Program-made: the position numbers and the translations under genes | Notes under the pieces: model-generated | What the model saw: the letters and a program-made list of their open reading frames with translations, nothing else | The model's database searches: none | What the model was told of the DNA's origin: nothing | Shown: piece after piece, positions 1 to 64,000 of the stretch | Layout of the letters: each line of letters begins with the position of its first letter | How positions within the stretch are numbered: the stretch's first letter is position 1 | Assembly: GCF_013315695.1 (NCBI RefSeq) | Contig: NZ_CP054353.1 | Strand: one strand, 5' to 3' | DNA from: Escherichia coli | GTDB taxonomy: Bacteria; Pseudomonadota; Gammaproteobacteria; Enterobacterales; Enterobacteriaceae | Length of the DNA: 64,000 bases

Positions 1-8516: not shown

Positions 8517-11500
8517 ATGAGTAAACTTTTGGATCGCTTTCGCTACTTCAAACAAAAGGGCGAAACCTTTGCCGATGGTCACGGACAGGTGATGCATAGC
8601 AACCGCGACTGGGAGGACAGCTATCGCCAGCGTTGGCAGTTCGACAAAATCGTGCGTTCCACCCACGGTGTTAACTGTACAGGCTCCTGTAGCTGGAAAA
8701 TCTACGTTAAAAATGGTCTGGTGACCTGGGAAATCCAACAGACCGACTACCCGCGCACTCGCCCTGACCTGCCCAATCATGAACCTCGCGGCTGCCCGCG
8801 TGGCGCAAGTTACTCCTGGTATCTCTACAGCGCTAACCGTCTGAAATACCCGCTCATTCGTAAACGACTGATTGAACTGTGGCGCGAAGCCCTCAAGCAA
8901 CACAGCGATCCGGTACTGGCGTGGGCATCGATTATGAACGATCCGCAAAAGTGCCTGAGCTACAAACAAGTGCGTGGGCGCGGCGGGTTTATCCGCTCCA
9001 ACTGGCAGGAGCTAAACCAGCTGATTGCCGCTGCTAACGTCTGGACCATCAAAACTTACGGCCCGGATCGCGTTGCCGGTTTCTCGCCGATCCCGGCGAT
9101 GTCGATGGTTTCTTACGCCGCCGGAACACGTTATCTGTCGCTGTTAGGTGGCACCTGTTTAAGCTTCTACGACTGGTATTGCGACCTGCCGCCCGCCTCG
9201 CCGATGACCTGGGGCGAGCAAACCGACGTACCGGAATCTGCCGACTGGTATAACTCCAGTTACATCATCGCCTGGGGGTCTAACGTACCGCAGACACGTA
9301 CGCCGGACGCCCATTTCTTTACCGAAGTACGCTACAAAGGCACTAAAACCATCGCTATTACCCCTGACTACTCTGAAGTGGCCAAATTGTGCGACCAGTG
9401 GCTGGCACCGAAACAAGGCACTGATAGTGCCCTGGCAATGGCAATGGGCCATGTCATTTTAAAAGAGTTTCATCTCGATAATCCCAGCGATTATTTTATC
9501 AACTACTGCCGCCGCTACAGCGACATGCCGATGCTGGTAATGCTGGAACCTCGCGACGACGGCAGCTACGTACCCGGGCGCATGATCCGCGCGTCTGACC
9601 TGGTAGATGGACTGGGCGAAAGCAACAATCCGCAGTGGAAAACCGTGGCGGTTAATACCGCAGGTGAACTGGTGGTGCCGAACGGTTCGATTGGTTTTCG
9701 CTGGGGAGAAAAAGGCAAATGGAATCTGGAATCCATTGCCGCCGGTACGGAAACCGAATTGTCGTTAACTCTGCTCGGTCAACATGATGCCGTTGCAGGC
9801 GTGGCCTTCCCCTACTTTGGCGGCATTGAAAATCCGCATTTTCGCCGCGTAAAACACAATCCGGTCCTGGTGCGCCAATTGCCCGTTAAAAACCTGACAT
9901 TAGCCGATGGCAACACCTGTCCGGTCGTCAGCGTTTATGATTTGGTACTGGCGAATTATGGCCTCGATCGCGGGCTGGAAGATGAAAACAGCGCGAAAGA
10001 TTACGCTGAAATCAAACCGTACACCCCAGCCTGGGGTGAGCAAATTACCGGCGTGCCGCGCCAGTATATTGAAACCATCGCCCGTGAATTTGCCGATACC
10101 GCCCATAAAACGCATGGGCGTTCGATGATTATTCTCGGTGCTGGCGTCAACCATTGGTATCACATGGACATGAACTACCGCGGGATGATCAATATGCTGA
10201 TCTTCTGCGGTTGTGTCGGGCAAAGCGGTGGCGGCTGGGCACACTATGTCGGTCAGGAAAAACTGCGCCCGCAAACCGGCTGGCTGCCTCTGGCTTTTGC
10301 GCTCGACTGGAACCGACCACCGCGCCAGATGAACAGCACCTCGTTTTTCTACAATCATTCCAGCCAATGGCGCTATGAAAAAGTCTCTGCTCAGGAGTTA
10401 CTTTCACCGCTTGCCGATGCCAGTAAGTACAGCGGTCATCTGATTGATTTCAACGTTCGCGCCGAACGTATGGGCTGGCTACCTTCTGCGCCGCAGTTGG
10501 GGCGTAATCCGCTCGGGATTAAAGCTGAAGCCGACAAGGCCGGATTATCTCCCACAGAATTCACCACCCAGGCGCTGAAATCGGGCGATTTACGTATGGC
10601 CTGCGAACAACCCGATAGCGGCAGCAATCATCCGCGTAATTTGTTTGTCTGGCGTTCTAACCTGCTTGGTTCCTCCGGCAAAGGCCACGAGTATATGCAG
10701 AAGTATCTGCTGGGGACCGAAAGCGGGATTCAGGGCGAGGAACTCGGTGCCAGCGACGGGATCAAACCGGAAGAAGTCGAGTGGCAAACTGCGGCGATTG
10801 AAGGCAAGCTCGACCTGCTGGTGACGCTCGACTTCCGCATGTCCAGTACCTGCCTGTTCTCCGATATCGTTCTGCCCACCGCCACCTGGTACGAAAAAGA
10901 CGATATGAACACCTCGGATATGCATCCGTTTATTCATCCGCTTTCTGCGGCGGTCGATCCGGCGTGGGAATCACGCAGCGACTGGGAAATCTACAAAGGT
11001 ATCGCCAAAGCATTTTCGCAACTGTGCGTGGGTCATCTTGGCAAAGAAACCGACGTGGTATTACAACCACTGCTGCATGACTCTCCGGCAGAACTCTCCC
11101 AGCCGTGTGAAGTGCTCGACTGGCGCAAAGGCGAATGCGATCTAATCCCGGGTAAAACCGCGCCCAATATTGTGGCGGTGGAACGCGACTACCCTGCTAC
11201 CTATGAACGCTTTACCTCGCTCGGGCCATTGATGGACAAACTTGGCAACGGCGGTAAAGGGATTTCGTGGAATACCCAGGATGAAATCGATTTCCTCGGC
11301 AAACTCAACTACACCAAGCGTGAAGGCCCGGCACAGGGGCGTCCGCTGATTGACACCGCCATTGACGCATCAGAAGTGATTCTGGCTCTTGCACCGGAAA
11401 CCAACGGTCATGTTGCAGTCAAAGCGTGGCAGGCGCTGGGCGAGATCACCGGACGCGAACATACCCATCTGGCGCTGCACAAAGAGGACGAGAAGATTCG

Positions 11501-12257
11501 CTTTCGCGATATTCAGGCGCAGCCACGTAAAATTATCTCCAGCCCCACATGGTCCGGTCTGGAAAGCGATCACGTTTCCTATAACGCGGGATACACCAAC
11601 GTTCATGAGTTAATTCCGTGGCGCACGCTGTCGGGACGCCAGCAGCTCTATCAGGATCATCCGTGGATGCGTGCTTTTGGTGAAAGTCTGGTGGCTTATC
11701 GCCCGCCTATCGACACCCGTAGCGTCAGTGAAATGCGCCAGATACCGCCAAACGGCTTCCCGGAGAAAGCCCTTAACTTCCTGACACCGCACCAGAAATG
11801 GGGCATTCACTCAACCTACAGTGAAAACCTGCTAATGCTGACGCTCTCTCGCGGTGGACCGATTGTCTGGATCAGCGAAACCGATGCCCGTGAACTGACC
11901 ATTGTCGATAACGACTGGGTGGAAGTGTTTAACGCCAATGGCGCGCTGACGGCCCGCGCGGTGGTCAGCCAGCGTGTACCGCCGGGCATGACCATGATGT
12001 ATCACGCTCAGGAACGCATTATGAATATTCCAGGTTCGGAAGTAACCGGCATGCGCGGTGGCATTCATAACTCGGTCACCCGCGTTTGTCCGAAACCAAC
12101 GCATATGATTGGCGGTTACGCGCAGCTGGCCTGGGGCTTTAACTACTACGGCACTGTCGGCTCTAACCGCGACGAATTCATCATGATCCGCAAGATGAAG
12201 AACGTTAACTGGCTGGATGATGAAGGTCGCGATCAGGTACAGGAGGCGAAAAAATGA
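8517..12257 (+). CDS. narZ: Respiratory nitrate reductase Z alpha subunit
   Basis: Start MSKLLDRFRYFKQKGETF inside track ORF; FS0 cluster motif HGVNCTGSCSWK; 1246 aa. Confidence 0.92.
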   Translation: MSKLLDRFRYFKQKGETFADGHGQVMHSNRDWEDSYRQRWQFDKIVRSTHGVNCTGSCSWKIYVKNGLVTWEIQQTDYPRTRPDLPNHEPRGCPRGASYSWYLYSANRLKYPLIRKRLIELWREALKQHSDPVLAWASIMNDPQKCLSYKQVRGRGGFIRSNWQELNQLIAAANVWTIKTYGPDRVAGFSPIPAMSMVSYAAGTRYLSLLGGTCLSFYDWYCDLPPASPMTWGEQTDVPESADWYNSSYIIAWGSNVPQTRTPDAHFFTEVRYKGTKTIAITPDYSEVAKLCDQWLAPKQGTDSALAMAMGHVILKEFHLDNPSDYFINYCRRYSDMPMLVMLEPRDDGSYVPGRMIRASDLVDGLGESNNPQWKTVAVNTAGELVVPNGSIGFRWGEKGKWNLESIAAGTETELSLTLLGQHDAVAGVAFPYFGGIENPHFRRVKHNPVLVRQLPVKNLTLADGNTCPVVSVYDLVLANYGLDRGLEDENSAKDYAEIKPYTPAWGEQITGVPRQYIETIAREFADTAHKTHGRSMIILGAGVNHWYHMDMNYRGMINMLIFCGCVGQSGGGWAHYVGQEKLRPQTGWLPLAFALDWNRPPRQMNSTSFFYNHSSQWRYEKVSAQELLSPLADASKYSGHLIDFNVRAERMGWLPSAPQLGRNPLGIKAEADKAGLSPTEFTTQALKSGDLRMACEQPDSGSNHPRNLFVWRSNLLGSSGKGHEYMQKYLLGTESGIQGEELGASDGIKPEEVEWQTAAIEGKLDLLVTLDFRMSSTCLFSDIVLPTATWYEKDDMNTSDMHPFIHPLSAAVDPAWESRSDWEIYKGIAKAFSQLCVGHLGKETDVVLQPLLHDSPAELSQPCEVLDWRKGECDLIPGKTAPNIVAVERDYPATYERFTSLGPLMDKLGNGGKGISWNTQDEIDFLGKLNYTKREGPAQGRPLIDTAIDASEVILALAPETNGHVAVKAWQALGEITGREHTHLALHKEDEKIRFRDIQAQPRKIISSPTWSGLESDHVSYNAGYTNVHELIPWRTLSGRQQLYQDHPWMRAFGESLVAYRPPIDTRSVSEMRQIPPNGFPEKALNFLTPHQKWGIHSTYSENLLMLTLSRGGPIVWISETDARELTIVDNDWVEVFNANGALTARAVVSQRVPPGMTMMYHAQERIMNIPGSEVTGMRGGIHNSVTRVCPKPTHMIGGYAQLAWGFNYYGTVGSNRDEFIMIRKMKNVNWLDDEGRDQVQEAKK

Positions 12258-13798
12258 AAATACGTTCGCAAGTCGGCATGGTGCTTAACCTCGATAAATG
12301 TATCGGCTGCCATACCTGTTCGGTGACCTGTAAAAACGTCTGGACCGGACGCGAAGGCATGGAGTACGCATGGTTTAACAACGTCGAAACCAAACCGGGC
12401 ATTGGTTATCCGAAAAACTGGGAAGATCAGGAAGAGTGGCAAGGCGGCTGGGTGCGTGATGTGAATGGCAAGATCCGCCCGCGTCTGGGCAGCAAGATGG
12501 GCGTAATAACCAAAATCTTCGCCAACCCGGTGGTGCCGCAGATTGATGATTACTACGAACCTTTCACCTTCGACTACGAACATTTGCATAGCGCACCGGA
12601 AGGCAAACATATCCCTACTGCTCGCCCGCGTTCACTGATTGACGGCAAACGGATGGACAAAGTGATCTGGGGGCCAAACTGGGAAGAATTGTTGGGCGGC
12701 GAATTCGAAAAACGCGCCCGTGACCGCAACTTCGAGGCCATGCAAAAGGAGATGTACGGGCAGTTTGAAAACACCTTCATGATGTACCTGCCGCGCTTGT
12801 GCGAACACTGCCTCAATCCCAGTTGCGTGGCGACCTGCCCAAGCGGCGCTATCTACAAACGCGAAGAAGACGGCATTGTGCTGATCGATCAGGATAAATG
12901 CCGTGGCTGGCGTTTGTGCATTAGCGGTTGTCCGTACAAAAAAATCTACTTCAACTGGAAAAGCGGCAAGTCAGAAAAATGCATCTTCTGTTATCCGCGA
13001 ATTGAGTCAGGCCAACCCACCGTGTGCTCAGAAACCTGCGTGGGTCGCATCCGATATCTGGGCGTGCTGCTTTACGACGCTGACCGCATCGAGGAAGCGG
13101 CGAGCACCGAGCGCGAAGTTGACCTCTATGAACGCCAGTGCGAAGTATTCCTCGATCCACACGATCCCTCAGTGATCGAGGAAGCCCTGAAACAAGGTAT
13201 TCCACAAAACGTGATTGACGCTGCCCAGCGTTCGCCAGTCTACAAAATGGCAATGGACTGGAAACTGGCGCTACCGCTGCACCCTGAATACCGCACCCTG
13301 CCGATGGTCTGGTACGTTCCGCCGCTGTCACCGATTCAGTCCTACGCTGATGCGGGAGGTTTGCCGAAAAGCGAAGGCGTGCTGCCCGCCATCGAAAGCC
13401 TGCGTATTCCGGTGCAATATCTCGCCAATATGTTGAGTGCCGGTGATACCGGTCCGGTACTGCGGGCGCTGAAACGGATGATGGCGATGCGCCACTATAT
13501 GCGTTCACAAACCGTGGAAGGCGTTACTGATACTCGTGCCATCGACGAAGTAGGTCTGAGCGTCGCCCAGGTCGAAGAGATGTATCGTTACCTCGCCATT
13601 GCCAACTATGAAGACCGTTTTGTCATTCCAACCAGTCATCGGGAAATGGCGGGCGATGCCTTCGCAGAACGCAACGGCTGCGGTTTTACCTTTGGCGACG
13701 GTTGCCACGGCTCGGACAGCAAATTCAACCTGTTCAACAGTAGCCGTATCGATGCCATCAACATCACCGAAGTGCGCGACAAAGCGGAGGGCGAATAA
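12254..13798 (+). CDS. narY: Respiratory nitrate reductase Z beta subunit (Fe-S)
   Basis: 514 aa, multiple Cys clusters (CIGCHTCSVTCK etc.), overlaps narZ stop by 4 nt. Confidence 0.92.
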   Translation: MKIRSQVGMVLNLDKCIGCHTCSVTCKNVWTGREGMEYAWFNNVETKPGIGYPKNWEDQEEWQGGWVRDVNGKIRPRLGSKMGVITKIFANPVVPQIDDYYEPFTFDYEHLHSAPEGKHIPTARPRSLIDGKRMDKVIWGPNWEELLGGEFEKRARDRNFEAMQKEMYGQFENTFMMYLPRLCEHCLNPSCVATCPSGAIYKREEDGIVLIDQDKCRGWRLCISGCPYKKIYFNWKSGKSEKCIFCYPRIESGQPTVCSETCVGRIRYLGVLLYDADRIEEAASTEREVDLYERQCEVFLDPHDPSVIEEALKQGIPQNVIDAAQRSPVYKMAMDWKLALPLHPEYRTLPMVWYVPPLSPIQSYADAGGLPKSEGVLPAIESLRIPVQYLANMLSAGDTGPVLRALKRMMAMRHYMRSQTVEGVTDTRAIDEVGLSVAQVEEMYRYLAIANYEDRFVIPTSHREMAGDAFAERNGCGFTFGDGCHGSDSKFNLFNSSRIDAINITEVRDKAEGE

Positions 13799-14493
13799 TG
13801 CAGATCCTCAAAGTGATCGGCCTGTTGATGGAGTATCCGGACGAGCTGTTGTGGGAATGTAAGGAGGACGCGCTGGCGTTGATCCGCCGCGACGCACCGA
13901 TGCTTACGGATTTTACCCGCAACCTGCTTAACGCGCCGCTGCTGGATAAACAGGCCGAATGGTGCGAAGTGTTTGACCGTGGACGTACCACATCGCTGCT
14001 GCTGTTCGAACATGTTCATGCCGAGTCCCGCGATCGCGGCCAGGCAATGGTGGACCTGCTGGCGGAGTATGAAAAGGTCGGCCTGCAGTTGGATTGTCGA
14101 GAACTGCCCGATTATCTACCGCTGTATCTGGAGTACTTAAGCGTACTGCCGGACGATCAGGCGAAAGAAGGCTTGCTCAACGTTGCGCCGATCCTCGCCC
14201 TGCTTGGCGGACGCTTAAAACAACGCGAGGCTCCGTGGCATTCGTTGTTTGACGCCCTGCTGCAACTGGCGGGAAGTACACTTTCAAGTGACAGTGTCAC
14301 AAAACAAGTAAACAACGAGGAGCGCGATGACACCCGCCAGGCGCTGGATGCGGTGTGGGAAGAAGAACAGGTGAAGTTTATTGAAGATAACGCCACGGCG
14401 TGTGACAGCTCGCCGCTTAATCAATATCAGCGACGCTTTAGCCAGGATGTCGCGCCGCAGTATGTCGACATCAGTGCGGGAGGTGGGAAATGA
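13798..14493 (+). CDS. narW: Nitrate reductase Z assembly chaperone (delta)
   Basis: 231 aa NarJ-family protein, 1-nt overlap with narY. Confidence 0.9.
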
Positions 14494-15170
14494 TTCAGTA
14501 TCTGAACGTCTTTTTTTATGATATCTACCCGTACTTGTGTGGCACGGTTTTTATCCTTGGAAGCTGGCTGCGCTACGATTACGGGCAGTATACCTGGCGC
14601 GCCGCCTCCAGCCAGATGCTGGATAAACGCGGGATGGTGCTGTGGTCGAACTTGTTCCATATCGGCATTCTGGGGATCTTCTTCGGTCATCTGTTCGGCA
14701 TGTTAACGCCGCACTGGATGTACGCGTGGTTTCTGCCGGTGGCGGTAAAACAGCAGATGGCGATGATCCTCGGCGGAATATGCGGGGTATTGACGCTGAT
14801 TGGCGGTGCGGGGCTACTGGTGCGTCGTTTAACAAATCCGCGTATCAGGGCGACGTCTTCTGGTGCGGATATCCTGATCCTCGCCATTTTGTTAATTCAG
14901 TGCATTCTTGGGTTAACCACCATTCCTTTTTCAGCACAACATCCGGACGGCAGTGAAATGATGAAGCTGGTGGGCTGGGCGCAAAGCATTGTCACTTTCC
15001 AGGGCGGTGCATCTACGCATCTTGATGGTGTCGCCTTTATATTCCGCGTTCATCTGGTGCTTGGAATGACCATCTTTCTGCTCTTCCCGTTCACCCGACT
15101 GGTGCATGTCTGGAGCGCGCCGTTTGAGTACTTTACTCGTCGGTATCAGATTGTGCGTTCGCGGCGTTAA
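14490..15170 (+). CDS. narV: Respiratory nitrate reductase Z gamma subunit (cytochrome b)
   Basis: 226 aa membrane heme protein, ATGA overlap with narW. Confidence 0.9.
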
Positions 15171-15249
15171 TTCTCACGCGGGCCGGATAGCCCTTCGCTC
15201 TCCGGCCACTTGCAGGCTATGATAGTTCTCCAGCCACAGGAGAACGTTA

Positions 15250-16143
15250 ATGAAACCGCAGGTGTACCACGTCGATGCTTTTACCTCTCAACCGTTTCGC
15301 GGCAATTCTGCCGGTGTTGTTTTCCCCGCCGATAATCTCAGCGAAGCGCAAATGCAGCTTATCGCCCGCGAATTAGGTCATTCCGAAACTGCTTTTCTGC
15401 TGCACAGCGACGACAGCGATGTGCGCATCCGCTACTTTACGCCAACGGTTGAAGTGCCGATTTGTGGTCACGCGACAGTAGCTGCGCACTATGTACGTGC
15501 AAAGGTGTTAGATTTAGGAAATTGCACGGTCTGGCAAACGTCACTGGCAGGAAAACACCGCGTGACTATCGAAAAGCATAACGATGATTATCGTATTTCG
15601 CTGGAACAAGGTACGCCGGGCTTTGAGCCACCGCTGGAAGGTGAAACACGAGCGGCGATTATCAACGCGCTTCATCTCACTGAAGACGATATTTTGCCTG
15701 GCTTGCCAATTCAGGTGGCAACCACAGGACACTCAAAAGTGATGATCCCACTGAAACCAGAAGTGGATATCGACGCCCTTTCGCCTGATCTTGCTGCGCT
15801 GACCGCTATCAGCAAACAGATTGGCTGCAATGGTTTCTTCCCGTTCCAGATCCGCCCAGGCAAAAACGAAACCGACGGTCGTATGTTCTCGCCTGCCATT
15901 GGTATTGTGGAAGATCCGGTGACCGGCAATGCCAATGGCCCGATGGGTGCATGGTTAGTACATCACAACGTATTGCCACACGATGGCAACGTGTTGCGTG
16001 TTAAAGGCCATCAGGGGCGCGCATTAGGGCGTGACGGCGTGATTGAAGTGACGGTGACAATTCGTGATAACCAACCGGAGAAAGTCACCATTTCTGGCAC
16101 GGCGGTGATTTTGTTTCATGCCGAATGGGCAATTGAACTCTGA
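15250..16143 (+). CDS. yddE: PhzF-family isomerase-like protein
   Basis: 297 aa, synteny downstream of narV. Confidence 0.85.
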   Translation: MKPQVYHVDAFTSQPFRGNSAGVVFPADNLSEAQMQLIARELGHSETAFLLHSDDSDVRIRYFTPTVEVPICGHATVAAHYVRAKVLDLGNCTVWQTSLAGKHRVTIEKHNDDYRISLEQGTPGFEPPLEGETRAAIINALHLTEDDILPGLPIQVATTGHSKVMIPLKPEVDIDALSPDLAALTAISKQIGCNGFFPFQIRPGKNETDGRMFSPAIGIVEDPVTGNANGPMGAWLVHHNVLPHDGNVLRVKGHQGRALGRDGVIEVTVTIRDNQPEKVTISGTAVILFHAEWAIEL

Positions 16144-16150
16144 AACCGTT

Positions 16151-16228
16151 GCCTGATGCGCTTCGCTTATCAGGCCTACAACCGGACTAATGTATGCCGG
16201 ATTAGGCATTTACGCCACATCCGGCAAC
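16151..16228. repeat. BIME (two inverted REP units) between yddE and nhoA
   Basis: gcctgatgcgcttcgcttatcaggcctac and tgccggattaggcatttacgccacatccggca read in sequence. Confidence 0.65.
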
Positions 16229-16238
16229 CTGACATAAA

Positions 16239-17084
16239 TTATTTTCCCGCCTCCGGGTGCGTATCAAACGCCGCCATCACCAGCGCTAACTCATCCACAG
16301 TAAAGCCATGTTTCACATCATCCACGCCCAGACCAAACTGTTCCTGCATCACGGCATATAACGACGCCACATCTGGTAGATTTCGCTGCTCAACTGCGTG
16401 CCCATTTTCATAATGGGTAAAATGAAAATTGGTCAGCGTTAGCTTGCCACCGTCCGGCAAATGGCGACACATCAGCAAATGATGGCGAAAATGAGACTGC
16501 GGCCAGTGCGCCGACCAGAAATTGCCCATCACATAATCGCTTTGTTGCTGCTCGCAGAGATCAAAACGGTACATCGACTGCCAGTGCTGATGATGATTAA
16601 ACTGCAACACCCAATCATCACCCTCCTGTAACAACCGATACTCTCCGTGTGGCGTGAACTGCACGAGATCGGGAACTAAACGAATCGGCGCGGTTAGCGT
16701 CTGCCCACCGAAGCCGACATCAGCAATCCATTTTTCCCCTTCCAGTTCCACCAACAGCAAACGATGGGTGCGCGGCGGTAATGCTGGCGGATTTGATAAC
16801 ACTACGCGCCCTAACAAGCTGCGAACGTTAAACCCCAGCTCGCATAACACCCGCTCAAACACGCCATTCTGCTCAAAACAGTAACCGCCACGATGGGCTG
16901 TCACCAGTTTTTCTTCCAGCGATTGATCATCAAGCTGTATTTCCCTCGGCAGCAAAACGTCGAGGTTTTCAAACGGAATAGTGCAATTGTGTTTCAGGTG
17001 CAATGCACGCAGCGTATCAATATTGACCGCAGCAGCTCCCGACCAGTTAATACGGGCAAAATAATGATTCAGAATGGGCGTCAT
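16239..17084 (-). CDS. nhoA: Arylamine N-acetyltransferase (N-hydroxyarylamine O-acetyltransferase)
   Basis: 281 aa, NAT family, synteny. Confidence 0.88.
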   Translation of the reverse strand: MTPILNHYFARINWSGAAAVNIDTLRALHLKHNCTIPFENLDVLLPREIQLDDQSLEEKLVTAHRGGYCFEQNGVFERVLCELGFNVRSLLGRVVLSNPPALPPRTHRLLLVELEGEKWIADVGFGGQTLTAPIRLVPDLVQFTPHGEYRLLQEGDDWVLQFNHHQHWQSMYRFDLCEQQQSDYVMGNFWSAHWPQSHFRHHLLMCRHLPDGGKLTLTNFHFTHYENGHAVEQRNLPDVASLYAVMQEQFGLGVDDVKHGFTVDELALVMAAFDTHPEAGK

Positions 17085-17258
17085 CAGGCGTTTCCCTTAG
17101 TGGTTTTCTCAACTTATAACCTGGAATAGACGCCGCACCGGCTATTTTGTGCGATCGCGGACATGCATCACGTTCGCAAATCGCCAATCCCGTTAATTTC
17201 GTTACTTATTGCGTTACGAGCTACGCTTTTAAAACACCCTTCATAGCGAGGCGATATC

Positions 17259-17828
17259 GTGAGCCAATTCATTCCCGTCGAATTACACCATGCCAGCCGT
17301 CTGTTAAATCATGGCCCAACTGTCTTGATCACCAGTTTCGATGAGCAATCCCAGCGGCGTAACATTATGGCTGCAGCCTGGTCAATGCCGGTGGAGTTTG
17401 AACCTCCACGCGTCGCGATTGTGGTAGATAAGTCGACATGGACCAGGGAGTTGATTGAGCGTAACGGTAAATTTGGCATCGTTATCCCAGGCGTTGCAGC
17501 GACTAACTGGACGTGGGCAGTGGGAAGTGTATCTGGGCGTGAAGAGGATAAATTTAATTGCTATGGCATTCCGGTGGTGGAAGGTCCGGTGCTTGGTTTG
17601 CCACTTGTTGAAGAGAAATGTCTGGCGTGGATGGAGTGCCGATTGCTACCAGCGACTTCCGCGCAAGAGAAATACGACACGCTGTTTGGCGAAGTGGTAT
17701 CAGCAGCGGCAGACGCACGGGTATTTGTCGAAGGCCGCTGGCAGTTTGATGATGATAAGCTCAATACGTTGCATCATTTAGGCGCTGGCACGTTTGTTAC
17801 CAGCGGCAAGCGTGTTACGGCAGGTTAA
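17259..17828 (+). CDS. yddH: Flavin reductase-like domain protein
   Basis: 189 aa, synteny. Confidence 0.8.
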   Translation: MSQFIPVELHHASRLLNHGPTVLITSFDEQSQRRNIMAAAWSMPVEFEPPRVAIVVDKSTWTRELIERNGKFGIVIPGVAATNWTWAVGSVSGREEDKFNCYGIPVVEGPVLGLPLVEEKCLAWMECRLLPATSAQEKYDTLFGEVVSAAADARVFVEGRWQFDDDKLNTLHHLGAGTFVTSGKRVTAG

Positions 17829-17831
17829 GCA

Positions 17832-18059
17832 TTACATGCTGTAACCAGGTTTCTTTATCAGCGTCTCCATTTGGGGCGCAATTTCGGCGTCCCAGATAGC
17901 TTGCCATGATTCTGGTTGAATCTGCTGTAGAGCAATGCTTATCGAACTGTCTTTACTGTTCAGATGGCGAATAATAACGTCGGTAATATCTGCAGCAAGT
18001 GCTGCTTTTTGTTGTTCGTCCAGTTCACGTGGAAAACATTTAATGTCTATGTGCGGCAT
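17832..18059 (-). CDS. pptA: 4-oxalocrotonate tautomerase-family protein
   Basis: Starts [18 protein letters not shown] (internal Met of track ORF 17832..18098); N-terminal Pro after Met typical of tautomerases. Confidence 0.85.
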
Positions 18060-18363
18060 GATTGTGCTCCTTTTGAAAGATGTCAGTAAAATTAACACAC
18101 GTTGTGAATGTTATGTGTCCGGTGATGCTTTTTTACGGCAATAATGCCTACTTGAATTTGTACAGGTTTGTACTACACCCTTTTAAATAAAGCGCCAACA
18201 AAAACGTCAACTTGCAGAATATATTCTTCGCCAACATGCCATTAAGAAAACATCAAGTTCCCAGCTTGCCAATTTATTAACGCCCATTATAGTTATTCTT
18301 GCCCTCACAAAAATTTTCATCCGTAATTACCCCCAATAAAAGTCCATTCTGGAGACGCTTAAG

Positions 18364-18978
18364 ATGCAGCTTAATCATATTGTTAAAAGTCTGCTAATAA
18401 CGGGATTATTCACCACCAGTTCTTTGCCACTCCTCGCGGCGGAAGCCCCTAAAGACGCCACCGCAGCCACGCAACAAGCAAACAATTTACTCTACAACCA
18501 GTTGCCGTTTTCTGATAACACTGACTTTACTGATGCCCATAAAGGTTTTGTTGCCCCTATCCCTCAAGACGTGATTAAGGGCGAAAAAGGAAATGTTATC
18601 TGGGATCCACAACAATACGCTTTTATTAAAGAAGGTGATAAAGCCCCTGATACGGTGAATCCAAGTTTATGGCGTCAGGCGCAACTGATAAATATCAGCG
18701 GGTTATTCGAAGTAACTGAAGGTGTCTATCAGATTCGCAATCTCGATCTATCAAATATGACCATCATTGAAGGCAAAGAGGGTATTACCATCGTTGATCC
18801 CCTTGTTTCAGCAGAAACAGCCAAAGTGGGTATGGATCTCTATTACAAAAATCGCGACAAAAAACCGGTAGTAGCGGTTATCTACACACACAGTCATGTC
18901 GATCACTACGGTGGTGTTCGCGGCGTAATTGATGAAGCTGACGTTAAATCAGGCAAAGTTAAAATCTACGCGCCAGCC
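18364..18978 (+). pseudogene. Alkyl/aryl-sulfatase (YjcS/BDS1-like, metallo-beta-lactamase fold) N-terminal fragment, interrupted by IS1
   Basis: Signal peptide plus MBL motif THSHVDHYGG; reading frame runs directly into IS1 left end. Confidence 0.75.
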
Positions 18979-19033
18979 GGTGATGCTGCCAACTTACTGA
19001 TTTAGTGTATGATGGTGTTTTTGAGGTGCTCCA

Positions 19034-19309
19034 GTGGCTTCTGTTTCTATCAGCTGTCCCTCCTGTTCAGCTACTGACGGGGTGGTGCGTAACGGCAAAA
19101 GCACCGCCGGACATCAGCGCTATCTCTGCTCTCACTGCCGTAAAACATGGCAACTGCAGTTCACTTACACCGCTTCTCAACCCGGTACGCACCAGAAAAT
19201 CATTGATATGGCCATGAATGGCGTTGGATGCCGGGCAACAGCCCGCATTATGGGCGTTGGCCTCAACACGATTTTACGTCACTTAAAAAACTCAGGCCGC
19301 AGTCGGTAA
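19034..19309 (+). CDS. insA: IS1 InsA
   Basis: 91-aa [43 protein letters not shown]. Confidence 0.95.
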
Positions 19310-19731
19310 CCTCGCGCATACAGCCGGGCAGTGACGTCATCGTCTGCGCGGAAATGGACGAACAGTGGGGCTATGTCGGGGCTAAATCGCGCCAGCGCTG
19401 GCTGTTTTACGCGTATGACAGGCTCCGGAAGACGGTTGTTGCGCACGTATTCGGTGAACGCACTATGGCGACGCTGGGGCGTCTTATGAGCCTGCTGTCA
19501 CCCTTTGACGTGGTGATATGGATGACGGATGGCTGGCCGCTGTATGAATCCCGCCTGAAGGGAAAGCTGCACGTAATCAGCAAGCGATATACGCAGCGAA
19601 TTGAGCGGCATAACCTGAATCTGAGGCAGCACCTGGCACGGCTGGGACGGAAGTCGCTGTCGTTCTCAAAATCGGTGGAGCTGCATGACAAAGTCATCGG
19701 GCATTATCTGAACATAAAACACTATCAATAA
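19228..19731 (+). CDS. insB: IS1 InsB (transposase made as InsAB by -1 frameshift)
   Basis: 167-aa ORF overlapping insA; A-run slippery site upstream. Confidence 0.95.
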
Positions 19732-19746
19732 GTTGGAGTCATTACC

Positions 19747-20721
19747 GAAGCTCTCAATTTATGGGGAGATAAAGCCGAGATTATTCTCGCTCAACATCAC
19801 TGGCCAACCTGGGGCAACGATAACGTGGTCAAACTGCTTAAAAGCCAGCGTGATTTGTATCGTTACATCAATGATCAAACTCTGCGTATGGCAAATCAAG
19901 GGATGACCCGTGATGAAATTGCCGCAAACTTTAAACTGCCCTCTTCACTGGCTAATACCTGGGCGAATCGCGGCTATTACGGTTCGGTAAGTCATGACGT
20001 GAAAGCAACTTACGTGCTTTATCTCGGCTGGTTTGATGGTAACCCCGCGACGCTTGATGAACTGCCGCCAGAAGAAGGCGCAAAAAAATTCGTCGAGTAT
20101 ATGGGCGGTGCTGATGCCATTTTACAGAAAGCCAAACAGGATTATGACCAGGGTAATTTCCGCTGGGTTGCCCAAGTTGTTAGTAAGGTGGTGTTTACCG
20201 ATCCAAACAACCAGGCAGCGAGAAATCTGGAAGCTGATGCGCTTGAGCAGTTAGGCTATCAGGCTGAATCTGGGCCGTGGCGTAATTTCTATCTCACTGG
20301 CGCACAGGAATTGCGTAATGGCGTACAAAAATTACCAACACCAAATACTGCCAGCCCAGACACCGTGCGTGCGATGACGCCGGAGATGTTCTTTGATTAT
20401 CTTGCCGTCCATATTAATGGTGAGAAAGCGGCAGATGCCAAAACCGTGTTGAATTTCGATTTTGGTGAAGATGGCGGCACCTATAAAGTGGAGCTTGAAA
20501 ATGGTGTTCTCAATCATACCGCTGGTGTAGAGGCTTCGGATGCTGATGCCACTATCACTCTGTCTCGTGATGTATTGAACAAAATTGTACTGAAAGAAGA
20601 GACGCTGAAAGAAGCCACGGCCAAAGAAGATGTCAAAATTACTGGCAATGCGGAAAAACTCAACGAGCTGTTAGGTTATATGGATAATTTTGAATTTTGG
20701 TTCAATATAGTGACACCATAA
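19747..20721 (+). pseudogene. Alkyl/aryl-sulfatase C-terminal fragment (dimerisation and SCP2-like region)
   Basis: Open frame from IS1 junction through track ORF 19825..20721; same gene family as N-terminal fragment. Confidence 0.7.
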
Positions 20722-20733
20722 ATTTACTGCATA

Positions 20734-20758
20734 CCGGGCAGGTATCCTGCCCTTTTTT
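20734..20758 (+). terminator. Rho-independent terminator after sulfatase fragment
   Basis: ccgggcagg-tatc-cctgccc followed by TTTTTT. Confidence 0.5.
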
Positions 20759-20767
20759 GGTTAAAAA

Positions 20768-21865
20768 ATGGCTGAACGAAGAAAAACGCATCACTCATGG
20801 AAAACCCGCCGCGATATGGTTATTCGCGGCATGACGATTAGTTTGCCATGGTTTGCTTTTATCAATGTCAGTTTTGCATTGATAATTTTGCTGCGCCGTG
20901 TTCTGTTTAATGACCTTACTCCACCCTGGTTAAATGAAAAAAGCCTTATACATTCTATTGATATATCTGCAACGGGTATTCTGCTGATTTGCAGTGGTTT
21001 ACTACTCATCCCTCGGCAAAAAACATTACCTATCCAGGTGCTATTAGTTGCCCTGAGCCTGCTATGGTCATGGTGTAGTTATCACTTTATTGCGTACTGG
21101 ACGCTGCAGTTTGCTTATCCACTATGTGTATTATTAATGCTTAGTGGCGTTATCGCACTTTATTTCCATACCCCATCATTGCTCGCATTTGTCATTCCCT
21201 TATGGTTCACCACTCCAATAGCGAGTCTTATGCTTAATCAACAGATCAATATTCATTTTGCTGTTGTATGGTGTATTTTTTCACTGGCGCTATATGGTGG
21301 GCGACTCATTTTGTTACGTTGGTTTGAAGAAGCATGGGTACAAAACAGTTATAACAACCAGTTAATTAATCGCCTTGATGCATTAGCACATCGTGATCCT
21401 TTAACTGGGATAGCAAACCGACGTGCAATGAACAGTATCTTACACGACGCGATAGATAACGGCGGGTCATTTGCTCTTATTATGCTGGATGTCGATTTTT
21501 TTAAACGTTACAACGACACTTACGGGCATCCTGCTGGGGATCGTTGTCTAATACAAGTTGCCGACGCTCTACAGCGTTCAACTCGCCAGTCGGAGGATGT
21601 TGTTGTCCGTTATGGTGGCGAAGAGTTTGTCATCATACTTTTTAATGCAACATTGCCGGAAGCAGAGACGGTAGCAGCCAGAGTGAAGCAAGAACTTAAA
21701 CTGGCAGCTATCCCGCATCAGGCATCTGCTGTTAATGCATTCGTTACGGTTAGTCAGGGGATTACCTGTTCTGCTCCCGCAAAAACGGCTGAACAAATTA
21801 TTTCAGATGCCGACGCTGCGTTATACCGGGCGAAAGAAAGTGGGCGAAATCGATGGGAAAAATAA
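20768..21865 (+). CDS. Membrane-anchored diguanylate cyclase (GGDEF domain, GGEEF active site)
   Basis: N-terminal hydrophobic segments then RYGGEEF and DGC domain motifs; not a K-12 gene at this locus; start codon uncertain. Confidence 0.8.
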   Translation: MAERRKTHHSWKTRRDMVIRGMTISLPWFAFINVSFALIILLRRVLFNDLTPPWLNEKSLIHSIDISATGILLICSGLLLIPRQKTLPIQVLLVALSLLWSWCSYHFIAYWTLQFAYPLCVLLMLSGVIALYFHTPSLLAFVIPLWFTTPIASLMLNQQINIHFAVVWCIFSLALYGGRLILLRWFEEAWVQNSYNNQLINRLDALAHRDPLTGIANRRAMNSILHDAIDNGGSFALIMLDVDFFKRYNDTYGHPAGDRCLIQVADALQRSTRQSEDVVVRYGGEEFVIILFNATLPEAETVAARVKQELKLAAIPHQASAVNAFVTVSQGITCSAPAKTAEQIISDADAALYRAKESGRNRWEK

Positions 21866-22483
21866 TTAAATGATTCCATTCCTCTTTAGTATCCCTTTTA
21901 GCTTTGGTATCTGACATACAGCATCAGCAATCGCATTGATGTTCGGGGCATTATCCTGAAACCATTCGTGTCCCGGTCCCCATGTGCGCATGGTGCAGAG
22001 ATAACAGTCCACCAGCGTTAGTTGCTCTCCAAACACATACGGTTCAGCGGTCAATTGTGAATTCAGCCAGATATAAAGCGATTTACGATATTCAATAACA
22101 TTATTCTTTAACTGTTCGGGTGCGTCAGGAGCCCAACGCTTAGGGTAATCGGCGAAAGTGAACGTTGGATAGACATTAGCAACCAGCCAGACCAATAACC
22201 GTTGAAACTGCTAGCGTTCGGTGCGCCCAACCGGTGGCGCAAGGTCCGGGCGACGATCGAGAACCATCAATGCAATCGCCGCTGTCTCCGTCATAATCTC
22301 GTCATTTTCCAGCGCCAGTGTCGGAATCTGACACAACGGGTTCAGGGTTTTCAATAAATCGCGTGAAGTTCCCTCGTGGTCAAAACCACTGACATCAACG
22401 AACTGATAAGGAATATCAGCCAGTGTTAGCATCATCTCACTGATTGTAGTGCCCCATCCGGGTACGCCATACACCTTAATCAT
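21866..22483 (-). pseudogene. yncG: Glutathione S-transferase-like protein with in-frame amber (TAG) codon at 22211..22213
   Basis: Track ORFs 22211..22483 and 21866..22195 are in the same frame separated by a single TAG; together they cover GST N- and C-domains. Confidence 0.8.
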
Positions 22484-22749
22484 ATGCCCCTCACAATCTT
22501 TTAAAGATTAAGTCTAGGACAGCACACAGGTTAACCAGCAAAAGTATTTGTCATTTTTTCGTCAGTTGTATTATTCCCCTTCAGGATTGTAAGGGGATGT
22601 TTTGCATCGTTTATCGATAACGGGTAGGATGCTGCGCCGATAGTTTTATACCCATAAAGAATAATGGTGATAACTATCATCGCCAGGATGAATAAACATT
22701 GTTCATGGCAACTTATATGACTTTTTCATTAAAGCAATCAGGGAGAGCA

Positions 22750-24249
22750 ATGAGTAAACACGACACCGACACTTCAGATCAACACGCCGCGAAACGCCGC
22801 TGGCTTAATGCCCACGAAGAGGGGTATCACAAAGCGATGGGCAATCGCCAGGTACAGATGATCGCCATTGGCGGCGCGATTGGCACCGGCTTGTTTTTAG
22901 GTGCAGGAGCCCGACTGCAAATGGCGGGTCCAGCACTGGCACTGGTTTATTTGATCTGCGGCCTGTTTTCATTTTTTATTCTGCGTGCATTGGGTGAGCT
23001 GGTGTTACACCGCCCTTCCAGTGGCAGTTTTGTCTCTTATGCCCGTGAGTTTTTGGGTGAGAAAGCCGCTTATGTTGCTGGCTGGATGTACTTCATCAAC
23101 TGGGCGATGACGGGGATTGTTGATATTACCGCCGTCGCTCTGTATATGCATTACTGGGGTGCGTTTGGCGGCGTGCCGCAGTGGGTCTTTGCGCTCGCTG
23201 CGCTGACCATCGTTGGCACCATGAATATGATTGGTGTGAAATGGTTTGCGGAGATGGAGTTCTGGTTTGCGCTTATTAAAGTGCTCGCCATCGTGACCTT
23301 TTTGGTCGTGGGTACAGTGTTCCTCGGTAGCGGTCAGCCGCTGGATGGCAACGCCACTGGCTTTCATTTAATTACCGATAACGGCGGCTTTTTCCCCCAC
23401 GGTTTGCTGCCTGCGCTGGTGTTGATTCAGGGCGTAGTGTTTGCTTTTGCCTCCATTGAAATGGTGGGTACAGCGGCCGGAGAATGTAAAGATCCGCAGA
23501 CCATGGTGCCTAAAGCGATTAACAGTGTGATTTGGCGTATTGGTCTGTTTTACGTCGGCTCCGTGGTGTTGCTGGTTATGTTATTGCCGTGGAGCGCGTA
23601 TCAGGCGGGGCAAAGTCCGTTCGTGACGTTTTTCTCTAAACTGGGTGTGCCATATATCGGCAGCATTATGAACATTGTGGTGCTGACCGCTGCCCTCTCC
23701 AGCCTGAATTCAGGTCTGTACTGCACCGGGCGTATTCTGCGCTCGATGGCGATGGGCGGTTCCGCACCGAGTTTTATGGCGAAAATGAGTCGTCAGCATG
23801 TGCCGTATGCCGGGATTCTGGCGACACTGGTTGTGTATGTCGTCGGCGTATTCCTCAACTATCTGGTGCCGTCGCGCGTATTTGAGATTGTGTTGAACTT
23901 CGCGTCGCTGGGAATCATCGCTTCATGGGCGTTTATCATCGTGTGCCAGATGCGCCTGCGTAAAGCGATTAAAGAAGGCAAAGCAGCGGATGTCAGTTTT
24001 AAACTGCCTGGCGCGCCCTTCACTTCCTGGCTGACATTACTGTTTTTACTGAGTGTCCTGGTGCTGATGGCGTTCGATTACCCGAACGGGACTTATACTA
24101 TCGCGGCGCTGCCGATTATCGGTATTCTGCTGGTTATAGGCTGGTTTGGTGTGCGCAAACGCGTTGCTGAAATTCACAGCACTGCGCCAGTCGTCGAGGA
24201 AGATGAAGAAAAACAGGAAATTGTGTTTAAACCTGAAACGGCGAGTTAA
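22750..24249 (+). CDS. ansP: L-asparagine permease (APC family)
   Basis: Start MSKHDTDTSDQ inside track ORF 22699..24249; 499 aa. Confidence 0.9.
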   Translation: MSKHDTDTSDQHAAKRRWLNAHEEGYHKAMGNRQVQMIAIGGAIGTGLFLGAGARLQMAGPALALVYLICGLFSFFILRALGELVLHRPSSGSFVSYAREFLGEKAAYVAGWMYFINWAMTGIVDITAVALYMHYWGAFGGVPQWVFALAALTIVGTMNMIGVKWFAEMEFWFALIKVLAIVTFLVVGTVFLGSGQPLDGNATGFHLITDNGGFFPHGLLPALVLIQGVVFAFASIEMVGTAAGECKDPQTMVPKAINSVIWRIGLFYVGSVVLLVMLLPWSAYQAGQSPFVTFFSKLGVPYIGSIMNIVVLTAALSSLNSGLYCTGRILRSMAMGGSAPSFMAKMSRQHVPYAGILATLVVYVVGVFLNYLVPSRVFEIVLNFASLGIIASWAFIIVCQMRLRKAIKEGKAADVSFKLPGAPFTSWLTLLFLLSVLVLMAFDYPNGTYTIAALPIIGILLVIGWFGVRKRVAEIHSTAPVVEEDEEKQEIVFKPETAS

Positions 24250-24257
24250 TTGCAAAA

Positions 24258-24280
24258 TTGCCCGGCTGCGTGCCGGGCAA
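24258..24280. terminator. Hairpin between convergent ansP and yncE (candidate bidirectional terminator)
   Basis: ttgcccggc-tgcg-tgccgggcaa. Confidence 0.45.
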
Positions 24281-24361
24281 ATTCAAATTACTGAAGAAGG
24301 TGCCGGATACGGCGTGATAAAAGTCAGGCAAGTCTCTCCGTTTTCACCCTCGCCATATCTA

Positions 24362-25423
24362 TTACAGCGCAATACGAATCACATCGTCCGGCTGGGTAGC
24401 TTCCTGCTGTTTAGTGGATTTTTGTTTCACACTGACATACAGCGTTTTGCCATCTGCAGACAGCGCCAGGCTGTTCGGATGAGTCGGCGTATCGAACGTT
24501 TTCACCACTTTATAGCTTTTCGCGTCAATCACACTGACTTTACCTGCCTGACGATGCGTCACGTAGGCTTCATTACGCGCTGGGTTAAACAGCACAGCCA
24601 GTGATTCCGGTGCCGCAACCTTCGCAAGAATATTGCCATTACGGGTATCAACCACTAACACTTCTGCCGCTTTAGAATCGGTGATAAATGCACGCTGATT
24701 GGTGGTATCAAGGCTGATGTTGATAAAGAAGTGCTCTTTGTCGTCATCCAGCAGCTTTTTACGGCTGAGGATTTTATTGTCGGCGGTGTCGATGGTAATC
24801 AATTCGCCGTCAGCGTTAGTGGTGTAAAGACGTTTGCCTTTGCTATCCAGCGCTAAACCGGTACTCATTTTACCGGTGTTCTGGATGGCGGTTTTCAGTT
24901 TGATATTCTCGCCATCAACGACCCAAATCACGCTCTCTTTACCAATACCACTGATGTAAACGGTGTTCGTGGCATCATCAGCTACCAGCTCACGCGGTTG
25001 CAGCGGGCGCACCTCTTCCGTGCGCTTACGATCATCCAGCACCAGACGGCCTTTCACTTCGCCCGTTTTGGCATCTATCGCCGTGACCGCGCTGTTTACA
25101 GTGTTACCAAACCACAACGTCTGAGTCGTGTTATTGATGGTGGCACCAAACGGCTTGAGATCGTTATGGATCGCCTGCGTCACTTCCAGAGTAACCGGAT
25201 CAAGACGATAAACCACGCCGCCTTTATCCAGTTTGCGGCTTTGCGAAGTGGCGAGCCACAGCGCGTTTTCTTGCTGGCTATAAGCCATTTCGTAGGCACC
25301 TTTACCTACCGCTTTACGCAGCATTTCTTCTGCGGCCTGCGTACTGAATGATGAAGCAACAAGCAATGAACCTAACAGTAATGAACCACGCAGGCGCGAT
25401 GAAAACAGATGACGTAAATGCAT
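24362..25423 (-). CDS. yncE: PQQ-like beta-propeller protein (periplasmic)
   Basis: 353 aa with signal peptide, synteny. Confidence 0.88.
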   Translation of the reverse strand: MHLRHLFSSRLRGSLLLGSLLVASSFSTQAAEEMLRKAVGKGAYEMAYSQQENALWLATSQSRKLDKGGVVYRLDPVTLEVTQAIHNDLKPFGATINNTTQTLWFGNTVNSAVTAIDAKTGEVKGRLVLDDRKRTEEVRPLQPRELVADDATNTVYISGIGKESVIWVVDGENIKLKTAIQNTGKMSTGLALDSKGKRLYTTNADGELITIDTADNKILSRKKLLDDDKEHFFINISLDTTNQRAFITDSKAAEVLVVDTRNGNILAKVAAPESLAVLFNPARNEAYVTHRQAGKVSVIDAKSYKVVKTFDTPTHPNSLALSADGKTLYVSVKQKSTKQQEATQPDDVIRIAL

Positions 25424-25507
25424 GACGACTCCCTTTGATGAACCGATATTTTTGCTGCTTCACAATGCTTCGCTAAGCGTAATCATCGTTACGCCCTTGT
25501 TATAAAT

Positions 25508-25527
25508 GGGAATGGTAATCATTATTT
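25508..25527. promoter_or_regulatory. Putative Fur box in yncE-yncD divergent intergenic region
   Basis: gggaatggtaatcattattt resembles GATAATGATAATCATTATC consensus. Confidence 0.5.
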
Positions 25528-25665
25528 TCTCAAATGTGGAGCATTTCTTGCCGTTACGACTACAATTTTCTCAATTACTTAACGTATCGTGCCGTTTCGT
25601 TTTCCATAAATTTACAATTTTATTACTATGACGGTGTTTTCCCCATTCTTAACCTGGCTTTTTTC

Positions 25666-27768
25666 ATGAAGATTTTTTCCGTCCAACAGACCGTTTTGCC
25701 CGCACTGCTTGTCCTTTCCCCCGTTGTTTTTGCCGCTGATGAACAGACCATGATTGTCAGTGCCGCACCGCAGGTGGTTTCAGAACTGGATACCCCAGCA
25801 GCCGTGAGCGTGGTGGATGGCGAGGAGATGCGCCTGGCAACACCGCGCATTAACTTGTCTGAATCACTGACCGGAGTGCCTGGTTTACAAGTACAAAACC
25901 GGCAGAACTATGCGCAAGATTTACAGCTGTCGATTCGCGGATTTGGCTCCCGCTCCACTTACGGAATTCGTGGTATTCGCCTGTATGTGGACGGTATTCC
26001 CGCCACCATGCCCGACGGACAAGGGCAGACATCCAACATCGATTTAAGCAGTGTGCAAAATGTGGAAGTGCTGCGTGGCCCCTTCTCTGCTCTGTATGGC
26101 AACGCGTCTGGAGGTGTAATGAATGTCATCACCCAGACCGGACAACAGCCACCAACCATTGAAGCCAGTAGTTACTACGGCAGTTTTGGCAGCTGGCGCT
26201 ATGGGCTGAAAGCAACAGGCGCAACGGGCGACGGCACACAGCCTGGCGATGTCGATTACACCGTCTCAACCACGCGTTTTACGACCCACGGCTATCGTGA
26301 CCATAGTGGCGCACAGAAAAATTTAGCCAATGCCAAACTGGGCGTTCGCATTGATGAAGCCAGCAAATTAAGCCTGATTTTCAATAGTGTGGATATCAAA
26401 GCAGATGACCCAGGTGGGCTAACCAAAGCAGAATGGAAGGCGAATCCACAACAAGCGCCTCGTGCAGAACAGTACGACACGCGAAAAACCATCAAGCAAA
26501 CTCAGGCTGGGTTGCGCTATGAGCGTAGCCTGAGCGCGCAAGATGATATGAGTGTGATGATGTATGCCGGAGAGCGAGAAACGACCCAGTACCAGTCAAT
26601 CCCCATGGCCCCGCAACTTAACCCGTCACATGCGGGCGGCGTGATTACTCTGCAACGCCATTACCAGGGGATAGACAGCCGCTGGACACACCGTGGTGAA
26701 CTGGGCGTTCCGCTCACGTTCACTACCGGCCTGAACTACGAAAACATGAGTGAAAACCGCAAGGGCTACAATAACTTCCGCCTGAATAGCGGCGTGCCGG
26801 AATACGGGCAAAAAGGTGAGTTGCGCCGCGACGAACGCAATCTGATGTGGAACGTCGATCCCTATTTACAGACGCAGTGGCAGCTGAGCGAAAAACTGTC
26901 GCTGGATGCTGGCGTGCGCTACAGCTCCGTGTGGTTTGATTCCAACGACCATTACGTTACTCCGGGTAACGGCGATGACAGCGGTGATGCCAGTTATCAC
27001 AAATGGCTACCTGCCGGTTCGTTAAAATATGCAATGACCGATGCCTGGAATATCTATCTGGCAGCCGGGCGAGGTTTTGAAACGCCGACGATTAATGAGC
27101 TGTCTTATCGTGCTGACGGTCAAAGCGGTATGAACTTTGGTTTAAAACCCTCCACCAACGATACAATTGAGATCGGCAGTAAAACGCGTATTGGTGATGG
27201 GCTGCTTAGTCTCGCATTGTTCCAGACCGACACCGATGATGAAATTGTTGTCGATAGCAGTAGCGGTGGGCGTACGACTTACAAAAATGCCGGAAAGACC
27301 CGTCGTCAAGGCGCTGAACTGGCATGGGATCAACGTTTCGCGGGAGATTTTCGCGTAAAAGCGTCCTGGACCTGGCTCGATGCGACCTATCGCAGCAATG
27401 TGTGCAATGAACAGGATTGTAACGGTAACCGGATGCCAGGGATCGCCCGTAATATGGGCTTTGCGTCGATAGGTTATGTACCGGAGGATGGCTGGTATGC
27501 AGGTACGGAAGCGCGTTATATGGGCGATATTATGGCAGATGATGAAAATACGGCCAAAGCGCCGTCTTATACTCTCGTCGGCTTATTCACCGGGTATAAA
27601 TACAATTACCACAATTTAACTGTGGATTTATTTGGTCGTGTCGATAATTTATTCGATAAAGAATACGTTGGTTCTGTCATTGTCAATGAGTCAAACGGGC
27701 GATATTACGAACCTGCACCCGGGCGAAATTATGGTGTCGGCATGAATATTGCGTGGCGATTTGAGTAA
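25666..27768 (+). CDS. yncD: TonB-dependent outer-membrane receptor
   Basis: Start MKIFSVQQTVLPALLVLSPVVFA inside track ORF; C-terminal ...AWRFE; 700 aa. Confidence 0.88.
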   Translation: MKIFSVQQTVLPALLVLSPVVFAADEQTMIVSAAPQVVSELDTPAAVSVVDGEEMRLATPRINLSESLTGVPGLQVQNRQNYAQDLQLSIRGFGSRSTYGIRGIRLYVDGIPATMPDGQGQTSNIDLSSVQNVEVLRGPFSALYGNASGGVMNVITQTGQQPPTIEASSYYGSFGSWRYGLKATGATGDGTQPGDVDYTVSTTRFTTHGYRDHSGAQKNLANAKLGVRIDEASKLSLIFNSVDIKADDPGGLTKAEWKANPQQAPRAEQYDTRKTIKQTQAGLRYERSLSAQDDMSVMMYAGERETTQYQSIPMAPQLNPSHAGGVITLQRHYQGIDSRWTHRGELGVPLTFTTGLNYENMSENRKGYNNFRLNSGVPEYGQKGELRRDERNLMWNVDPYLQTQWQLSEKLSLDAGVRYSSVWFDSNDHYVTPGNGDDSGDASYHKWLPAGSLKYAMTDAWNIYLAAGRGFETPTINELSYRADGQSGMNFGLKPSTNDTIEIGSKTRIGDGLLSLALFQTDTDDEIVVDSSSGGRTTYKNAGKTRRQGAELAWDQRFAGDFRVKASWTWLDATYRSNVCNEQDCNGNRMPGIARNMGFASIGYVPEDGWYAGTEARYMGDIMADDENTAKAPSYTLVGLFTGYKYNYHNLTVDLFGRVDNLFDKEYVGSVIVNESNGRYYEPAPGRNYGVGMNIAWRFE

Positions 27769-27793
27769 TTACCTTGATGCCCGGTATTTGCTG

Positions 27794-27802
27794 GGCATTT
27801 AC
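27794..27802. repeat. 9-bp target-site duplication (ggcatttac), left copy, IS1 copy 2
   Basis: Identical 9-mer immediately flanks both IS1 ends. Confidence 0.8.
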
Positions 27803-27817
27803 GGTAATGACTCCAAC

Positions 27818-28321
27818 TTATTGATAGTGTTTTATGTTCAGATAATGCCCGATGACTTTGTCATGCAGCTCCACCGATTTTGAGAACGACAGCGACTTCC
27901 GTCCCAGCCGTGCCAGGTGCTGCCTCAGATTCAGGTTATGCCGCTCAATTCGCTGCGTATATCGCTTGCTGATTACGTGCAGCTTTCCCTTCAGGCGGGA
28001 TTCATACAGCGGCCAGCCATCCGTCATCCATATCACCACGTCAAAGGGTGACAGCAGGCTCATAAGACGCCCCAGCGTCGCCATAGTGCGTTCACCGAAT
28101 ACGTGCGCAACAACCGTCTTCCGGAGCCTGTCATACGCGTAAAACAGCCAGCGCTGGCGCGATTTAGCCCCGACATAGCCCCACTGTTCGTCCATTTCCG
28201 CGCAGACGATGACGTCACTGCCCGGCTGTATGCGCGAGGTTACCGACTGCGGCCTGAGTTTTTTAAGTGACGTAAAATCGTGTTGAGGCCAACGCCCATA
28301 ATGCGGGCTGTTGCCCGGCAT
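27818..28321 (-). CDS. insB: IS1 InsB
   Basis: Identical translation to other copies. Confidence 0.95.
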
Positions 28322-28515
28322 CCAACGCCATTCATGGCCATATCAATGATTTTCTGGTGCGTACCGGGTTGAGAAGCGGTGTAAGTGAACTGCAGTTGCC
28401 ATGTTTTACGGCAGTGAGAGCAGAGATAGCGCTGATGTCCGGCGGTGCTTTTGCCGTTACGCACCACCCCGTCAGTAGCTGAACAGGAGGGACAGCTGAT
28501 AGAAACAGAAGCCAC
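28240..28515 (-). CDS. insA: IS1 InsA
   Basis: Identical translation to other copies. Confidence 0.95.
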
Positions 28516-28570
28516 TGGAGCACCTCAAAAACACCATCATACACTAAATCAGTAAGTTGGCAGCATCACC

Positions 28571-28579
28571 GGCATTTAC
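28571..28579. repeat. 9-bp target-site duplication (ggcatttac), right copy, IS1 copy 2
   Basis: See left copy. Confidence 0.8.
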
Positions 28580-28580
28580 T

Positions 28581-29246
28581 TTAACGATTGTATTGCTGAT
28601 ATAAAATAGCAATATTTTGTTGCATAATTTCAGCAAGACAATGTCTGCATCCCTCTTTGTCTTTTGCTTTTAACGCGGCGAGTAATAGATGATAGTTTTC
28701 TATACGCTCCCGTAATTCCGCTGGATTGATCGCTTCATAGAGATAATGTAAACCAGGTCCCATCCTGACCCACAGTTGCTCAATCATCTCACACAGGATG
28801 GGCATATTTGAACGATGATAAATCGCTAAGCGAAATAGCCTGTTCGCATCAATGATTTGTTCCATGTCGCCCTTTTCTTGCGCCTGCTGTAATTTCTCGA
28901 GCAATTCCTCTAGTTCCGCCAGGTCTTGCGGGGTGAGGTTTTCAACAGCCAGAGTAACTGCCATTAATTCCAGCTCGTAGCGGATCCGATTGATTTCGTC
29001 TAATTGACGTTTCCCCACTTCCGGAACTGTAAATGCTTGCGCTGGTGCGACAGAAAGCGCATTCACCGAAACCAGACGTAATAATGCTTCACGCACAGGT
29101 GTAATACTCATACCTAATTGCTCCGCCAGATTTTTAGTAATCAGGCGTGCGCCAGGTTTTAGTGCGCCAATACTAAGCTGATGTTTCAGGTCGTTCTCAA
29201 CCTGCAGAGTCAAACTGACATGTTTCATTTTTTCCGTTCCAGGCAT
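28581..29246 (-). CDS. mcbR: GntR-family transcriptional regulator
   Basis: 221 aa, N-terminal HTH, FCD domain; synteny downstream of curA. Confidence 0.88.
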   Translation of the reverse strand: MPGTEKMKHVSLTLQVENDLKHQLSIGALKPGARLITKNLAEQLGMSITPVREALLRLVSVNALSVAPAQAFTVPEVGKRQLDEINRIRYELELMAVTLAVENLTPQDLAELEELLEKLQQAQEKGDMEQIIDANRLFRLAIYHRSNMPILCEMIEQLWVRMGPGLHYLYEAINPAELRERIENYHLLLAALKAKDKEGCRHCLAEIMQQNIAILYQQYNR

Positions 29247-29444
29247 TTTACTTCCTTCGCGTGTTTTCTGTCCAACCCTGCCTGCATGGCAGAAGGAGTT
29301 AACCTGGGGTATTAAAGTGAATAATCATAAACCACTCACCTTTGTTGTTATTAGCAGCAGAACAATGACGTGGTTAGTTAATTAAAGCTGAAAATAAGCT
29401 TTTTGCCTGGATTTTTATGGCGGCTTTACGCCGCCGTCGTATCT

Positions 29445-30482
29445 TTAATCATCACCCGCCACGCGGATCACCACTTTGCCGAAGTTTTTACCCTTCAGCA
29501 GGCCGATAAACGTCTGTGGCGCATTCTCTAAACCGTCAGTAATTTCTTCGCGGTAGTGGATTTTATCCTCTTTCACCCATTGCCCCATCTCCTTCTGAAA
29601 CTCATGGATGCGGTGACCATAATCCTGAGCAATAATAAACCCTTGCAAGCGAATACGTTTTTTCAGCACCGTAGCCATCAACAAAGGTAAACGATCCGGA
29701 CCGGGTGGTAGCTCTGTAGCGTTATAGCTGCTCACTAAGCCGCAGACGGGAATGCGCGCAGATGTATTAAGTAACGGTAGCACCGCATCAAATACTTTAC
29801 CGCCCACGTTTTCATAATAGATATCAATACCTTTTGGGCACGCTTTCTCCAGTTGTTCGGCAAAATCATCCGCGTGATGGTCAAGACAAACATCAAAGCC
29901 TAACACCTCGGTAGCATGGCGGCATTTTTCCGCGCCACCGGCAACCCCCACCACCCTGCAACCTTTAAGTTTGCCGATTTGCCCCACCGTTGCTCCCACA
30001 GGACCTGTCGCCGCCGCAACCACCAGCGTTTCGCCCTCTTTAGGCTGACCGATATCCAGCAGCCCCATATAAGCAGTAAAGCCTGGCATCCCCAGCACAC
30101 CCAGCGACCACGATGGATTTTGCGGATGATCGCCAAGTTTCACCAGTTCATCACCACTGGATATGTCATAGTCCTGCCATCCACTGTAGCCCAGTACCCA
30201 GTCGCCAGGCTGATAATCAGGATGATTCGACTCCACGACACGGCTCACCGTACCGCCGACCATCACGCCGCCAATATCAACCGGCGGTGAATAAGATGGC
30301 TCATCGCTCATACGTCCACGCATATACGGGTCCAGTGACAAATAAACTGTGCGCAGTAACACTTGTCCTTCACCCGGTGTGGCGACATCATCTTCTTCAA
30401 GACGGAAATTCTCCGGAACCGGTGCGCCATGCGGACGCGAGGCCAGAACCCAACGGCGGTTACGCTGCTTTTGTTGCCCCAT
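29445..30482 (-). CDS. curA: NADPH-dependent curcumin/dihydrocurcumin reductase (MDR family)
   Basis: Start MGQQKQRNRRWVLASRPHG inside track ORF 29445..30575; 345 aa. Confidence 0.88.
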   Translation of the reverse strand: MGQQKQRNRRWVLASRPHGAPVPENFRLEEDDVATPGEGQVLLRTVYLSLDPYMRGRMSDEPSYSPPVDIGGVMVGGTVSRVVESNHPDYQPGDWVLGYSGWQDYDISSGDELVKLGDHPQNPSWSLGVLGMPGFTAYMGLLDIGQPKEGETLVVAAATGPVGATVGQIGKLKGCRVVGVAGGAEKCRHATEVLGFDVCLDHHADDFAEQLEKACPKGIDIYYENVGGKVFDAVLPLLNTSARIPVCGLVSSYNATELPPGPDRLPLLMATVLKKRIRLQGFIIAQDYGHRIHEFQKEMGQWVKEDKIHYREEITDGLENAPQTFIGLLKGKNFGKVVIRVAGDD

Positions 30483-30662
30483 AATGCTCTCCTGTGCTTT
30501 TGGCATGAATCCATCAATAGTAGCAGGCTCGCAGGAATGGTTTTGTTTGCAGCCGTCACATCCCCTCTGCAACACGCAATAATTTCATCGAGGAATCCGT
30601 TGCTTCGGGCTGTTTTCGATAGTATTGATAACGTCATCATCATTATTTTATTGAGGCCAAAC

Positions 30663-31181
30663 ATGTCCATCCGTTTTGCCCGCAAAGCCGACTGTGCTGC
30701 CATTGCGGAAATTTATAACCACGCCGTGTTGTATACGGCGGCTATCTGGAATGACCAAACGGTGGATGCAGATAATCGCATTGCCTGGTTTGAAGCGCGG
30801 ACTTTAGCTGGTTATCCAGTGCTGGTGAGTGAACAAGATGGCGTAGTGACGGGATATGCCTCGTTTGGCGACTGGCGTAGTTTCGATGGTTTTCGCCATA
30901 CCGTGGAACATTCGGTTTATGTCCATCCCGATCATCAGGGCAAAGGTCTGGGGCGTAAATTGTTAAGCCGATTGATTGATGAAGCGCGGGATTGCGGGAA
31001 GCATGTCATGGTCGCCGGGATCGAATCGCAAAATCAGGCTTCGCTGCATCTCCACCAGTCGCTGGGATTTGTCATCACCGCACAAATGCCGCAGGTGGGC
31101 ACTAAATTTGGGCGCTGGCTGGATCTGACATTTATGCAGTTGCAACTCGACGAGCGCACTGAACCGGACGCGATTGGATGA
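30663..31181 (+). CDS. mnaT: GNAT acetyltransferase (L-amino acid N-acyltransferase)
   Basis: Start MSIRFARKADCAAIAEIYN inside track ORF; 172 aa. Confidence 0.88.
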   Translation: MSIRFARKADCAAIAEIYNHAVLYTAAIWNDQTVDADNRIAWFEARTLAGYPVLVSEQDGVVTGYASFGDWRSFDGFRHTVEHSVYVHPDHQGKGLGRKLLSRLIDEARDCGKHVMVAGIESQNQASLHLHQSLGFVITAQMPQVGTKFGRWLDLTFMQLQLDERTEPDAIG

Positions 31182-31627
31182 ATCAGTCGCTCACCCTTGC
31201 TTTTTTGATTGCCGCCGGAATTGGTCTGGTAGTCCAGAACACGCTGATGGTGCGCATCACCCAGACCTCCTCTACCATTCTCATCGCCATGTTGCTGAAC
31301 TCACTGGTGGGGATTGTGCTCTTTGTTTCTATTTTATGGTTTAAACAAGGTATGGCGGGGTTTGGCGAACTGGTGTCCAGCGTGCGCTGGTGGACACTTA
31401 TACCTGGCTTGCTGGGATCGTTTTTTGTCTTCGCCAGTATCAGCGGATATCAGAATGTGGGAGCGGCGACAACTATTGCAGTACTGGTCGCCAGCCAGCT
31501 GATTGGCGGTCTGGTGCTGGATATCTTTCGCAGTCATGGCGTACCACTACGGGCGTTGTTCGGCCCAATTTGTGGCGCAATTTTACTTGTGGTTGGCGCC
31601 TGGCTGGTGGCCAGGCGCACATTTTAA
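31178..31627 (+). CDS. ydcZ: Inner-membrane protein (DUF606)
   Basis: 149 aa hydrophobic, ATGA overlap with mnaT. Confidence 0.85.
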   Translation: MNQSLTLAFLIAAGIGLVVQNTLMVRITQTSSTILIAMLLNSLVGIVLFVSILWFKQGMAGFGELVSSVRWWTLIPGLLGSFFVFASISGYQNVGAATTIAVLVASQLIGGLVLDIFRSHGVPLRALFGPICGAILLVVGAWLVARRTF

Positions 31628-31861
31628 TCAGAGGATGGTGCCACCTTTGGTTAACTGTTCGTGGCGCGCTTCCATATCTTCTTTATGTTTGCGACCGTGA
31701 TGGGCGATCGCTGTGCGCAGACGCTGCTGCTGGGTATAGCGTTCTTCCCGACTTAACTCCGCGTCATCGCTCAGGGCGATTAATAATTCGTTCATATGGG
31801 CAATGACGCTCTCTTCAATCGCGGCATCCACGCGCGCGATGACTTCATCCAGATGCGACAT
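31628..31861 (-). CDS. ydcY: Small uncharacterised protein
   Basis: 77 aa, synteny. Confidence 0.8.
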   Translation of the reverse strand: MSHLDEVIARVDAAIEESVIAHMNELLIALSDDAELSREERYTQQQRLRTAIAHHGRKHKEDMEARHEQLTKGGTIL

Positions 31862-31946
31862 ACTTTCTCCTTAGCCACTTGTGAAATTTATCGATTCATC
31901 CAAATGATATAAGTCTGCGTGGTGCCGTCAAGCCAGTGAGTAAGAT

Positions 31947-32024
31947 TTAAAACAGTGAAAACAACAGCGCCACCGGGAAACTCATCGGCCATGTTGCCCC
32001 CACCAGAAAGGCGCTTAAGAAACG
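31947..32024 (-). pseudogene. ortT: 3' remnant (last 25 codons) of small toxin gene ortT (ydcX), 5' part removed at IS1 junction
   Basis: Minus-strand frame from the IS1 junction reads RFLSAFLVGATWPMSFPVALLFSLF-stop, matching OrtT C-terminus. Confidence 0.65.
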
Positions 32025-32079
32025 GGTGATGCTGCCAACTTACTGATTTAGTGTATGATGGTGTTTTTGAGGTGCTCCA

Positions 32080-32355
32080 GTGGCTTCTGTTTCTATCAGC
32101 TGTCCCTCCTGTTCAGCTACTGACGGGGTGGTGCGTAACGGCAAAAGCACCGCCGGACATCAGCGCTATCTCTGCTCTCACTGCCGTAAAACATGGCAAC
32201 TGCAGTTCACTTACACCGCTTCTCAACCCGGTACGCACCAGAAAATCATTGATATGGCCATGAATGGCGTTGGATGCCGGGCAACAGCCCGCATTATGGG
32301 CGTTGGCCTCAACACGATTTTACGTCACTTAAAAAACTCAGGCCGCAGTCGGTAA
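32080..32355 (+). CDS. insA: IS1 InsA
   Basis: Identical translation to other copies. Confidence 0.95.
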
Positions 32356-32777
32356 CCTCGCGCATACAGCCGGGCAGTGACGTCATCGTCTGCGCGGAAA
32401 TGGACGAACAGTGGGGCTATGTCGGGGCTAAATCGCGCCAGCGCTGGCTGTTTTACGCGTATGACAGGCTCCGGAAGACGGTTGTTGCGCACGTATTCGG
32501 TGAACGCACTATGGCGACGCTGGGGCGTCTTATGAGCCTGCTGTCACCCTTTGACGTGGTGATATGGATGACGGATGGCTGGCCGCTGTATGAATCCCGC
32601 CTGAAGGGAAAGCTGCACGTAATCAGCAAGCGATATACGCAGCGAATTGAGCGGCATAACCTGAATCTGAGGCAGCACCTGGCACGGCTGGGACGGAAGT
32701 CGCTGTCGTTCTCAAAATCGGTGGAGCTGCATGACAAAGTCATCGGGCATTATCTGAACATAAAACACTATCAATAA
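32274..32777 (+). CDS. insB: IS1 InsB
   Basis: Identical translation to other copies. Confidence 0.95.
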
Positions 32778-32846
32778 GTTGGAGTCATTACCGGATTTTC
32801 TTAACCCGTACTATACACATAGGGGCAATGATAAAAGGTGGCAAAA

Positions 32847-32942
32847 ATGAATGTTTCCAGTAGAACTGTAGTACTGATAAATGTCTTTGCTGCTGTTGGT
32901 TTGTTTACTCTTATCTCTATGAGATTTGGCTGGTTTATTTGA
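32847..32942 (+). CDS. yncL: 31-aa small membrane protein MNVSSRTVVLINVFAAVGLFTLISMRFGWFI
   Basis: Short ORF with SD (aaaaggtgg) and hydrophobic helix; below track size cut-off; matches recalled K-12 small protein YncL. Confidence 0.6.
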   Translation: MNVSSRTVVLINVFAAVGLFTLISMRFGWFI

Positions 32943-32964
32943 TGTAGTGATTTTGCACGCAGCA

Positions 32965-32999
32965 CGTACTGTCAGAGAAATCAGTGCTCTGACAGTACG
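32965..32999. terminator. Perfect 13-bp inverted repeat (cgtactgtcagag ... ctctgacagtacg) between yncL and patD
   Basis: Read directly; between convergent genes. Confidence 0.5.
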
Positions 33000-33038
33000 C
33001 AAGATCATCTCATACTCTTACGATCTGCAATATTATCC

Positions 33039-34463
33039 TTAATGTTTAACCATGACGTGGCGGACGACGGTGTAATCCTCCAGCCCATAAAGTGACATAT
33101 CCTTGCCGTAACCAGAAAGTTTCTGCCCACCGTGCGGCATTTCACTTACCAGCATGAAATGGGTATTGACCCAGGTACAACCATATTGCAGCCGCGCGCT
33201 GACGCGATGCGCCCTGCCCACATCTTTCGTCCATACCGAGGATGCAAGTCCGTACTGACTGTCATTCGCCCAGTTCACCACCTGTTCTTCGTTGTCGAAG
33301 AGCGTAACACTCACTACCGGACCAAATACCTCTTTTTGCACGATGGCATCATCCTGTAATGCGCCAGCCAGTAGCGTCGGCGCATAGTAATAGCCATTAC
33401 CCTTGCGCTTTTCACCACCGGTGATCACTTTGATGTGCCCTGTCGCTTTCGCCTCTTCTACCGCCTTGCTGACGCGTTCGAGATGCGCCAGCGAGCTTAA
33501 AGGTCCAAGCTCCGTAGACTCGTCAGCCGGTGCACCCGATTTTAACGTTGCCACCGCAGCACCGAGTTTTTCCACCAGCGTATCGTAAATGCCTTTTTGC
33601 GCGTAGATCCGACAAGCCGCTGTACAATCCTGTCCGGCATTGTAATAGCCAAAAGTACGTACACCTTCGACCACTGCTTCAATATCCGCATCATCAAAAA
33701 CAATCACTGGCGCTTTGCCACCAAGTTCCATATGAGTACGCTTAATCGACGGCGCGGTATGGCTGATGATGTGCTCGCCGGTGGCGATAGAGCCCGTCAG
33801 CGACACCATCCGCACTTTAGGATGTCCGGTCAGCGGATCGCCCACCGTTTTGCCTCTGCCAAACAGTACGTTAATCACGCCTGCCGGGAAGATATCTTTC
33901 GCCAGCTCTGCCAACTTCAACGCGGTCAGCGGGGTAATTTCTGATGGTTTAAGCACTACGCAGTTCCCTGCCGCCAGCGCCGGAGCCAGTTTCCACGCGG
34001 CCATCATCAGCGGATAATTCCACGGTGCGATAGAAGCCACGACCCCCAACGGATCGCGACGGATCATCGAAGTATGACCTTCAAGATATTCACCTGCCGC
34101 CAGACCATTCAGACAGCGCGCCGCACCCGCGAAAAAGCGAAAGACATCGACAATCGCCGGGATTTCATCATTGAACGCACTATGCAGTGGTTTGCCACAA
34201 TTACGGGACTCCAGTTCGGCAAAAACCTGACCATTTTCTTCGATAACATCAGCCAGTTTCAGCAGACATTCCGCACGCACTTTCGGCGTGGTTTGCCCCC
34301 ATTCGGCAAATGCTGCATCTGCCGCGCGCACAGCAGCATCGACCTGCTCTGCGGATGCCTCGGCAATCTCCAGTAAAACGTCCCCCGTTGCCGGATTATA
34401 GACAGGCTGTTTTTCCCCTTCGCCGCTAACCAGTTCTCCGTTAATCAGTAACTTATGTTGCAT
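33039..34463 (-). CDS. patD: Gamma-aminobutyraldehyde dehydrogenase
   Basis: 474 aa aldehyde dehydrogenase starting [27 protein letters not shown]. Confidence 0.9.
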
Positions 34464-34484
34464 AGCATATTCCTGTATCAGTGG

Positions 34485-35279
34485 TTATTGACCATTGTCG
34501 CCTTCGCGGGTTAGCCACCAGGCTCCCAGGATCGGCAAGGTTGTTACCAACATAACCAGCAGTGCCACGACGTTGGTTACCGGTACATCACGTGGTCGCC
34601 CAAGCTGATTGAGTAACCACAACGGTAACGTTCGTTCATGACCTGCCGTAAAAGTCGTAACGATGATTTCATCGAACGACAAAGCAAACGCCAGCATTCC
34701 TCCTGCCAGTAGCGCCGAACTGAGATTCGGCAACACTACGTAGCGGAAGGTTTGCCAGCCATTGGCCCCAAGATCCATTGACGCCTCAACCAGACTCCAC
34801 GAGGTGCGGCGAAAACGGGCGATGACATTGTTAAACACCACCACTACGCAAAAAGTCGCATGGCCGACCACGATGGTGAAAAATCCCGGCTCCAGATTGA
34901 TGGTTTTAAAGGCGGTTAATAGCGCCAGACCAGTGACAATGCCCGGCAGCGCAATGGGCAGCAGCAGTAACAGCGAAATGGCATTTTTGCCGAAAAAGTC
35001 TCGTCGCCACAGCGCAGCAGCTGCCAGCGTCCCTAACACCAGCGCGATTAATGTCGCCAGCGCTGCCACTTTAAGTGACAGTGTCACGGAATCAAGAATA
35101 TCACTACGCTGTGCTGCCACGCTAAACCAGCGCAGCGTCAGGCCTTGCGGTGGAAAACTAAACGCCGCATCTTCAGTGTTAAATGCATAGGCGGCGATAA
35201 TCAGGATAGGAAAATGTAGGAAAACTACGCCGCCCCAGGCCGCCAGTTTGAGGAAAAACGGTGCGCGTTCAGAGTGCAT
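34485..35279 (-). CDS. ydcV: ABC transporter permease
   Basis: 264 aa, operon ydcSTUV. Confidence 0.88.
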
Positions 35280-36210
35280 CGAACGCTCCCAGACGTTTCA
35301 CGAACGCCAGGTACAGTGCGATGAGAACAATCGGCACCAGGGTGAATGCCGCCGCCATCGGCATATTGCCAATCGCTCCCTGCTGGGAATAAACCATATT
35401 GCCGATAAAATATCCTGGCGGGCCAACCAGTTGCGGGACGATAAAATCACCCAGTGTGAGTGAGAAGGTAAAGATAGAGCCAGCGGCAATACCCGGGATC
35501 GCCAGCGGCAACACTACATAGCGGAAAGTTTGTCTAGGACGAGCGCCAAGATCAGCCGACGCCTGCAACAATGACGGCGGCAAACGCTCCAGCGCTGCCT
35601 GCACCGGCAGGATCATGAACGGCAGCCAGATATAAAGAAACACGAGAAAGCGTCCCAGTCCTGACGTTGACAGCGTATTGCCGCCCACCGCCGGTAGTGT
35701 GAGAAACGCCGTGAGTAGTGGCTCCAGCCCAAGATGCTGTAAAAACCACTGCGCTACACCGTCTTTAGCCAGCAATAATGTCCAGGCATAGGCTTTAACA
35801 ATGTAGCTTGCCCACATGGGTAACATTACCGCAATGTAGAAGAACGCTTTCATTTTTCCGCTGGTATAGCGCGCCATATACCACGCCATTGGAAAAGCCA
35901 GAATGGCGCTGGCGATAGTGACTGCCACAGCCATAATCAGCGTGCGGAGAATGATGTCGTAATTCGCCGGATTAAACAGCGCACGGATATTGGCCAGCGT
36001 CAGTTCCGGCGTTACCGACATGGTGAAATCGTCAAAGGTATAAAAGCCCTGCCATAACAGCGTTAGCAGCGAGCCAAAATAGACAATGCCAAACCACATT
36101 AGCGGGCCAAGCAGCAGTAAAAACAGCCCCAGCCCCGGATTACGCCAGAAGAAACCGGAAACCTTACCCAGACCTGGACGTGAAGGTGATTGCAATACAT
36201 TCATCGCCAT
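35269..36210 (-). CDS. ydcU: ABC transporter permease
   Basis: 313 aa. Confidence 0.88.
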
Positions 36211-37224
36211 TCACCTCTCCTCAACCAGCGGCACCATCACATCACGCGACCAGGAAACCATCACCTGTTGACCGGGCGTGAGCGTATTGGGTAAGTCTTC
36301 GCCCGTTACATTTGCCTGGCTAACCAGCAGTTTTTCTCCACCGCTAAGTTTCAGTTCAAAACGTGTGGCTGCCCCCTGATATTGCACCGCCTGAATCGTG
36401 CCATTAGCCTGCACTTCGCCGGGGATGTTGAAGCGGATATGTTCCGGTCGCAGGGCGAAGCTTCCCGTCATGCCACAAAGTTTGTCTGCCATCAGTGCAT
36501 CAAAAACATTCGATGTCCCGACGAACCCGGCAACAAACGGCGTGCGCGGGCGCATATAGAGATCGCGCGGGGAATCGACCTGCTCAATGCGTCCATTATT
36601 GAAAACCGCCACACGATCGGACATCGATAACGCTTCGCCCTGATCGTGGGTAACGAAGATAAAAGTGATACCGAGAGACTGTTGCAGCTTTTTCAGTTCC
36701 AGTTGCATCTGCTCACGCAATTTGAGATCCAGTGCGCCGAGCGGTTCATCCAACAGCAATACGCGCGGTTCATTCACCAGTGCTCTGGCAATAGCAACCC
36801 GTTGGCGCTGACCACCAGAAAGTTGTGACGGTTTACGTTGCTGTACAAACCCCAACGCCACTTTCTCCAGCGCCTCCTGCGCCATCGCATGCCGCTGCTT
36901 TTTATTCACGCCTTTGACCATCAGCCCATAGGCGACATTGTCAAGAATCGACATATGCGGGAATAGCGCGTAGTCCTGAAAGACAGTATTCACGTCCCGC
37001 TCCCACGGTGGCAGATTGCTGGCGGGTTTACCAAAGATAGAGATAGCCCCGCCGGAAAGTTGTTCGAATCCAGCAATCAGGCGCAGGCAGGTGGTTTTGC
37101 CGGAACCGGACGGCCCCAGCATAGAGAAGAACTCACCATCTTTTATCGCAATACTGACGCCATCTACTGCGCGCACGTCACCGTACAACCGTGAGACGTT
37201 GTCAAACTCCACTGCGTACGTCAT
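36211..37224 (-). CDS. ydcT: ABC transporter ATP-binding protein
   Basis: 337 aa, Walker A GPSGSGKTT, signature LSGGQRQR. Confidence 0.9.
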   Translation of the reverse strand: MTYAVEFDNVSRLYGDVRAVDGVSIAIKDGEFFSMLGPSGSGKTTCLRLIAGFEQLSGGAISIFGKPASNLPPWERDVNTVFQDYALFPHMSILDNVAYGLMVKGVNKKQRHAMAQEALEKVALGFVQQRKPSQLSGGQRQRVAIARALVNEPRVLLLDEPLGALDLKLREQMQLELKKLQQSLGITFIFVTHDQGEALSMSDRVAVFNNGRIEQVDSPRDLYMRPRTPFVAGFVGTSNVFDALMADKLCGMTGSFALRPEHIRFNIPGEVQANGTIQAVQYQGAATRFELKLSGGEKLLVSQANVTGEDLPNTLTPGQQVMVSWSRDVMVPLVEER

Positions 37225-37241
37225 AAAACACCCCAGCGAAG

Positions 37242-38387
37242 TTAGCGACCACCCATAATGGCAATGTAATCCTGCGTCCAGCGACTGTAGGGAACAAACT
37301 TGCCCCCTTCTGCTATAGGCGTTTTCCAGAAGGCGATTTTATCGAAATAGTTAAAACCGTTTGTTTCACAACCTTTCTCGCCTAATAACGGACTGGCTTT
37401 ACACCCTTGCGGCACTACTGGTAGCGAGCCAAACCAGGCCGCCACATCGCCCTGCACTTTTGGGGTTAATGACCAGTTCATCCATTTGTAGGCGCAAACC
37501 GGATGTTTCGCTTCGCTATGTAGCATGGTGGTATCAGCCCAACCGGTAACGCCCTCCTTCGGGAAAACGGTAGCGACAGGCTGGCCTTCGGCTTTCAGGG
37601 CGTTGGCCTGATAGGGCCATGCACTGGAAGCAACCACACCCTCGTTTTTGAAATCGCTCATTTGCACGGTAGTGTCATGCCAGTAGCGATGGATCAAACT
37701 ATGTTGATCGCGCAGCACTTTCAGCACCGCCTGGTACTGTTCTTCGGTGAGTTGATACGGATCGCTGATGCCCAACTGTGGCTGAGTGGCTTTAACGAAC
37801 AACGCAGCGTCCGCAATGTAGATAGGGCCATCATAAGCCTGAACGCGGCCTTTATTGCTCTTGCCGTCCGGCAGATTCTGCTCAACAAAAACCACTTGCC
37901 AGCTATTCGGCGGCGTCGGGAAGGTTTTAGTGTTGTACATCAGCAGGTTCGGCCCCCATTGGTAAGGTGTGCCGTAAACTTTGCCGCCAACGTTAAACCA
38001 GTCGCCTTTAACCACGCGCGGATCGAGCGCTTTCCAGTTGGGAATCAATGCGGTATTAATCGGCTGCACGCGTTTGCCCATAATCAGGCGCAGCGAGGCA
38101 TCGCCGGATGCCGTAACCAGATCGTAACCCCCTTTGGTCATCAGACTGACCATTTCATCGGAAGTCGCGGCGGTTTTCACATTCACCGCGCAGCCTGTCT
38201 CTTTTTCGAATTGCGTTACCCAGTCGTATTGTTTATCAGTTTGTCCGCGTTCGATGTATCCCGGCCAGGCGATAATATCCAGTCGCCCTTCCGGTTTATC
38301 TAAATTGGTAGGCGGTTCGGCGGCGTGAGCGGTCATTATTGTCATGGTGAGCGCACACAGGCTGCTGCGGGCAAATATCTTGCTCAT
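37242..38387 (-). CDS. ydcS: Periplasmic polyamine-type substrate-binding protein
   Basis: 381 aa with signal peptide. Confidence 0.88.
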   Translation of the reverse strand: MSKIFARSSLCALTMTIMTAHAAEPPTNLDKPEGRLDIIAWPGYIERGQTDKQYDWVTQFEKETGCAVNVKTAATSDEMVSLMTKGGYDLVTASGDASLRLIMGKRVQPINTALIPNWKALDPRVVKGDWFNVGGKVYGTPYQWGPNLLMYNTKTFPTPPNSWQVVFVEQNLPDGKSNKGRVQAYDGPIYIADAALFVKATQPQLGISDPYQLTEEQYQAVLKVLRDQHSLIHRYWHDTTVQMSDFKNEGVVASSAWPYQANALKAEGQPVATVFPKEGVTGWADTTMLHSEAKHPVCAYKWMNWSLTPKVQGDVAAWFGSLPVVPQGCKASPLLGEKGCETNGFNYFDKIAFWKTPIAEGGKFVPYSRWTQDYIAIMGGR

Positions 38388-38631
38388 AAGGTCTTACTCC
38401 TGTCGTAATTAATTGTTCAGCCGCCGTGCCGTAAAAATATCTCCTTGTTTAACCATAGACGGCGGCTAGCAGGCACACCTTCGCCCCTGAGAAAATTTAA
38501 TCAGGTTGTGAGCTACCGCGCATTATGCCCTCTGTAAGGTTATCTTCTGGAGTATAGACAAGGAGTTAGGAAATATGACTGCTATTCGAAATTCATATTA
38601 CCCATCCTGAGAGGAATTAAATTAAACGCTA

Positions 38632-40038
38632 TTACAGCCGTTCTTGAATAAGTTTGCCTAATTGTTTTACCGCCTGTTCTTCACGTTCTCCCCACTGCCA
38701 CGCGGTATTAAAACGAAAAAAACGTGACCAGTTTTCACCGGTAGAAAACATTTTACCCGGCGCAATACTGATATGATGCGTCAGTGCCACCAGGCTTAAT
38801 TCTCCTGCATCTAACGGCTCGGGGAGCTCCAGCCAGAGAAAATAACCGCTGTCATTGTGATGAATTTTGACTTCCGCAGGCAGATAACGCAGCAAAGCCT
38901 GCCAGGCGCGTTGTTTACGTTCCGCAAGCTGGCGACGCAGACGACGAAGATGAGCATCGTATCGGCGAGTAGAAAGGTAATCCACCAGCGCAAGCTGCAT
39001 CGGTGAGCTGGTGGAAAGCGTACTCATCAACTGCAAGCGTTGAATTTTACGTGCATGTTTTCCGGCGGCGACCCAACCAATACGAAAACCAGGCACCAGA
39101 CATTTCGAAAACGAAGAGCAATGCAAAACACCATCGTGGTGATCCCACGCTTTCGCAGGCAGCGGTTTTTCCCGTCCAAAATAAAGTTCGCTGTAAACGT
39201 CATCTTCAATCAGCGTTACGTTGTACTGATTGAGCAACGCCACCAGTTGTGCTTTTTTTTGCGGTGTTAAGGTAAATCCGAGTGGATTCTGGCTATTAGT
39301 CATCAGCCAGCACGCTTTCACCGGATACTCCTGCAACGCCAGTTCCAACGCCTGAAGATCTATCCCTTCTTTAACATCCGTCGCCACTGATAACGCTTTC
39401 AGCCGTAGCCGTTCCAGCGCCTGCAACGCGCCATAGAAACAAGGATTCTCTACTATCACCCAATCGCCCGGTTCAGTGACCGCTTGTAAACTGAGGTTTA
39501 ATGCCTCTAACGCCCCGACGGTAATGACAATTTCATCAGGAGAAATAGTGATGCCCTGTAAGGCATAGCGACGAGCAATAGCCTGACGCAGTTCTGCGTT
39601 TCCTGGCGGTAAGTTTTCAATCACGCTCATCGCCGTGGCGGTTTTGCTTACCTGCGCCAGCGAGCGGTTTAGTTGTTGGAGGGGGAAAAGTCGCGGGTCG
39701 GGAAAGGCCGAGGCAAACGGAACGACCGACGGATCGCGACTGGCCTGCAACATATCAAAAATATAAGTGTTGATATCGACTGCTTCATCTCGAGTGACTG
39801 GAATGACTGGCGCTTTCGGCATTTTTATTGCCTGTGGCGCAACGTAATAACCCGACTGCGGTCGTGCGATAATATATCCCTGACTTTCGAGCAACTGATA
39901 GGCATGGCTCACGGTCATAAAGCTCATGCCAGAAAGTGCCACCTGGTCACGCAACGAAGGCAAACGATCTCCGGGTTGCCAGATACCCGACGCAATCTGC
40001 TCGCGTAATTGTTCTGCAAGCTGCTGGTATTTTTTCAT
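38632..40038 (-). CDS. ydcR: MocR-type regulator (GntR HTH fused to aminotransferase fold)
   Basis: 468 aa. Confidence 0.88.
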   Translation of the reverse strand: MKKYQQLAEQLREQIASGIWQPGDRLPSLRDQVALSGMSFMTVSHAYQLLESQGYIIARPQSGYYVAPQAIKMPKAPVIPVTRDEAVDINTYIFDMLQASRDPSVVPFASAFPDPRLFPLQQLNRSLAQVSKTATAMSVIENLPPGNAELRQAIARRYALQGITISPDEIVITVGALEALNLSLQAVTEPGDWVIVENPCFYGALQALERLRLKALSVATDVKEGIDLQALELALQEYPVKACWLMTNSQNPLGFTLTPQKKAQLVALLNQYNVTLIEDDVYSELYFGREKPLPAKAWDHHDGVLHCSSFSKCLVPGFRIGWVAAGKHARKIQRLQLMSTLSTSSPMQLALVDYLSTRRYDAHLRRLRRQLAERKQRAWQALLRYLPAEVKIHHNDSGYFLWLELPEPLDAGELSLVALTHHISIAPGKMFSTGENWSRFFRFNTAWQWGEREEQAVKQLGKLIQERL

Positions 40039-40147
40039 TATCGAATCGTTATTATGTGCAGGTGATTCGGCAGTCTATATCAGTTGTTAAAAATGACAAC
40101 TTTTCATTAACTGTTATCAAACCATCACCAGCGATAACTCCTTGCCT

Positions 40148-40183
<36 letters not shown>

Positions 40184-40358
40184 TTACCTCCGTGTGTAAT
40201 GTGCTCGAAAATAGCACTAAATCGCCGCAACGGCAGAATGCTATGCAAAATCAGGAAGGAAGATTCCAGAATTTCTTTGCGCTAATTTGCAAAACTGAAT
40301 AATAACCTCAAGAAACGATCGGCATCATAGCGTCAAAAGGTTAGAAAAAGGTGGCGGG

Positions 40359-40589
40359 ATGTTTTCGAAGGCGTTATCGGTTGTCTTATTAACGTGTGCA
40401 CTGTTCTCAGGACAACTCATGGCAGGGCACAAAGGACATGAATTTATGTGGGTAAAGAATGTGGATCATCAGCTGCGTCATGAAGCGGACAGCGATGAAT
40501 TGCGTGCTGTGGCGGAAGAGTCGGCGGAAGGTTTGCGCGAGCATTTTTACTGGCAAAAATCGCGCAAACCAGAAGCGGGACAGCGTTGA
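40359..40589 (+). CDS. yncJ: Small secreted protein (DUF2554)
   Basis: 76 aa with signal peptide. Confidence 0.8.
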   Translation: MFSKALSVVLLTCALFSGQLMAGHKGHEFMWVKNVDHQLRHEADSDELRAVAEESAEGLREHFYWQKSRKPEAGQR

Positions 40590-40680
40590 GTCATTTGTTG
40601 CCGGATACGGCGTAACGCCTTACCCGGCCGACAATATCATGCAGATTTGATAAGTTGTGAGTAACCAGAAAACTGGCGTT

Positions 40681-42642
40681 TTACCCTTTTCGCTTCGGCA
40701 ATGTTTTCAGCAGATCATCCGGACTTACGGATGCCACTACGCTTCCCGGTAACGGCATTTTCAGTATGTGATTTTTGATTTTGCCAATGACGTGCATCTC
40801 GCATGGGCGGCAATCAAACTTTAGCGTTAATACTTCATCGCCGTTAACCAGTTGCATTGGCGTTGCCTTCCAGCTTTTGATATTGCCTTTCGCCTGTTTC
40901 GGGCACAGATTAAAGGCAAAGCGCAGACAATGCTTGGTGATCATCACCGGGACTTCGCCCTTCTCTTCATGTGCCTCATACGCCGCGTCAATCAGCTGCA
41001 CACCATAGCGATGATAAAATTCACGCGCTTTCTGGTTGTATACGTTCGCGAGGAAACTCAGATGCGTTTGCGGATAAACCGGCGCAGGATCAGCAACCGG
41101 TTTACGGCTGCCCCGCTGGTAACCGGCAAGACGTGCAGCATCCAGCATGTCGGCGGCTTCACGGCGGAACTGGTTTAACAGACTGTTTGGTACAAACAGC
41201 GCACCCGGCAAATTAATTTGCACATCGCGGGCGTAATAGATGGTTTGCCCCAGTTTTGCCAGACCATCCTTTAGATTGTTCATTGCTTTTTCGGCGTTAT
41301 TGGCTTCGTCGAACTGCCCGTCCAGCGTATGCGTGATGCTGACACCCTCTTCACTGGTGAGGGTCAGAATCAGTTGTTCCTGCCAGCCGCCCAGTTCAAT
41401 GTCTACCGCCACCCGACGTTCGCTGGAGGTTTTTGTCAGTGCCTGCTGCCAGTTATGATCAAGATTACGGTTTAGTGGGTGATGCGGGCGAATTTTGTGC
41501 AAATCTGCTGGCATTTCATTGGGCCAGACGCGGTACTGATTTTCTCCGGTTTTCTCGACCGTATTGGCACGAAAGCCGACGACTTCACGTTTAATCATCA
41601 CGTTCAGGCCATCGCCATTTGCCAGTGGTTCGGAAACGGCAACATCGAGATGATCTTTCGCCACTTTCAATACTTCACCCACCGGCAGGCCGATAAATTT
41701 CGGCGAATCGAACGCGCCAATATCGCCTTTACGGGCATTCACAAAATAATCTGTGCTACCACGGTGGAAAGTCTTTTCCGTCGATGGAACAAAGAAATGT
41801 TCAGTACGACCTGATGAAGCACGCGTCAGATCGCCACGTTCTTCAATAATGGCATCCAGCATCTGGCGATAATGGGCGGTGATATTCTTCACGTAGCTCA
41901 TATCTTTGTAACGCCCTTCAATCTTGAAGGAGCGTACGCCAGCATCAATCAGCGCGCCGAGGTTGGCAGTCTGATCGTTATCTTTCATCGACAGCAGATG
42001 TTTTTCATAGGAAACCACCCGCCCCTGATCGTCTTTCAATGTGTATGGCAAACGGCACGCCTGCGAGCAATCGCCACGGTTGGCGCTACGCCCTGTTTGC
42101 GCATGAGAAATGTAGCACTGACCCGAATAGGCCACGCACAGTGCGCCATGAATAAAGAATTCAATGGTCGCGTCCGTGGCCTGGTGAATCGCGCGGATCT
42201 GCTCAAGATTCAGCTCTCGCGCCAGCACAATCTGCGTAAAGCCAACATCAGAGAGGAACTTCGCTTTTTCTACTGTGCGAATATCGCACTGCGTACTGGC
42301 GTGCAGTTCAATCGGCGGAATATCAAGTTCCAGAATCCCCATATCCTGAACAATCAGCGCATCGACGCCGGTCTGGTAGAGGTCAGTAATCAGCCGTTGC
42401 GCGGGTTCCAGCTCATCATCATGCAAAATTGTGTTAAGCGTGACGAAAATTTTTGCACCATAACGATGGGCAAATGGCACCAGCTCGGCAATATCTTTCA
42501 GGCTATTACTGGCATTATGACGGGCACCAAAACCAGGGCCGCCGATATAAACAGCATCGGCACCGTGCAAAATAGCTTCGCGGGCAATGGCGGCATCGCG
42601 TGCCGGACTTAACAGTTCAAGACGATGAGAAGATACGGTCAC
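40681..42642 (-). CDS. rlhA: Peptidase U32-family protein (rRNA hydroxylation factor RlhA/YdcP); start uncertain (track ORF extends to 42684)
   Basis: About 653-667 aa, U32 family; synteny. Confidence 0.8.
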   Translation of the reverse strand: MTVSSHRLELLSPARDAAIAREAILHGADAVYIGGPGFGARHNASNSLKDIAELVPFAHRYGAKIFVTLNTILHDDELEPAQRLITDLYQTGVDALIVQDMGILELDIPPIELHASTQCDIRTVEKAKFLSDVGFTQIVLARELNLEQIRAIHQATDATIEFFIHGALCVAYSGQCYISHAQTGRSANRGDCSQACRLPYTLKDDQGRVVSYEKHLLSMKDNDQTANLGALIDAGVRSFKIEGRYKDMSYVKNITAHYRQMLDAIIEERGDLTRASSGRTEHFFVPSTEKTFHRGSTDYFVNARKGDIGAFDSPKFIGLPVGEVLKVAKDHLDVAVSEPLANGDGLNVMIKREVVGFRANTVEKTGENQYRVWPNEMPADLHKIRPHHPLNRNLDHNWQQALTKTSSERRVAVDIELGGWQEQLILTLTSEEGVSITHTLDGQFDEANNAEKAMNNLKDGLAKLGQTIYYARDVQINLPGALFVPNSLLNQFRREAADMLDAARLAGYQRGSRKPVADPAPVYPQTHLSFLANVYNQKAREFYHRYGVQLIDAAYEAHEEKGEVPVMITKHCLRFAFNLCPKQAKGNIKSWKATPMQLVNGDEVLTLKFDCRPCEMHVIGKIKNHILKMPLPGSVVASVSPDDLLKTLPKRKG

Positions 42643-42714
42643 TTTCTTATCCAGTAGCTGAAAAATGGCGGCTATTTTAGCCACAAGCGCGACGTTGCGA
42701 AATAGTTTTCCCGC

Positions 42715-43251
42715 TTAACTGCGCGGGTAATGGATGAGGGAATGAAAATGTACGGTTTGCTCCCCTCCATTACGATAGACATGCGTGACGTCTGCAGCAA
42801 ATCGAGCGCCTTCCCCACAATTAAGGCTCTGCCATTCACCATCAACGCACAGATCAAGTTGTCCATCAATGACGACAACATGTTCGATTACTCCCTTCTC
42901 ATGGGGCGTCGATTCACTTATTGCACCGGGTGCCATCTGAATCGAGAAGTGTTCAAAGCAGAGTTGTGGATCATAAGGAAACAGCGAAGTGATCACCATC
43001 GCCTGCTGTTGCGGATCATAAACTGAAGGCGTAGCGGACTGCGGCGGAGAAATAAATGTCGAAAATGGCACATTCAACCCGGTGGCAATTTTCCATAATG
43101 TCGCGACCGTCGGGCTGGACTCATTACGCTCAATCTGCCCTAACATCGCTTTAGAAACGCCTGTCGCTTCTGCCAGTCGCGAAAGACTCCAGCCGCGCTG
43201 CTGACGTAGTTGTTTAAGTGTGGTGGATAAAAAGCGAGTGAGATTTTCCAT
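42715..43251 (-). CDS. ydcN: XRE-family HTH regulator with cupin domain
   Basis: 178 aa. Confidence 0.85.
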   Translation of the reverse strand: MENLTRFLSTTLKQLRQQRGWSLSRLAEATGVSKAMLGQIERNESSPTVATLWKIATGLNVPFSTFISPPQSATPSVYDPQQQAMVITSLFPYDPQLCFEHFSIQMAPGAISESTPHEKGVIEHVVVIDGQLDLCVDGEWQSLNCGEGARFAADVTHVYRNGGEQTVHFHSLIHYPRS

Positions 43252-43342
43252 GTGACTCCTCCGGCAAAGCGGAAGTTTATCACTTGTGCGTTATAACGGA
43301 CAAATGCTACGGTACCTGTACGCTATAACGCACGAGGTGACC

Positions 43343-44515
43343 ATGCGTCTGTTTTCTATTCCTCCACCCACGCTACTGGCGGGGTTTCTGGCGGTATTAA
43401 TTGGCTACGCCAGTTCAGCGGCAATAATCTGGCAAGCAGCGATTGTCGCCGGAGCCACCACTGCACAAATCTCTGGCTGGATGACGGCGCTGGGGCTGGC
43501 AATGGGCGTCAGTACGCTGACTCTGACATTATGGTATCGCGTACCTGTTCTCACTGCATGGTCAACGCCTGGCGCGGCTTTGTTGGTCACCGGATTGCAG
43601 GGACTAACACTTAACGAAGCCATCGGCGTTTTTATTGTCACCAACGCGTTAATAGTCCTCTGCGGCATAACGGGACTCTTTGCTCGTCTGATGCGCATTA
43701 TTCCGCACTCGCTTGCGGCGGCAATGCTTGCCGGGATTTTATTACGCTTTGGTTTACAGGCGTTTGCGAGCCTGGATGGTCAATTTACGTTGTGTGGCAG
43801 TATGTTGCTGGTATGGCTGGCAACCAGGGCCGTTGAGCCGCGCTATGCGGTAATTGCCGCGATGATTATTGGGGTCGTGATCGTTATCGCGCAAGGTGAC
43901 GTTGTCACAACTGATGTTGTCTTTAAACCCGTTCTCCCCACTTATATTAGCCCTGATTTTTCGTTTGCTCACAGCCTGAGCGTTGCACTCCCCCTTTTTC
44001 TGGTGACGATGTCATCGCAAAACGCACCGGGTATCGCAGCAATGAAAGCAGCCGGGTATTCGGCTCCTGTTTCGCCGTTGATTGTGTTTACTGGATTGCT
44101 GGCACTGGTTTTTTCCCCTTTCGGCGTTTATTCCGTCGGTATTGCGGCAATCACCGCGGCTATTTGCCAAAGCCCGGAAGCGCATCCGGATAAAGATCAA
44201 CGTTGGCTGGCCGCTGCCGTTGCAGGCATTTTCTATTTGCTCGCAGGTCTGTTTGGTAGTGCCATTACCGGGATGATGGCTGCCCTGCCCGTAAGTTGGA
44301 TCCAGATGCTGGCAGGTCTGGCGCTGTTGAGTACCATTGGCGGCAGTTTGTATCAGGCGCTGCATAATGAGCGTGAGCGCGACGCGGCGGTGGTGGCATT
44401 TCTGGTAACGGCAAGTGGATTGACGCTGGTCGGGATTGGTTCTGCGTTTTGGGGATTAATTGCCGGAGGCGTTTGTTACGTGGTGTTGAATTTAATCGCT
44501 GACAGAAACCGATAA
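43343..44515 (+). CDS. ydcO: BenE-family benzoate-type membrane transporter
   Basis: Start MRLFSIPPPTLLAGF inside track ORF; about 390 aa. Confidence 0.85.
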   Translation: MRLFSIPPPTLLAGFLAVLIGYASSAAIIWQAAIVAGATTAQISGWMTALGLAMGVSTLTLTLWYRVPVLTAWSTPGAALLVTGLQGLTLNEAIGVFIVTNALIVLCGITGLFARLMRIIPHSLAAAMLAGILLRFGLQAFASLDGQFTLCGSMLLVWLATRAVEPRYAVIAAMIIGVVIVIAQGDVVTTDVVFKPVLPTYISPDFSFAHSLSVALPLFLVTMSSQNAPGIAAMKAAGYSAPVSPLIVFTGLLALVFSPFGVYSVGIAAITAAICQSPEAHPDKDQRWLAAAVAGIFYLLAGLFGSAITGMMAALPVSWIQMLAGLALLSTIGGSLYQALHNERERDAAVVAFLVTASGLTLVGIGSAFWGLIAGGVCYVVLNLIADRNR

Positions 44516-44518
44516 TAA

Positions 44519-44541
44519 AAAGCGCCATCTAACGATGGCGC
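44519..44541. terminator. Hairpin between convergent ydcO and ydcL
   Basis: gcgccatc-taac-gatggcgc. Confidence 0.5.
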
Positions 44542-44549
44542 GGCTGGAA

Positions 44550-45218
44550 TTACTTTTTGTTAACGTCAAACATGGTGGCATCGGTCGCCATGTCATCAAT
44601 AACTTGTTTAATATTTTCGAAAGCCATTGGCGTACTTTCGTTATTCAGGTCTTTACCTTCGCCCTGACGAACGACTTTGATAACCGGTTTATTAGTCGCT
44701 GCATCAATCAGCTCACCTTCAAAATAGAGGCGAGTATCCATGGTACGGTGGCCTGTAGCCATTTGCGTCCCCGCAACCACTAATGCAACAGGAACCACTT
44801 CATAGAATTGCAGCCCTTCTTTGCTGGTATCTACACCGGTAATGGCCCCACGGAAAATCAGACTACGCGGCCCAGCGGTGGTAACCAGTGGTTTACGCTG
44901 CGCTATCGCTTCTTTCATTTCGGTGTTGGTATAGTTCAAAATTTTATCCAGAACTTTCTGCCCTACCTGGGTAGAAGGTTTTGGTACCGGATAATAAGTG
45001 ATTGGGTTCCAGACGATGCTGTCATATTTGCTTTGATCAAAACTCGGGTCTACCCAACGTAAAACAGGTTTACCTGTTGCTGAGGTTGTTTCTTTTAAAT
45101 CAGAGTAATTGTTTAAAAAACCAGAATATTTATCTGGCTGGGTGATTTTAGAGGCACAACCAGACAGAGCCAACAAGCCGCATAAAGCTGCAACTTTCGC
45201 AAATGATGTGGTACGCAT
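44550..45218 (-). CDS. ydcL: Lipoprotein (DUF3313)
   Basis: 222 aa, lipobox LALSGC. Confidence 0.85.
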   Translation of the reverse strand: MRTTSFAKVAALCGLLALSGCASKITQPDKYSGFLNNYSDLKETTSATGKPVLRWVDPSFDQSKYDSIVWNPITYYPVPKPSTQVGQKVLDKILNYTNTEMKEAIAQRKPLVTTAGPRSLIFRGAITGVDTSKEGLQFYEVVPVALVVAGTQMATGHRTMDTRLYFEGELIDAATNKPVIKVVRQGEGKDLNNESTPMAFENIKQVIDDMATDATMFDVNKK

Positions 45219-45520
45219 GAATAGTTTCCTGAGATGATTATATTACTTTTTAAGTTATAGCAAAAAGCACCGCTTCGTGTTGTGGCAAAAAAAGTGTTGG
45301 TGAAAATAAATTTTTCAGCCCCTTTTCAGACGACATAGTCAATGCCGAAAAAGGGGCTAAGTCAATCATCAGTAGTTAAATATCAGTGCGTTAATCTGAT
45401 GAAAAACTTCGACTACCGTGATTAATTTCACATCCTTTTGATTAAAAATATGCTTACCGAAAAGAAGAACAGTAAACCATCTCAGCGTGGGGAATTTTCA
45501 CGCGCTTTGTTCTTACCGGA

Positions 45521-46114
45521 TCATTTTTTACGTGCCAGCATCGTGGCGAAACGCAGTTTAATACGATTACCGTTGGCGTCGGTGCGGTGCAGCTCGCCGA
45601 CGTCTTCATTGTATTTCACCCTCTCCCAGCCTTCGTAATATCGACGTAATTCTCCCTCTTTGAAGGCAAACGGGAAGCCGACGGTACATGGATAATCAGC
45701 GGTATCCATCGCCGCCACAATCAGGTTGTAACCACCAGGTTTAGTGCAACGTTGCATATTGGCAATCAGCCCTGGGATGGTTTTAGCCTCAAGGAACATC
45801 AGCACCACAGTCGAAAGAATAAAATCGTACTGTCCATCAAATGTGAGGTTATTCAGATCAACGACCCGAGTGTGTAAATTATCCAGATTTTCAATAGATT
45901 TAATGCGCTCAACGTTGGCGATACTCATGGCATTTTTATCCCATGCGTCAACATCATAACCATTGGCTGCCAGGTAAAGACTGTTACGACCATTGCCACA
46001 GCCCAGATCCAGCGTTTTACCCGGTTTAACCACTTTCACCGATTCCAGTACTTCAGAGTGTGTGCGGGTTAATTCATATTTATCAGTAAAATAGTTTTCG
46101 TCACGAATGATCAT
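45521..46114 (-). CDS. tehB: Tellurite methyltransferase
   Basis: 197 aa SAM-dependent methyltransferase. Confidence 0.9.
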
Positions 46115-47103
46115 TCTTTGTCCTCTGCTTTCATTAAAACGGCGCGCTCGGTTCTGACTAACAATTTTCCCTGCATCAGAAGCGCAAAAGTACGGATGAG
46201 CAGTATTGCAATAATAAAATTGGTAAAGATAAACAGCGGCACCGCCAGCGTATGGAAAAATCCATTATCGCTGCCACTCCCCAGATGCAAACCGGTGGTT
46301 GCCAGTGCAGATACGCCGAACGAGAAACTCCAGAATGAAGCATTAAATGGCTGGGAGAGATACCATGGCATCAGACGTAGCATAAACAGCAGTTGCAGCA
46401 GTCCATAACCGAAAAGCATTTTCGCCAGCGTGTCACCCTCGCCGCCGTTGACGCTCAGCCAGGCACTACAGGCCACCAGCGCAGGAGCGAGCTGAATGCC
46501 GAGTGATGTCCTCAGTGCCGTGGGTAATTCTCCCGAACTGCGCAGACGCTGCAAGATCACCGGTTCCAGGCTTAGCCATGAGAAAACGCCTGCGCCTAAA
46601 AACACCAGACCGGCGTCGGTGTAGCCCAACGCACCACAGGCCATTGCGCTGATAAAGTTGTTGGCAACTGTCGGCAGATACAGTCCAGGCGTGGTAGCTT
46701 CTTCAGGGTGAGATCCGCGCCATAATCCCGCAGTTTGCCAGGCGGCATAAGCCAACTGAACCACGACACCAAAACTGAACAGGCACACCGCCAGTGGGCG
46801 AAACCACGGAACAAAACCAATCGCCACCAGCATCGTCGTTGCCGGAAACAAACTCACAAAACTGCTCAGCACTGGATGGCGCACTTCTGCCAGCACGCTA
46901 TGCGGAAAGCGTATGAGTCGGGTAATAAATGCGCCAGTCAATAATCCCCAGATGATCATCGCCAGAATCACCAGCCCATCCCCCAACCAGTGGCTGACCT
47001 GCCAAACCTGGCTGGCATAGCGCCAGGCAAATCCCATCCCTATCGTCCCCAACACAATACCAAAGTAGCCTGCCGGCAAATTGAGCACTTTATCGCTCTG
47101 CAT
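46111..47103 (-). CDS. tehA: Tellurite resistance / dicarboxylate-type membrane transporter
   Basis: Start [15 protein letters not shown] inside track ORF; 330 aa; ATGA overlap with tehB. Confidence 0.9.
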
Positions 47104-47226
47104 CTTCTTACTCATTTTGTTTAATTTATAAAGTATATTTGAAATGCATTTTATGGAATTTTCTCGAGCATAGCCAGAGCCGCAGAATTTGCTACGGTTA
47201 TAGTAAGTCACCTGTGGGAAAACGCT

Positions 47227-48207
47227 ATGCGCAAATATCGTCTAAGTGAAGAACAGCGAGCCTTTAGTTATCAGGAAGATGGCACTAAAAAAAATGTGTT
47301 ATTACGGCAGATTATCGCCATTAGCGATTTTAACGATGTGATAGCAGGAACCGCTGGCGGCTGGATCGATCGCGAAACGGTGTTAGCACAGGAAGGAAAT
47401 TGCTGGATTTACGACCAGAATGCTATTGCGTTCGGCGGAACGGTGATTTCCGGGAATACGCGTATCACCGGCACCAGCGTGCTGTGGGGAGAGGTTTACG
47501 CAACGGATAATGTCTGGATCGATAATAGTGAAATCAGCCAGGGTGCATATATAAGTGACAGTGTCACCATTAGTGACTCATTAGTTTGCGGTCAATGTAG
47601 AATATTTGGTCACGCCTTAATTGATCAACATTCTATGATCGTCGCCGCACAAGGCTTAACGCCCGACCATCAACTCCTGCTACAAATTTATGATCGCGCG
47701 AGGGTTAGCGCCTCGCGGATTGTCCACCAGGCACAAATTTATGGCGATGCCGTCGTCCGGTATGCTTTTATTGAACATCGCGCCGAAGTTTTTGATTTTG
47801 CCAGTATTGAGGGTAATGAAGAGAACAACGTCTGGCTATGCGATTGTGCTAAAGTCTACGGTCACGCGCAGGTGAAAGCTGGCATAGAAGAAGATGCCAT
47901 TCCGACGATTCATTACAGTTCGCAGGTGGCGGAATATGCCATTGTGGAAGGTAATTGTGTGTTAAAACATCATGTCTTGATTGGCGGAAATGCCGTGGTA
48001 CGTGGCGGACCGATTCTGCTCGACGAGCACGTTGTCATACAAGGTGAGAGCCGTATTACAGGTGCGGTGATAATTGAAAACCATGTGGAGTTAACCGACC
48101 ACGCCGTCGTTGAAGCCTTTGATGGCGACACGGTTCATGTCCGTGGTCCAAAAGTCATTAACGGCGAGGAGCGCATTACGCGAACGCCGCTGGCAGGGTT
48201 ATTGTGA
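47227..48207 (+). CDS. ydcK: Hexapeptide-repeat protein
   Basis: 326 aa. Confidence 0.85.
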
Positions 48208-48738
48208 ATCGATAATACGCGCGTATAAGTTCACATCATCATAGGCATCATTCAGAAACTCAGCCTGTTTCAGGCAACCTTCAAGGATAAAACCATTGCG
48301 CAAAGCGACCTGGTTGCTTTGCGGATTGTCCACCCGACATTTGATCACGAAGCGTCTAAGTTCACCAGACTGAGCGTAATGATGAATCAATGCCTGCAGC
48401 GCCTGAGAAATGATCCCCTGCCCCTGATGAGATTCGTCCAGCCAGTAGCCGATTTCAGCGGTTTTATTCAGTGGTTCAATACGATTAAACGAGATAACGC
48501 CGATAAGTTCATCTTCTTTGAAAATCATGAACATTTTGGCATATCCGCGTTGATGCAACATTACATTGCCCTGCACCGTTTTTCGCGTGTCCTCTTCACT
48601 TTGAACAAACTGCGGCCAGTTTAGCGACTGCTGTAGCCAGGTTCTATTTTTACAGATTAACTGATAAAGAGGTGTGACATGACTTTCTGCAACAGCATGT
48701 AATTCAAGTGATTCACTTACTTTTATCGTTTCGGTCAT
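48199..48738 (-). CDS. rimL: Ribosomal protein L7/L12 serine acetyltransferase
   Basis: Start [13 protein letters not shown]; 179 aa; 3' ends of ydcK and rimL overlap. Confidence 0.88.
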
Positions 48739-48800
48739 CTTATCTCCAGTCACTCCATGCAGTTGTTAAAAAAGCCGCCTGGCTGGCGGCTTAGGAAAGT

Positions 48801-49025
48801 TTACACCTCTTTGACGCTCTCCTGCTGCAGGATTTTGAGCATCTCATCTTTTAACTGTAGCTTTTGTTTTTTCATGCGGACCACTTCCGCATTGTACCCT
48901 CGACCGTCGGAACCTTCCTTTCTGGCAATTTCATGATCAAGTTTATTGTGTTTATCGAACAAGGACATAAAGCGAGGATTTTCGTTTTTCAGACGGGATA
49001 TTAAATCTCGATATTCTGGAAACAT
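48801..49025 (-). CDS. ydcH: Small protein DUF465
   Basis: about 74 aa. Confidence 0.8.
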   Translation of the reverse strand: MFPEYRDLISRLKNENPRFMSLFDKHNKLDHEIARKEGSDGRGYNAEVVRMKKQKLQLKDEMLKILQQESVKEV

Positions 49026-49164
49026 ACGCACTCCCTGTTAGTGGCTGACAAGGTGTATCTGAAATACACACCATCAGATTACTCATTTAACTTAGGGAAA
49101 AATGCGAGCGGGATCGTGTTTAACCAGACGGCACCTCCCGAAGAAGGTGCCGAAGAAAAAACGA

Positions 49165-50820
49165 TTAACTCATCACGCGGTCGTCAACATACTGACGTTT
49201 ATCGGGCGCTGGCGGGAAATACTGATACAGCCATGTTTCACTGATAGCGTCGCCCTGACAACGCAGATACATCCGCATATCGACCGGATCAGTGGAGTCC
49301 GAAGTCGGATACCAGTCAAACTGAATACGATAACCATCAATGGGTTCAATATAGAGAATTTCGATTTGCTTCGCTTCCCCACTGGAAAGCGTAATCACCG
49401 GCTCAATGCCTTTTGGCGCGGCAGCTTTCAGATCACCACCAACGAAATCGACGGCAAAACGACGCGCCCATTTTTCGGGATAGTGTTCACCTGGAGCCCA
49501 ACCTTCCGGGAAACCACCCATGCCGGTACGCGTCGCCATAACGCGCGCTAATGGGCAATGAACAGGCGGTTGCGCACTCCAGTACAGACGATACTGGAAT
49601 GCAAACTCATCACCCGCTTTTACAGCTTTTTCTGGCTGCCAGAAGCAGACAATGTTATCCAGCGTTTCGCCCGTTGTTGGGATTTCCATCAGGCCGATGG
49701 TGCCCTTACCCCACTTGTTACGCGGTTCCACCCACAGACTTGGGCGTTTGTTATACCAGCCCATAATGTCCTGATAATGGGAGAAATCACGATCCAGTTG
49801 CAATAAACCAAACCCTTTCGGGTTGTTGTCGGTGTAAGCATTGAACTGCAATTTTTGCGGATTGTTCAGCGGACGACAAATCCACTCGCCGTTGCCCCGC
49901 CACATGGACAAACGATCAGAGTCATGGATTTGCGGATGAATGGTGTCGCACATCCGACGTTCATTAGTACCGCAGCTGAACATACTGGTCATCGGCGCAA
50001 TGCCCAGCTGTTTAATGTCTTTGCGCGCATACAGGTGATTTTCCACATCCATAATCACCTGACTTTTCTCGCAATGGATAGTGAACTTATAGGCACCAGT
50101 AATGCTGGCGCTATCGAGCAACGCATAAACGGTAAAGGTGGTTGCCCCCGGTTTTACCGTATCAAACCAGAAGGCGGTAAAGTCGGGGAACTCTTCTTTA
50201 CTGTCGGTGTAAGTGTCGATCGCCAGGCCGCGAGCCGATAGACCGTATTGATATGTGTCGTCAACGGCGCGGAAATAACTCGCACCGAGGAATGATACGA
50301 CATCACGGCGCGCCAGTTCGGGGGCTTTAAACACGCGAAAACCGGCAAAACCGAGATCGCTTTGCCCTTCTAATTGTTTGGTATCAACACCCGCATCGTT
50401 GTATTTGAACAACTCCGGGCGAAAGTGAATTTCACGCGCCAGATGTGTTGCGGGATCTACAGAAAACATACGAACGCGGCGACGGAATCCCATTCCCATA
50501 TGGAAGAACTGAGCGTCCAGTTGACGGTTCTCAACGTTATGCCAGAGCGATTTTTCGGCGTCGTATTGAATACTGTTATAAGCCTGCGGCGTCATTGTCG
50601 CCAGAGTGTCAGGTAACGGACGCGGCGCACCACGCCACGCTGTTTGCGCTAAGTCGTGCGCCATTGACTGTAGAATGGAGAAGTCAAAACGCTGGGTTTG
50701 CCCGTCGGCAATATCAGAATCTGCCGCGAATGCCGCCTGAGAAAAAAGAGAAGCAATGCCGCTGGTACCGCACACGGCGGCCATAGCCATTGAACCTTTA
50801 ATAAATCGTCTACGATCCAT
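49165..50820 (-). CDS. opgD: Osmoregulated periplasmic glucan biosynthesis protein D
   Basis: 551 aa with Tat signal [15 protein letters not shown]. Confidence 0.9.
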
Positions 50821-51044
50821 ACCTGAAAGTGAGTCCTTCTGGTGTTGTGAATGGTCCCGCGCTGAACGTTTTCAGCGGCAAGAAAGTGCTTATTTATGAC
50901 CGCTCACTCTAGACAATATTTATTAATAATCCAATTGTTGAACTGAGAGAATATGCATAAATCGGCAATTTTTTTATGTCGATGGGATGAGCCTGATTCG
51001 TTTGTAAAATCAGGCAAATTTTTGCAAAGGCGGATGGTCAGAAT

Positions 51045-52388
51045 TTAAAGCAAACCACAGCGACGTTTACTGCGTTCTTCCGCTTCCTGATAAAGCTGGA
51101 ACTCATCCAAAACCGGGCAGCCCAACGCCTGCTCAAATGCTTCGCGACTGGCATTACCGTGACTGCGTGCCTGCGTTTCATTACCCAGATTTGACTGGAA
51201 GATCCCCGCCGCGCTAACAGGCAAGAAATCTTCATAGGTAATGGGTTGCGCCACTACCCAACCACGTTCAATTAAGGGCTGTGGATCGTCTCCGGGATGA
51301 ATCGCCTGACGATGCGCCTCACCTGAAGGCGTCAGACGGTACCGGAACCATGCCAACCCTTGCTGACGCATTAAAAACTCACTGTCAGGAAAAGTGCGGA
51401 AGGTTTCCTGTAAATGCATTTGGTGAGTGAGATTATCCTGCCCGGTTCCAGCGTTCCGCAGTAGATCATCATACAGTTGTCGTCCTTTCGGCGTTAATGC
51501 CACGCCACGCTGCTCTATTTCACCAAAGCGCGCGGTATGCGTGCCCTGTTTCTGCCCTGCAAACAACACCGTCTCTTCCAGTGCTTTAAAGCTGGTCTGG
51601 CGTAGTAAAATAGGTACCTCGCGGCGCGGCGGCCCTTCGATCAGAATTTTGGGTTCAATCCCGCATTCAGGCATCATCGACTGCACCCGGTCAATATCCA
51701 GCGTACGTGGCGTCAGGTGGTTGATATGGCATCCAGGAAAACAGACCACATCAGCAATCAACCGATGTTCGTTGTGCAAGGCGCGATAGGTTTCTTCATC
51801 TACCGTTGCTGACTGGTGCCAACGAAACGTTTCCAGGGCTTCCTGCACAAACTCCTGTGCCTGTGTTTCGTTAAAACCGCCCCGCTGCTCATACTCCTCT
51901 AACAGTTGTCGACAACGTGGGGTGAAGATATCGCGCTGACGCAGAATCTCCGCCGCTTTCTGGCGCAAAAATTCGTTCTCGATAAGCTCAAGGCGGAGTA
52001 ATGAGGTAAAAACGCGGAAGGGATTACGCGCCAGAGAAGCATCATCAATGGGCCGAAATGCTGTGGAATGTACCGGCACTCCCGCCTGCGAGAGATCGTA
52101 ATAGCTCACCGGGTACATCCCCATAATGGCAAACATCCGCCGAAGAGTAGCAAGCTCTTGTGCAGTCCCAACACGAATCGCCCCATGACGTTCAACATTC
52201 AGTCGCGCCAGCTCGTCTGCATTTACCATTTTTTCGTGCAGTTGAGGATTGTTTTCCAGCACAGCCAGATTCACATCAGCTACCAGTTCCAGCAGCGTGC
52301 CGTACTGCGGAACTTCTTGCTGGTACATGGCTGACATTGCCTGCGAAAACTGTTCCCGAATCTCATCCGCCGTGATGCTGTTCGCCAT
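51045..52388 (-). CDS. ydcJ: Uncharacterised protein (DUF1338 family)
   Basis: 447 aa, synteny. Confidence 0.85.
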   Translation of the reverse strand: MANSITADEIREQFSQAMSAMYQQEVPQYGTLLELVADVNLAVLENNPQLHEKMVNADELARLNVERHGAIRVGTAQELATLRRMFAIMGMYPVSYYDLSQAGVPVHSTAFRPIDDASLARNPFRVFTSLLRLELIENEFLRQKAAEILRQRDIFTPRCRQLLEEYEQRGGFNETQAQEFVQEALETFRWHQSATVDEETYRALHNEHRLIADVVCFPGCHINHLTPRTLDIDRVQSMMPECGIEPKILIEGPPRREVPILLRQTSFKALEETVLFAGQKQGTHTARFGEIEQRGVALTPKGRQLYDDLLRNAGTGQDNLTHQMHLQETFRTFPDSEFLMRQQGLAWFRYRLTPSGEAHRQAIHPGDDPQPLIERGWVVAQPITYEDFLPVSAAGIFQSNLGNETQARSHGNASREAFEQALGCPVLDEFQLYQEAEERSKRRCGLL

Positions 52389-52604
52389 AGTGTCTGCCTC
52401 CAGTGGTCAGTAATCTGGAGTGTAGGTAACCGCATTCACTCCGGCGGGAAGAATTTACAAACTGTGATCTCGCCGCGAAAACATCAATATTATCCATTTT
52501 GCTGTAACATAATTGCTTTAATTGTTAATAATATTTTGCAATCAAGTTATCATAATCAAACAACTTCACTTGTCAGCGACACCGCTTCGTTTTTAACATC
52601 GCTT

Positions 52605-53528
52605 ATGGAAAAAAATAGTCTGTTTAGTCAGCGCATCCGTTTGCGCCACCTTCATACATTCGTAGCTGTCGCACAACAAGGAACTTTGGGGCGCGCGGCT
52701 GAAACCCTTAATTTGAGTCAACCTGCGCTCTCTAAGACATTGAATGAACTGGAGCAGCTGACGGGCGCTCGCTTGTTTGAGCGTGGTCGTCAGGGGGCGC
52801 AACTTACCTTACCCGGCGAACAATTTTTAACGCATGCAGTCAGAGTTCTTGACGCCATCAACACTGCTGGACAGTCGCTTCATCGTAAAGAAGGTCTTAA
52901 TAATGATATCGTCAGGGTTGGTGCACTACCTACTGCGGCACTGGGGATATTACCTTCGGTTATAGGTCAGTTTCATCAGCAACAAAAAGAGACGACCTTG
53001 CAAGTTGCGACAATGAGTAACCCTATGATTCTGGCGGGTTTAAAAACCGGGGAAATCGATATCGGCATTGGTCGGATGTCAGATCCTGAACTGATGACCG
53101 GGCTTAATTACGAACTGCTGTTTCTTGAATCGCTGAAGCTGGTTGTCCGCCCCAATCATCCGCTACTTCAGGAGAACGTAACGCTAAGCCGGGTGCTGGA
53201 ATGGCCGGTCGTTGTATCACCAGAAGGCACTGCGCCACGCCAGCATTCAGATGCATTAGTGCAGAGCCAGGGATGTAAAATTCCTTCGGGTTGTATCGAA
53301 ACGCTGTCTGCTTCGCTATCTCGTCAACTTACGGTTGAATACGACTACGTGTGGTTTGTCCCTTCTGGCGCTGTAAAAGACGACCTGCGTCATGCCACGC
53401 TGGTGGCCCTGCCTGTTCCGGGACATGGTGCAGGCGAACCGATTGGAATACTGACCCGCGTAGATGCGACGTTCTCTTCTGGTTGCCAGTTGATGATTAA
53501 CGCTATTCGAAAATCAATGCCGTTCTGA
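52605..53528 (+). CDS. ydcI: LysR-family transcriptional regulator
   Basis: Start MEKNSLFSQRIRLRHLHTF inside track ORF; 307 aa. Confidence 0.88.
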   Translation: MEKNSLFSQRIRLRHLHTFVAVAQQGTLGRAAETLNLSQPALSKTLNELEQLTGARLFERGRQGAQLTLPGEQFLTHAVRVLDAINTAGQSLHRKEGLNNDIVRVGALPTAALGILPSVIGQFHQQQKETTLQVATMSNPMILAGLKTGEIDIGIGRMSDPELMTGLNYELLFLESLKLVVRPNHPLLQENVTLSRVLEWPVVVSPEGTAPRQHSDALVQSQGCKIPSGCIETLSASLSRQLTVEYDYVWFVPSGAVKDDLRHATLVALPVPGHGAGEPIGILTRVDATFSSGCQLMINAIRKSMPF

Positions 53529-53566
53529 AAGGTGAAGGGATCTGTCGATCCCTTCCTTGAACATTT

Positions 53567-55207
53567 TCACACCGTAGCGAAACTAACTGGTTCACCCGCT
53601 CCGCGAGGTTCTGCCGACACAGTATGTTTGTTCAGACGGAATACGTCCACCGCCTCAGTTAATCGTGCCGCCTGTTCTTCAAGGGACACCGCCGCCGCTG
53701 AGGCCTCTTCTACCAGAGAAGCATTCTGTTGCGTCACCTTATCCATTTCAGAAATCGCCTGGCTAACCTGCGTTATGCCTCTACTTTGTTCATCCGAGGC
53801 GGCGGCGATTTCCTGCATGATATGTGTGACACTCGCGACGGCATCAACAATAGTGCTCATGGTTTTCCCTGCCGTTGCCACCTCATCCGACCCCAGGTCA
53901 ATTAACCTGACTGATTCACTGATCAAGCCTTCAATCTCTTTCGCCGCCTGAGCGCTGCGGCTTGCGAGTGTCCGTACTTCGCTGGCGACAACGGCAAATC
54001 CACGTCCTTGCTCACCCGCTCGCGCGGCTTCAACGGCAGCATTCAGTGCCAGAATATTCGTCTGGAAAGCAATACTGTTGATGACGGCGGTGATCTCGGA
54101 AATTTTCTTCGAACTCGTGGAGATAGCGCCCATCGTTTTTACTACACCGGAAACCGTCTGCCCGCCATCGCTGGCTTTAATAGAAGCCTCCTGCGCCAGT
54201 TTGCTGGCATGATGCGCGTTATCTGCATTCTGTTTCACCGTCGCAGTGAGTTGCTCCATGCTGGCGGCAGTTTGTTCAATTGCCGCCGCTTGTTCTTCGG
54301 TGCGAGATGAAAGGTCCGCATTGCCAGCGGAAATTTCGCTGGTGCCACGATAAATCTCTTCCGCGCCCTGTCGAACGGTCCCTACAGTCATCCCCAGTGA
54401 ATGCTGCATTTGCTGTAAATGACGACTTAAGCGACCGATTTCATTACGACCCGCCGGTTCATCATTCATCGTCAGATCGCCACTGGCGATTTTTTCAATC
54501 CGTTGTGCGGCATGTTGCAGTGGACGAATGACGATCCGACGTAGCACTATAAATGTTATCAGCGTCATGACCAGGGCAAGCACAAACGCGCCAATCATGA
54601 ACATCCCACCCAGGCGGGTGCGCTGATGGGCCAGTTCCGCCAGTTGGTTGGCTCTGGTGCTACGTATCTTAACGGCTTTGCTCAAAATATCGGTATAAGC
54701 ATTATCCAGCGGTCGGATCTGCTCACTTTCATGATTGATAATCGCTTCAAACATGCCATTTTTGGCATATTTCAACATCGGTTGCATACCCGTGATATAA
54801 GCCTGGAAGCGTTGATTTAATTCAGTGTCGAGGGCTTCATCAGCAGGTGTTTTCACCGACCGATTCTGATAAGCACGATAACCTTGCTGCGACTGTTTAA
54901 TCTCCGATTCGGCTTGCGCAATATTTCGCTTCATTGCTTCCATTTCCGCAATACGACTCGCTGCCCCGGCCTGAATCATATTGATCCGGGCTGAACGCAA
55001 AAAATCTGAACTGTTCGCTAACCCGGTCCGAATCTCAATCTCCGCAGTAACATCACGCTGATCGCGATCGGCCTGCCAGAGGAAATAGCCAGCCAGAGCA
55101 GAACTTAATGCGAATAGAACTAAGATACCGCCAAGAATGCAGGCAAATAACGGAACCAGCCTGATGTGATGCAAAAAACCTAATCGCTGTGAGGGAGTTG
55201 TATTCAT
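53567..55207 (-). CDS. trg: Methyl-accepting chemotaxis protein III (ribose/galactose sensor)
   Basis: 546 aa, HAMP and MCP signalling domain. Confidence 0.9.
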
Positions 55208-55246
55208 TACCGTTGTCTCTCGTCCAGGTTTACTCCTGATAGAAAG

Positions 55247-55273
55247 TCATCGGCACTTGACGGTAATTACTTA
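55247..55273 (-). promoter_or_regulatory. Putative sigma-28 (FliA) promoter for trg (TAAGTAAT-N11-GCCGATGA)
   Basis: Match to TAAAGTTT-N11-GCCGATAA about 40 nt upstream of trg start. Confidence 0.45.
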
Positions 55274-55479
55274 TGACCAAAAACCTCTTTGCGTCACATT
55301 TTTACAACAATTATGGCAGAGAAGAATAATGCCATTGGAATGAAGAGAGTAACGAACGGCTAAACCGAATGACGAAAAATTCTGGAAAACAGCACGCAAT
55401 TTCGTCAAGTGATTATTTTCGTCCCTAAGGAAACCTCATAGGATGCCTGCGGGTGCCTGAGACTTTCTGTTTTCAGGCT

Positions 55480-55538
55480 AACCGGGAATCAGAAAGACGA
55501 AGGCCCCGACCGATATTTCTATCAACCGAGGCCAACGA

Positions 55539-55550
<12 letters not shown>
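55480..55550 (-). ncRNA. sokB: sokB antisense RNA (approximate extent); promoter -35 TTGCCG / 17 bp / -10 TATGAT on minus strand at about 55557..55585
   Basis: Near-consensus sigma-70 promoter reading antisense into mokB start region, as in hok/sok loci. Confidence 0.45.
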
Positions 55551-55746
<196 letters not shown>

Positions 55747-55809
55747 GGGCAAGCGCGGGGATTTTCCCCGCGCATCTGACTAGCGGATTCATTTTCTCAT
55801 GGCACCCCT

Positions 55810-55983
55810 TTTACACTTCAGTTAGTACATGTTTTTTTCGATGCACTAATAGAACCATCATTACAGACAAATTTGCCGCCTGCCGTACAGTGTGAGATTC
55901 CCCCTTTCGAACCAGAACAGGGTTTGCGCCCGGCATCGGCATAAAAGGAAACAAGCGTTCCCATAACCAAGATAAGTGCCAGT
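55810..55983 (-). CDS. ydcA: Small secreted Cys-rich protein
   Basis: 57 aa MKKLALILVMGTLVSFYADAGRKPCSGSKGG... Confidence 0.75.
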
Positions 55984-56161
55984 TTTTTCATATAACCTCC
56001 ATGGTTTATCGAATCTTATGTTCGATTTGAACGTTATACGCTGGTTTATTTTGATACCGTTGATGAGATCAAAGATCGGGTGAATTGATTAAAGATAAGC
56101 CAGATGGACGTATAGACAAGGATTATGGTTTTATTTGTCATACAAATAAATATAATAGGCG

Positions 56162-56226
56162 CTTCCGATGTAGGCCCGTATTCTTCGCCTGTACCACGGG
56201 TCGGTTTTAGTACAGGCGTTTTCTTT
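56162..56226 (+). ncRNA. rydC: RydC-like Hfq-dependent sRNA
   Basis: cttccgatgtaggcccgtattcttcgcctgtaccacgggtcggttttagtacaggcgttttcttt: 5' seed then hairpin gcctgtac/gtacaggc plus U-run; in the ydcA-cybB gap. Confidence 0.6.
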
Positions 56227-56235
56227 AAATATCCT

Positions 56236-56766
56236 TCAGGAACGTTTACGCGGCATCATGCGTAGAAGTGTGTTGTCCTTCCAGAAATAGTGGTGTGCCA
56301 GTGCAGCCGCAGCGTGCAACCCGATGACAAAATATCCCAGATTCGCCAGCGTTTCATGCCACGACTTTAAGCTATCAACCCGTTCGAAATTGGCCTCTGA
56401 AGCGTAAGGCATCGTCATACCAAACGCAAACCACGGGTTGCCCCGGTTATACATCATCACCAAACCAATCACCGGCAGCGCAATAAACAGGAGATAAATC
56501 ACCAAATGGCCCAAATGCGCCAGTCCCGTCATCATCGGTTTTGGCTTAGGTATAATCGGCGGGGTTGGGTATTTCAGCCTTAACAAAAGACGAACCACCA
56601 TCAGTACGAGAATTGAGATGCCACAGGAAACATGAATCATGTTGATGAGGGGCCGATCGCTACGTGGGAAGAAACCACGAAACTCCATTGCGCAATACGC
56701 TGCGATAACCAGCAAAAAGACCAGCCAGTGAATGCTGATTTGTAACCTTGAGTATTTATTTTCCAT
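56236..56766 (-). CDS. cybB: Cytochrome b561
   Basis: Start MENKYSRLQISIHWLVFLLV inside track ORF; 176 aa. Confidence 0.9.
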   Translation of the reverse strand: MENKYSRLQISIHWLVFLLVIAAYCAMEFRGFFPRSDRPLINMIHVSCGISILVLMVVRLLLRLKYPTPPIIPKPKPMMTGLAHLGHLVIYLLFIALPVIGLVMMYNRGNPWFAFGMTMPYASEANFERVDSLKSWHETLANLGYFVIGLHAAAALAHHYFWKDNTLLRMMPRKRS

Positions 56767-56954
56767 AACATTTCCTGCTTTAAAACAATTTGCCGTTAAC
56801 ATAACGGGCTTTTCTCAAAATTTCATTAAATATTGTTCACCCGTTTTCAGTACGTTACGTTTCACGGCAAGAATGTAGATTGCCCATCCCGCCATCCTGG
56901 TCTAAGCCTGGAAAGGATCCATTTTCATCCGAACGTTCCTGACAGGAGAAGACC

Positions 56955-57956
56955 ATGAGTAAAGTTGGTATTAACGGTTTTGGTCGTATCGGTCGACTGG
57001 TGTTGCGTCGATTACTTGAAGTCAAAAGCAACATAGACATTGTCGCTATTAATGATCTCACTTCCCCAAAAATTCTCGCCTACCTGCTGAAACATGATTC
57101 AAACTACGGACCGTTCCCCTGGAGCGTTGATTTTACGGAAGATTCACTTATCGTTGATGGGAAAAGTATCGCGGTTTACGCCGAAAAAGAGGCTAAAAAT
57201 ATTCCGTGGAAAGCGAAAGGCGCAGAAATCATTGTCGAATGTACTGGCTTTTATACCTCCGCCGAGAAATCGCAGGCGCATCTCGATGCTGGCGCGAAGA
57301 AGGTGTTGATTTCCGCCCCTGCCGGTGAAATGAAAACTATCGTTTATAACGTCAATGACGACACTCTGGATGGCAACGATACCATTGTTTCCGTGGCGTC
57401 ATGCACCACTAACTGTCTTGCACCGATGGCCAAAGCCTTGCACGACAGTTTCGGAATAGAAGTCGGCACGATGACGACCATTCATGCCTATACCGGCACT
57501 CAGTCACTGGTGGATGGTCCGCGAGGTAAAGATCTACGCGCTTCACGTGCAGCGGCAGAAAATATCATTCCCCACACTACAGGTGCGGCAAAAGCCATTG
57601 GTCTGGTGATCCCGGAACTGAGCGGCAAACTGAAAGGTCATGCGCAACGCGTGCCGGTGAAAACAGGTTCGGTCACTGAGCTGGTGTCCATTCTCGGAAA
57701 AAAAGTGACTGCCGAAGAGGTGAATAACGCACTTAAACAAGCAACCACCAATAACGAGTCATTTGGTTATACCGATGAAGAAATAGTCTCTTCCGATATC
57801 ATTGGCAGCCATTTCGGTTCGGTGTTTGATGCCACGCAAACGGAAATTACCGCCGTGGGCGATTTACAACTGGTGAAAACGGTCGCCTGGTACGATAACG
57901 AATATGGCTTCGTCACACAGCTCATTCGCACCCTCGAAAAATTCGCTAAACTCTGA
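56955..57956 (+). CDS. gapC: Glyceraldehyde-3-phosphate dehydrogenase C, intact
   Basis: 333 aa, NAD-binding [10 protein letters not shown] and catalytic SCTTNCLAP motifs, uninterrupted. Confidence 0.9.
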
Positions 57957-57963
57957 CGCACAC

Positions 57964-57987
57964 AGGCGGAGGAAAAAACCTCCGCCT
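57964..57987. terminator. Hairpin between convergent gapC and aldA
   Basis: aggcggagg-aaaaaa-cctccgcct. Confidence 0.45.
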
Positions 57988-57997
57988 CTTCCACTCA

Positions 57998-59437
57998 TTA
58001 AGACTGTAAATAAACCACCTGGGTCTGCAGATATTCATGCAGGCCATGTTTACCATCTGCGCCGCCAATACCGGATTTACGCCATCCGGCGTGGAAGCCT
58101 TGCATAGCTTCGAAGTTTTCACGGTTGATGTAAGTTTCACCAAACTTCAGCCCTTTAATGGCTTTCATCGCGACGTTCAGATTTTGGGTATAGATTGATG
58201 AGGTCAGGCCGTAATCACTATCATTCGCCATTGAGATAGCCTCTTCCAGCGTATCAAATGCGACCACCGGCAGAACCGGGCCAAAGGTTTCCTCATGCAT
58301 AATCGACATTTCCTGGCGAACATCCAGCAGCAATGTCGGCGGATAATAATATCCTTTCCCCTCTACCGCTTTGCCACCCAACGCCACTCTCGCCCCTTCT
58401 TCTACTGCGCGCGCCACTTTTTGCTCAACCCTTTCCAGCGCCGCGGCGTTAATCAACGGTCCCATCGCAATGTCGTTGCGTTCAGCGGGGTTACCAAATT
58501 GAACCGCTTGCATCGCTTCACCCAACCGATTGACAAACTGATCATAAATGCCTTTCTGTACATAAACACGTTCTGCACAGTTACACACTTGCCCACTATT
58601 AATGACGCGTGAATCAACGATGGCTTTGACTGCCAGTTCAAGATCGGCATCGTCCATTACGATAGCCGGTGCTTTACCCCCCAGTTCCAGGCACACTTTG
58701 GTGATGTTTTTCGCCGCAGTCGCCATAATCTTTTCACCTGCAGAGACGCTGCCTGTCATACTGACCATTGCGACCTTTGGGTTACCCGCCAGTTCTTGCC
58801 CAACGGTTTCACCACGCCCCAGAACAAGGTTAAACACGCCGCGCGGAAGGCCTATTTCATCGACGATTTTGGCGAATGCAATCGCATTGTTTGGCGTAAA
58901 TTCACTGGGTTTAATGACGATGGTATTACCGGTCAAAAGAGCGGGAGCCATTTTGCGGGCAATGAGGAAGAACGGGAAGTTCCACGGCAGAATGCCGGTA
59001 GTCACGCCAAGCGCACGTTTAAACAGAAGAATATTTTCTCCTGGACGATCGCTTTGAATAATCTCGCCTTCATAACGCCGTGCCCACTCCGACATGTAAT
59101 CGATATAGTCCGCAGTAAAAGCCACTTCGACTTCAGCCAGCTGCTGGATCTTACCCCCTTCTTCAACAATCAGCGCACTGATTTCACTGGCGCGTTCGCG
59201 GATCCCGGCGGAGATTTTGCGCAACCAACTGGCGCGTTCAATAGCAGGCAACGCTTCCCATTCTGGTTGTGCACGTTCTGCTGCATCGATTGCCTTACGG
59301 ACATCCTCGGCCTGACCATCGGGAATGCGGGAAATGACAGCCTCTGTTGCAGGGTTTACCACATCAATCCATGCGTCTCCACGCCAGGTAACAAACTGTC
59401 CATCAATATACATAGGATGTTGAACGGGTACTGACAT
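57998..59437 (-). CDS. aldA: Lactaldehyde dehydrogenase
   Basis: 479 aa aldehyde dehydrogenase starting MSVPVQHPMYIDGQFVTW. Confidence 0.9.
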   Translation of the reverse strand: MSVPVQHPMYIDGQFVTWRGDAWIDVVNPATEAVISRIPDGQAEDVRKAIDAAERAQPEWEALPAIERASWLRKISAGIRERASEISALIVEEGGKIQQLAEVEVAFTADYIDYMSEWARRYEGEIIQSDRPGENILLFKRALGVTTGILPWNFPFFLIARKMAPALLTGNTIVIKPSEFTPNNAIAFAKIVDEIGLPRGVFNLVLGRGETVGQELAGNPKVAMVSMTGSVSAGEKIMATAAKNITKVCLELGGKAPAIVMDDADLELAVKAIVDSRVINSGQVCNCAERVYVQKGIYDQFVNRLGEAMQAVQFGNPAERNDIAMGPLINAAALERVEQKVARAVEEGARVALGGKAVEGKGYYYPPTLLLDVRQEMSIMHEETFGPVLPVVAFDTLEEAISMANDSDYGLTSSIYTQNLNVAMKAIKGLKFGETYINRENFEAMQGFHAGWRKSGIGGADGKHGLHEYLQTQVVYLQS

Positions 59438-59633
59438 GAGCGACTCCTGTGATTTATATGTTTGTTTTTAGTAAATACATTGTTAATTAACATCAATCAT
59501 CAGAGAGACGGCATCATGAAAGGACAATTCTGTGAAGGGCTTCATAAAAACAAGTGTAAAAGGAATAAGAGGCAGAAATAAAAGGCAGGAGTTATGCCCG
59601 TTTGCAAACAAGTGGTTCACAAACGGGCAATTT

Positions 59634-60434
59634 TTAACGTAACGAGCGACTTTCCATCGCCTCGATGAGCACCGCATCGTGTTTCAGCGTTTGCCATGCC
59701 TGGATGACTTCTGCCGGAAAATCAACGTGAACGATAAAATCTCGCCCGCGGGGACCGTAGCCATCGCTATCATCGTGTAAACGCGGCAGCTCGCCAGTGA
59801 GTAGTGATAGATAACGCTCAACCGGCCATAATCCTTGTAACTGATTAATAAAGATTACACTGTCTGCGTTATTTCCTAACTGAGGAACGAATCCGGGATA
59901 ACTTAACCAGCGTGGTGCATCGGGATTGTCCCCGGTCATACGGCGGAACGTCGCCATCGTGCGCCGCTGCATGGTGGGGTCCTGAACAACGATAGCTGTG
60001 TGAACTCGTTCTACGGCCTGATTCAATAGCGCGATGCTAAAGCGTGCGTTTTCACCGCAGTTTGTTGACTGGTCTTCAATCCAGATTTTTTCATGCGGAA
60101 TGTGCCAGAACTGATGAGCGATATCCGCCAGGATGGTAGCTTCAGCTCTGCCAGTGGTGCGGATAGTGTTGTAGTGCGGATGCTGTGCGATGGCGCTATA
60201 CAAAAAAGTTGTCGAGTGACCGATACCACCACTAATCAGTAAAGGAATTTGCTGATCGCGGGCAATCTTACATGCCGCATCGATAGTCGGCATAACCGCA
60301 TTGCCTGCAAGGATCACGCAATCGGCCTGATACGGCACCTCACCGGAGAAATCATCCTGCGCCAGCCACTGACCGATAACATTTATGGCATCTATGGTTG
60401 CCGGCGAAAGCGTCGGAAACGGGGTAATGTTCAT
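59634..60434 (-). CDS. ydcF: DUF218-family protein
   Basis: 266 aa, synteny. Confidence 0.85.
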
Positions 60435-60637
60435 GGTTCCTCCTTATCGTTCCCTTAAGAATACTGCGTGAGATAATAGTGAGAAGCGGAGCACTCTGAA
60501 AGGAGGAAGTCGTATTTCCTTAACTACCACTCCGCAAGCCTGACATATCTTTTAAGGAAATGCTGTAGATAAACATTATTCATCTTGCAGCAGAGAATTG
60601 TATTTTTCTGAACTCCTGAATTTTTTCCCATACCGTT

Positions 60638-60670
60638 TTTAGAATTAATAAAAAACCCGGCGCTAAATGC
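60638..60670 (-). terminator. Rho-independent terminator downstream of hrpA
   Basis: Minus strand aacccgg...ccgggtt followed by TTTTTTATT. Confidence 0.5.
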
Positions 60671-60706
60671 TTACCGGGTTTTAGATTTATCAGGCAAATA
60701 GCAGTG

Positions 60707-63700
60707 TTAACCGCTAATCTGCTCCATCGCCTGCAAAATACGCTTATCTGAAATCGGATAAGGCGTACCAAGTTGTTGAGCGAAGTAACTAACGCGCAAC
60801 TCTTCTATCATCCAACGGATCTCTTTCACGTCTTCATCCTCACGACGTGCGGGCGGCAGTTTGTTGATCCATTGCTGCCACGCCTGCTGGACGTTTTCGA
60901 CTTTCAGCATCTGAGCACGGTCACGATGCGGATCAACCGCCAGTTTTTCCAGTCGTTTTTCAATCGCCTGCAAATAACGCAGCGTGTCGCCCAACCGTTT
61001 GAAGCCGTTACCAGTGACAAAACCGCGATATACCAACCCGCCCATCTGCGCTTTAATGTCAGAAAGCCCCAGCGCCATAGTCATATCCACCCGCCCTTTC
61101 AGACGTTTATTGATATTGAACACCGCAGTGAGGATTTGCTCGACCTGCTTCGCAATATCCACCACCGTGTCGTTCAGTTCAGCACGGACTTTTTCATGCA
61201 GCGCAGCAAAGCCTTCTTCCGTCCAGACCGGGCCACCATTGGCGTCGATCAGTTGATCCACCCCGCAGGAGATACAGTCGTCGATCAGCTCCAGCACTTT
61301 GCCATACGGGTTAAAGTACAGCCCCAGCTTGGCTTTGTTCGGTAACTTTTCATGCAAATATTTGATCGGCGATGGAATATTCAGCAGCAGTAGACGGCGA
61401 AGACCGTTCCACATTGCCTGCTTTTGTTCCAGCGGATTATCAAACAATTTGATTGCCACACTGTCGCGTTCATCCACCAGCGCTGGCCACGCCTTCACTT
61501 TATAGTTGCCACGCTTCTGTTCGTAGCTTTCCGGCAGCTGACCAAAACTCCAGATATGTAAGCCGCTCTGCTCGATACCGTCATCCGCCACCGCAGACAG
61601 CGTTTCCTGCACTTTGCCTTTCAGCGCATCTTTCAGATCTTGTAGAGAGCGCCCTTCTTTTAGCTTCTTGTTTTTGTCATCCACCACGCGGAAGGTGATT
61701 TTCAGGTGATCAGGCACCTGATCCCAGTGCCAGTCTTCGCGGTCAACGGTAACACCGGTCATCCGCCGTAACTCGCGCTCAAGACTGTCGAGCAACGGTA
61801 ACTCCAGCGGTTTGACGCGGCCTAAAAACGCTTCGGCATAGTTTGGCGCAGGTACAAAATTACGGCGTACCGGTTTCGGCAACGATTTAATCAGAGCAAT
61901 CACCAGTTCGCGGCGCAGGCCGGGGATTTGCCATTCAAACCCGCTCTCTTCTACCTGATTAAGCAGCGGCAGCGGGATATGCACAGTCACACCGTCAGCA
62001 TCCGCGCCGGGCTCAAACTGATAGCTCAAACGCAGCTTGAGATTGCCCTGATGCCAGAAGTTCGGATAATCCAGCTTGCTGATTTTTTCCGCCCCTTCTT
62101 TGATCAACATGCTCTTTTCAAAGTTGAGCAAATCAGGCGTTTCGCGGCTGACTTTTTTCCACCAGCTATCGAAGTGACGAGCGGAGATTACATCGTGGCG
62201 GATGCGCTGGTCGTAGAACTCAAACAACGTTTCGTCATCAACCAGAATATCGCGGCGACGTGATTTGTGTTCCAGCTCTTCCACTTCGGCCCGCAGTTTC
62301 AGGTTTTCACGGAAGAATGCGTGACGCGTCTGCCAGTCACCTTCCACCAGAGCGTGGCGAATAAAGAGTTCACGACATAACGCCGGATCGATCTGGCTGT
62401 AGTTGACCTTGCGCGCAGCAACAATCGGCAAACCATAAACAGTGACTTTTTCCGTTGCCATCACCGCGCCCTGCGCCCGTTCCCAGTGCGGTTCGCTGTA
62501 GGTGCGTTTAATCAAATGCTGAGCAACGGGTTCTACCCATTCCGGGTCGATACGCGCAGCAATGCGCCCCCACAGGCGGCTGGTTTCTACCAGTTCCGCC
62601 ACCATTACCCATTTCGGCGGCTTTTTAAATAAGCCGGAACCGGGGAAAATGGAGAAACGCGCGTTACGTGCGCCGGTATATTCTTGTTTATCGGCATCTT
62701 TCATGCCGATATGGGAAAGCAAACCGGTCAGTAAGGCGATGTGAATTTCGCGATACTCCGCCGGTTCGCTGTTAACCGGAATGCCAAGTTCTTTCACTAC
62801 CTGACGCAACTGGGTGTAGATATCCTGCCATTCGCGCACGCGCAGATAGTTGAGATAATCGGTACGACACAGGCGACGGAAGGCGTTGGAAGAAAGCGCC
62901 TTTTGCTGCTCGCCAAGATAATTCCACAGATTTACAAACGCGAGGAAGTCGGATTCTTTGTCGTGGAAGCGACGATGTTTTTCGTCCGATGCCTGCTGTT
63001 TATCCATCGGACGCTCGCGCGGATCCTGAATGGAGAGCGCGGACGTGATAATCATCGCCTCACGCACGCAGCCATGTTTCTGCGCTTCCAGCACCATACG
63101 CGCCAGACGAGGATCGACAGGCAATTGCGAAAGCTGGCGACCGAGCGGCGTCAGTTTATAGGCGCTGGCCTGTTCATCCGTGGTGATCGCGCCCAGTTCT
63201 TCGAGCAGACGCACGCCATCCTGGATATTGCGTTTATCCGGTGCTTCAACAAACGGGAACGCAGCGATATCGCCCAGCCCCAGCGCAGTCATCTGCAAAA
63301 TAACCGAGGCCAGGTTGGTACGCAGAATCTCCGGATCGGTAAATTCCGGGCGCGAAAGGAAATCGTCTTCGGAATAGAGACGAATACAGATCCCTTCGGA
63401 CACACGACCACAGCGGCCTTTACGCTGATTGGCAGACGCCTGCGAAATGGGTTCAATCGGCAAACGCTGCACTTTGGTGCGATAGCTGTAGCGGCTGATA
63501 CGCGCTGTACCGGGGTCGATAACGTATTTAATACCCGGTACGGTCAGCGAGGTTTCCGCGACGTTGGTCGCCAGCACAATGCGCCGTCCACTGTGCGACT
63601 GGAAGACGCGGTTCTGTTCGCTGTTCGAAAGCCGCGCATAAAGCGGCAAGATTTCCGTATGGCGTAAGTTCAGCTTGTTCAGCGCATCGGCGGTATCGCG

Positions 63701-64000: not shown

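Follow-up and report, generated by a model that had tools for sequence, protein, structure and literature searches.

That IS1 promotes deletions of the DNA adjacent to it has been established for decades; an example was reportedly given by Reif and Saedler in 1975. A simple IS1 insertion is expected to be bordered by a 9-bp target site duplication (TSD), which reflects the insertion event and not the element itself. An intact IS that has no TSD and borders a clean deletion is the signature either of an adjacent deletion or of recombination between nearby direct copies. In the long-term evolution experiment, a multistep pattern of insertion, adjacent deletion and extension was described for IS elements (PMC11708052). 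The formation of fusion promoters by IS1 is another known property, for which PMC9330008 cites Prentki et al. 1986.

In Escherichia coli K-12, ortT (ydcX) is an orphan toxin gene of the GhoT/OrtT family. OrtT is a protein of 57 amino acids with predicted transmembrane helices at residues 6-26 and 34-54, and three promoters have been predicted for the gene in the upstream spacer between ortT and yncL (Islam et al., PMC4344625). The intact protein matches Pfam PF10753 (Toxin_GhoT_OrtT) over residues 4-57 (E = 9e-28); the family assignment was made with Pfam, and NCBIfam has no HMM for OrtT.

The stretch of E. coli DNA analysed here (the window; 64,000 nucleotides) carries the same syntenic ydcY-ortT-yncL-patD arrangement as K-12, interrupted by the third of three IS1 copies. 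What stands at the locus is a lineage-specific ortT pseudogene, very probably created by IS1, and probably through an insertion and a subsequent adjacent deletion anchored at one end of the element. The features of the locus and the other IS1 copies in the window are collected in Table 1.

Table 1. Positions in the window of the three IS1 copies and of the features at the ortT-yncL locus
Feature	Position	Strand	Remarks
IS1 copy 1	18979..19746	+	flanks at 18978 and 19747; no TSD
IS1 copy 2	27803..28570	-	simple insertion; 9-bp TSD ggcatttac
ortT (ydcX) 3' remnant	31947..32024	-	stop codon 31947..31949; codons 33-57 at 31950..32024
IS1 copy 3 (IS1A-like, intact)	32025..32792	+	768 bp
IRL of IS1 copy 3	32025..32047		
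IRR of IS1 copy 3	32770..32792		
insA of IS1 copy 3	32080..32355		91 codons
A6C frameshift motif of IS1 copy 3	32331..32337		within TTAAAAAAC at 32329..32337
Breakpoints			ortT side TAAGAAACG; yncL side GGATTTTCT
Surviving ortT-yncL spacer	32793..32846	+	54 bp
Candidate σS-type -10 element, C-TATACA	32811..32817	+	TATACA at 32812..32817; sequence resemblance
yncL Shine-Dalgarno sequence, AAGGTGG	32835..32841	+	5 nt upstream of the start codon
yncL	32847..32942	+	intact 31-codon gene; small stress-response membrane protein
Perfect 13-bp inverted repeat	32965..32977 and 32987..32999		CGTACTGTCAGAG, 9-nt loop, CTCTGACAGTACG; between convergent yncL and patD

IS1 copy 3 and the truncated ortT gene

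IS1 copy 3 has the properties of its family: it is ~768 bp long, it is bounded by imperfect terminal inverted repeats of ~23 bp that start with GGTGATG and GGTAATG, and its insA and insB' frames are linked by a -1 programmed frameshift at A6C. The insB' frame overlaps insA and extends to 32777. The termini are canonical, GGTGATGCTGCC at the left and GGAGTCATTACC at the right, and the two inverted repeats match at 18 of 23 positions. The same element in the E. coli genomes MSB1_4I and AF3 is labelled by PGAP as 'IS1-like element IS1A family transposase, programmed frameshift'. A 9-bp TSD was sought at the flanks of copy 3 and none was found, the left flank being taagaaacg and the right flank ggattttct. 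An earlier note on this DNA, which had described the interval 31947-32942 as a third IS1 copy without target duplication, was thus accurate in its coordinates and was borne out on the flanks and on the numbering of the copy, two further copies identical to it being present in the window.

To the left of the element, the minus-strand frame ending at 32024 translates as RFLSAFLVGATWPMSFPVALLFSLF followed by a stop codon. These residues are identical (25/25) to residues 33-57 of OrtT WP_000061178.1 (tblastn E = 2.8e-13), in agreement with the suggestion in the earlier note that this frame is the C-terminus of OrtT (YdcX) with the N-terminal codons missing. No OrtT-like sequence besides this remnant was found in the window by tblastn. 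The remnant has no start codon, ribosome-binding site or promoter, and given the helix positions reported by Islam et al., it retains only the second predicted transmembrane helix.

A translatable fusion of IS1 and OrtT was considered and ruled out. The frame is closed by an in-frame TAA at 32040..32042 within IS1, 5 codons upstream of the remnant, so that no fusion protein can be made from it; moreover, it contains no start codon that would leave at least 20 codons. The OrtT coding capacity has been lost and ortT is inactivated. A GhoT/OrtT toxin is a protein of ~57 amino acids with two transmembrane helices and a match to the family profile, which the remnant in the window is not; it is a gene fragment and not a member of the family in any functional sense. 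Compared with K-12 ortT, the allele in the window is a pseudogene that lacks codons 1-32, the ribosome-binding site and the promoters, and keeps one of the two helices (helix 2). Downstream of ortT, ydcY still has its own promoter-like site (TTGACG-16-TATCAT, 31931..31904).

Extent of the deletion and its origin

The two flanks were joined without IS1 and the resulting locus was searched for in 5,426 complete E. coli genomes. E. coli MS 21-1, which has no IS1 at this locus and an intact ortT gene of 57 codons (WP_000061178.1), was taken as the reference. The gene order of the locus is curA / mnaT-ydcZ / ydcY-ortT / yncL / patD, and the flanks in the window are collinear with MS 21-1 apart from 1 mismatch in 4,232 bp. 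An alignment of the ydcY-ydcX-yncL-patD region, which the earlier note had proposed as a check against K-12, was made with MS 21-1 and gave a deleted interval of exactly 236 bp (MS 21-1 locus L001, 2125..2360). It is made up of the first 96 bp of ortT, which hold codons 1-32, and of 140 of the 194 bp between ortT and yncL; 54 bp of this spacer are retained. The missing host DNA is contiguous, its limit falls exactly at the IS terminus and the IS is intact, as in an adjacent deletion. Together with the lack of any other ortT in the window and the PGAP pseudogene call in the relatives, this alignment supports the proposal of the earlier note that the 5' half and promoter of ortT were deleted and the toxin inactivated.

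It was also considered whether the 236 bp had been moved beside another IS1 by inversion or translocation. This was rejected, as the segment is absent from the window: a search of the whole window gave only chance matches of up to 15 nt. No swapped target duplications, which would be a sign of inter-IS recombination or inversion, were found among the IS1 copies. The gene order is native on both sides of copy 3, and it was therefore concluded that the DNA was simply deleted, with no inversion or translocation involved.

We infer the order of events and the mechanism of the deletion as follows. IS1 would have entered ortT or the DNA just upstream of it in the common ancestor of MSB1_4I, AF3 and the strain from which the window comes. 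A deletion anchored at one end of the element would then have removed adjacent chromosomal DNA together with one copy of the target duplication; such adjacent deletions arise when the element transposes replicatively, within the same molecule, to a nearby site. What has been lost in all is the 236 bp, with codons 1-32 including the start codon and helix 1, the ribosome-binding site and 140 bp of the divergent spacer with the predicted ortT promoters. A simple-insertion precursor with a 9-bp TSD was found at neither breakpoint in any of the 5,426 complete genomes, so for copy 3 the two-step order was not directly observed. With regard to the described IS1 adjacent deletions, copy 3 agrees in that an intact IS1 is kept, the deletion starts exactly at the IS1 terminus and the TSD is lost. 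No mechanistic difference from them is visible, and either end of copy 3 may mark the site of the original insertion.

A neighbouring IS1 of the same lineage is informative in this respect. In comparison with MS 21-1, copy 1 replaces 387 bp inside an alkyl/aryl-sulfatase gene, and its left end abuts the deletion, likewise in MSB1_4I. AF3 has the identical right junction, but a further ~15.1 kb is missing leftward (window ~3839..18978), which takes in LRR genes, narU, narZ, narH, narW, narI, yddE, nhoA, yddH, pptA, part of a porin gene and the upstream part of the sulfatase gene. End-anchored deletions give one junction that is fixed and, at the opposite IS end, endpoints that vary, and the copy 1 alleles are a nested series of this kind. 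The series resembles the IS-adjacent deletions of the long-term evolution experiment that were 'small at first, then extended' (PMC11708052).

The end product alone is identical if two direct IS1 copies were inserted 236 bp apart and RecA-dependent recombination then deleted the intervening DNA and one IS1. This sequence of events would yield exactly the observed structure, with a single intact IS1 beside a clean deletion and without a TSD, and the several identical IS1 copies within 14 kb, which imply frequent IS1 transposition in the lineage, fit it as well. However, it requires two insertions within 236 bp, and neither a single insertion nor a two-copy intermediate was found in any of the 5,426 complete genomes. 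It would also require yet more nearby insertions to account for the copy 1 series, with its one common junction and two deletion endpoints. Recombination between direct copies is hence considered unlikely, and adjacent deletion is the probable mechanism, because IS1 promotes such deletions, no second-copy intermediates occur in the collection and copy 1 shows the process at work.

In a one-step event, a double-strand break or deletion junction would instead have captured IS1, with no target cleavage of the transposase type ('IS-Del without TSD'). The absence of a TSD and of any observed precursor would suit such a capture; the long-established ability of IS1 to promote adjacent deletions speaks against it. 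One-step capture has been proposed for other IS families, but in the long-term evolution experiment 14 of 14 traceable IS-associated deletions were multistep adjacent deletions (PMC11708052), and for copy 3 it appears very improbable.

The remaining IS1 in the window, copy 2, lies where the convergent genes mcbR and pqqU are separated by a short spacer. MSB1_4I has this copy as well, AF3 and MS 21-1 lack it, and this distribution makes it younger than copies 1 and 3; as a simple insertion with a 9-bp TSD it indicates that IS1 has been recently active in the lineage. Among themselves, the three IS1 copies of the window show 100% identity. The IS1 linked to ortT in MSB1_4I and AF3 (L002, L004) has two differences from the other copies, at IS1 positions 100 and 262; each is a third-codon position of insA, and the protein accession is the same for both versions. 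The identity of the three copies is due either to gene conversion in the strain of the window or to repeat collapse by the assembler. Such a collapse inside the IS might be taken to mean that the assembly is at fault, with IS1 misplaced and ortT really intact. Yet both unique junctions are exact in two independently finished genomes, MSB1_4I and AF3, so that the junctions are no artefact of assembly, and the deleted 236 bp are absent throughout the window; the probability of this explanation is practically negligible.

The yncL promoter region and the adjoining palindrome

The CTATAC motif is typical of σS-dependent promoters. When the alleles are set side by side, the intact one reads TTGCGG-17 nt-TATACA, with a C directly before the -10 hexamer, and transcription from this candidate promoter would start ~23 nt upstream of the yncL ATG. 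The IS1 junction cuts the candidate -35 element, in that TTGC/GG becomes TACC/GG, and the -35 hexamer of a σS-type yncL promoter is thus probably interrupted. A strong RpoS-holoenzyme SELEX peak has been reported in the yncL/ydcX spacer (PMC5493296), the Salmonella orthologue of yncL, transcript STnc1110, is σS-dependent (PMC5437024), and yncL is induced by heat shock and in stationary phase (PMC12542507); a σS-type promoter is consistent with all of these observations. A scan for σ70 consensus promoters upstream of yncL gave no call in either the IS1 or the intact allele.

The product of yncL, MNVSSRTVVLINVFAAVGLFTLISMRFGWFI, has the same sequence as WP_001303494.1; with the NCBIfam equivalog NF000537 (cutoff 35) it reaches 72.5 bits, over residues 1-30 of 30. 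The identification of the 31-codon ORF with a good ribosome-binding site as YncL, made in the earlier note, is thereby confirmed. Its statement that yncL is retained is right for the ORF and the ribosome-binding site, which are intact, and less so for the upstream region, of which 54 bp are left and the probable -35 element is cut.

As in other cases of promoter remodelling at IS junctions, the IS1 end occupies the -35 region of the downstream gene, and IS1 copy 3 and yncL have the same orientation. In contrast to those cases, the -35 element contributed by the IS1 end is poorer than the native one (TACCGG versus TTGCGG). A hybrid promoter starting from TTGGAG in the IRR was examined and rejected, as no -10-like hexamer is present 16-18 bp downstream; the candidate -10 sequence TACTAT lies 24 nt away, which is too far. 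Judged from these sequences, the poorer -35 element and the distant TTGGAG would lead one to expect weakening or deregulation of yncL and not activation. Expression of yncL is probably kept, but in a weakened form or under altered control.

The perfect 13-bp palindrome to the right of yncL, to which the earlier note had also drawn attention, is real. On the plus strand it folds with a minimum free energy of -31.3 kcal/mol (z = -3.2). No T-tract is present at 32965..32999 on either strand, and the palindrome was not called in a scan for consensus intrinsic terminators. An Rfam scan of 31600..33200 (E <= 1) gave no match at all, so that yncL, the palindrome and the ortT remnant fall in no curated RNA family. 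The flanking sequence, including the palindrome, is identical in the IS-free MS 21-1, and the palindrome is native and unrelated to the IS1 event. The pair patD-yncL has been listed among the convergent overlapping transcription units ('excludon') (PMC12288877).

Distribution and meaning of the allele

Each junction was searched separately as a 50-mer in the 5,426 complete E. coli genomes. Both were found in full in the same two, MSB1_4I, from a rectal swab in Australia, and AF3, from a blood culture in the UK, and no genome had just one of them. Among the 5,415 genomes that hold the locus, ortT and the spacer are contiguous in 5,413; the two exceptions are the carriers of the IS1 allele, and therefore the deletion was never seen without IS1 in complete genomes. 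At the structural level, large disruptions of ortT are otherwise very rare in these 5,415 complete genomes. Over 39,989 bp, the window aligns collinearly with MSB1_4I without gaps and with 7 mismatches, and its DNA thus comes from a third strain that is closely related to MSB1_4I and AF3. The allele is not novel: ortT is annotated by PGAP/RefSeq in these two genomes as a pseudogene ('incomplete; missing N-terminus').

Two other pseudogenes of the window were mapped from the RefSeq annotation of collinear relatives. One is a fragment of a HicB-family antitoxin gene that is missing the N-terminus, near ydcR/yncJ (window ~40117..40194, from L004 28717..28794), and the other is yncG with an internal stop (window ~21866..22483, from L004 11243..11860). 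Both also occur in the IS-free MS 21-1 and hence predate the IS1 expansion.

The event at ortT is an ordinary IS1-associated pseudogenisation and suggests no new biology. That it was selected and not neutral is quite improbable; this reading would have the membrane-depolarising OrtT removed and the σS-type promoter of yncL rewired, with the -35 element and the upstream region replaced by the right end of IS1, YncL being a small protein that also depolarises the membrane. If it were true, entry into growth arrest or the tolerance of antifolate or heat stress might be changed in the lineage. Should the expression of yncL be altered, the locus could serve for the study of the promoter of this small protein. 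Taken together with copy 1, it is a small natural example of IS1-anchored deletions that are later extended. The allele could act as a clonal marker linking the strain of the window with MSB1_4I (Australia) and AF3 (UK), and it leaves this strain without functional OrtT, a toxin that is structurally intact in >99.9% of complete E. coli genomes.

Follow-up and report, generated by a model that had tools for sequence, protein, structure and literature searches.

The convergent genes ydcO and ydcL are separated in Escherichia coli K-12 by the insertion sequence IS609. The locus described here raises the question of whether the absence of this element from the window (the whole 64-kb stretch of E. 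coli DNA that was analysed) reflects a clean, unoccupied target and, if so, whether that target was ever filled. An earlier note, made from the letters of this DNA, had proposed an empty IS609 site between the two genes, to be checked by alignment with K-12 and by a genome search for related elements, and to be abandoned if transposase remnants were encountered in the interval.

The ydcO–ydcL junction with and without IS609

The two genes were assigned from profile matches of their products, YdcO to the BenE family (NCBIfam TIGR00843, 4e-211) and YdcL to DUF3313 (Pfam PF11769, 4e-63). The limits of ydcO were taken from RefSeq, which gives the gene 1,173 nt at the identical locus of strains MS 21-1 and MSB1_4I (NZ_LR898874.1), where the convergent genes likewise stand 34 bp apart. 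Both stop codons and the intervening letters, TAAAAAGCGCCATCTAACGATGGCGCGGCTGGAA, were read directly in the window, and the 34-bp convergent arrangement described in the earlier note is thereby borne out. The coordinates of all features are collected in Table 1. In RefSeq, the YdcL accession WP_001261013.1 is common to empty and occupied loci. In several genomes whose IS609 site is empty, ydcL is instead split by IS1A or IS1B (e.g. NZ_CP173493.1, 376349-378125).

Table 1. Features of the ydcO–ydcL locus and structured RNAs elsewhere in the window (window coordinates)
Feature	Position	Strand	Description or basis
SECIS_3 element	864-922	-	Rfam, gathering-level; presumably in fdnG
ydcO	43343..44515	+	BenE-family transporter, 390 aa, ends ...NR*; stop TAA 44513-44515
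16 nt TATCGGTTTCTGTCAG abutting the IS609 right end in K-12	44499..44514	-	Flank sequences
IS609 insertion point of K-12-type genomes	44514..44515	.	Between both bases, inside the ydcO stop TA|A; uninterrupted in the window
Intact IS609 target motif TTTAT (ATAAA on +)	44515..44519	-	Last five bases of the predicted ydcL terminator U-tract
ydcO–ydcL intergenic spacer	44516..44549	.	34 bp exactly, without element-derived sequence
Hairpin, GC-rich 8-bp stem and 4-nt loop	44522..44541	-	Terminator scan, fold energy, stem conservation
ydcL	44550..45218	-	DUF3313 lipoprotein, 222 aa; stop TAA 44550-44552 (- strand)
sok antitoxin RNA (hokB/sokB locus)	55451-55602	+	Rfam, gathering-level
RydC sRNA	56162-56225	+	Rfam, gathering-level

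The annotation of K-12 MG1655 places a 1,748-bp IS609 between ydcL and ydcO (NC_000913.3, 1503161-1504908), with its left end toward ydcL and its right end toward ydcO, the orientation seen in K-12-type genomes. The element comprises yncK, which is a pseudogene of tnpA interrupted by an internal stop, and, on the + strand of K-12, insQ (ydcM), which codes for a TnpB protein; the location of insQ given in the earlier note is thus correct. Both K-12 junctions were read, IS609 was removed in silico and the joined flanks were compared with the window. The alignment proposed in the earlier note accordingly returned the window base for base: the flanks were collinear throughout, without any duplication, deletion or extra bases, and with 5 SNPs within ±300 bp. 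The insertion junction defined by this virtual excision is unambiguous, and megablast matches in 5,416 genomes break at query positions 415/416, which correspond to the same two bases of the window. Hence the site is empty, as had been claimed, but it was misplaced in the earlier note; the true point lies one base to the left of the interval 44516-44549, within a stop codon. Because IS609 sits inside this codon, K-12 YdcO carries one additional C-terminal tyrosine (...NRY*, 391 aa) relative to the product encoded in the window. Over 6,254 bp, the window flanks and those of K-12 are 98.07% identical (120 mismatches).

Searches for IS609-derived sequence in the 64-kb window were negative at each level. 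IS609 DNA (blastn, word sizes 7 and 11) gave chance-level matches only, none of them near 44.5 kb. With tblastn, InsQ likewise gave chance-level matches only (best E = 0.017), and the intact IS609 TnpA from O157 reached no better than E = 1.5, again attributable to chance. The best InsQ match, at 15838-15963, was rejected since it lies inside yddE, a PhzF-family gene. At 44300-44800, no Rfam model matched at a cutoff as loose as E ≤ 1, and the only gathering-level matches in the whole window were sok, RydC and SECIS_3. All three are expected for this region of the E. coli chromosome. Transposase remnants, the observation that would have counted against an empty site, were therefore found neither in the interval nor in the window by blastn, tblastn or Rfam, and the site is confirmed as a clean empty IS609 target without remnants. 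It is extremely improbable that IS609 was instead removed by ordinary deletion or recombination, or collapsed through an assembly error, so that the site would not be a true empty target. Draft assemblies do at times drop IS elements, a general point with nothing specific to the present site, but the junction is base-exact, with flanks neither short nor extended, and the identical arrangement recurs in independent complete genomes, including MSB1_4I, MS 21-1 and OZ547117.

Insertion sequences of another kind do occur in the window. Two inverted IS1A copies were located at 27818-28321 (- strand) and 32274-32777 (+ strand), within elements of about 27.8-28.5 kb and 32.1-32.9 kb, and flank mcbR-curA-mnaT-ydcZ-ydcY in a composite-transposon-like arrangement. 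In MS 21-1, a genome of the same lineage, only 94% of a 24-kb query is matched, split into 3 pieces, and the unmatched remainder is approximately as long as two IS1 elements; both IS1A copies are thus probably absent from this strain, and their insertion is probably recent. The same 24-kb query finds about 35 matching places per genome in the lineage of the window, presumably IS1 copies. The annotation of MSB1_4I shows ortT, an orphan toxin gene that adjoins the second IS1 at about 32.9-33.0 kb of the window, as truncated and without its N-terminus; of the hicAB toxin-antitoxin genes between yncJ and ydcR, it shows a 78-bp hicB remnant.

Family and target motif of the element

InsQ, whose similarity to the structures of ISDra2 TnpB reaches E = 1.9e-54, is a TnpB homologue of full length with three Pfam domains, HTH_OrfB_IS605, OrfB_IS605 and a TNB/Zn-ribbon, and its D/E/D and CxxC positions are conserved in the alignment with ISDra2 TnpB. 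The TnpA encoded by the O157 copy of IS609 is a Y1 (IS200-like) transposase. In combination, these two assignments place IS609 in the IS200/IS605 family. The left end of such elements enters on the 3' side of a tetra- or pentanucleotide that is specific to the element, without duplication of the target (PMC5027513, PMC10055086). As the family inserts single-stranded DNA in this manner, an empty allele consists simply of the two K-12 flanks abutted.

The target rule for IS609 was derived from five independent loci (ydcL|ydcO, yedK, DUF3251/nrdR, TetR/ytfB and gltX|yfeD). The sequence (T/C)TTAT was present directly 5' of the left end (CCGGTGCGCC...) at 5/5 loci; the flanks past the right end (...GGATGTCAA) were unrelated among the five, and no locus showed a duplication. 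The element-specific target is present in the window directly 5' of the insertion point, where the - strand reads GCGCTTTTTAT|TATCGGTTTC, with TATCGG following the junction. In the literature on IS609, insQ and ydcM, neither a transposon-associated motif (TAM) for IS609 nor an activity of InsQ was found; a NAR 2026 paper purified an 'IS609' TnpB without giving details.

The GC skew of the window is mostly negative on the + strand, albeit weak, and the - strand that carries TTTAT is the G-rich one. This strand corresponds to the + strand of K-12 at 1.50 Mb, in the right replichore, and we take it, from the positions of oriC and dif, to be the lagging-strand template. Such a placement, on that assumption, agrees with the preference of IS200/IS605 elements for the lagging-strand template (PMC5027513).

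The hairpin in the spacer

The sole feature of the spacer is a hairpin with the arms and loop GCGCCATC-TAAC-GATGGCGC, which starts 8 nt past the ydcL stop codon and comprises 8 pairs, 6 of them GC. A terminator scan called this structure solely on the - strand, where TTTTTATTAT forms its tail. For RNA of that strand, a folding energy of -16.3 kcal/mol was obtained (z = -3.06), a stability matched by 2/200 shuffled sequences. The scan found 4 terminators in the region against 2.1 ± 1.8 expected, which is not significant by itself, so the reading of this hairpin as a terminator relies on fold energy, position and stem conservation rather than on the scan count. Conservation was assessed against an outgroup-like Escherichia genome that is 88% identical to the window (described below). 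None of the 16 stem positions had changed, versus 8/18 non-stem positions of the spacer (Fisher p = 0.003), which argues that the hairpin is under constraint; the U-tract of the same locus is degraded to GCGCTTCGGATTAT.

A GC-rich stem-loop followed by a U-tract past a stop codon, the arrangement of an intrinsic terminator, was thus found on the - strand only, and since the U-tract serves this strand alone, the hairpin is predicted, on the basis of its structure and conservation, to act as an intrinsic terminator for ydcL. The K-12 insertion leaves both hairpin and U-tract with ydcL, and ydcO there runs directly into the right end of IS609. The terminator hairpin described between the genes in the earlier note thus stands, and it reads as belonging to ydcL rather than to both genes. 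The hairpin could still be a bidirectional terminator for ydcO and ydcL, given that a single hairpin is often common to both genes of a convergent pair and that the + strand RNA folds with similar energy (-15.3 kcal/mol, z = -2.64), or it could be a structured element other than a terminator, which would also account for the retention of the stem amid changing flanks. Either role appears less probable, although not implausible: GGCUGGAAUUAC comes next to the stem in the + direction, with a U-run only about 13 nt downstream, so that the terminator scan does not call the hairpin on this strand, and no Rfam family matches it. Compared with a Rho-independent terminator of a convergent gene pair, the predicted ydcL terminator has the same GC-rich 8-bp stem, 4-nt loop and U-tract, but differs in that the U-tract is found on one strand only.

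Empty and occupied alleles

Among 5,426 complete E. coli genomes, ydcO and ydcL are contiguous, as in the window, in 2,135 (~39%). The right-end junction IS609|ydcO was detected in 3,265 genomes (~60% occupied) and the left-end junction ydcL|IS609 in 3,267. IS609-like DNA is present somewhere in the genome in 5,015/5,426, and it follows by inclusion-exclusion that IS609 must be present elsewhere in at least 1,724 of the genomes whose ydcO|ydcL site is empty. One of these is O157:H7, in which an intact tnpA copy adjoins ytfB. The absence of IS609 from the window is thus an ordinary strain-to-strain difference, and the insertion is already annotated in K-12. Among the matches sampled, the lowest identity of an IS609 copy at ydcO|ydcL to that of K-12 is ~97.7%, and the ydcL flank of occupied genomes is 99.3-99.5% identical to the window; pseudogene decay, or gene conversion among IS609 copies, may underlie the greater divergence of the element.

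The lineage of the window itself was addressed with a chimeric query composed of a unique 3-kb window segment and IS609, which yields a count only, without positions or completeness of the copies. Three matching places were obtained in each of MSB1_4I (100% identical to the window over 24 kb), MS 21-1 and OZ547117, i.e. the one unique segment and two others, which suggests that this lineage has two copies of IS609-like DNA at other positions. The genome search proposed in the earlier note has therefore a divided outcome: the 64-kb window is free of IS609, and close genomes seem, by count, to carry about two copies elsewhere.

When the joined K-12 flanks were used as query, EcN_Sk (NZ_CP172017.1, assembly GCF_044094645.1) was the only empty genome to match at 100%; the genome ranked second reached ≤99.3%. 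Across 50 kb, the identity of EcN_Sk to K-12 is 99.4-100%, with zero mismatches over 9,495 + 4,333 bp around the site, and at its junction (2626031-2626066) IS609 is missing to the base. This genome is best read as a secondary, scarless loss of IS609, given that the insertion is common to ~3,265 genomes in which both the flanks and the copies of the element have diverged; an assembly artefact is less likely. Relative to K-12, EcN_Sk also lacks hokB/sokB-trg', hicA-hicB' and curA-mcbR. Its name suggests Nissle 1917, but the region is K-12-like.

Whether the site in the window was never occupied or has been vacated leaves no trace in its letters, since excision of IS200/IS605 elements is scarless (PMC10055086, PMC5027513), and the matter was therefore weighed from the surrounding evidence. 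Very probably, the site in the window, with the adjoining ydcO stop codon, is an unoccupied chromosomal target of IS609 that has never been filled. The empty state is probably ancestral, as the outgroup-like Escherichia genome is also empty, with the identical 34-bp arrangement and without IS609. This genome (NZ_JAATUR010000023.1, SCPM-O-B-8794) is labelled 'E. coli' and is a GTDB species representative; since its core genes share only 88% identity with the window across 7.4 kb, it is probably, despite its label, a member of a different Escherichia species or of a cryptic clade. It was the one Escherichia record retrieved by an outgroup scan with an 18-mer at the ydcO 3' end, so that the polarity rests on one outgroup-like, E. 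coli-labelled genome; other Escherichia species presumably differ within this 18-mer, and the other 18 matches of the scan were rejected as chance matches in unrelated phyla. In the extract of this outgroup-like locus (positions 3640-3840), the altered U-tract leaves no TTTAT target where IS609 is inserted in K-12.

In the alternative case, the lineage of the window was once occupied and then lost IS609 through scarless excision catalysed by TnpA, which a further IS609 copy would have provided in trans, with a resulting donor joint identical to a virgin site. Several observations speak for this route: EcN_Sk appears to have lost the element base-exactly within K-12-identical flanks, the closest relatives of the window appear to hold other IS609-like copies, and some E. 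coli, e.g. O157, have an intact tnpA. A past excision is nevertheless improbable for the window. The empty outgroup-like genome, the 39% of complete E. coli genomes that are empty and the ~2% divergence of the window flanks from K-12 (120/6,254) together favour a site that was never occupied, and the K-12 haplotype linked to the insertion is found in only 1/2,135 empty genomes. Furthermore, if InsQ acts like characterised TnpBs, a vacated donor joint would be cut and the element restored, which would make losses rarer (PMC10055086).

Taking the never-occupied reading as the preferred one, the following sequence of events can be proposed. In K-12-type genomes, IS609, with its Y1 TnpA and its presumed TnpB nuclease InsQ, landed 3' of TTTAT on the - strand, at the end of the U-tract of the predicted ydcL terminator. 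Single-stranded insertion without target duplication leaves the plain joined flanks as the empty allele, as seen in the window, and the hairpin would terminate transcription of ydcL, with no U-tract toward ydcO. The lineage of the window would never have been occupied, and a new IS609 insertion at its site, or cleavage there by a guide-RNA complex of InsQ originating from an occupied allele, would still be possible. Characterised TnpB guide-RNA complexes cut the 'donor joint', i.e. TAM plus right-end flank, and thereby restore the element (PMC10055086, PMC8612924). In the window, TTTAT followed by TATCGGTTTCTGTCAG joins the left-end motif to the right-end flank of the K-12 copy, which is true by construction for any empty allele, and constitutes a donor-joint-like sequence that the guide RNA of InsQ at the K-12 locus would be expected to match. 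A further, unlikely extension is that the empty allele is a live target, such that entry of an occupied allele by conjugation or transduction would lead to InsQ cleavage and homing of IS609, resident IS609 copies could insert here as well, and EcN_Sk would represent the reverse reaction.

In the K-12 locus extract (L001), positions 4803-4919 (+), from the insQ 3' end to 10 nt past the IS609 right end, gave a match to the Rfam family HgcC (22.2 bits against a gathering threshold of 50, E = 0.021), at the expected place of a TnpB guide (omega) RNA. Both this match and one to RAGATH-18 (4793-4836) on the K-12 element are sub-threshold and were not used as evidence.

The presence or absence of an IS element between strains is routine, and the significance of the present locus beyond bookkeeping is small. 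Its concrete yield is an exact coordinate within the ydcO stop codon, a target motif for IS609, the frequencies of the two alleles (~39% and 60%) and one apparent scarless loss. The ydcL|ydcO locus could also provide a natural allele pair for asking whether the E. coli InsQ is a homing nuclease.

Relative to the ydcL|IS609|ydcO arrangement of K-12, the window represents the same locus with the same flanking bases, but lacks the 1,748-bp element, ends YdcO in ...NR* and differs by ~2% SNPs in the flanks. It likewise resembles the empty target, or 'donor joint', of IS608, ISDra2 and ISGst2, in which the same kind of short motif lies 5' of the left end, there is no duplication and the empty allele is seamless. 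The (T)TTAT motif of IS609, as derived from the five-locus comparison alone, resembles in particular the TAM of ISGst2, TTTAT (PMC10055086, PMC5027513).

Follow-up and report, generated by a model that had tools for sequence, protein, structure and literature searches.

The site at positions 55273 to 55247 on the minus strand of the window, by which we mean the whole 64,000-nt stretch of E. coli DNA that was analysed, is almost certainly the class-3 flagellar, σ28 (FliA)-dependent promoter of trg, and one whose activity is boosted by CRP. For K-12, where the promoter sequence is identical, experiments have demonstrated that FliA binds the site and is required for expression, that CRP binds and activates, and where transcription starts; judging from this identity, the promoter should function in the same way in the present strain. 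The promoter, trgp, is already known in the literature and the finding itself is not novel.

Organization of the trg promoter

The initial annotation had described a σ28-type motif, TAAGTAAT-N11-GCCGATGA, at 55247-55273 on the minus strand, about 40 nt upstream of trg. When the window sequence was read directly, the motif was found at exactly these coordinates (55273-55247), 39 nt separate the end of the -10 octamer from the trg ATG at 55207, and the open reading frame that follows (53567-55207, minus strand, 546 aa) translates into Trg, the ribose and galactose methyl-accepting chemotaxis protein. Read along the minus strand, the elements are ...GGTCA, TAAGTAAT, TACCGTCAAGT, GCCGATGA, CTTTCTATCAGG.... 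The -10 element GCCGATGA (55247-55254), which carries the CGA core, matches the consensus GCCGATAA at seven of eight positions, and the spacer TACCGTCAAGT (55255-55265) is 11 nt long, fixed in length and free in sequence. The -35 element TAAGTAAT (55266-55273) matches TAAAGTTT at only four of eight positions, its conserved part being TAAG alone. The promoter thus deviates from the σ28 consensus by a weak -35 and by a G instead of an A at position 7 of the -10; the annotation understated how poor the -35 is.

Transcription starts at an A, which we place at 55240 on the minus strand by transfer from position 1490461 of K-12 (NC_000913.2); the trg start lies at 1490494 in the same coordinate system, and the sequence is identical. 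This base is the seventh past the -10 octamer and lies 33 nt upstream of the ATG, and with +1 at 55240, the -10 octamer occupies -14 to -7 and the -35 octamer -33 to -26. The resulting 33-nt 5' UTR (55208-55240, minus strand) contains a Shine-Dalgarno-like GAGAG at 55221-55217 that ends 9 nt ahead of the ATG. The neighbourhood of trg in the window, cybB-ydcA-hokB/mokB/sokB-trg-ydcI, has the same order as in K-12, with hokB/mokB/sokB upstream and ydcI downstream of the same gene whose promoter was studied there (Hollands et al. 2010, Fitzgerald et al. 2014).

FliA binding, FliA dependence and the transcription start site

The identification of the site as a FliA promoter, as the annotation had proposed, is borne out by several published K-12 experiments. 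The trg region has a FliA ChIP-seq peak (position 1490461 of NC_000913.2; fold-above-threshold score, 23), and the motif under the peak, TAAGTAATTACCGTCAAGTGCCGATGAC, is a 28-mer that equals window positions 55273-55246 exactly (Fitzgerald et al. 2014, PMC4183435). In the same study, the trg RNA level was 108 in motile MG1655 and 4 in the fliA deletion. A trg100::lacZ fusion requires σ28 and falls to the background level without FliA (Hollands et al. 2010, PMC2859248), and trg was also listed among the σF-dependent genes in a microarray study, with a 2.0-fold decrease in the fliA mutant and a 2.2-fold increase after σF induction (Zhao et al. 2007). An independent assignment for trg, made from ChIP-chip and motif data, includes F (FliA) (Cho et al. 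2014, PMC3923258).

The start site was mapped as a primary 5' end at 1490461 (+) by 5'-triphosphate-enriched RACE-seq, and its reported 51-mer ends with ...GCCGATGACTTTCTA (Cho et al. 2014 Table S4, PMC3923258). The mapped start, supported by 8 reads in one condition only, the stationary phase, corresponds to window 55240, 7 nt past the -10 and not elsewhere, which is within the distance of about 6-8 nt expected for a σ28 promoter. The supplements of Yan 2018 list no start at the trg promoter.

We noticed that the window also holds, at 35382-35409 on the plus strand, an exact copy of a weak intragenic FliA ChIP-seq motif of ydcU, GCTGGGAATAAACCATATTGCCGATAAA, which has a score of 3 in Table 2 of Fitzgerald 2014. 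This motif lies outside the top 12 matrix matches of the window, and its distance to the trg site is 19.9 kb in the window vs 22.2 kb in K-12.

The sequence match alone compared with chance

Counted against TAAAGTTT-N11-GCCGATAA, the trg site matches at 11 of 16 positions, and four of the five mismatches are in the -35. By a binomial calculation, we estimate that chance would supply about 36 equally good matches on the two strands of 64 kb. A consensus scan of the window at ≤3 mismatches did not recover the trg site and returned a single, unrelated match; we rejected mismatch counting as a valid test, since a genuine site escapes a three-mismatch scan. Equally weak -35 elements are seen at many genuine FliA-bound sites (Fitzgerald et al. 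2014, PMC4183435).

Position weight matrices were built from the FliA ChIP-seq motifs in Table 2 of Fitzgerald et al., with trg excluded, using either 51 sites or the 24 strong sites. With both matrices, the trg site ranked first among the about 128,000 positions on the two strands of the window. Its scores, 14.7 bits (51 sites) and 15.9 bits (24 strong sites), are near the median leave-one-out score of real FliA sites. A matrix scan thus singles out the annotated site as the best in the window but does not make it significant, because random 64-kb first-order Markov sequences attain the trg score in 46% (51-site matrix) or 18% (24-site matrix) of the trials. By itself, the sequence match is not beyond chance across the whole window. 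The site rises above chance because it is on the correct strand and just upstream of a chemoreceptor gene, is conserved across genera, and is backed by the published experiments.

The CRP site and comparison with aer and other FliA promoters

Upstream of the -35, on the same strand, lies a CRP-cAMP site at 55301-55280, which the annotation did not mention. CRP shifts a trg fragment in gel assays and activates trg100::lacZ in K-12, as seen by comparing cells with and without crp, and the spacing of the CRP site to the -35 and -10 was described as the same at trg and aer (Hollands et al. 2010, PMC2859248). We placed the 22-mer, AAATGTGACGCAAAGAGGTTTT (55280-55301, minus strand), from the sequence and this aer spacing rule, and its exact limits are to be taken as probable ones. 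Of the CRP consensus TGTGA-N6-TCACA, the site has the complete left half TGTGA but none of the five bases of the right half, which reads GAGGT; the flanking A and T tracts are present. A 6-nt gap, TGGTCA, separates the 22-mer from the -35 octamer, and the centre of the CRP site falls at -50.5 with the mapped +1 at 55240 or at -49.5 if +1 is set to 55241 by analogy with aer. A different string, 'TAAAGTAATT', appears in the machine-read text of Hollands Fig. S2; we discarded it as a reading error, as the K-12 genome has TAAGTAATT.

The likeness to aer extends to a sub-optimal σ28 promoter, a CRP 22-mer, a 6-nt gap to the -35 and an MCP-type receptor downstream, and by this analogy, the CRP site would make trgp an aer-type, activator-dependent σ28 promoter. 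CRP acts from -49.5 at aer (Hollands et al. 2010, PMC2859248), and the gap there, which we reconstructed from the published oligonucleotides, is ATCGGT followed by TAAAGATA, while at trg the 6-nt gap is followed by TAAGTAAT. The two promoters are defective in opposite elements: at aer the -35 (TAAAGATA) is good and the -10 (GCCGACAT) defective, whereas at trg the -35 (TAAGTAAT) is the defective element and the -10 is close to the consensus. The start is the sixth base past the octamer at aer and the seventh, as mapped, at trg. The canonical class-3 promoters of tar, tsr, fliC and motA (TAAAGTTT-N11-GCCGATAA) have in common with trg the two octamers, the 11-nt spacer, the sigma factor and the regulon, but they are close to the consensus whereas trg is only about the median of the FliA-bound sites. 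They also show no direct activation by CRP; only tsr bound CRP, at 132.5 bp upstream, without a direct effect on expression (PMC2859248).

A σ70-like pair, TTTACA-18-AATAAT (10 of 12 matches), lies at 55301-55330 on the plus strand, where it overlaps the CRP site and faces away from trg. It is the sole strong pair nearby, and we set it aside because of its wrong direction and because the table of Cho et al. lists no start for it; it is probably a chance match in AT-rich sequence.

Conservation of the promoter across genera

To examine the conservation, species-representative genomes were scanned with the periplasmic half of Trg (residues 1-200), which yielded 80 loci that represent about 25 Enterobacteriaceae genera. 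This peptide-pattern scan did not pick up Salmonella, and the comparison covers the genera that it did. The alignment, anchored on the -10, consists of 80 sequences (79 trg loci and the window), and the information content per column was calculated from 40 representatives that are mutually <85% identical. In 76 of the 78 analysable loci, the best FliA-matrix match within 250 nt upstream of trg was at the homologous position. The -10 octamer is the most conserved block of eight columns upstream (1.82 bits per column in the 40 representatives), and the exact octamer GCCGATGA is present in 63 of the 80 sequences. Within the -35 of the same representatives, the bits per column are 1.59 for TAAG and 1.02 for the four positions that follow it. 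The spacer is 11 nt long in all 80 sequences, but only its length is kept: it has 0.36 bits per column and a mean pairwise identity of 36%, and the far upstream flank has 0.33 bits per column. The two conserved blocks form a classical footprint at the σ28 spacing.

The deviations from the consensus are conserved as well. At position 4 of the -35, the consensus A occurs in only one of the 80 sequences (48 have TAAG, 23 TAAT, 7 TAAC and 1 TCAT), and at position 7 of the -10, the non-consensus G is found in 74 of 80. Other genera retain the upstream TGTGA half-site and the T-tract. Of the 80 sequences, 64 have TGTGA 26 nt ahead of the -35 octamer; the distance is 25 nt in Escherichia and Silvania, and Kluyvera has one of 33 nt. 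The conserved deviations together with the retained half-site are compatible with long-standing selection for an activator-dependent promoter. The stronger view, that the trg promoter has been kept deliberately sub-optimal and activator-dependent across the Enterobacteriaceae, is conceivable from this pattern but in our judgement somewhat improbable.

Downstream of the promoter, (A)AGAGAG ahead of the ATG is kept in nearly all trg orthologues. The E. coli trg leader folds into a CAGG/CCUG stem (-4.7 kcal/mol), and Escherichia variants disrupt this stem without compensating changes. A conserved 5' UTR hairpin was considered and dropped, as RNAalifold found no consensus structure among 60 leaders.

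Two further observations came from these loci. In Enterobacter mori (locus L047, about 1300-1495), a repeat of ~150 nt, ERIC-like as judged by eye, sits inside the trg leader, where it separates the conserved promoter from the ribosome-binding site. The locus titled Chryseobacterium sp. 18061 (L043) is a typical enterobacterial trg locus, near-identical to that of Citrobacter sp. 18056 (L077), and probably either its title is a mislabel or its assembly is contaminated.

Alternative origins of trg transcription

We considered whether the start at 55240 could be served mainly by the σ70 or σ38 holoenzyme, with the FliA-like motif being incidental or minor. Cho et al. (PMC3923258) reported D and S as well as F binding at the trg start, with 'SF' assigned on binding and motif, and found the start in the stationary phase, both of which would fit such a holoenzyme. 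These binding data come from ChIP-chip, whose resolution is low, and Fitzgerald et al. judged the data set to be rich in false positives (PMC4183435). The 27-fold drop of trg RNA in the fliA deletion (PMC4183435) and the background activity of the trg lacZ fusion without FliA (PMC2859248) speak against this reading, and our scan of 55100-55800 returned no σ70-like -35/-10 pair ahead of 55240 on the trg strand. The conserved blocks, moreover, fit the σ28 elements and not TTGACA/TATAAT. We therefore regard a mainly σ70- or σ38-driven start as very improbable and retain FliA as the sigma factor of this promoter.

Even more improbable is a fortuitous motif, with trg transcription originating farther upstream, by read-through from sokB, whose transcription runs towards trg, or from the weak start that is the only one given for trg in the earlier, exponential-phase set of Kim et al. 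2012 (4 reads at 1489908, 586 nt upstream, with none at the promoter): the matrix score, which lacks significance across the window, would allow it, but a start site is mapped 7 nt past the -10 (PMC3923258), the FliA ChIP-seq peak is centred on the motif (PMC4183435), about 25 genera share the -10, the -35 and their spacing despite drift in the spacer sequence and the flanks, and a terminator-like hairpin follows the sokB region (55533-55502).

Variation within E. coli

Over the approximately 130 nt that lead up to the trg ATG, the window and K-12 MG1655 have the same sequence. A 67-nt stretch that runs from the CRP site to slightly beyond the start has 100% identical counterparts in 3241 complete genomes of E. 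coli. Among four variant strains and two divergent Escherichia, the substitutions fall in the spacer, at position 5 of the -35, at the base before the -35 and in the right half of the CRP site; none was found in TAAG, GCCGATGAC or TGTGA among these six aligned sequences. No match to the 67-nt promoter was found in 1393 of the 5416 E. coli genomes that have the region.

A class of deletions, present in a sizeable share of E. coli, begins about 80 nt upstream of the -35 and takes out about three quarters of trg together with its promoter and the CRP site. The trg remnant is an annotated pseudogene, as exemplified by E. coli E302 (NZ_AP022362.1; positions 2647-3110 of its locus, L082), which corresponds to about 55355 of the window and downstream. 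This class presumably fits the reports of Trg loss in uropathogenic/B2 strains.

Compared with K-12 trgp, the window shows no difference in the promoter, and further upstream it lacks one 9-bp repeat unit and carries a few SNPs. The missing 9 bp (GGTTAGCCA), which K-12 has, would lie between 55366 and 55365 in the minus-strand reading, in the sokB-trg intergenic region, and they make up one of the units in a short tandemly duplicated sequence, GGTTAGCC-A-GTTTAGCC; the few SNPs lie just downstream. Elsewhere in the region, an intact open reading frame of 333 aa is found at the position of gapC (56955-57956, plus strand), a type I glyceraldehyde-3-phosphate dehydrogenase according to the E302 annotation, whereas in K-12 gapC is listed as split into gapC_1 and gapC_2.

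Discussion

The most likely sequence of events is the one already established from K-12 and, for CRP, from the analogy with aer. FliA holoenzyme, freed from FlgM late in flagellar assembly, initiates at the trg promoter by reading GCCGATGA in the -10 octamer and TAAG(TAAT) in the -35 octamer across the canonical 11-nt spacer, and transcription beginning at the A at 55240 yields the 33-nt leader. The promoter is weak intrinsically, and CRP-cAMP bound just upstream (55301-55280) would recruit the σ28 holoenzyme from an unusual position, about -49.5/-50.5, of the kind first described for aer. Recruitment has been dissected at aer only, and we infer that the same mechanism may operate at trg. Because the trg::lacZ fusion of K-12 needs σ28 as well as CRP, trg expression should require the motile state and the lack of catabolite repression, a dual requirement that suits a receptor for ribose and galactose.

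For the scanning of genomes, the trg site may serve as a calibration: a genuine σ28 promoter can carry mismatches at five of 16 positions and have a matrix score at the chance level in 64 kb. Such promoters therefore have to be validated by position, conservation and experiment, and not by mismatch counts.

For the strain itself, an intact trg promoter, identical to that of K-12 and with its CRP site, is of little importance beyond annotation, but it implies that Trg synthesis should be confined to cells that are motile and released from catabolite repression. In most genera, the half-site is 1 bp further from the -35 than in Escherichia, which would put CRP about one position upstream of the sole geometry that was tested, at aer. 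If selection acts on the conserved deviations, the retained half-site and its spacing, the direct coupling of this sugar receptor to CRP would be ancient, and the geometry from which CRP acts on σ28 promoters may be more tolerant than the work on aer implies.

Follow-up and report, generated by a model that had tools for sequence, protein, structure and literature searches.

A non-K-12 allele of the small RNA gene rydC in Escherichia coli, with a probable YieP operator abutting its -10 box

RydC ties membrane stress signals to membrane cyclopropane fatty acid content and acid resistance, and the founding paper on cfa is reportedly that of Frohlich et al. 2013. RydC is a 64-nt RNA that folds as a pseudoknot of two helices, S I and S II, and so leaves a conserved 5' seed exposed (PMC4337610; PMC6755755). 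Two conserved UU steps of the RNA touch the rim of Hfq, whose proximal pore accommodates the U-rich 3' tail (PMC4337610; PMC6755755); the RNA that was crystallised with Hfq is the Salmonella one (PMC4337610). Integrity of the pseudoknot is required for the stability of RydC, and mutation of G37 and G39 destabilises the RNA in vivo (PMC4337610). The dependence on Hfq is described together with the targets cfa and yejABEF (PMC6755755; PMC4337610). RydC shields the cfa mRNA from RNase E and opposes Rho (PMC6755755; PMC11340327). RNase E cleaves the cfa mRNA between -100 and -99, and the pairing of RydC covers this site (PMC6755755). The weaker targets, which are repressed, are yejABEF, csgD, trpE and pheA (PMC6755755; PMC3985669). 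In the control of RydC, FnrS acts upstream and OmrB is an antagonist (PMC11340327).

The rydC promoter is described as a sigma-70 promoter with a perfect -10 element, no obvious -35 element and no known factor site (PMC11340327). YieP, a GntR/FadR-type regulator, represses rydC 20-fold in E. coli, and in Northern blots of K-12 the RNA is visible mainly in the yieP deletion mutant (PMC11340327). All of the regulation was measured in K-12, and this 2024 paper does not define the YieP site at rydC (PMC11340327). A ChIP-exo study has rydC and ydcA among its YieP candidates (PMC7642389).

The window analysed here is a stretch of E. coli DNA of 64,000 nucleotides. Its element between ydcA and cybB is almost certainly rydC of a non-K-12 E. 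coli strain, encoding RydC, a 64-nt trans-acting small RNA that depends on Hfq according to the literature. The gene and its neighbours are as follows.

55818..55991, minus strand: ydcA, the divergent upstream neighbour (ORF list and annotation)
56162..56225, plus strand: rydC (RydC small RNA), matched by the full Rfam model RF00505 and identical to K-12 b4597 at 63/64 positions
56236..56802, minus strand: cybB (cytochrome b561 / superoxide oxidase), the convergent downstream neighbour (ORF list, annotation of K-12 and of the isolate AF3)

The sequence of rydC at 56162-56225 is CTTCCGATGTAGGCCCGTATTCTTCGCCTGTACCACGGGTCGGTTTTAGTACAGGCGTTTTCTT. In a search with all Rfam families, the RF00505 (RydC) covariance model matched on the plus strand from end to end (model 1-64/64) and reached 90.5 bits, where the gathering score is 48. 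The E-value was 3.5e-17 in a 14-kb search and 1.6e-16 in the whole window, in which only three Rfam matches were found, RydC among them. The match is far beyond chance. According to the direct alignment with K-12 b4597, 63 of the 64 bases are identical. A sequence-only reading of the window had named the element as RydC-like and pointed to a very similar K-12 sequence, and both statements are borne out by these two results. The Hfq dependence and the regulation of cfa and yejABEF that it also put forward agree with the literature (PMC6755755; PMC4337610). The 3' end is at 56225 by Rfam, and at 56226 if the 65-nt K-12 annotation is followed.

In the K-12 MG1655 annotation, rydC (b4597) occupies 1491442-1491506 on the minus strand and is flanked by cybB (+) and ydcA (+). 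The order trg, hokB/sokB, ydcA, rydC, cybB, gapC, aldA is common to the window and K-12, and the position between ydcA and cybB given by the sequence-only reading is correct. The window has cybB (-)/rydC (+) and K-12 has cybB (+)/rydC (-), convergent in both cases; the two maps are therefore reverse complements of each other, and rydC has a relative orientation consistent with that in K-12. The K-12-type start of cybB would fall at 56766. The 501 bp around rydC are 100% identical to those of the human bloodstream isolate AF3 (NZ_OZ547117.1), and 5410 of the 5426 complete E. coli genomes carry the 64-nt rydC sequence, each in a single copy. As far as can be judged from the sequence, nothing argues against the identification.

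The gene is already known, and the window copy is a non-K-12 allele. In every non-K-12 RefSeq genome listed, the rydC match bears no feature ('none'); the curated MG1655 record annotates rydC. Since the automatic RefSeq annotation omits the RNA in the listed non-K-12 genomes, the present call supplies a missing gene label, and its value goes little past correct annotation. Five of the about 5410 matches to the rydC region are on plasmid-labelled records, which would not be expected of a core chromosomal locus and might reflect mislabelled replicons, fragments of the chromosome or large integrations.

Some other features of the window and of nearby loci were observed. The hokB/sokB type I toxin-antitoxin locus is at 55451-55746, as in K-12. 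At this locus and at the far end of the window the following features are found.

864-922, minus strand: SECIS_3 (RF01989) selenocysteine insertion element, Rfam 84.3 bits (gathering score 63)
55451-55602, plus strand: sok (RF01794), Rfam 109.4 bits
55539-55706, plus strand: mokB-like ORF of 55 aa, overlapping the sok match at the hokB/sokB locus
55597-55746, plus strand: HokB ORF of 49 aa, overlapping the sok match at the hokB/sokB locus

From the K-12 map position, the SECIS_3 element at 864-922 presumably lies within the formate dehydrogenase-N gene fdnG. The E. whittamii locus (L010) has two tandem sok matches near rydC (1135-1286 and 1632-1783, 113.7 bits each), and the hok/sok module appears duplicated in this species. 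The gapC gene at 56955-57956 (+) is an intact ORF for a glyceraldehyde-3-phosphate dehydrogenase of 333 aa, named 'gap' in the AF3 annotation; in K-12 it is the pseudogene b4493.

The sequence-only reading had described a unit of about 64 nt at 56162-56226 with a single-stranded 5' end, an internal hairpin and a U-run. All of these are in the sequence, and 56226 is the end of the K-12 annotation. The hairpin arms form a perfect 9-nt inverted repeat, CGCCTGTAC (56186-56194) and GTACAGGCG (56210-56218), 15 nt apart, and the TTTTCTTT run comes after the 3' arm. The hairpin stands as an inverted repeat, but its description had to be refined: it corresponds to helix S II of the pseudoknot, and the second helix (nt 12-18/35-41) had gone unmentioned. 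The elements of the fold are listed below, where L013 and L014 are two diverged copies from metagenomes.

56173..56179, plus strand: 5' strand of helix S I, nt 12-18, forming seven standard pairs with nt 35-41; a helix of the Rfam model, with 96.4% of alignment cells paired
56184..56185, plus strand: U23/U24 step in loop 1, in the sequence; an Hfq rim contact according to the crystal structure (PMC4337610)
56186..56194, plus strand: 5' strand of helix S II, nt 25-33, which doubles as the terminator stem; inverted repeat, 100% of cells paired, double-sided changes in L013/L014
56196..56202, plus strand: 3' strand of helix S I, nt 35-41, with G37 and G39 present
56207..56208, plus strand: U46/U47 step in loop 2, in the sequence; the second Hfq rim contact (PMC4337610)
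56210..56218, plus strand: 3' strand of helix S II, nt 49-57, forming nine pairs with nt 25-33
56219..56226, plus strand: U-rich 3' tail UUUUCUUU, the terminator tail; the site for the Hfq proximal face (PMC4337610)

As the helices S I and S II interleave, RydC is an H-type pseudoknot. In the Rfam consensus structure nt 1-10 are unpaired; positions 11 and 42, a pair of the Rfam model, are A and G in both the window and K-12 and hence do not pair there. The tail reads UUUUCUU in RNA letters. The window RNA shows every published feature of RydC: a free 5' seed, the two helices, the UU steps and the tail. The predicted Hfq-binding determinants are all present at the expected positions, and Hfq binding itself is taken from the literature. 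The nested minimum-free-energy fold of the 64 nt was not better than those of shuffled sequences (z = -0.98), and its structure was unlike the known one. This fold is uninformative for RydC because the algorithm cannot form a pseudoknot. The terminator scan gave a short alternative hairpin at 56187-56201 and not S II, since the loop of S II is 15 nt and the limit of the scan is 8.

Related sequences were collected by two scans. The cross-species scan covered one genome per species and gave six loci, all from the genus Escherichia; with its loop spacing fixed at 3 nt, the pattern was too strict to reach other genera. The metagenome scan with a looser pattern returned three loci. Two of them (L013 and L014) are diverged RydC copies of 66 nt, with 73.2 and 83.1 bits against RF00505, above the threshold. 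They are probably from a Salmonella- or Citrobacter-like genus, and L014 likewise keeps the RNA convergent with a cybB homologue. The other Escherichia copies of RydC score 87.9-91.1 bits. The third metagenome locus (L015) had no Rfam hit and was dropped, its match to the pattern being due to chance.

The covariation alignment contained ten sequences, seven of them distinct. Of the pair cells of S I and S II, 98.2% hold standard pairs; shifting the 3' partners by 1-3 columns lowers this share to 26-46%. In S II, both members of two pairs are replaced, U-A by C-G and A-U by G-C. A third double-sided pair, 33-49 (C33-G49 to U-A), was seen by eye in the alignment, where it is split by a gap column. 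In S I the variation is limited to the one-sided A/G13 change. Because only two lineages are represented, Escherichia and one other genus, the covariation amounts to roughly one evolutionary event. Within this small sample, the pairing in the alignment supports both predicted helices, S I and S II.

The part of the RNA that would contact the target is the seed.

56162..56173, plus strand: 5' seed, nt 1-12 (CUUCCGAUGUAG), of which nt 3-12 pair with the cfa leader

The seed (CUUCCGAUGU...) is invariant in 10 of the 10 aligned sequences, from two or more genera. The K-12 cfa leader from -108 to -99 is CUACGUCGGA. RNAduplex places nt 3-12 of RydC on cfa -108..-99 with 10 bp including one G.U pair, at -16.6 kcal/mol, and the duplex spans GG/AUUAU, where the slash is the cleavage point. 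This duplex was matched or beaten by 16 of 3000 shuffled seeds and by 6 of 2000 shuffled leaders. The AF3 cfa leader has two differences from that of K-12, both far upstream of the RydC site, which is itself unchanged. A search of the K-12 cfa leader for the reverse complement of the seed found no copy, either exact or with one mismatch; the exact-complement search missed the site because it contains a G.U pair and starts at nt 3 of the seed. Within the most conserved part of the RNA, nt 7-12 (56168-56173) read AUGUAG, a start codon followed by a stop codon, which is probably meaningless.

Upstream of the RNA start, two elements are adjacent to each other.

56130..56150, either strand: perfect palindrome TTTATTTGT-CAT-ACAAATAAA, candidate YieP operator; a 9+9 inverted repeat, 100% complementary, which abuts the -10 box
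56151..56156, plus strand: -10 hexamer TATAAT, positions -11 to -6 relative to the RNA start; unchanged in every aligned locus

The promoter scan at rydC found no two-hexamer promoter and no recognisable -35 element, and its empty result is consistent with the absent -35. The promoter sequence thereby agrees with the published description (PMC11340327). The minus strand of 56133-56147 reads ATTTGTATGACAAAT and agrees at 15 of 15 positions with the YieP motif atTTGTaTGAcaAAT of the ChIP-exo study (PMC7642389). It is the only match to this motif with 0 mismatches in the 64 kb. The block from about -33 to -6 is almost invariant across the genus and the other-genus loci, and the sequence further upstream is not conserved. 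The 15-mer core of the motif is invariant in the other-genus loci L013 and L014. The palindrome is probably an operator bound by YieP, with its core 56133-56147 at -29 to -15, the exact placement being our inference. As the site spans -29 to -15, a bound YieP dimer would block RNA polymerase. This placement also fits the listing of rydC and ydcA among the YieP candidates of the ChIP-exo study (PMC7642389). A concrete candidate operator for YieP at rydC can thus now be proposed. An initial description of the YieP-rydC link as unreported was toned down, since that study already lists rydC and ydcA as candidates, without giving the site in its accessible text (PMC7642389).

In K-12 MG1655 the left half-site is TTAT, with a G>A change at a high-information position of the YieP-motif core (4022-4036 of the K-12 locus L001), whereas the window has the consensus TTGT. 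Over the 52 nt from -40 to +12, 3945 complete genomes are identical to the window and 1236 to K-12. The consensus YieP palindrome of the window and the G>A variant of K-12 raise the possibility of a strain difference in the control of rydC. It is conceivable, though rather unlikely, that the strains with the perfect consensus hold rydC under firmer repression than K-12 does, or lift the repression at another threshold. The mildly new points are limited to where the probable YieP operator lies relative to the -10 box, how it is conserved across genera, and the variant form in K-12.

The window RNA differs from that of K-12 at one position.

56174, plus strand: nt 13, G instead of the K-12 A; the sole difference in the RNA according to the alignment with K-12 rydC

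The change A13>G turns the S I pair 13-40 from A-U into G.U. One may consider that the copy is thereby decayed or altered, its pseudoknot weakened or its choice of targets shifted relative to K-12 RydC. Nucleotide 13 is in helix S I and adjoins the seed, and RydC stability needs an intact pseudoknot (PMC4337610). The calculated energy of S I is -9.9 kcal/mol with G13 and -10.5 kcal/mol with A13, so that the helix is weaker by 0.6 kcal/mol, and a possible 11th pair with U-109 of cfa, which the K-12 A13 allele permits, is lost (-16.6 against -17.2 kcal/mol). The latter difference is trivial, and nt 13 is within S I anyway. However, the G.U retains the 13-40 pair, and all other positions of the RNA, the promoter and the operator are intact. 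The Rfam score is on a par with those of the other Escherichia copies (87.9-91.1 bits). The exact 64-nt allele of the window is carried by 1241 of the 5410 rydC-bearing complete E. coli genomes, and G13 is likewise present in E. albertii, E. whittamii and one further Escherichia lineage among the loci of the cross-species scan. The occurrence in other species indicates an old or recurrent polymorphism and not damage, and the genome count together with E. albertii and E. whittamii suggests that it is old and tolerated. An altered copy is very improbable, and we infer that the G13 allele of rydC is functionally neutral; it might bring a small change in RNA stability or in target pairing. Co-variation of the G13 allele (1241 genomes) with a minority variant of the cfa leader (1112 genomes) was also considered and rejected, because the leader variants are about 18-22 nt upstream of the pairing site and because the pairing site is identical in AF3, the genome that matches the window.

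Two further explanations deny that the element is a small RNA gene. The mechanical ORF list contains a 46-aa ORF (56125-56265, +) and a 41-aa ORF (56085-56210, +), both spanning rydC, from which a small-protein gene instead of a non-coding RNA might be read. Both ORFs begin upstream of the -10 box and of the RNA start, and are therefore outside the transcript, and the sole AUG in the transcript (nt 7-9) directly precedes UAG. The two separate 1-nt insertions in the L013 and L014 RNAs would shift the frame of a protein, and the changes between the lineages are compensatory in the RNA helices and not codon-like. A small protein has next to no probability and is excluded for practical purposes. 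The statement of the sequence-only reading that there is no ORF thus holds for the transcript, in which AUG is followed by UAG; the region itself is spanned by the mechanical ORFs of 41 and 46 aa, with their upstream starts. The hairpin and U-run could also be a mere terminator or a cis element of a neighbouring gene: the S II stem followed by UUUUCUUU resembles an intrinsic terminator, and the minus strand folds as well, into an 11-bp hairpin of -17.5 kcal/mol (z = -2.35), with the end of cybB 10 nt away. But no upstream gene on the plus strand reads into rydC, since ydcA is divergent, and the minus-strand hairpin is followed by GAAGAAUAC without a U-run, so that it would be a poor terminator for cybB. 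The element also has a conserved TATAAT and operator block of its own, and its 5' seed does not vary across genera. In K-12 the element is annotated as a non-coding RNA, and Northern blots detect RydC (PMC11340327). We regard a terminator or cis element as scarcely credible.

The identity of rydC, its synteny and orientation, the elements of the fold, the promoter and operator sequences and, in the same genome, the match between the seed and cfa were observed in this analysis. The parts played by Hfq, by protection from RNase E and by repression through YieP would be those described in the literature. Transcription of rydC would start at 56162 from the sigma-70 promoter with a perfect -10 and without a -35, and YieP would keep this promoter nearly silent, most likely via the palindrome that abuts the -10 box. 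The RNA would fold as an H-type pseudoknot of S I and S II, in which nt 1-11 stay single-stranded. The proximal face of Hfq would hold the U-rich tail, and its rim the two UU steps. The seed would then pair with the long, sigma-70-dependent isoform of the cfa mRNA at -108 to -99, where the pairing would mask the RNase E site -100/-99 and oppose Rho termination. The expected outcome is a rise in cyclopropane fatty acid synthase and in cyclopropanated membrane lipid.

In comparison with known systems, RydC of K-12 MG1655 shares with the window copy the position between ydcA and cybB, the convergence with cybB, the -10 box, the seed, both helices of the pseudoknot, the UU steps and the tail. The copies L013 and L014 share with it the 5' 17 nt, the core of S I, the UU steps, the tail, the promoter block and the cybB neighbour. 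They differ in their length of 66 nt and their two 1-nt loop insertions, in the inner three pairs of S II, which are altered on both sides from UAC/GUA to CGU/ACG, and in the pair 11-42, which is A-U in these copies and A/G in the window RydC. ArrS also activates cfa; its site in the long leader overlaps the RydC site and guards the same RNase E site (PMC6755755). Unlike RydC, ArrS has an unrelated sequence and locus (antisense to the gadE leader) and no pseudoknot, and it is acid-induced via sigma-S and GadE.

Follow-up and report, generated by a model that had tools for sequence, protein, structure and literature searches.

Does the gapC locus in the 64,000-nt stretch of Escherichia coli DNA analysed here (the window) encode a working glyceraldehyde-3-phosphate dehydrogenase (GAPDH), when the gene between the same neighbours in K-12 is a pseudogene? 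We put the probability at roughly 85% that the window holds the intact ancestral allele and that its product is a functional GAPDH, most likely a conditional second GAPDH driven by sigma-S.

The gapC reading frame and its product

The gene lies between a divergent and a convergent neighbour, with the following elements in order along the window:

56236–56766, minus strand: cybB (cytochrome b561), the upstream divergent neighbour, 531 nt, from the RefSeq annotation of the identical locus
56767–56954, no strand assigned: cybB–gapC divergent intergenic region, 188 nt by the RefSeq cybB start, from the annotation of the identical MS 21-1 locus
56944–56948, plus strand: Shine–Dalgarno sequence AGGAG, read from the sequence, 6 nt upstream of the gapC ATG
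56955–57956, plus strand: gapC coding sequence, ATG start, 333 codons and a TGA stop, intact in the ORF listing and the raw sequence
57964–57987, no strand assigned: hairpin with a 9-bp G+C-rich stem (AGGCGGAGG / CCTCCGCCT) and an AAAAAA loop, in the 41-nt gapC–aldA gap
57998–59437, minus strand: aldA (aldehyde dehydrogenase A), the downstream convergent neighbour, a 479-aa ORF annotated as aldA in MS 21-1 and K-12

The sequence-only reading had described an uninterrupted GAPDH frame of 333 residues with NAD-binding and catalytic-cysteine motifs, and it was correct in coordinates, length and motifs. The ORF listing and a reading of the raw sequence contain no internal stop in 56955–57956; a nucleotide recount, which the sequence-only reading had named as the place where a stop or frameshift might surface, found neither in the window gene. 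At 48.2%, the G+C content of gapC is similar to that of the whole window (49.4%).

The product matches TIGR01534, the model for type I GAPDH (EC 1.2.1.12), over profile positions 1–330 of 330, scoring 446.7 bits against a curated cut-off of 367.2 (E = 4.8e-134). Both Pfam domains are complete, PF00044 (Gp_dh_N) covering residues 3–102 (model 2–100 of 101) and PF02800 (Gp_dh_C) residues 155–313 (model 1–158 of 158). Given this E value and the full length of both domains, the family assignment is beyond chance. An NAD-binding motif occupies residues 5–14, with the GxGxxG Rossmann signature formed by G8-F-G10-R-I-G13, and Asp34, an acidic residue on which the preference of GAPDHs for NAD over NADP depends, is present. 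The active site comprises the SCTTNC motif (S149-C150-T151-T-N-C) and His177. Residues S149, T151, T180, T209, G210 and R232 are all found, and would constitute the Ps and Pi phosphate sites; this assignment presumably follows established GAPDH structures, with a shift of +1 from the Bacillus stearothermophilus numbering. Judged by these profiles and residues, GapC is an NAD-dependent, phosphorylating, bacterial type I GAPDH. In the proposed reaction, which is the standard one for GAPDHs, Cys150 would attack glyceraldehyde-3-phosphate (G3P), His177 would help hydride transfer to an NAD+ held by the Rossmann motif and Asp34, and phosphate would then cleave the thioacyl intermediate to release 1,3-bisphosphoglycerate (BPG).

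A near-identical enzyme has been crystallized. EcGAPDH1 (PDB 7C5F, with the related entries 7C5x/7C7K) aligns with window GapC over 333 of 333 residues with one substitution, position 29 being isoleucine in the window and valine in the crystallized protein. The two share Cys150, His177 and the NAD contacts Arg11, Ile12, Asp34, Ser120 and Asn315, which are those given in the structural paper (PMC8615399). That paper, by Zhang et al. (2021), calls the protein the 'type 1 GAPDH from E. coli' and does not use the name gapC (PMC8615399). GAPDH activity is therein published for the V29 variant, 332/333 identical to window GapC, with a KM of 0.73 mM for G3P and a high turnover; C150A is inactive, C150S and H177A lower activity several-thousand-fold, and complexes with NAD, G3P, BPG and the thioacyl intermediate were solved (PMC8615399). 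Section 3.1 of the same paper names Arg78 as an NAD contact, and residue 78 is a lysine in both the window protein and 7c5f. Since the 7c5f alignment shows no difference at this residue, the mismatch is probably a slip of numbering or wording in the paper.

Isoleucine 29 (codon 29, 57039–57041) sets the window allele apart from nine of nine other intact alleles, which, like 7c5f, have valine. It looks lineage-specific and is a conservative change, to which we attach no functional meaning.

K-12 lesions and the spread of intact alleles

In K-12, gapC (b1416/b1417, gapC_1/gapC_2) likewise sits between cybB and aldA. Aligned globally with its counterpart in the K-12 strain CETR2G40, the window gene shows 97.5% nucleotide identity, with 25 differences in 1,002 nt, both K-12 lesions included. 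On the strength of this identity and the shared cybB–gapC–aldA synteny, the window gene is assigned as the orthologue of K-12 gapC. The order of the three genes is the same in the window, K-12, MS 21-1 and all 12 further loci that we fetched, which were spread across the identity range.

Two lesions break the K-12 gene. One is an A>T substitution at nt 115, which converts codon 39 from AAA to TAA (K39*); the other removes one A from the run of seven at nt 738–744 (A7>A6). The RefSeq label on the K-12 CDS, 'frameshifted; internal stop', agrees with this. Where the sequence-only reading had 'a frameshift or stop' in K-12, the CETR2G40 alignment shows both. The window gene has neither K39* nor the A7>A6 frameshift, and in the alignments which that reading had proposed, with K-12 and with intact E. 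coli alleles, it is one of the intact ones.

Might the intactness itself be an artefact of assembly or reading, such as a miscounted homopolymer? The K-12 frameshift does fall in a run of A, where sequencing errors are typical. However, the K39* site is a substitution and not a homopolymer, the 1,002-nt form is the one found in most E. coli genomes, and window gapC is base-for-base the 'gap' CDS of E. coli MS 21-1 (WP_000048646.1, 100% identity, annotated as a non-pseudogene). The 20 kb around gapC, moreover, has 100% matches in three complete genomes of independent origin, so window gapC is not a sequencing artefact; we give that explanation practically no credence.

The nearest relatives of this 20-kb region are the human isolates MSB1_4I and MS 21-1 (100%), followed by SMS-3-5 (99.3%), which we take to be a phylogroup F strain. 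The allele group is among the less common ones, with at least 99% identity to window gapC in only 83 genomes. As a separate observation, the 20,001-nt query (window 44000–64000) spans ~21,446 nt in SMS-3-5-like genomes (H106), where it aligns in two pieces; this implies an insertion of ~1.4 kb in those genomes that is absent from the window.

Of the 5,426 complete E. coli genomes searched, 5,417 contain gapC DNA, nearly always at full length, and the window gene is 96.3–100% identical to its counterpart in 5,409. Exact matches to a 73-nt probe with the K-12 TAA haplotype occur in 1,152 of the 5,426 (~21%), and to the same probe with the window's AAA in 2,908, genomes matched by neither having other SNPs inside the probe. 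The K-12 A6 frameshift haplotype (90-nt probe) matches exactly in 1,035 genomes; all such probe counts are exact-haplotype lower bounds. In an evenly spaced sample of full-length matches, 8 of 39 were 1,001 nt long (~21%), consistent with the probe counts.

Nine of the 12 fetched loci are intact (HUSEC2011, A31, RM9245, PEC122, SI-NP020, O157:H7 Z1815, CFT073, SC434 and FDAARGOS_1295). The other three are broken in different ways: Ec-050 carries both K-12 lesions, Combat13F7 (L004, 301–1302) carries K39* without the frameshift, and ESBLEC_HM50 (L014, 301–1301) has a CFT073-like allele that has lost one nucleotide at about nt 268 (deltaG268), a lesion unrelated to those of K-12 and present in only 3 of the 5,426 genomes. 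Because Combat13F7 has K39* alone, the stop came first and the A-run frameshift later. K39* and the independent deltaG268 show that E. coli has lost a working gapC on more than one occasion.

Roughly three-quarters of sequenced E. coli therefore have an intact gapC. The collection over-represents laboratory derivatives of K-12, and intact copies are therefore probably even commoner in nature. At this locus K-12 belongs to a minority lineage, and the intact form is ancestral and common. The unusualness that the sequence-only reading had implied for an intact gapC was accordingly overstated, intact being the majority state and K-12 lying in the ~21% minority.

A plasmid-borne gapC, suggested by five E. 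coli matches labelled as plasmid, was considered and not accepted. The E. coli gapC records in PLSDB are 4.8–4.9 Mb or 252–385 kb long and non-mobilizable, and the entries H129–H133 (for example NZ_OL790696.1, 4.80 Mb, and NZ_CP141089.1, 4.94 Mb) appear to be mislabelled chromosomal replicons. Two Pantoea megaplasmids (~0.5 Mb) carry a gap gene that is 74% identical at the DNA level.

Selection, flanking elements and expression

Ten intact alleles, that of the window and nine from phylogenetically spread strains, were compared by the Nei–Gojobori method. Omega against the window ranges from 0.012 to 0.048 and is at most 0.074 for any pair, with a mean dS of 0.069; 45 of the 52 segregating sites fall at third codon positions, and 7 amino-acid positions vary. 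Intact gapC is under strong purifying selection across E. coli.

The flanks of the gene are conserved as well. The AGGAG Shine–Dalgarno sequence is unchanged in 14 of 14 aligned alleles, as is the stem of the hairpin at 57964–57987. This hairpin folds as RNA at −18.5 kcal/mol (z = −6.4; none of 200 shuffles as good) and is probably a transcription terminator shared by gapC and aldA. A terminator scan made no call here, the hairpin having no T-run and a clear U-tract being absent on both strands; the element may be a bidirectional terminator or one that acts in RNA stability.

Upstream, the gapC promoter is presumed to lie in the cybB–gapC intergenic region (56767–56954), with 7 differences from K-12 in its last 152 nt. 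The extent of this region depends on the cybB start: the longest cybB frame opens at 56802 and encodes 188 aa, and the RefSeq start at 56766 gives 176 aa (531 nt); the 12 additional codons would cut the intergenic region from 188 to 152 nt. We also considered a weaker promoter in the window, based on a sigma-S-like −10 element, TCTAAGC(C/T)T, ~47 nt upstream of gapC, with C in the window and T in K-12. The idea was dropped because C is the usual base among the 14 aligned alleles, T being confined to the K-12 record.

Published regulatory data are available for K-12. A ChIP-seq peak of E-sigma-S lies in the gapC_1/cybB intergenic region (PMC4447067), and in glucose-limited chemostats the RpoS ratio of gapC_1 is 5.6 (PMC4512719). 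That this regulatory evidence comes from K-12, with its 7 differences in 152 intergenic nucleotides, counts against the model. In the window strain, a sigma-S-dependent promoter in the cybB–gapC intergenic region may drive gapC under certain conditions.

One could object that the gene is intact and yet silent in the source strain, a cryptic copy that adds nothing to GAPDH activity in the conditions the strain meets, and for which a disabling mutation is simply still to come. A sigma-70 consensus scan of 56700–58100 found no promoter upstream of gapC; at least two independent losses in E. coli (K39* and deltaG268) indicate that the gene is dispensable in some lifestyles, and K-12 and its relatives, which lack a working copy, grow well. 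On the other hand, an omega of 0.01–0.07 at ~10% synonymous divergence is unlike an unexpressed gene, the Shine–Dalgarno sequence and terminator hairpin are invariant, and E-sigma-S binds at the promoter region in K-12 itself, where the gapC transcript also depends on RpoS. We consider silence unlikely, and favour a gene that is functional and conditionally expressed. That intact gapC is functional follows from the selection it is under, the biochemistry of the V29 enzyme and the conserved periphery of the gene. The earlier suggestion that the source strain may express a second GAPDH is likewise reasonable, because the catalytic and cofactor-binding residues are kept, a near-identical enzyme is active, purifying selection operates and the K-12 gene responds to sigma-S and RpoS. 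No second GAPDH paralogue was found within the 64,000-nt window, gapA being at another chromosomal locus.

Intact gapC in natural isolates has been on record for over 25 years, and the gene, its product and its context here are as expected. Such alleles were reportedly described by Espinosa-Urgel and Kolter in 1998, in Mol Microbiol 28:325. As relayed by papers that cite it, this work found gapC mutated in laboratory strains and intact in environmental isolates, and the gapC promoter activated in fresh water (Espinosa-Urgel and Kolter, 1998); one citing paper refers to it for an adaptive role in aquatic survival (PMC1796617). If these second-hand accounts hold, gapC would be preferentially active outside the host, in fresh water, and we infer that the source strain expresses it under sigma-S or freshwater conditions. 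Purifying selection maintains the gene in most lineages; in the K-12-like lineage it has decayed, first through K39* and later through the 1-nt deletion.

More tentatively, GapC may be a specialized GAPDH used away from the host, at low temperature or in stationary phase. The repeated losses of the gene, in steps through K39* and then the A-run deletion (about a fifth of complete genomes) and independently through deltaG268 (three genomes), would mark lineages that abandon that lifestyle, and the window lineage would keep the gene with a private I29. If true, this ecological reading would not be new in kind, the idea dating from 1998; only the population-scale picture of decay would be new.

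K-12 is the atypical strain at gapC, most E. coli encoding two phosphorylating GAPDHs. Metabolic models built on K-12, and assumptions about gapA essentiality, may not transfer to wild strains that express gapC. The correct annotation of the window gene is intact gapC (type I GAPDH), not a pseudogene.

GapC among related dehydrogenases

GapC could in principle be a specialized paralogue: an enzyme like Epd/GapB, an arsenate-detoxifying GAPDH coupled to ArsJ, or a protein that mainly moonlights at the surface or in secreted form. GapA already serves glycolysis, GAPDH paralogues of changed specificity exist, and GapC obtains partial scores with the Epd and ArsJ-associated models. Epd/GapB, the erythrose-4-phosphate dehydrogenase of gamma-proteobacteria, belongs to the same superfamily and is of similar length. 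Its models nevertheless score GapC well below their cut-offs (NF010058, 279.8 versus 539; TIGR01532, 276.5 versus 530.55), as does that of the ArsJ-associated GAPDH (NF033735, 307.3 versus 450), and the general type I GAPDH model is passed. No arsJ adjoins gapC, its neighbours being cybB and aldA, and the near-identical EcGAPDH1 turns over G3P efficiently and was crystallized with G3P and BPG. Specialization of this kind is very improbable, and we retain GapC as a second, phosphorylating GAPDH. A separate literature search on gapC or gapA and secretion in enterohemorrhagic strains found no paper.

E. coli GapA (PDB 1S7C, 1GAD, 1DC4) has the same fold and reaction as GapC, and the same SCTTNC and NAD-binding motifs. 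The two are distinct genes: K-12 GapA and window GapC share 47% identity (155/333), and the GapA-type equivalog NF011954 scores GapC at 301.9 bits against a cut-off of 662, which together rule out that the window gene is gapA. Their structural neighbours also differ. The nearest non-enterobacterial solved relatives of GapA are 4p8r and 4lsm, deposited as 'cytosolic' GAPDHs, and after 7c5f the next-best solved relatives of GapC are a different set, 6iqm, 8hmn, 7www and 5j9g (~480 bits).
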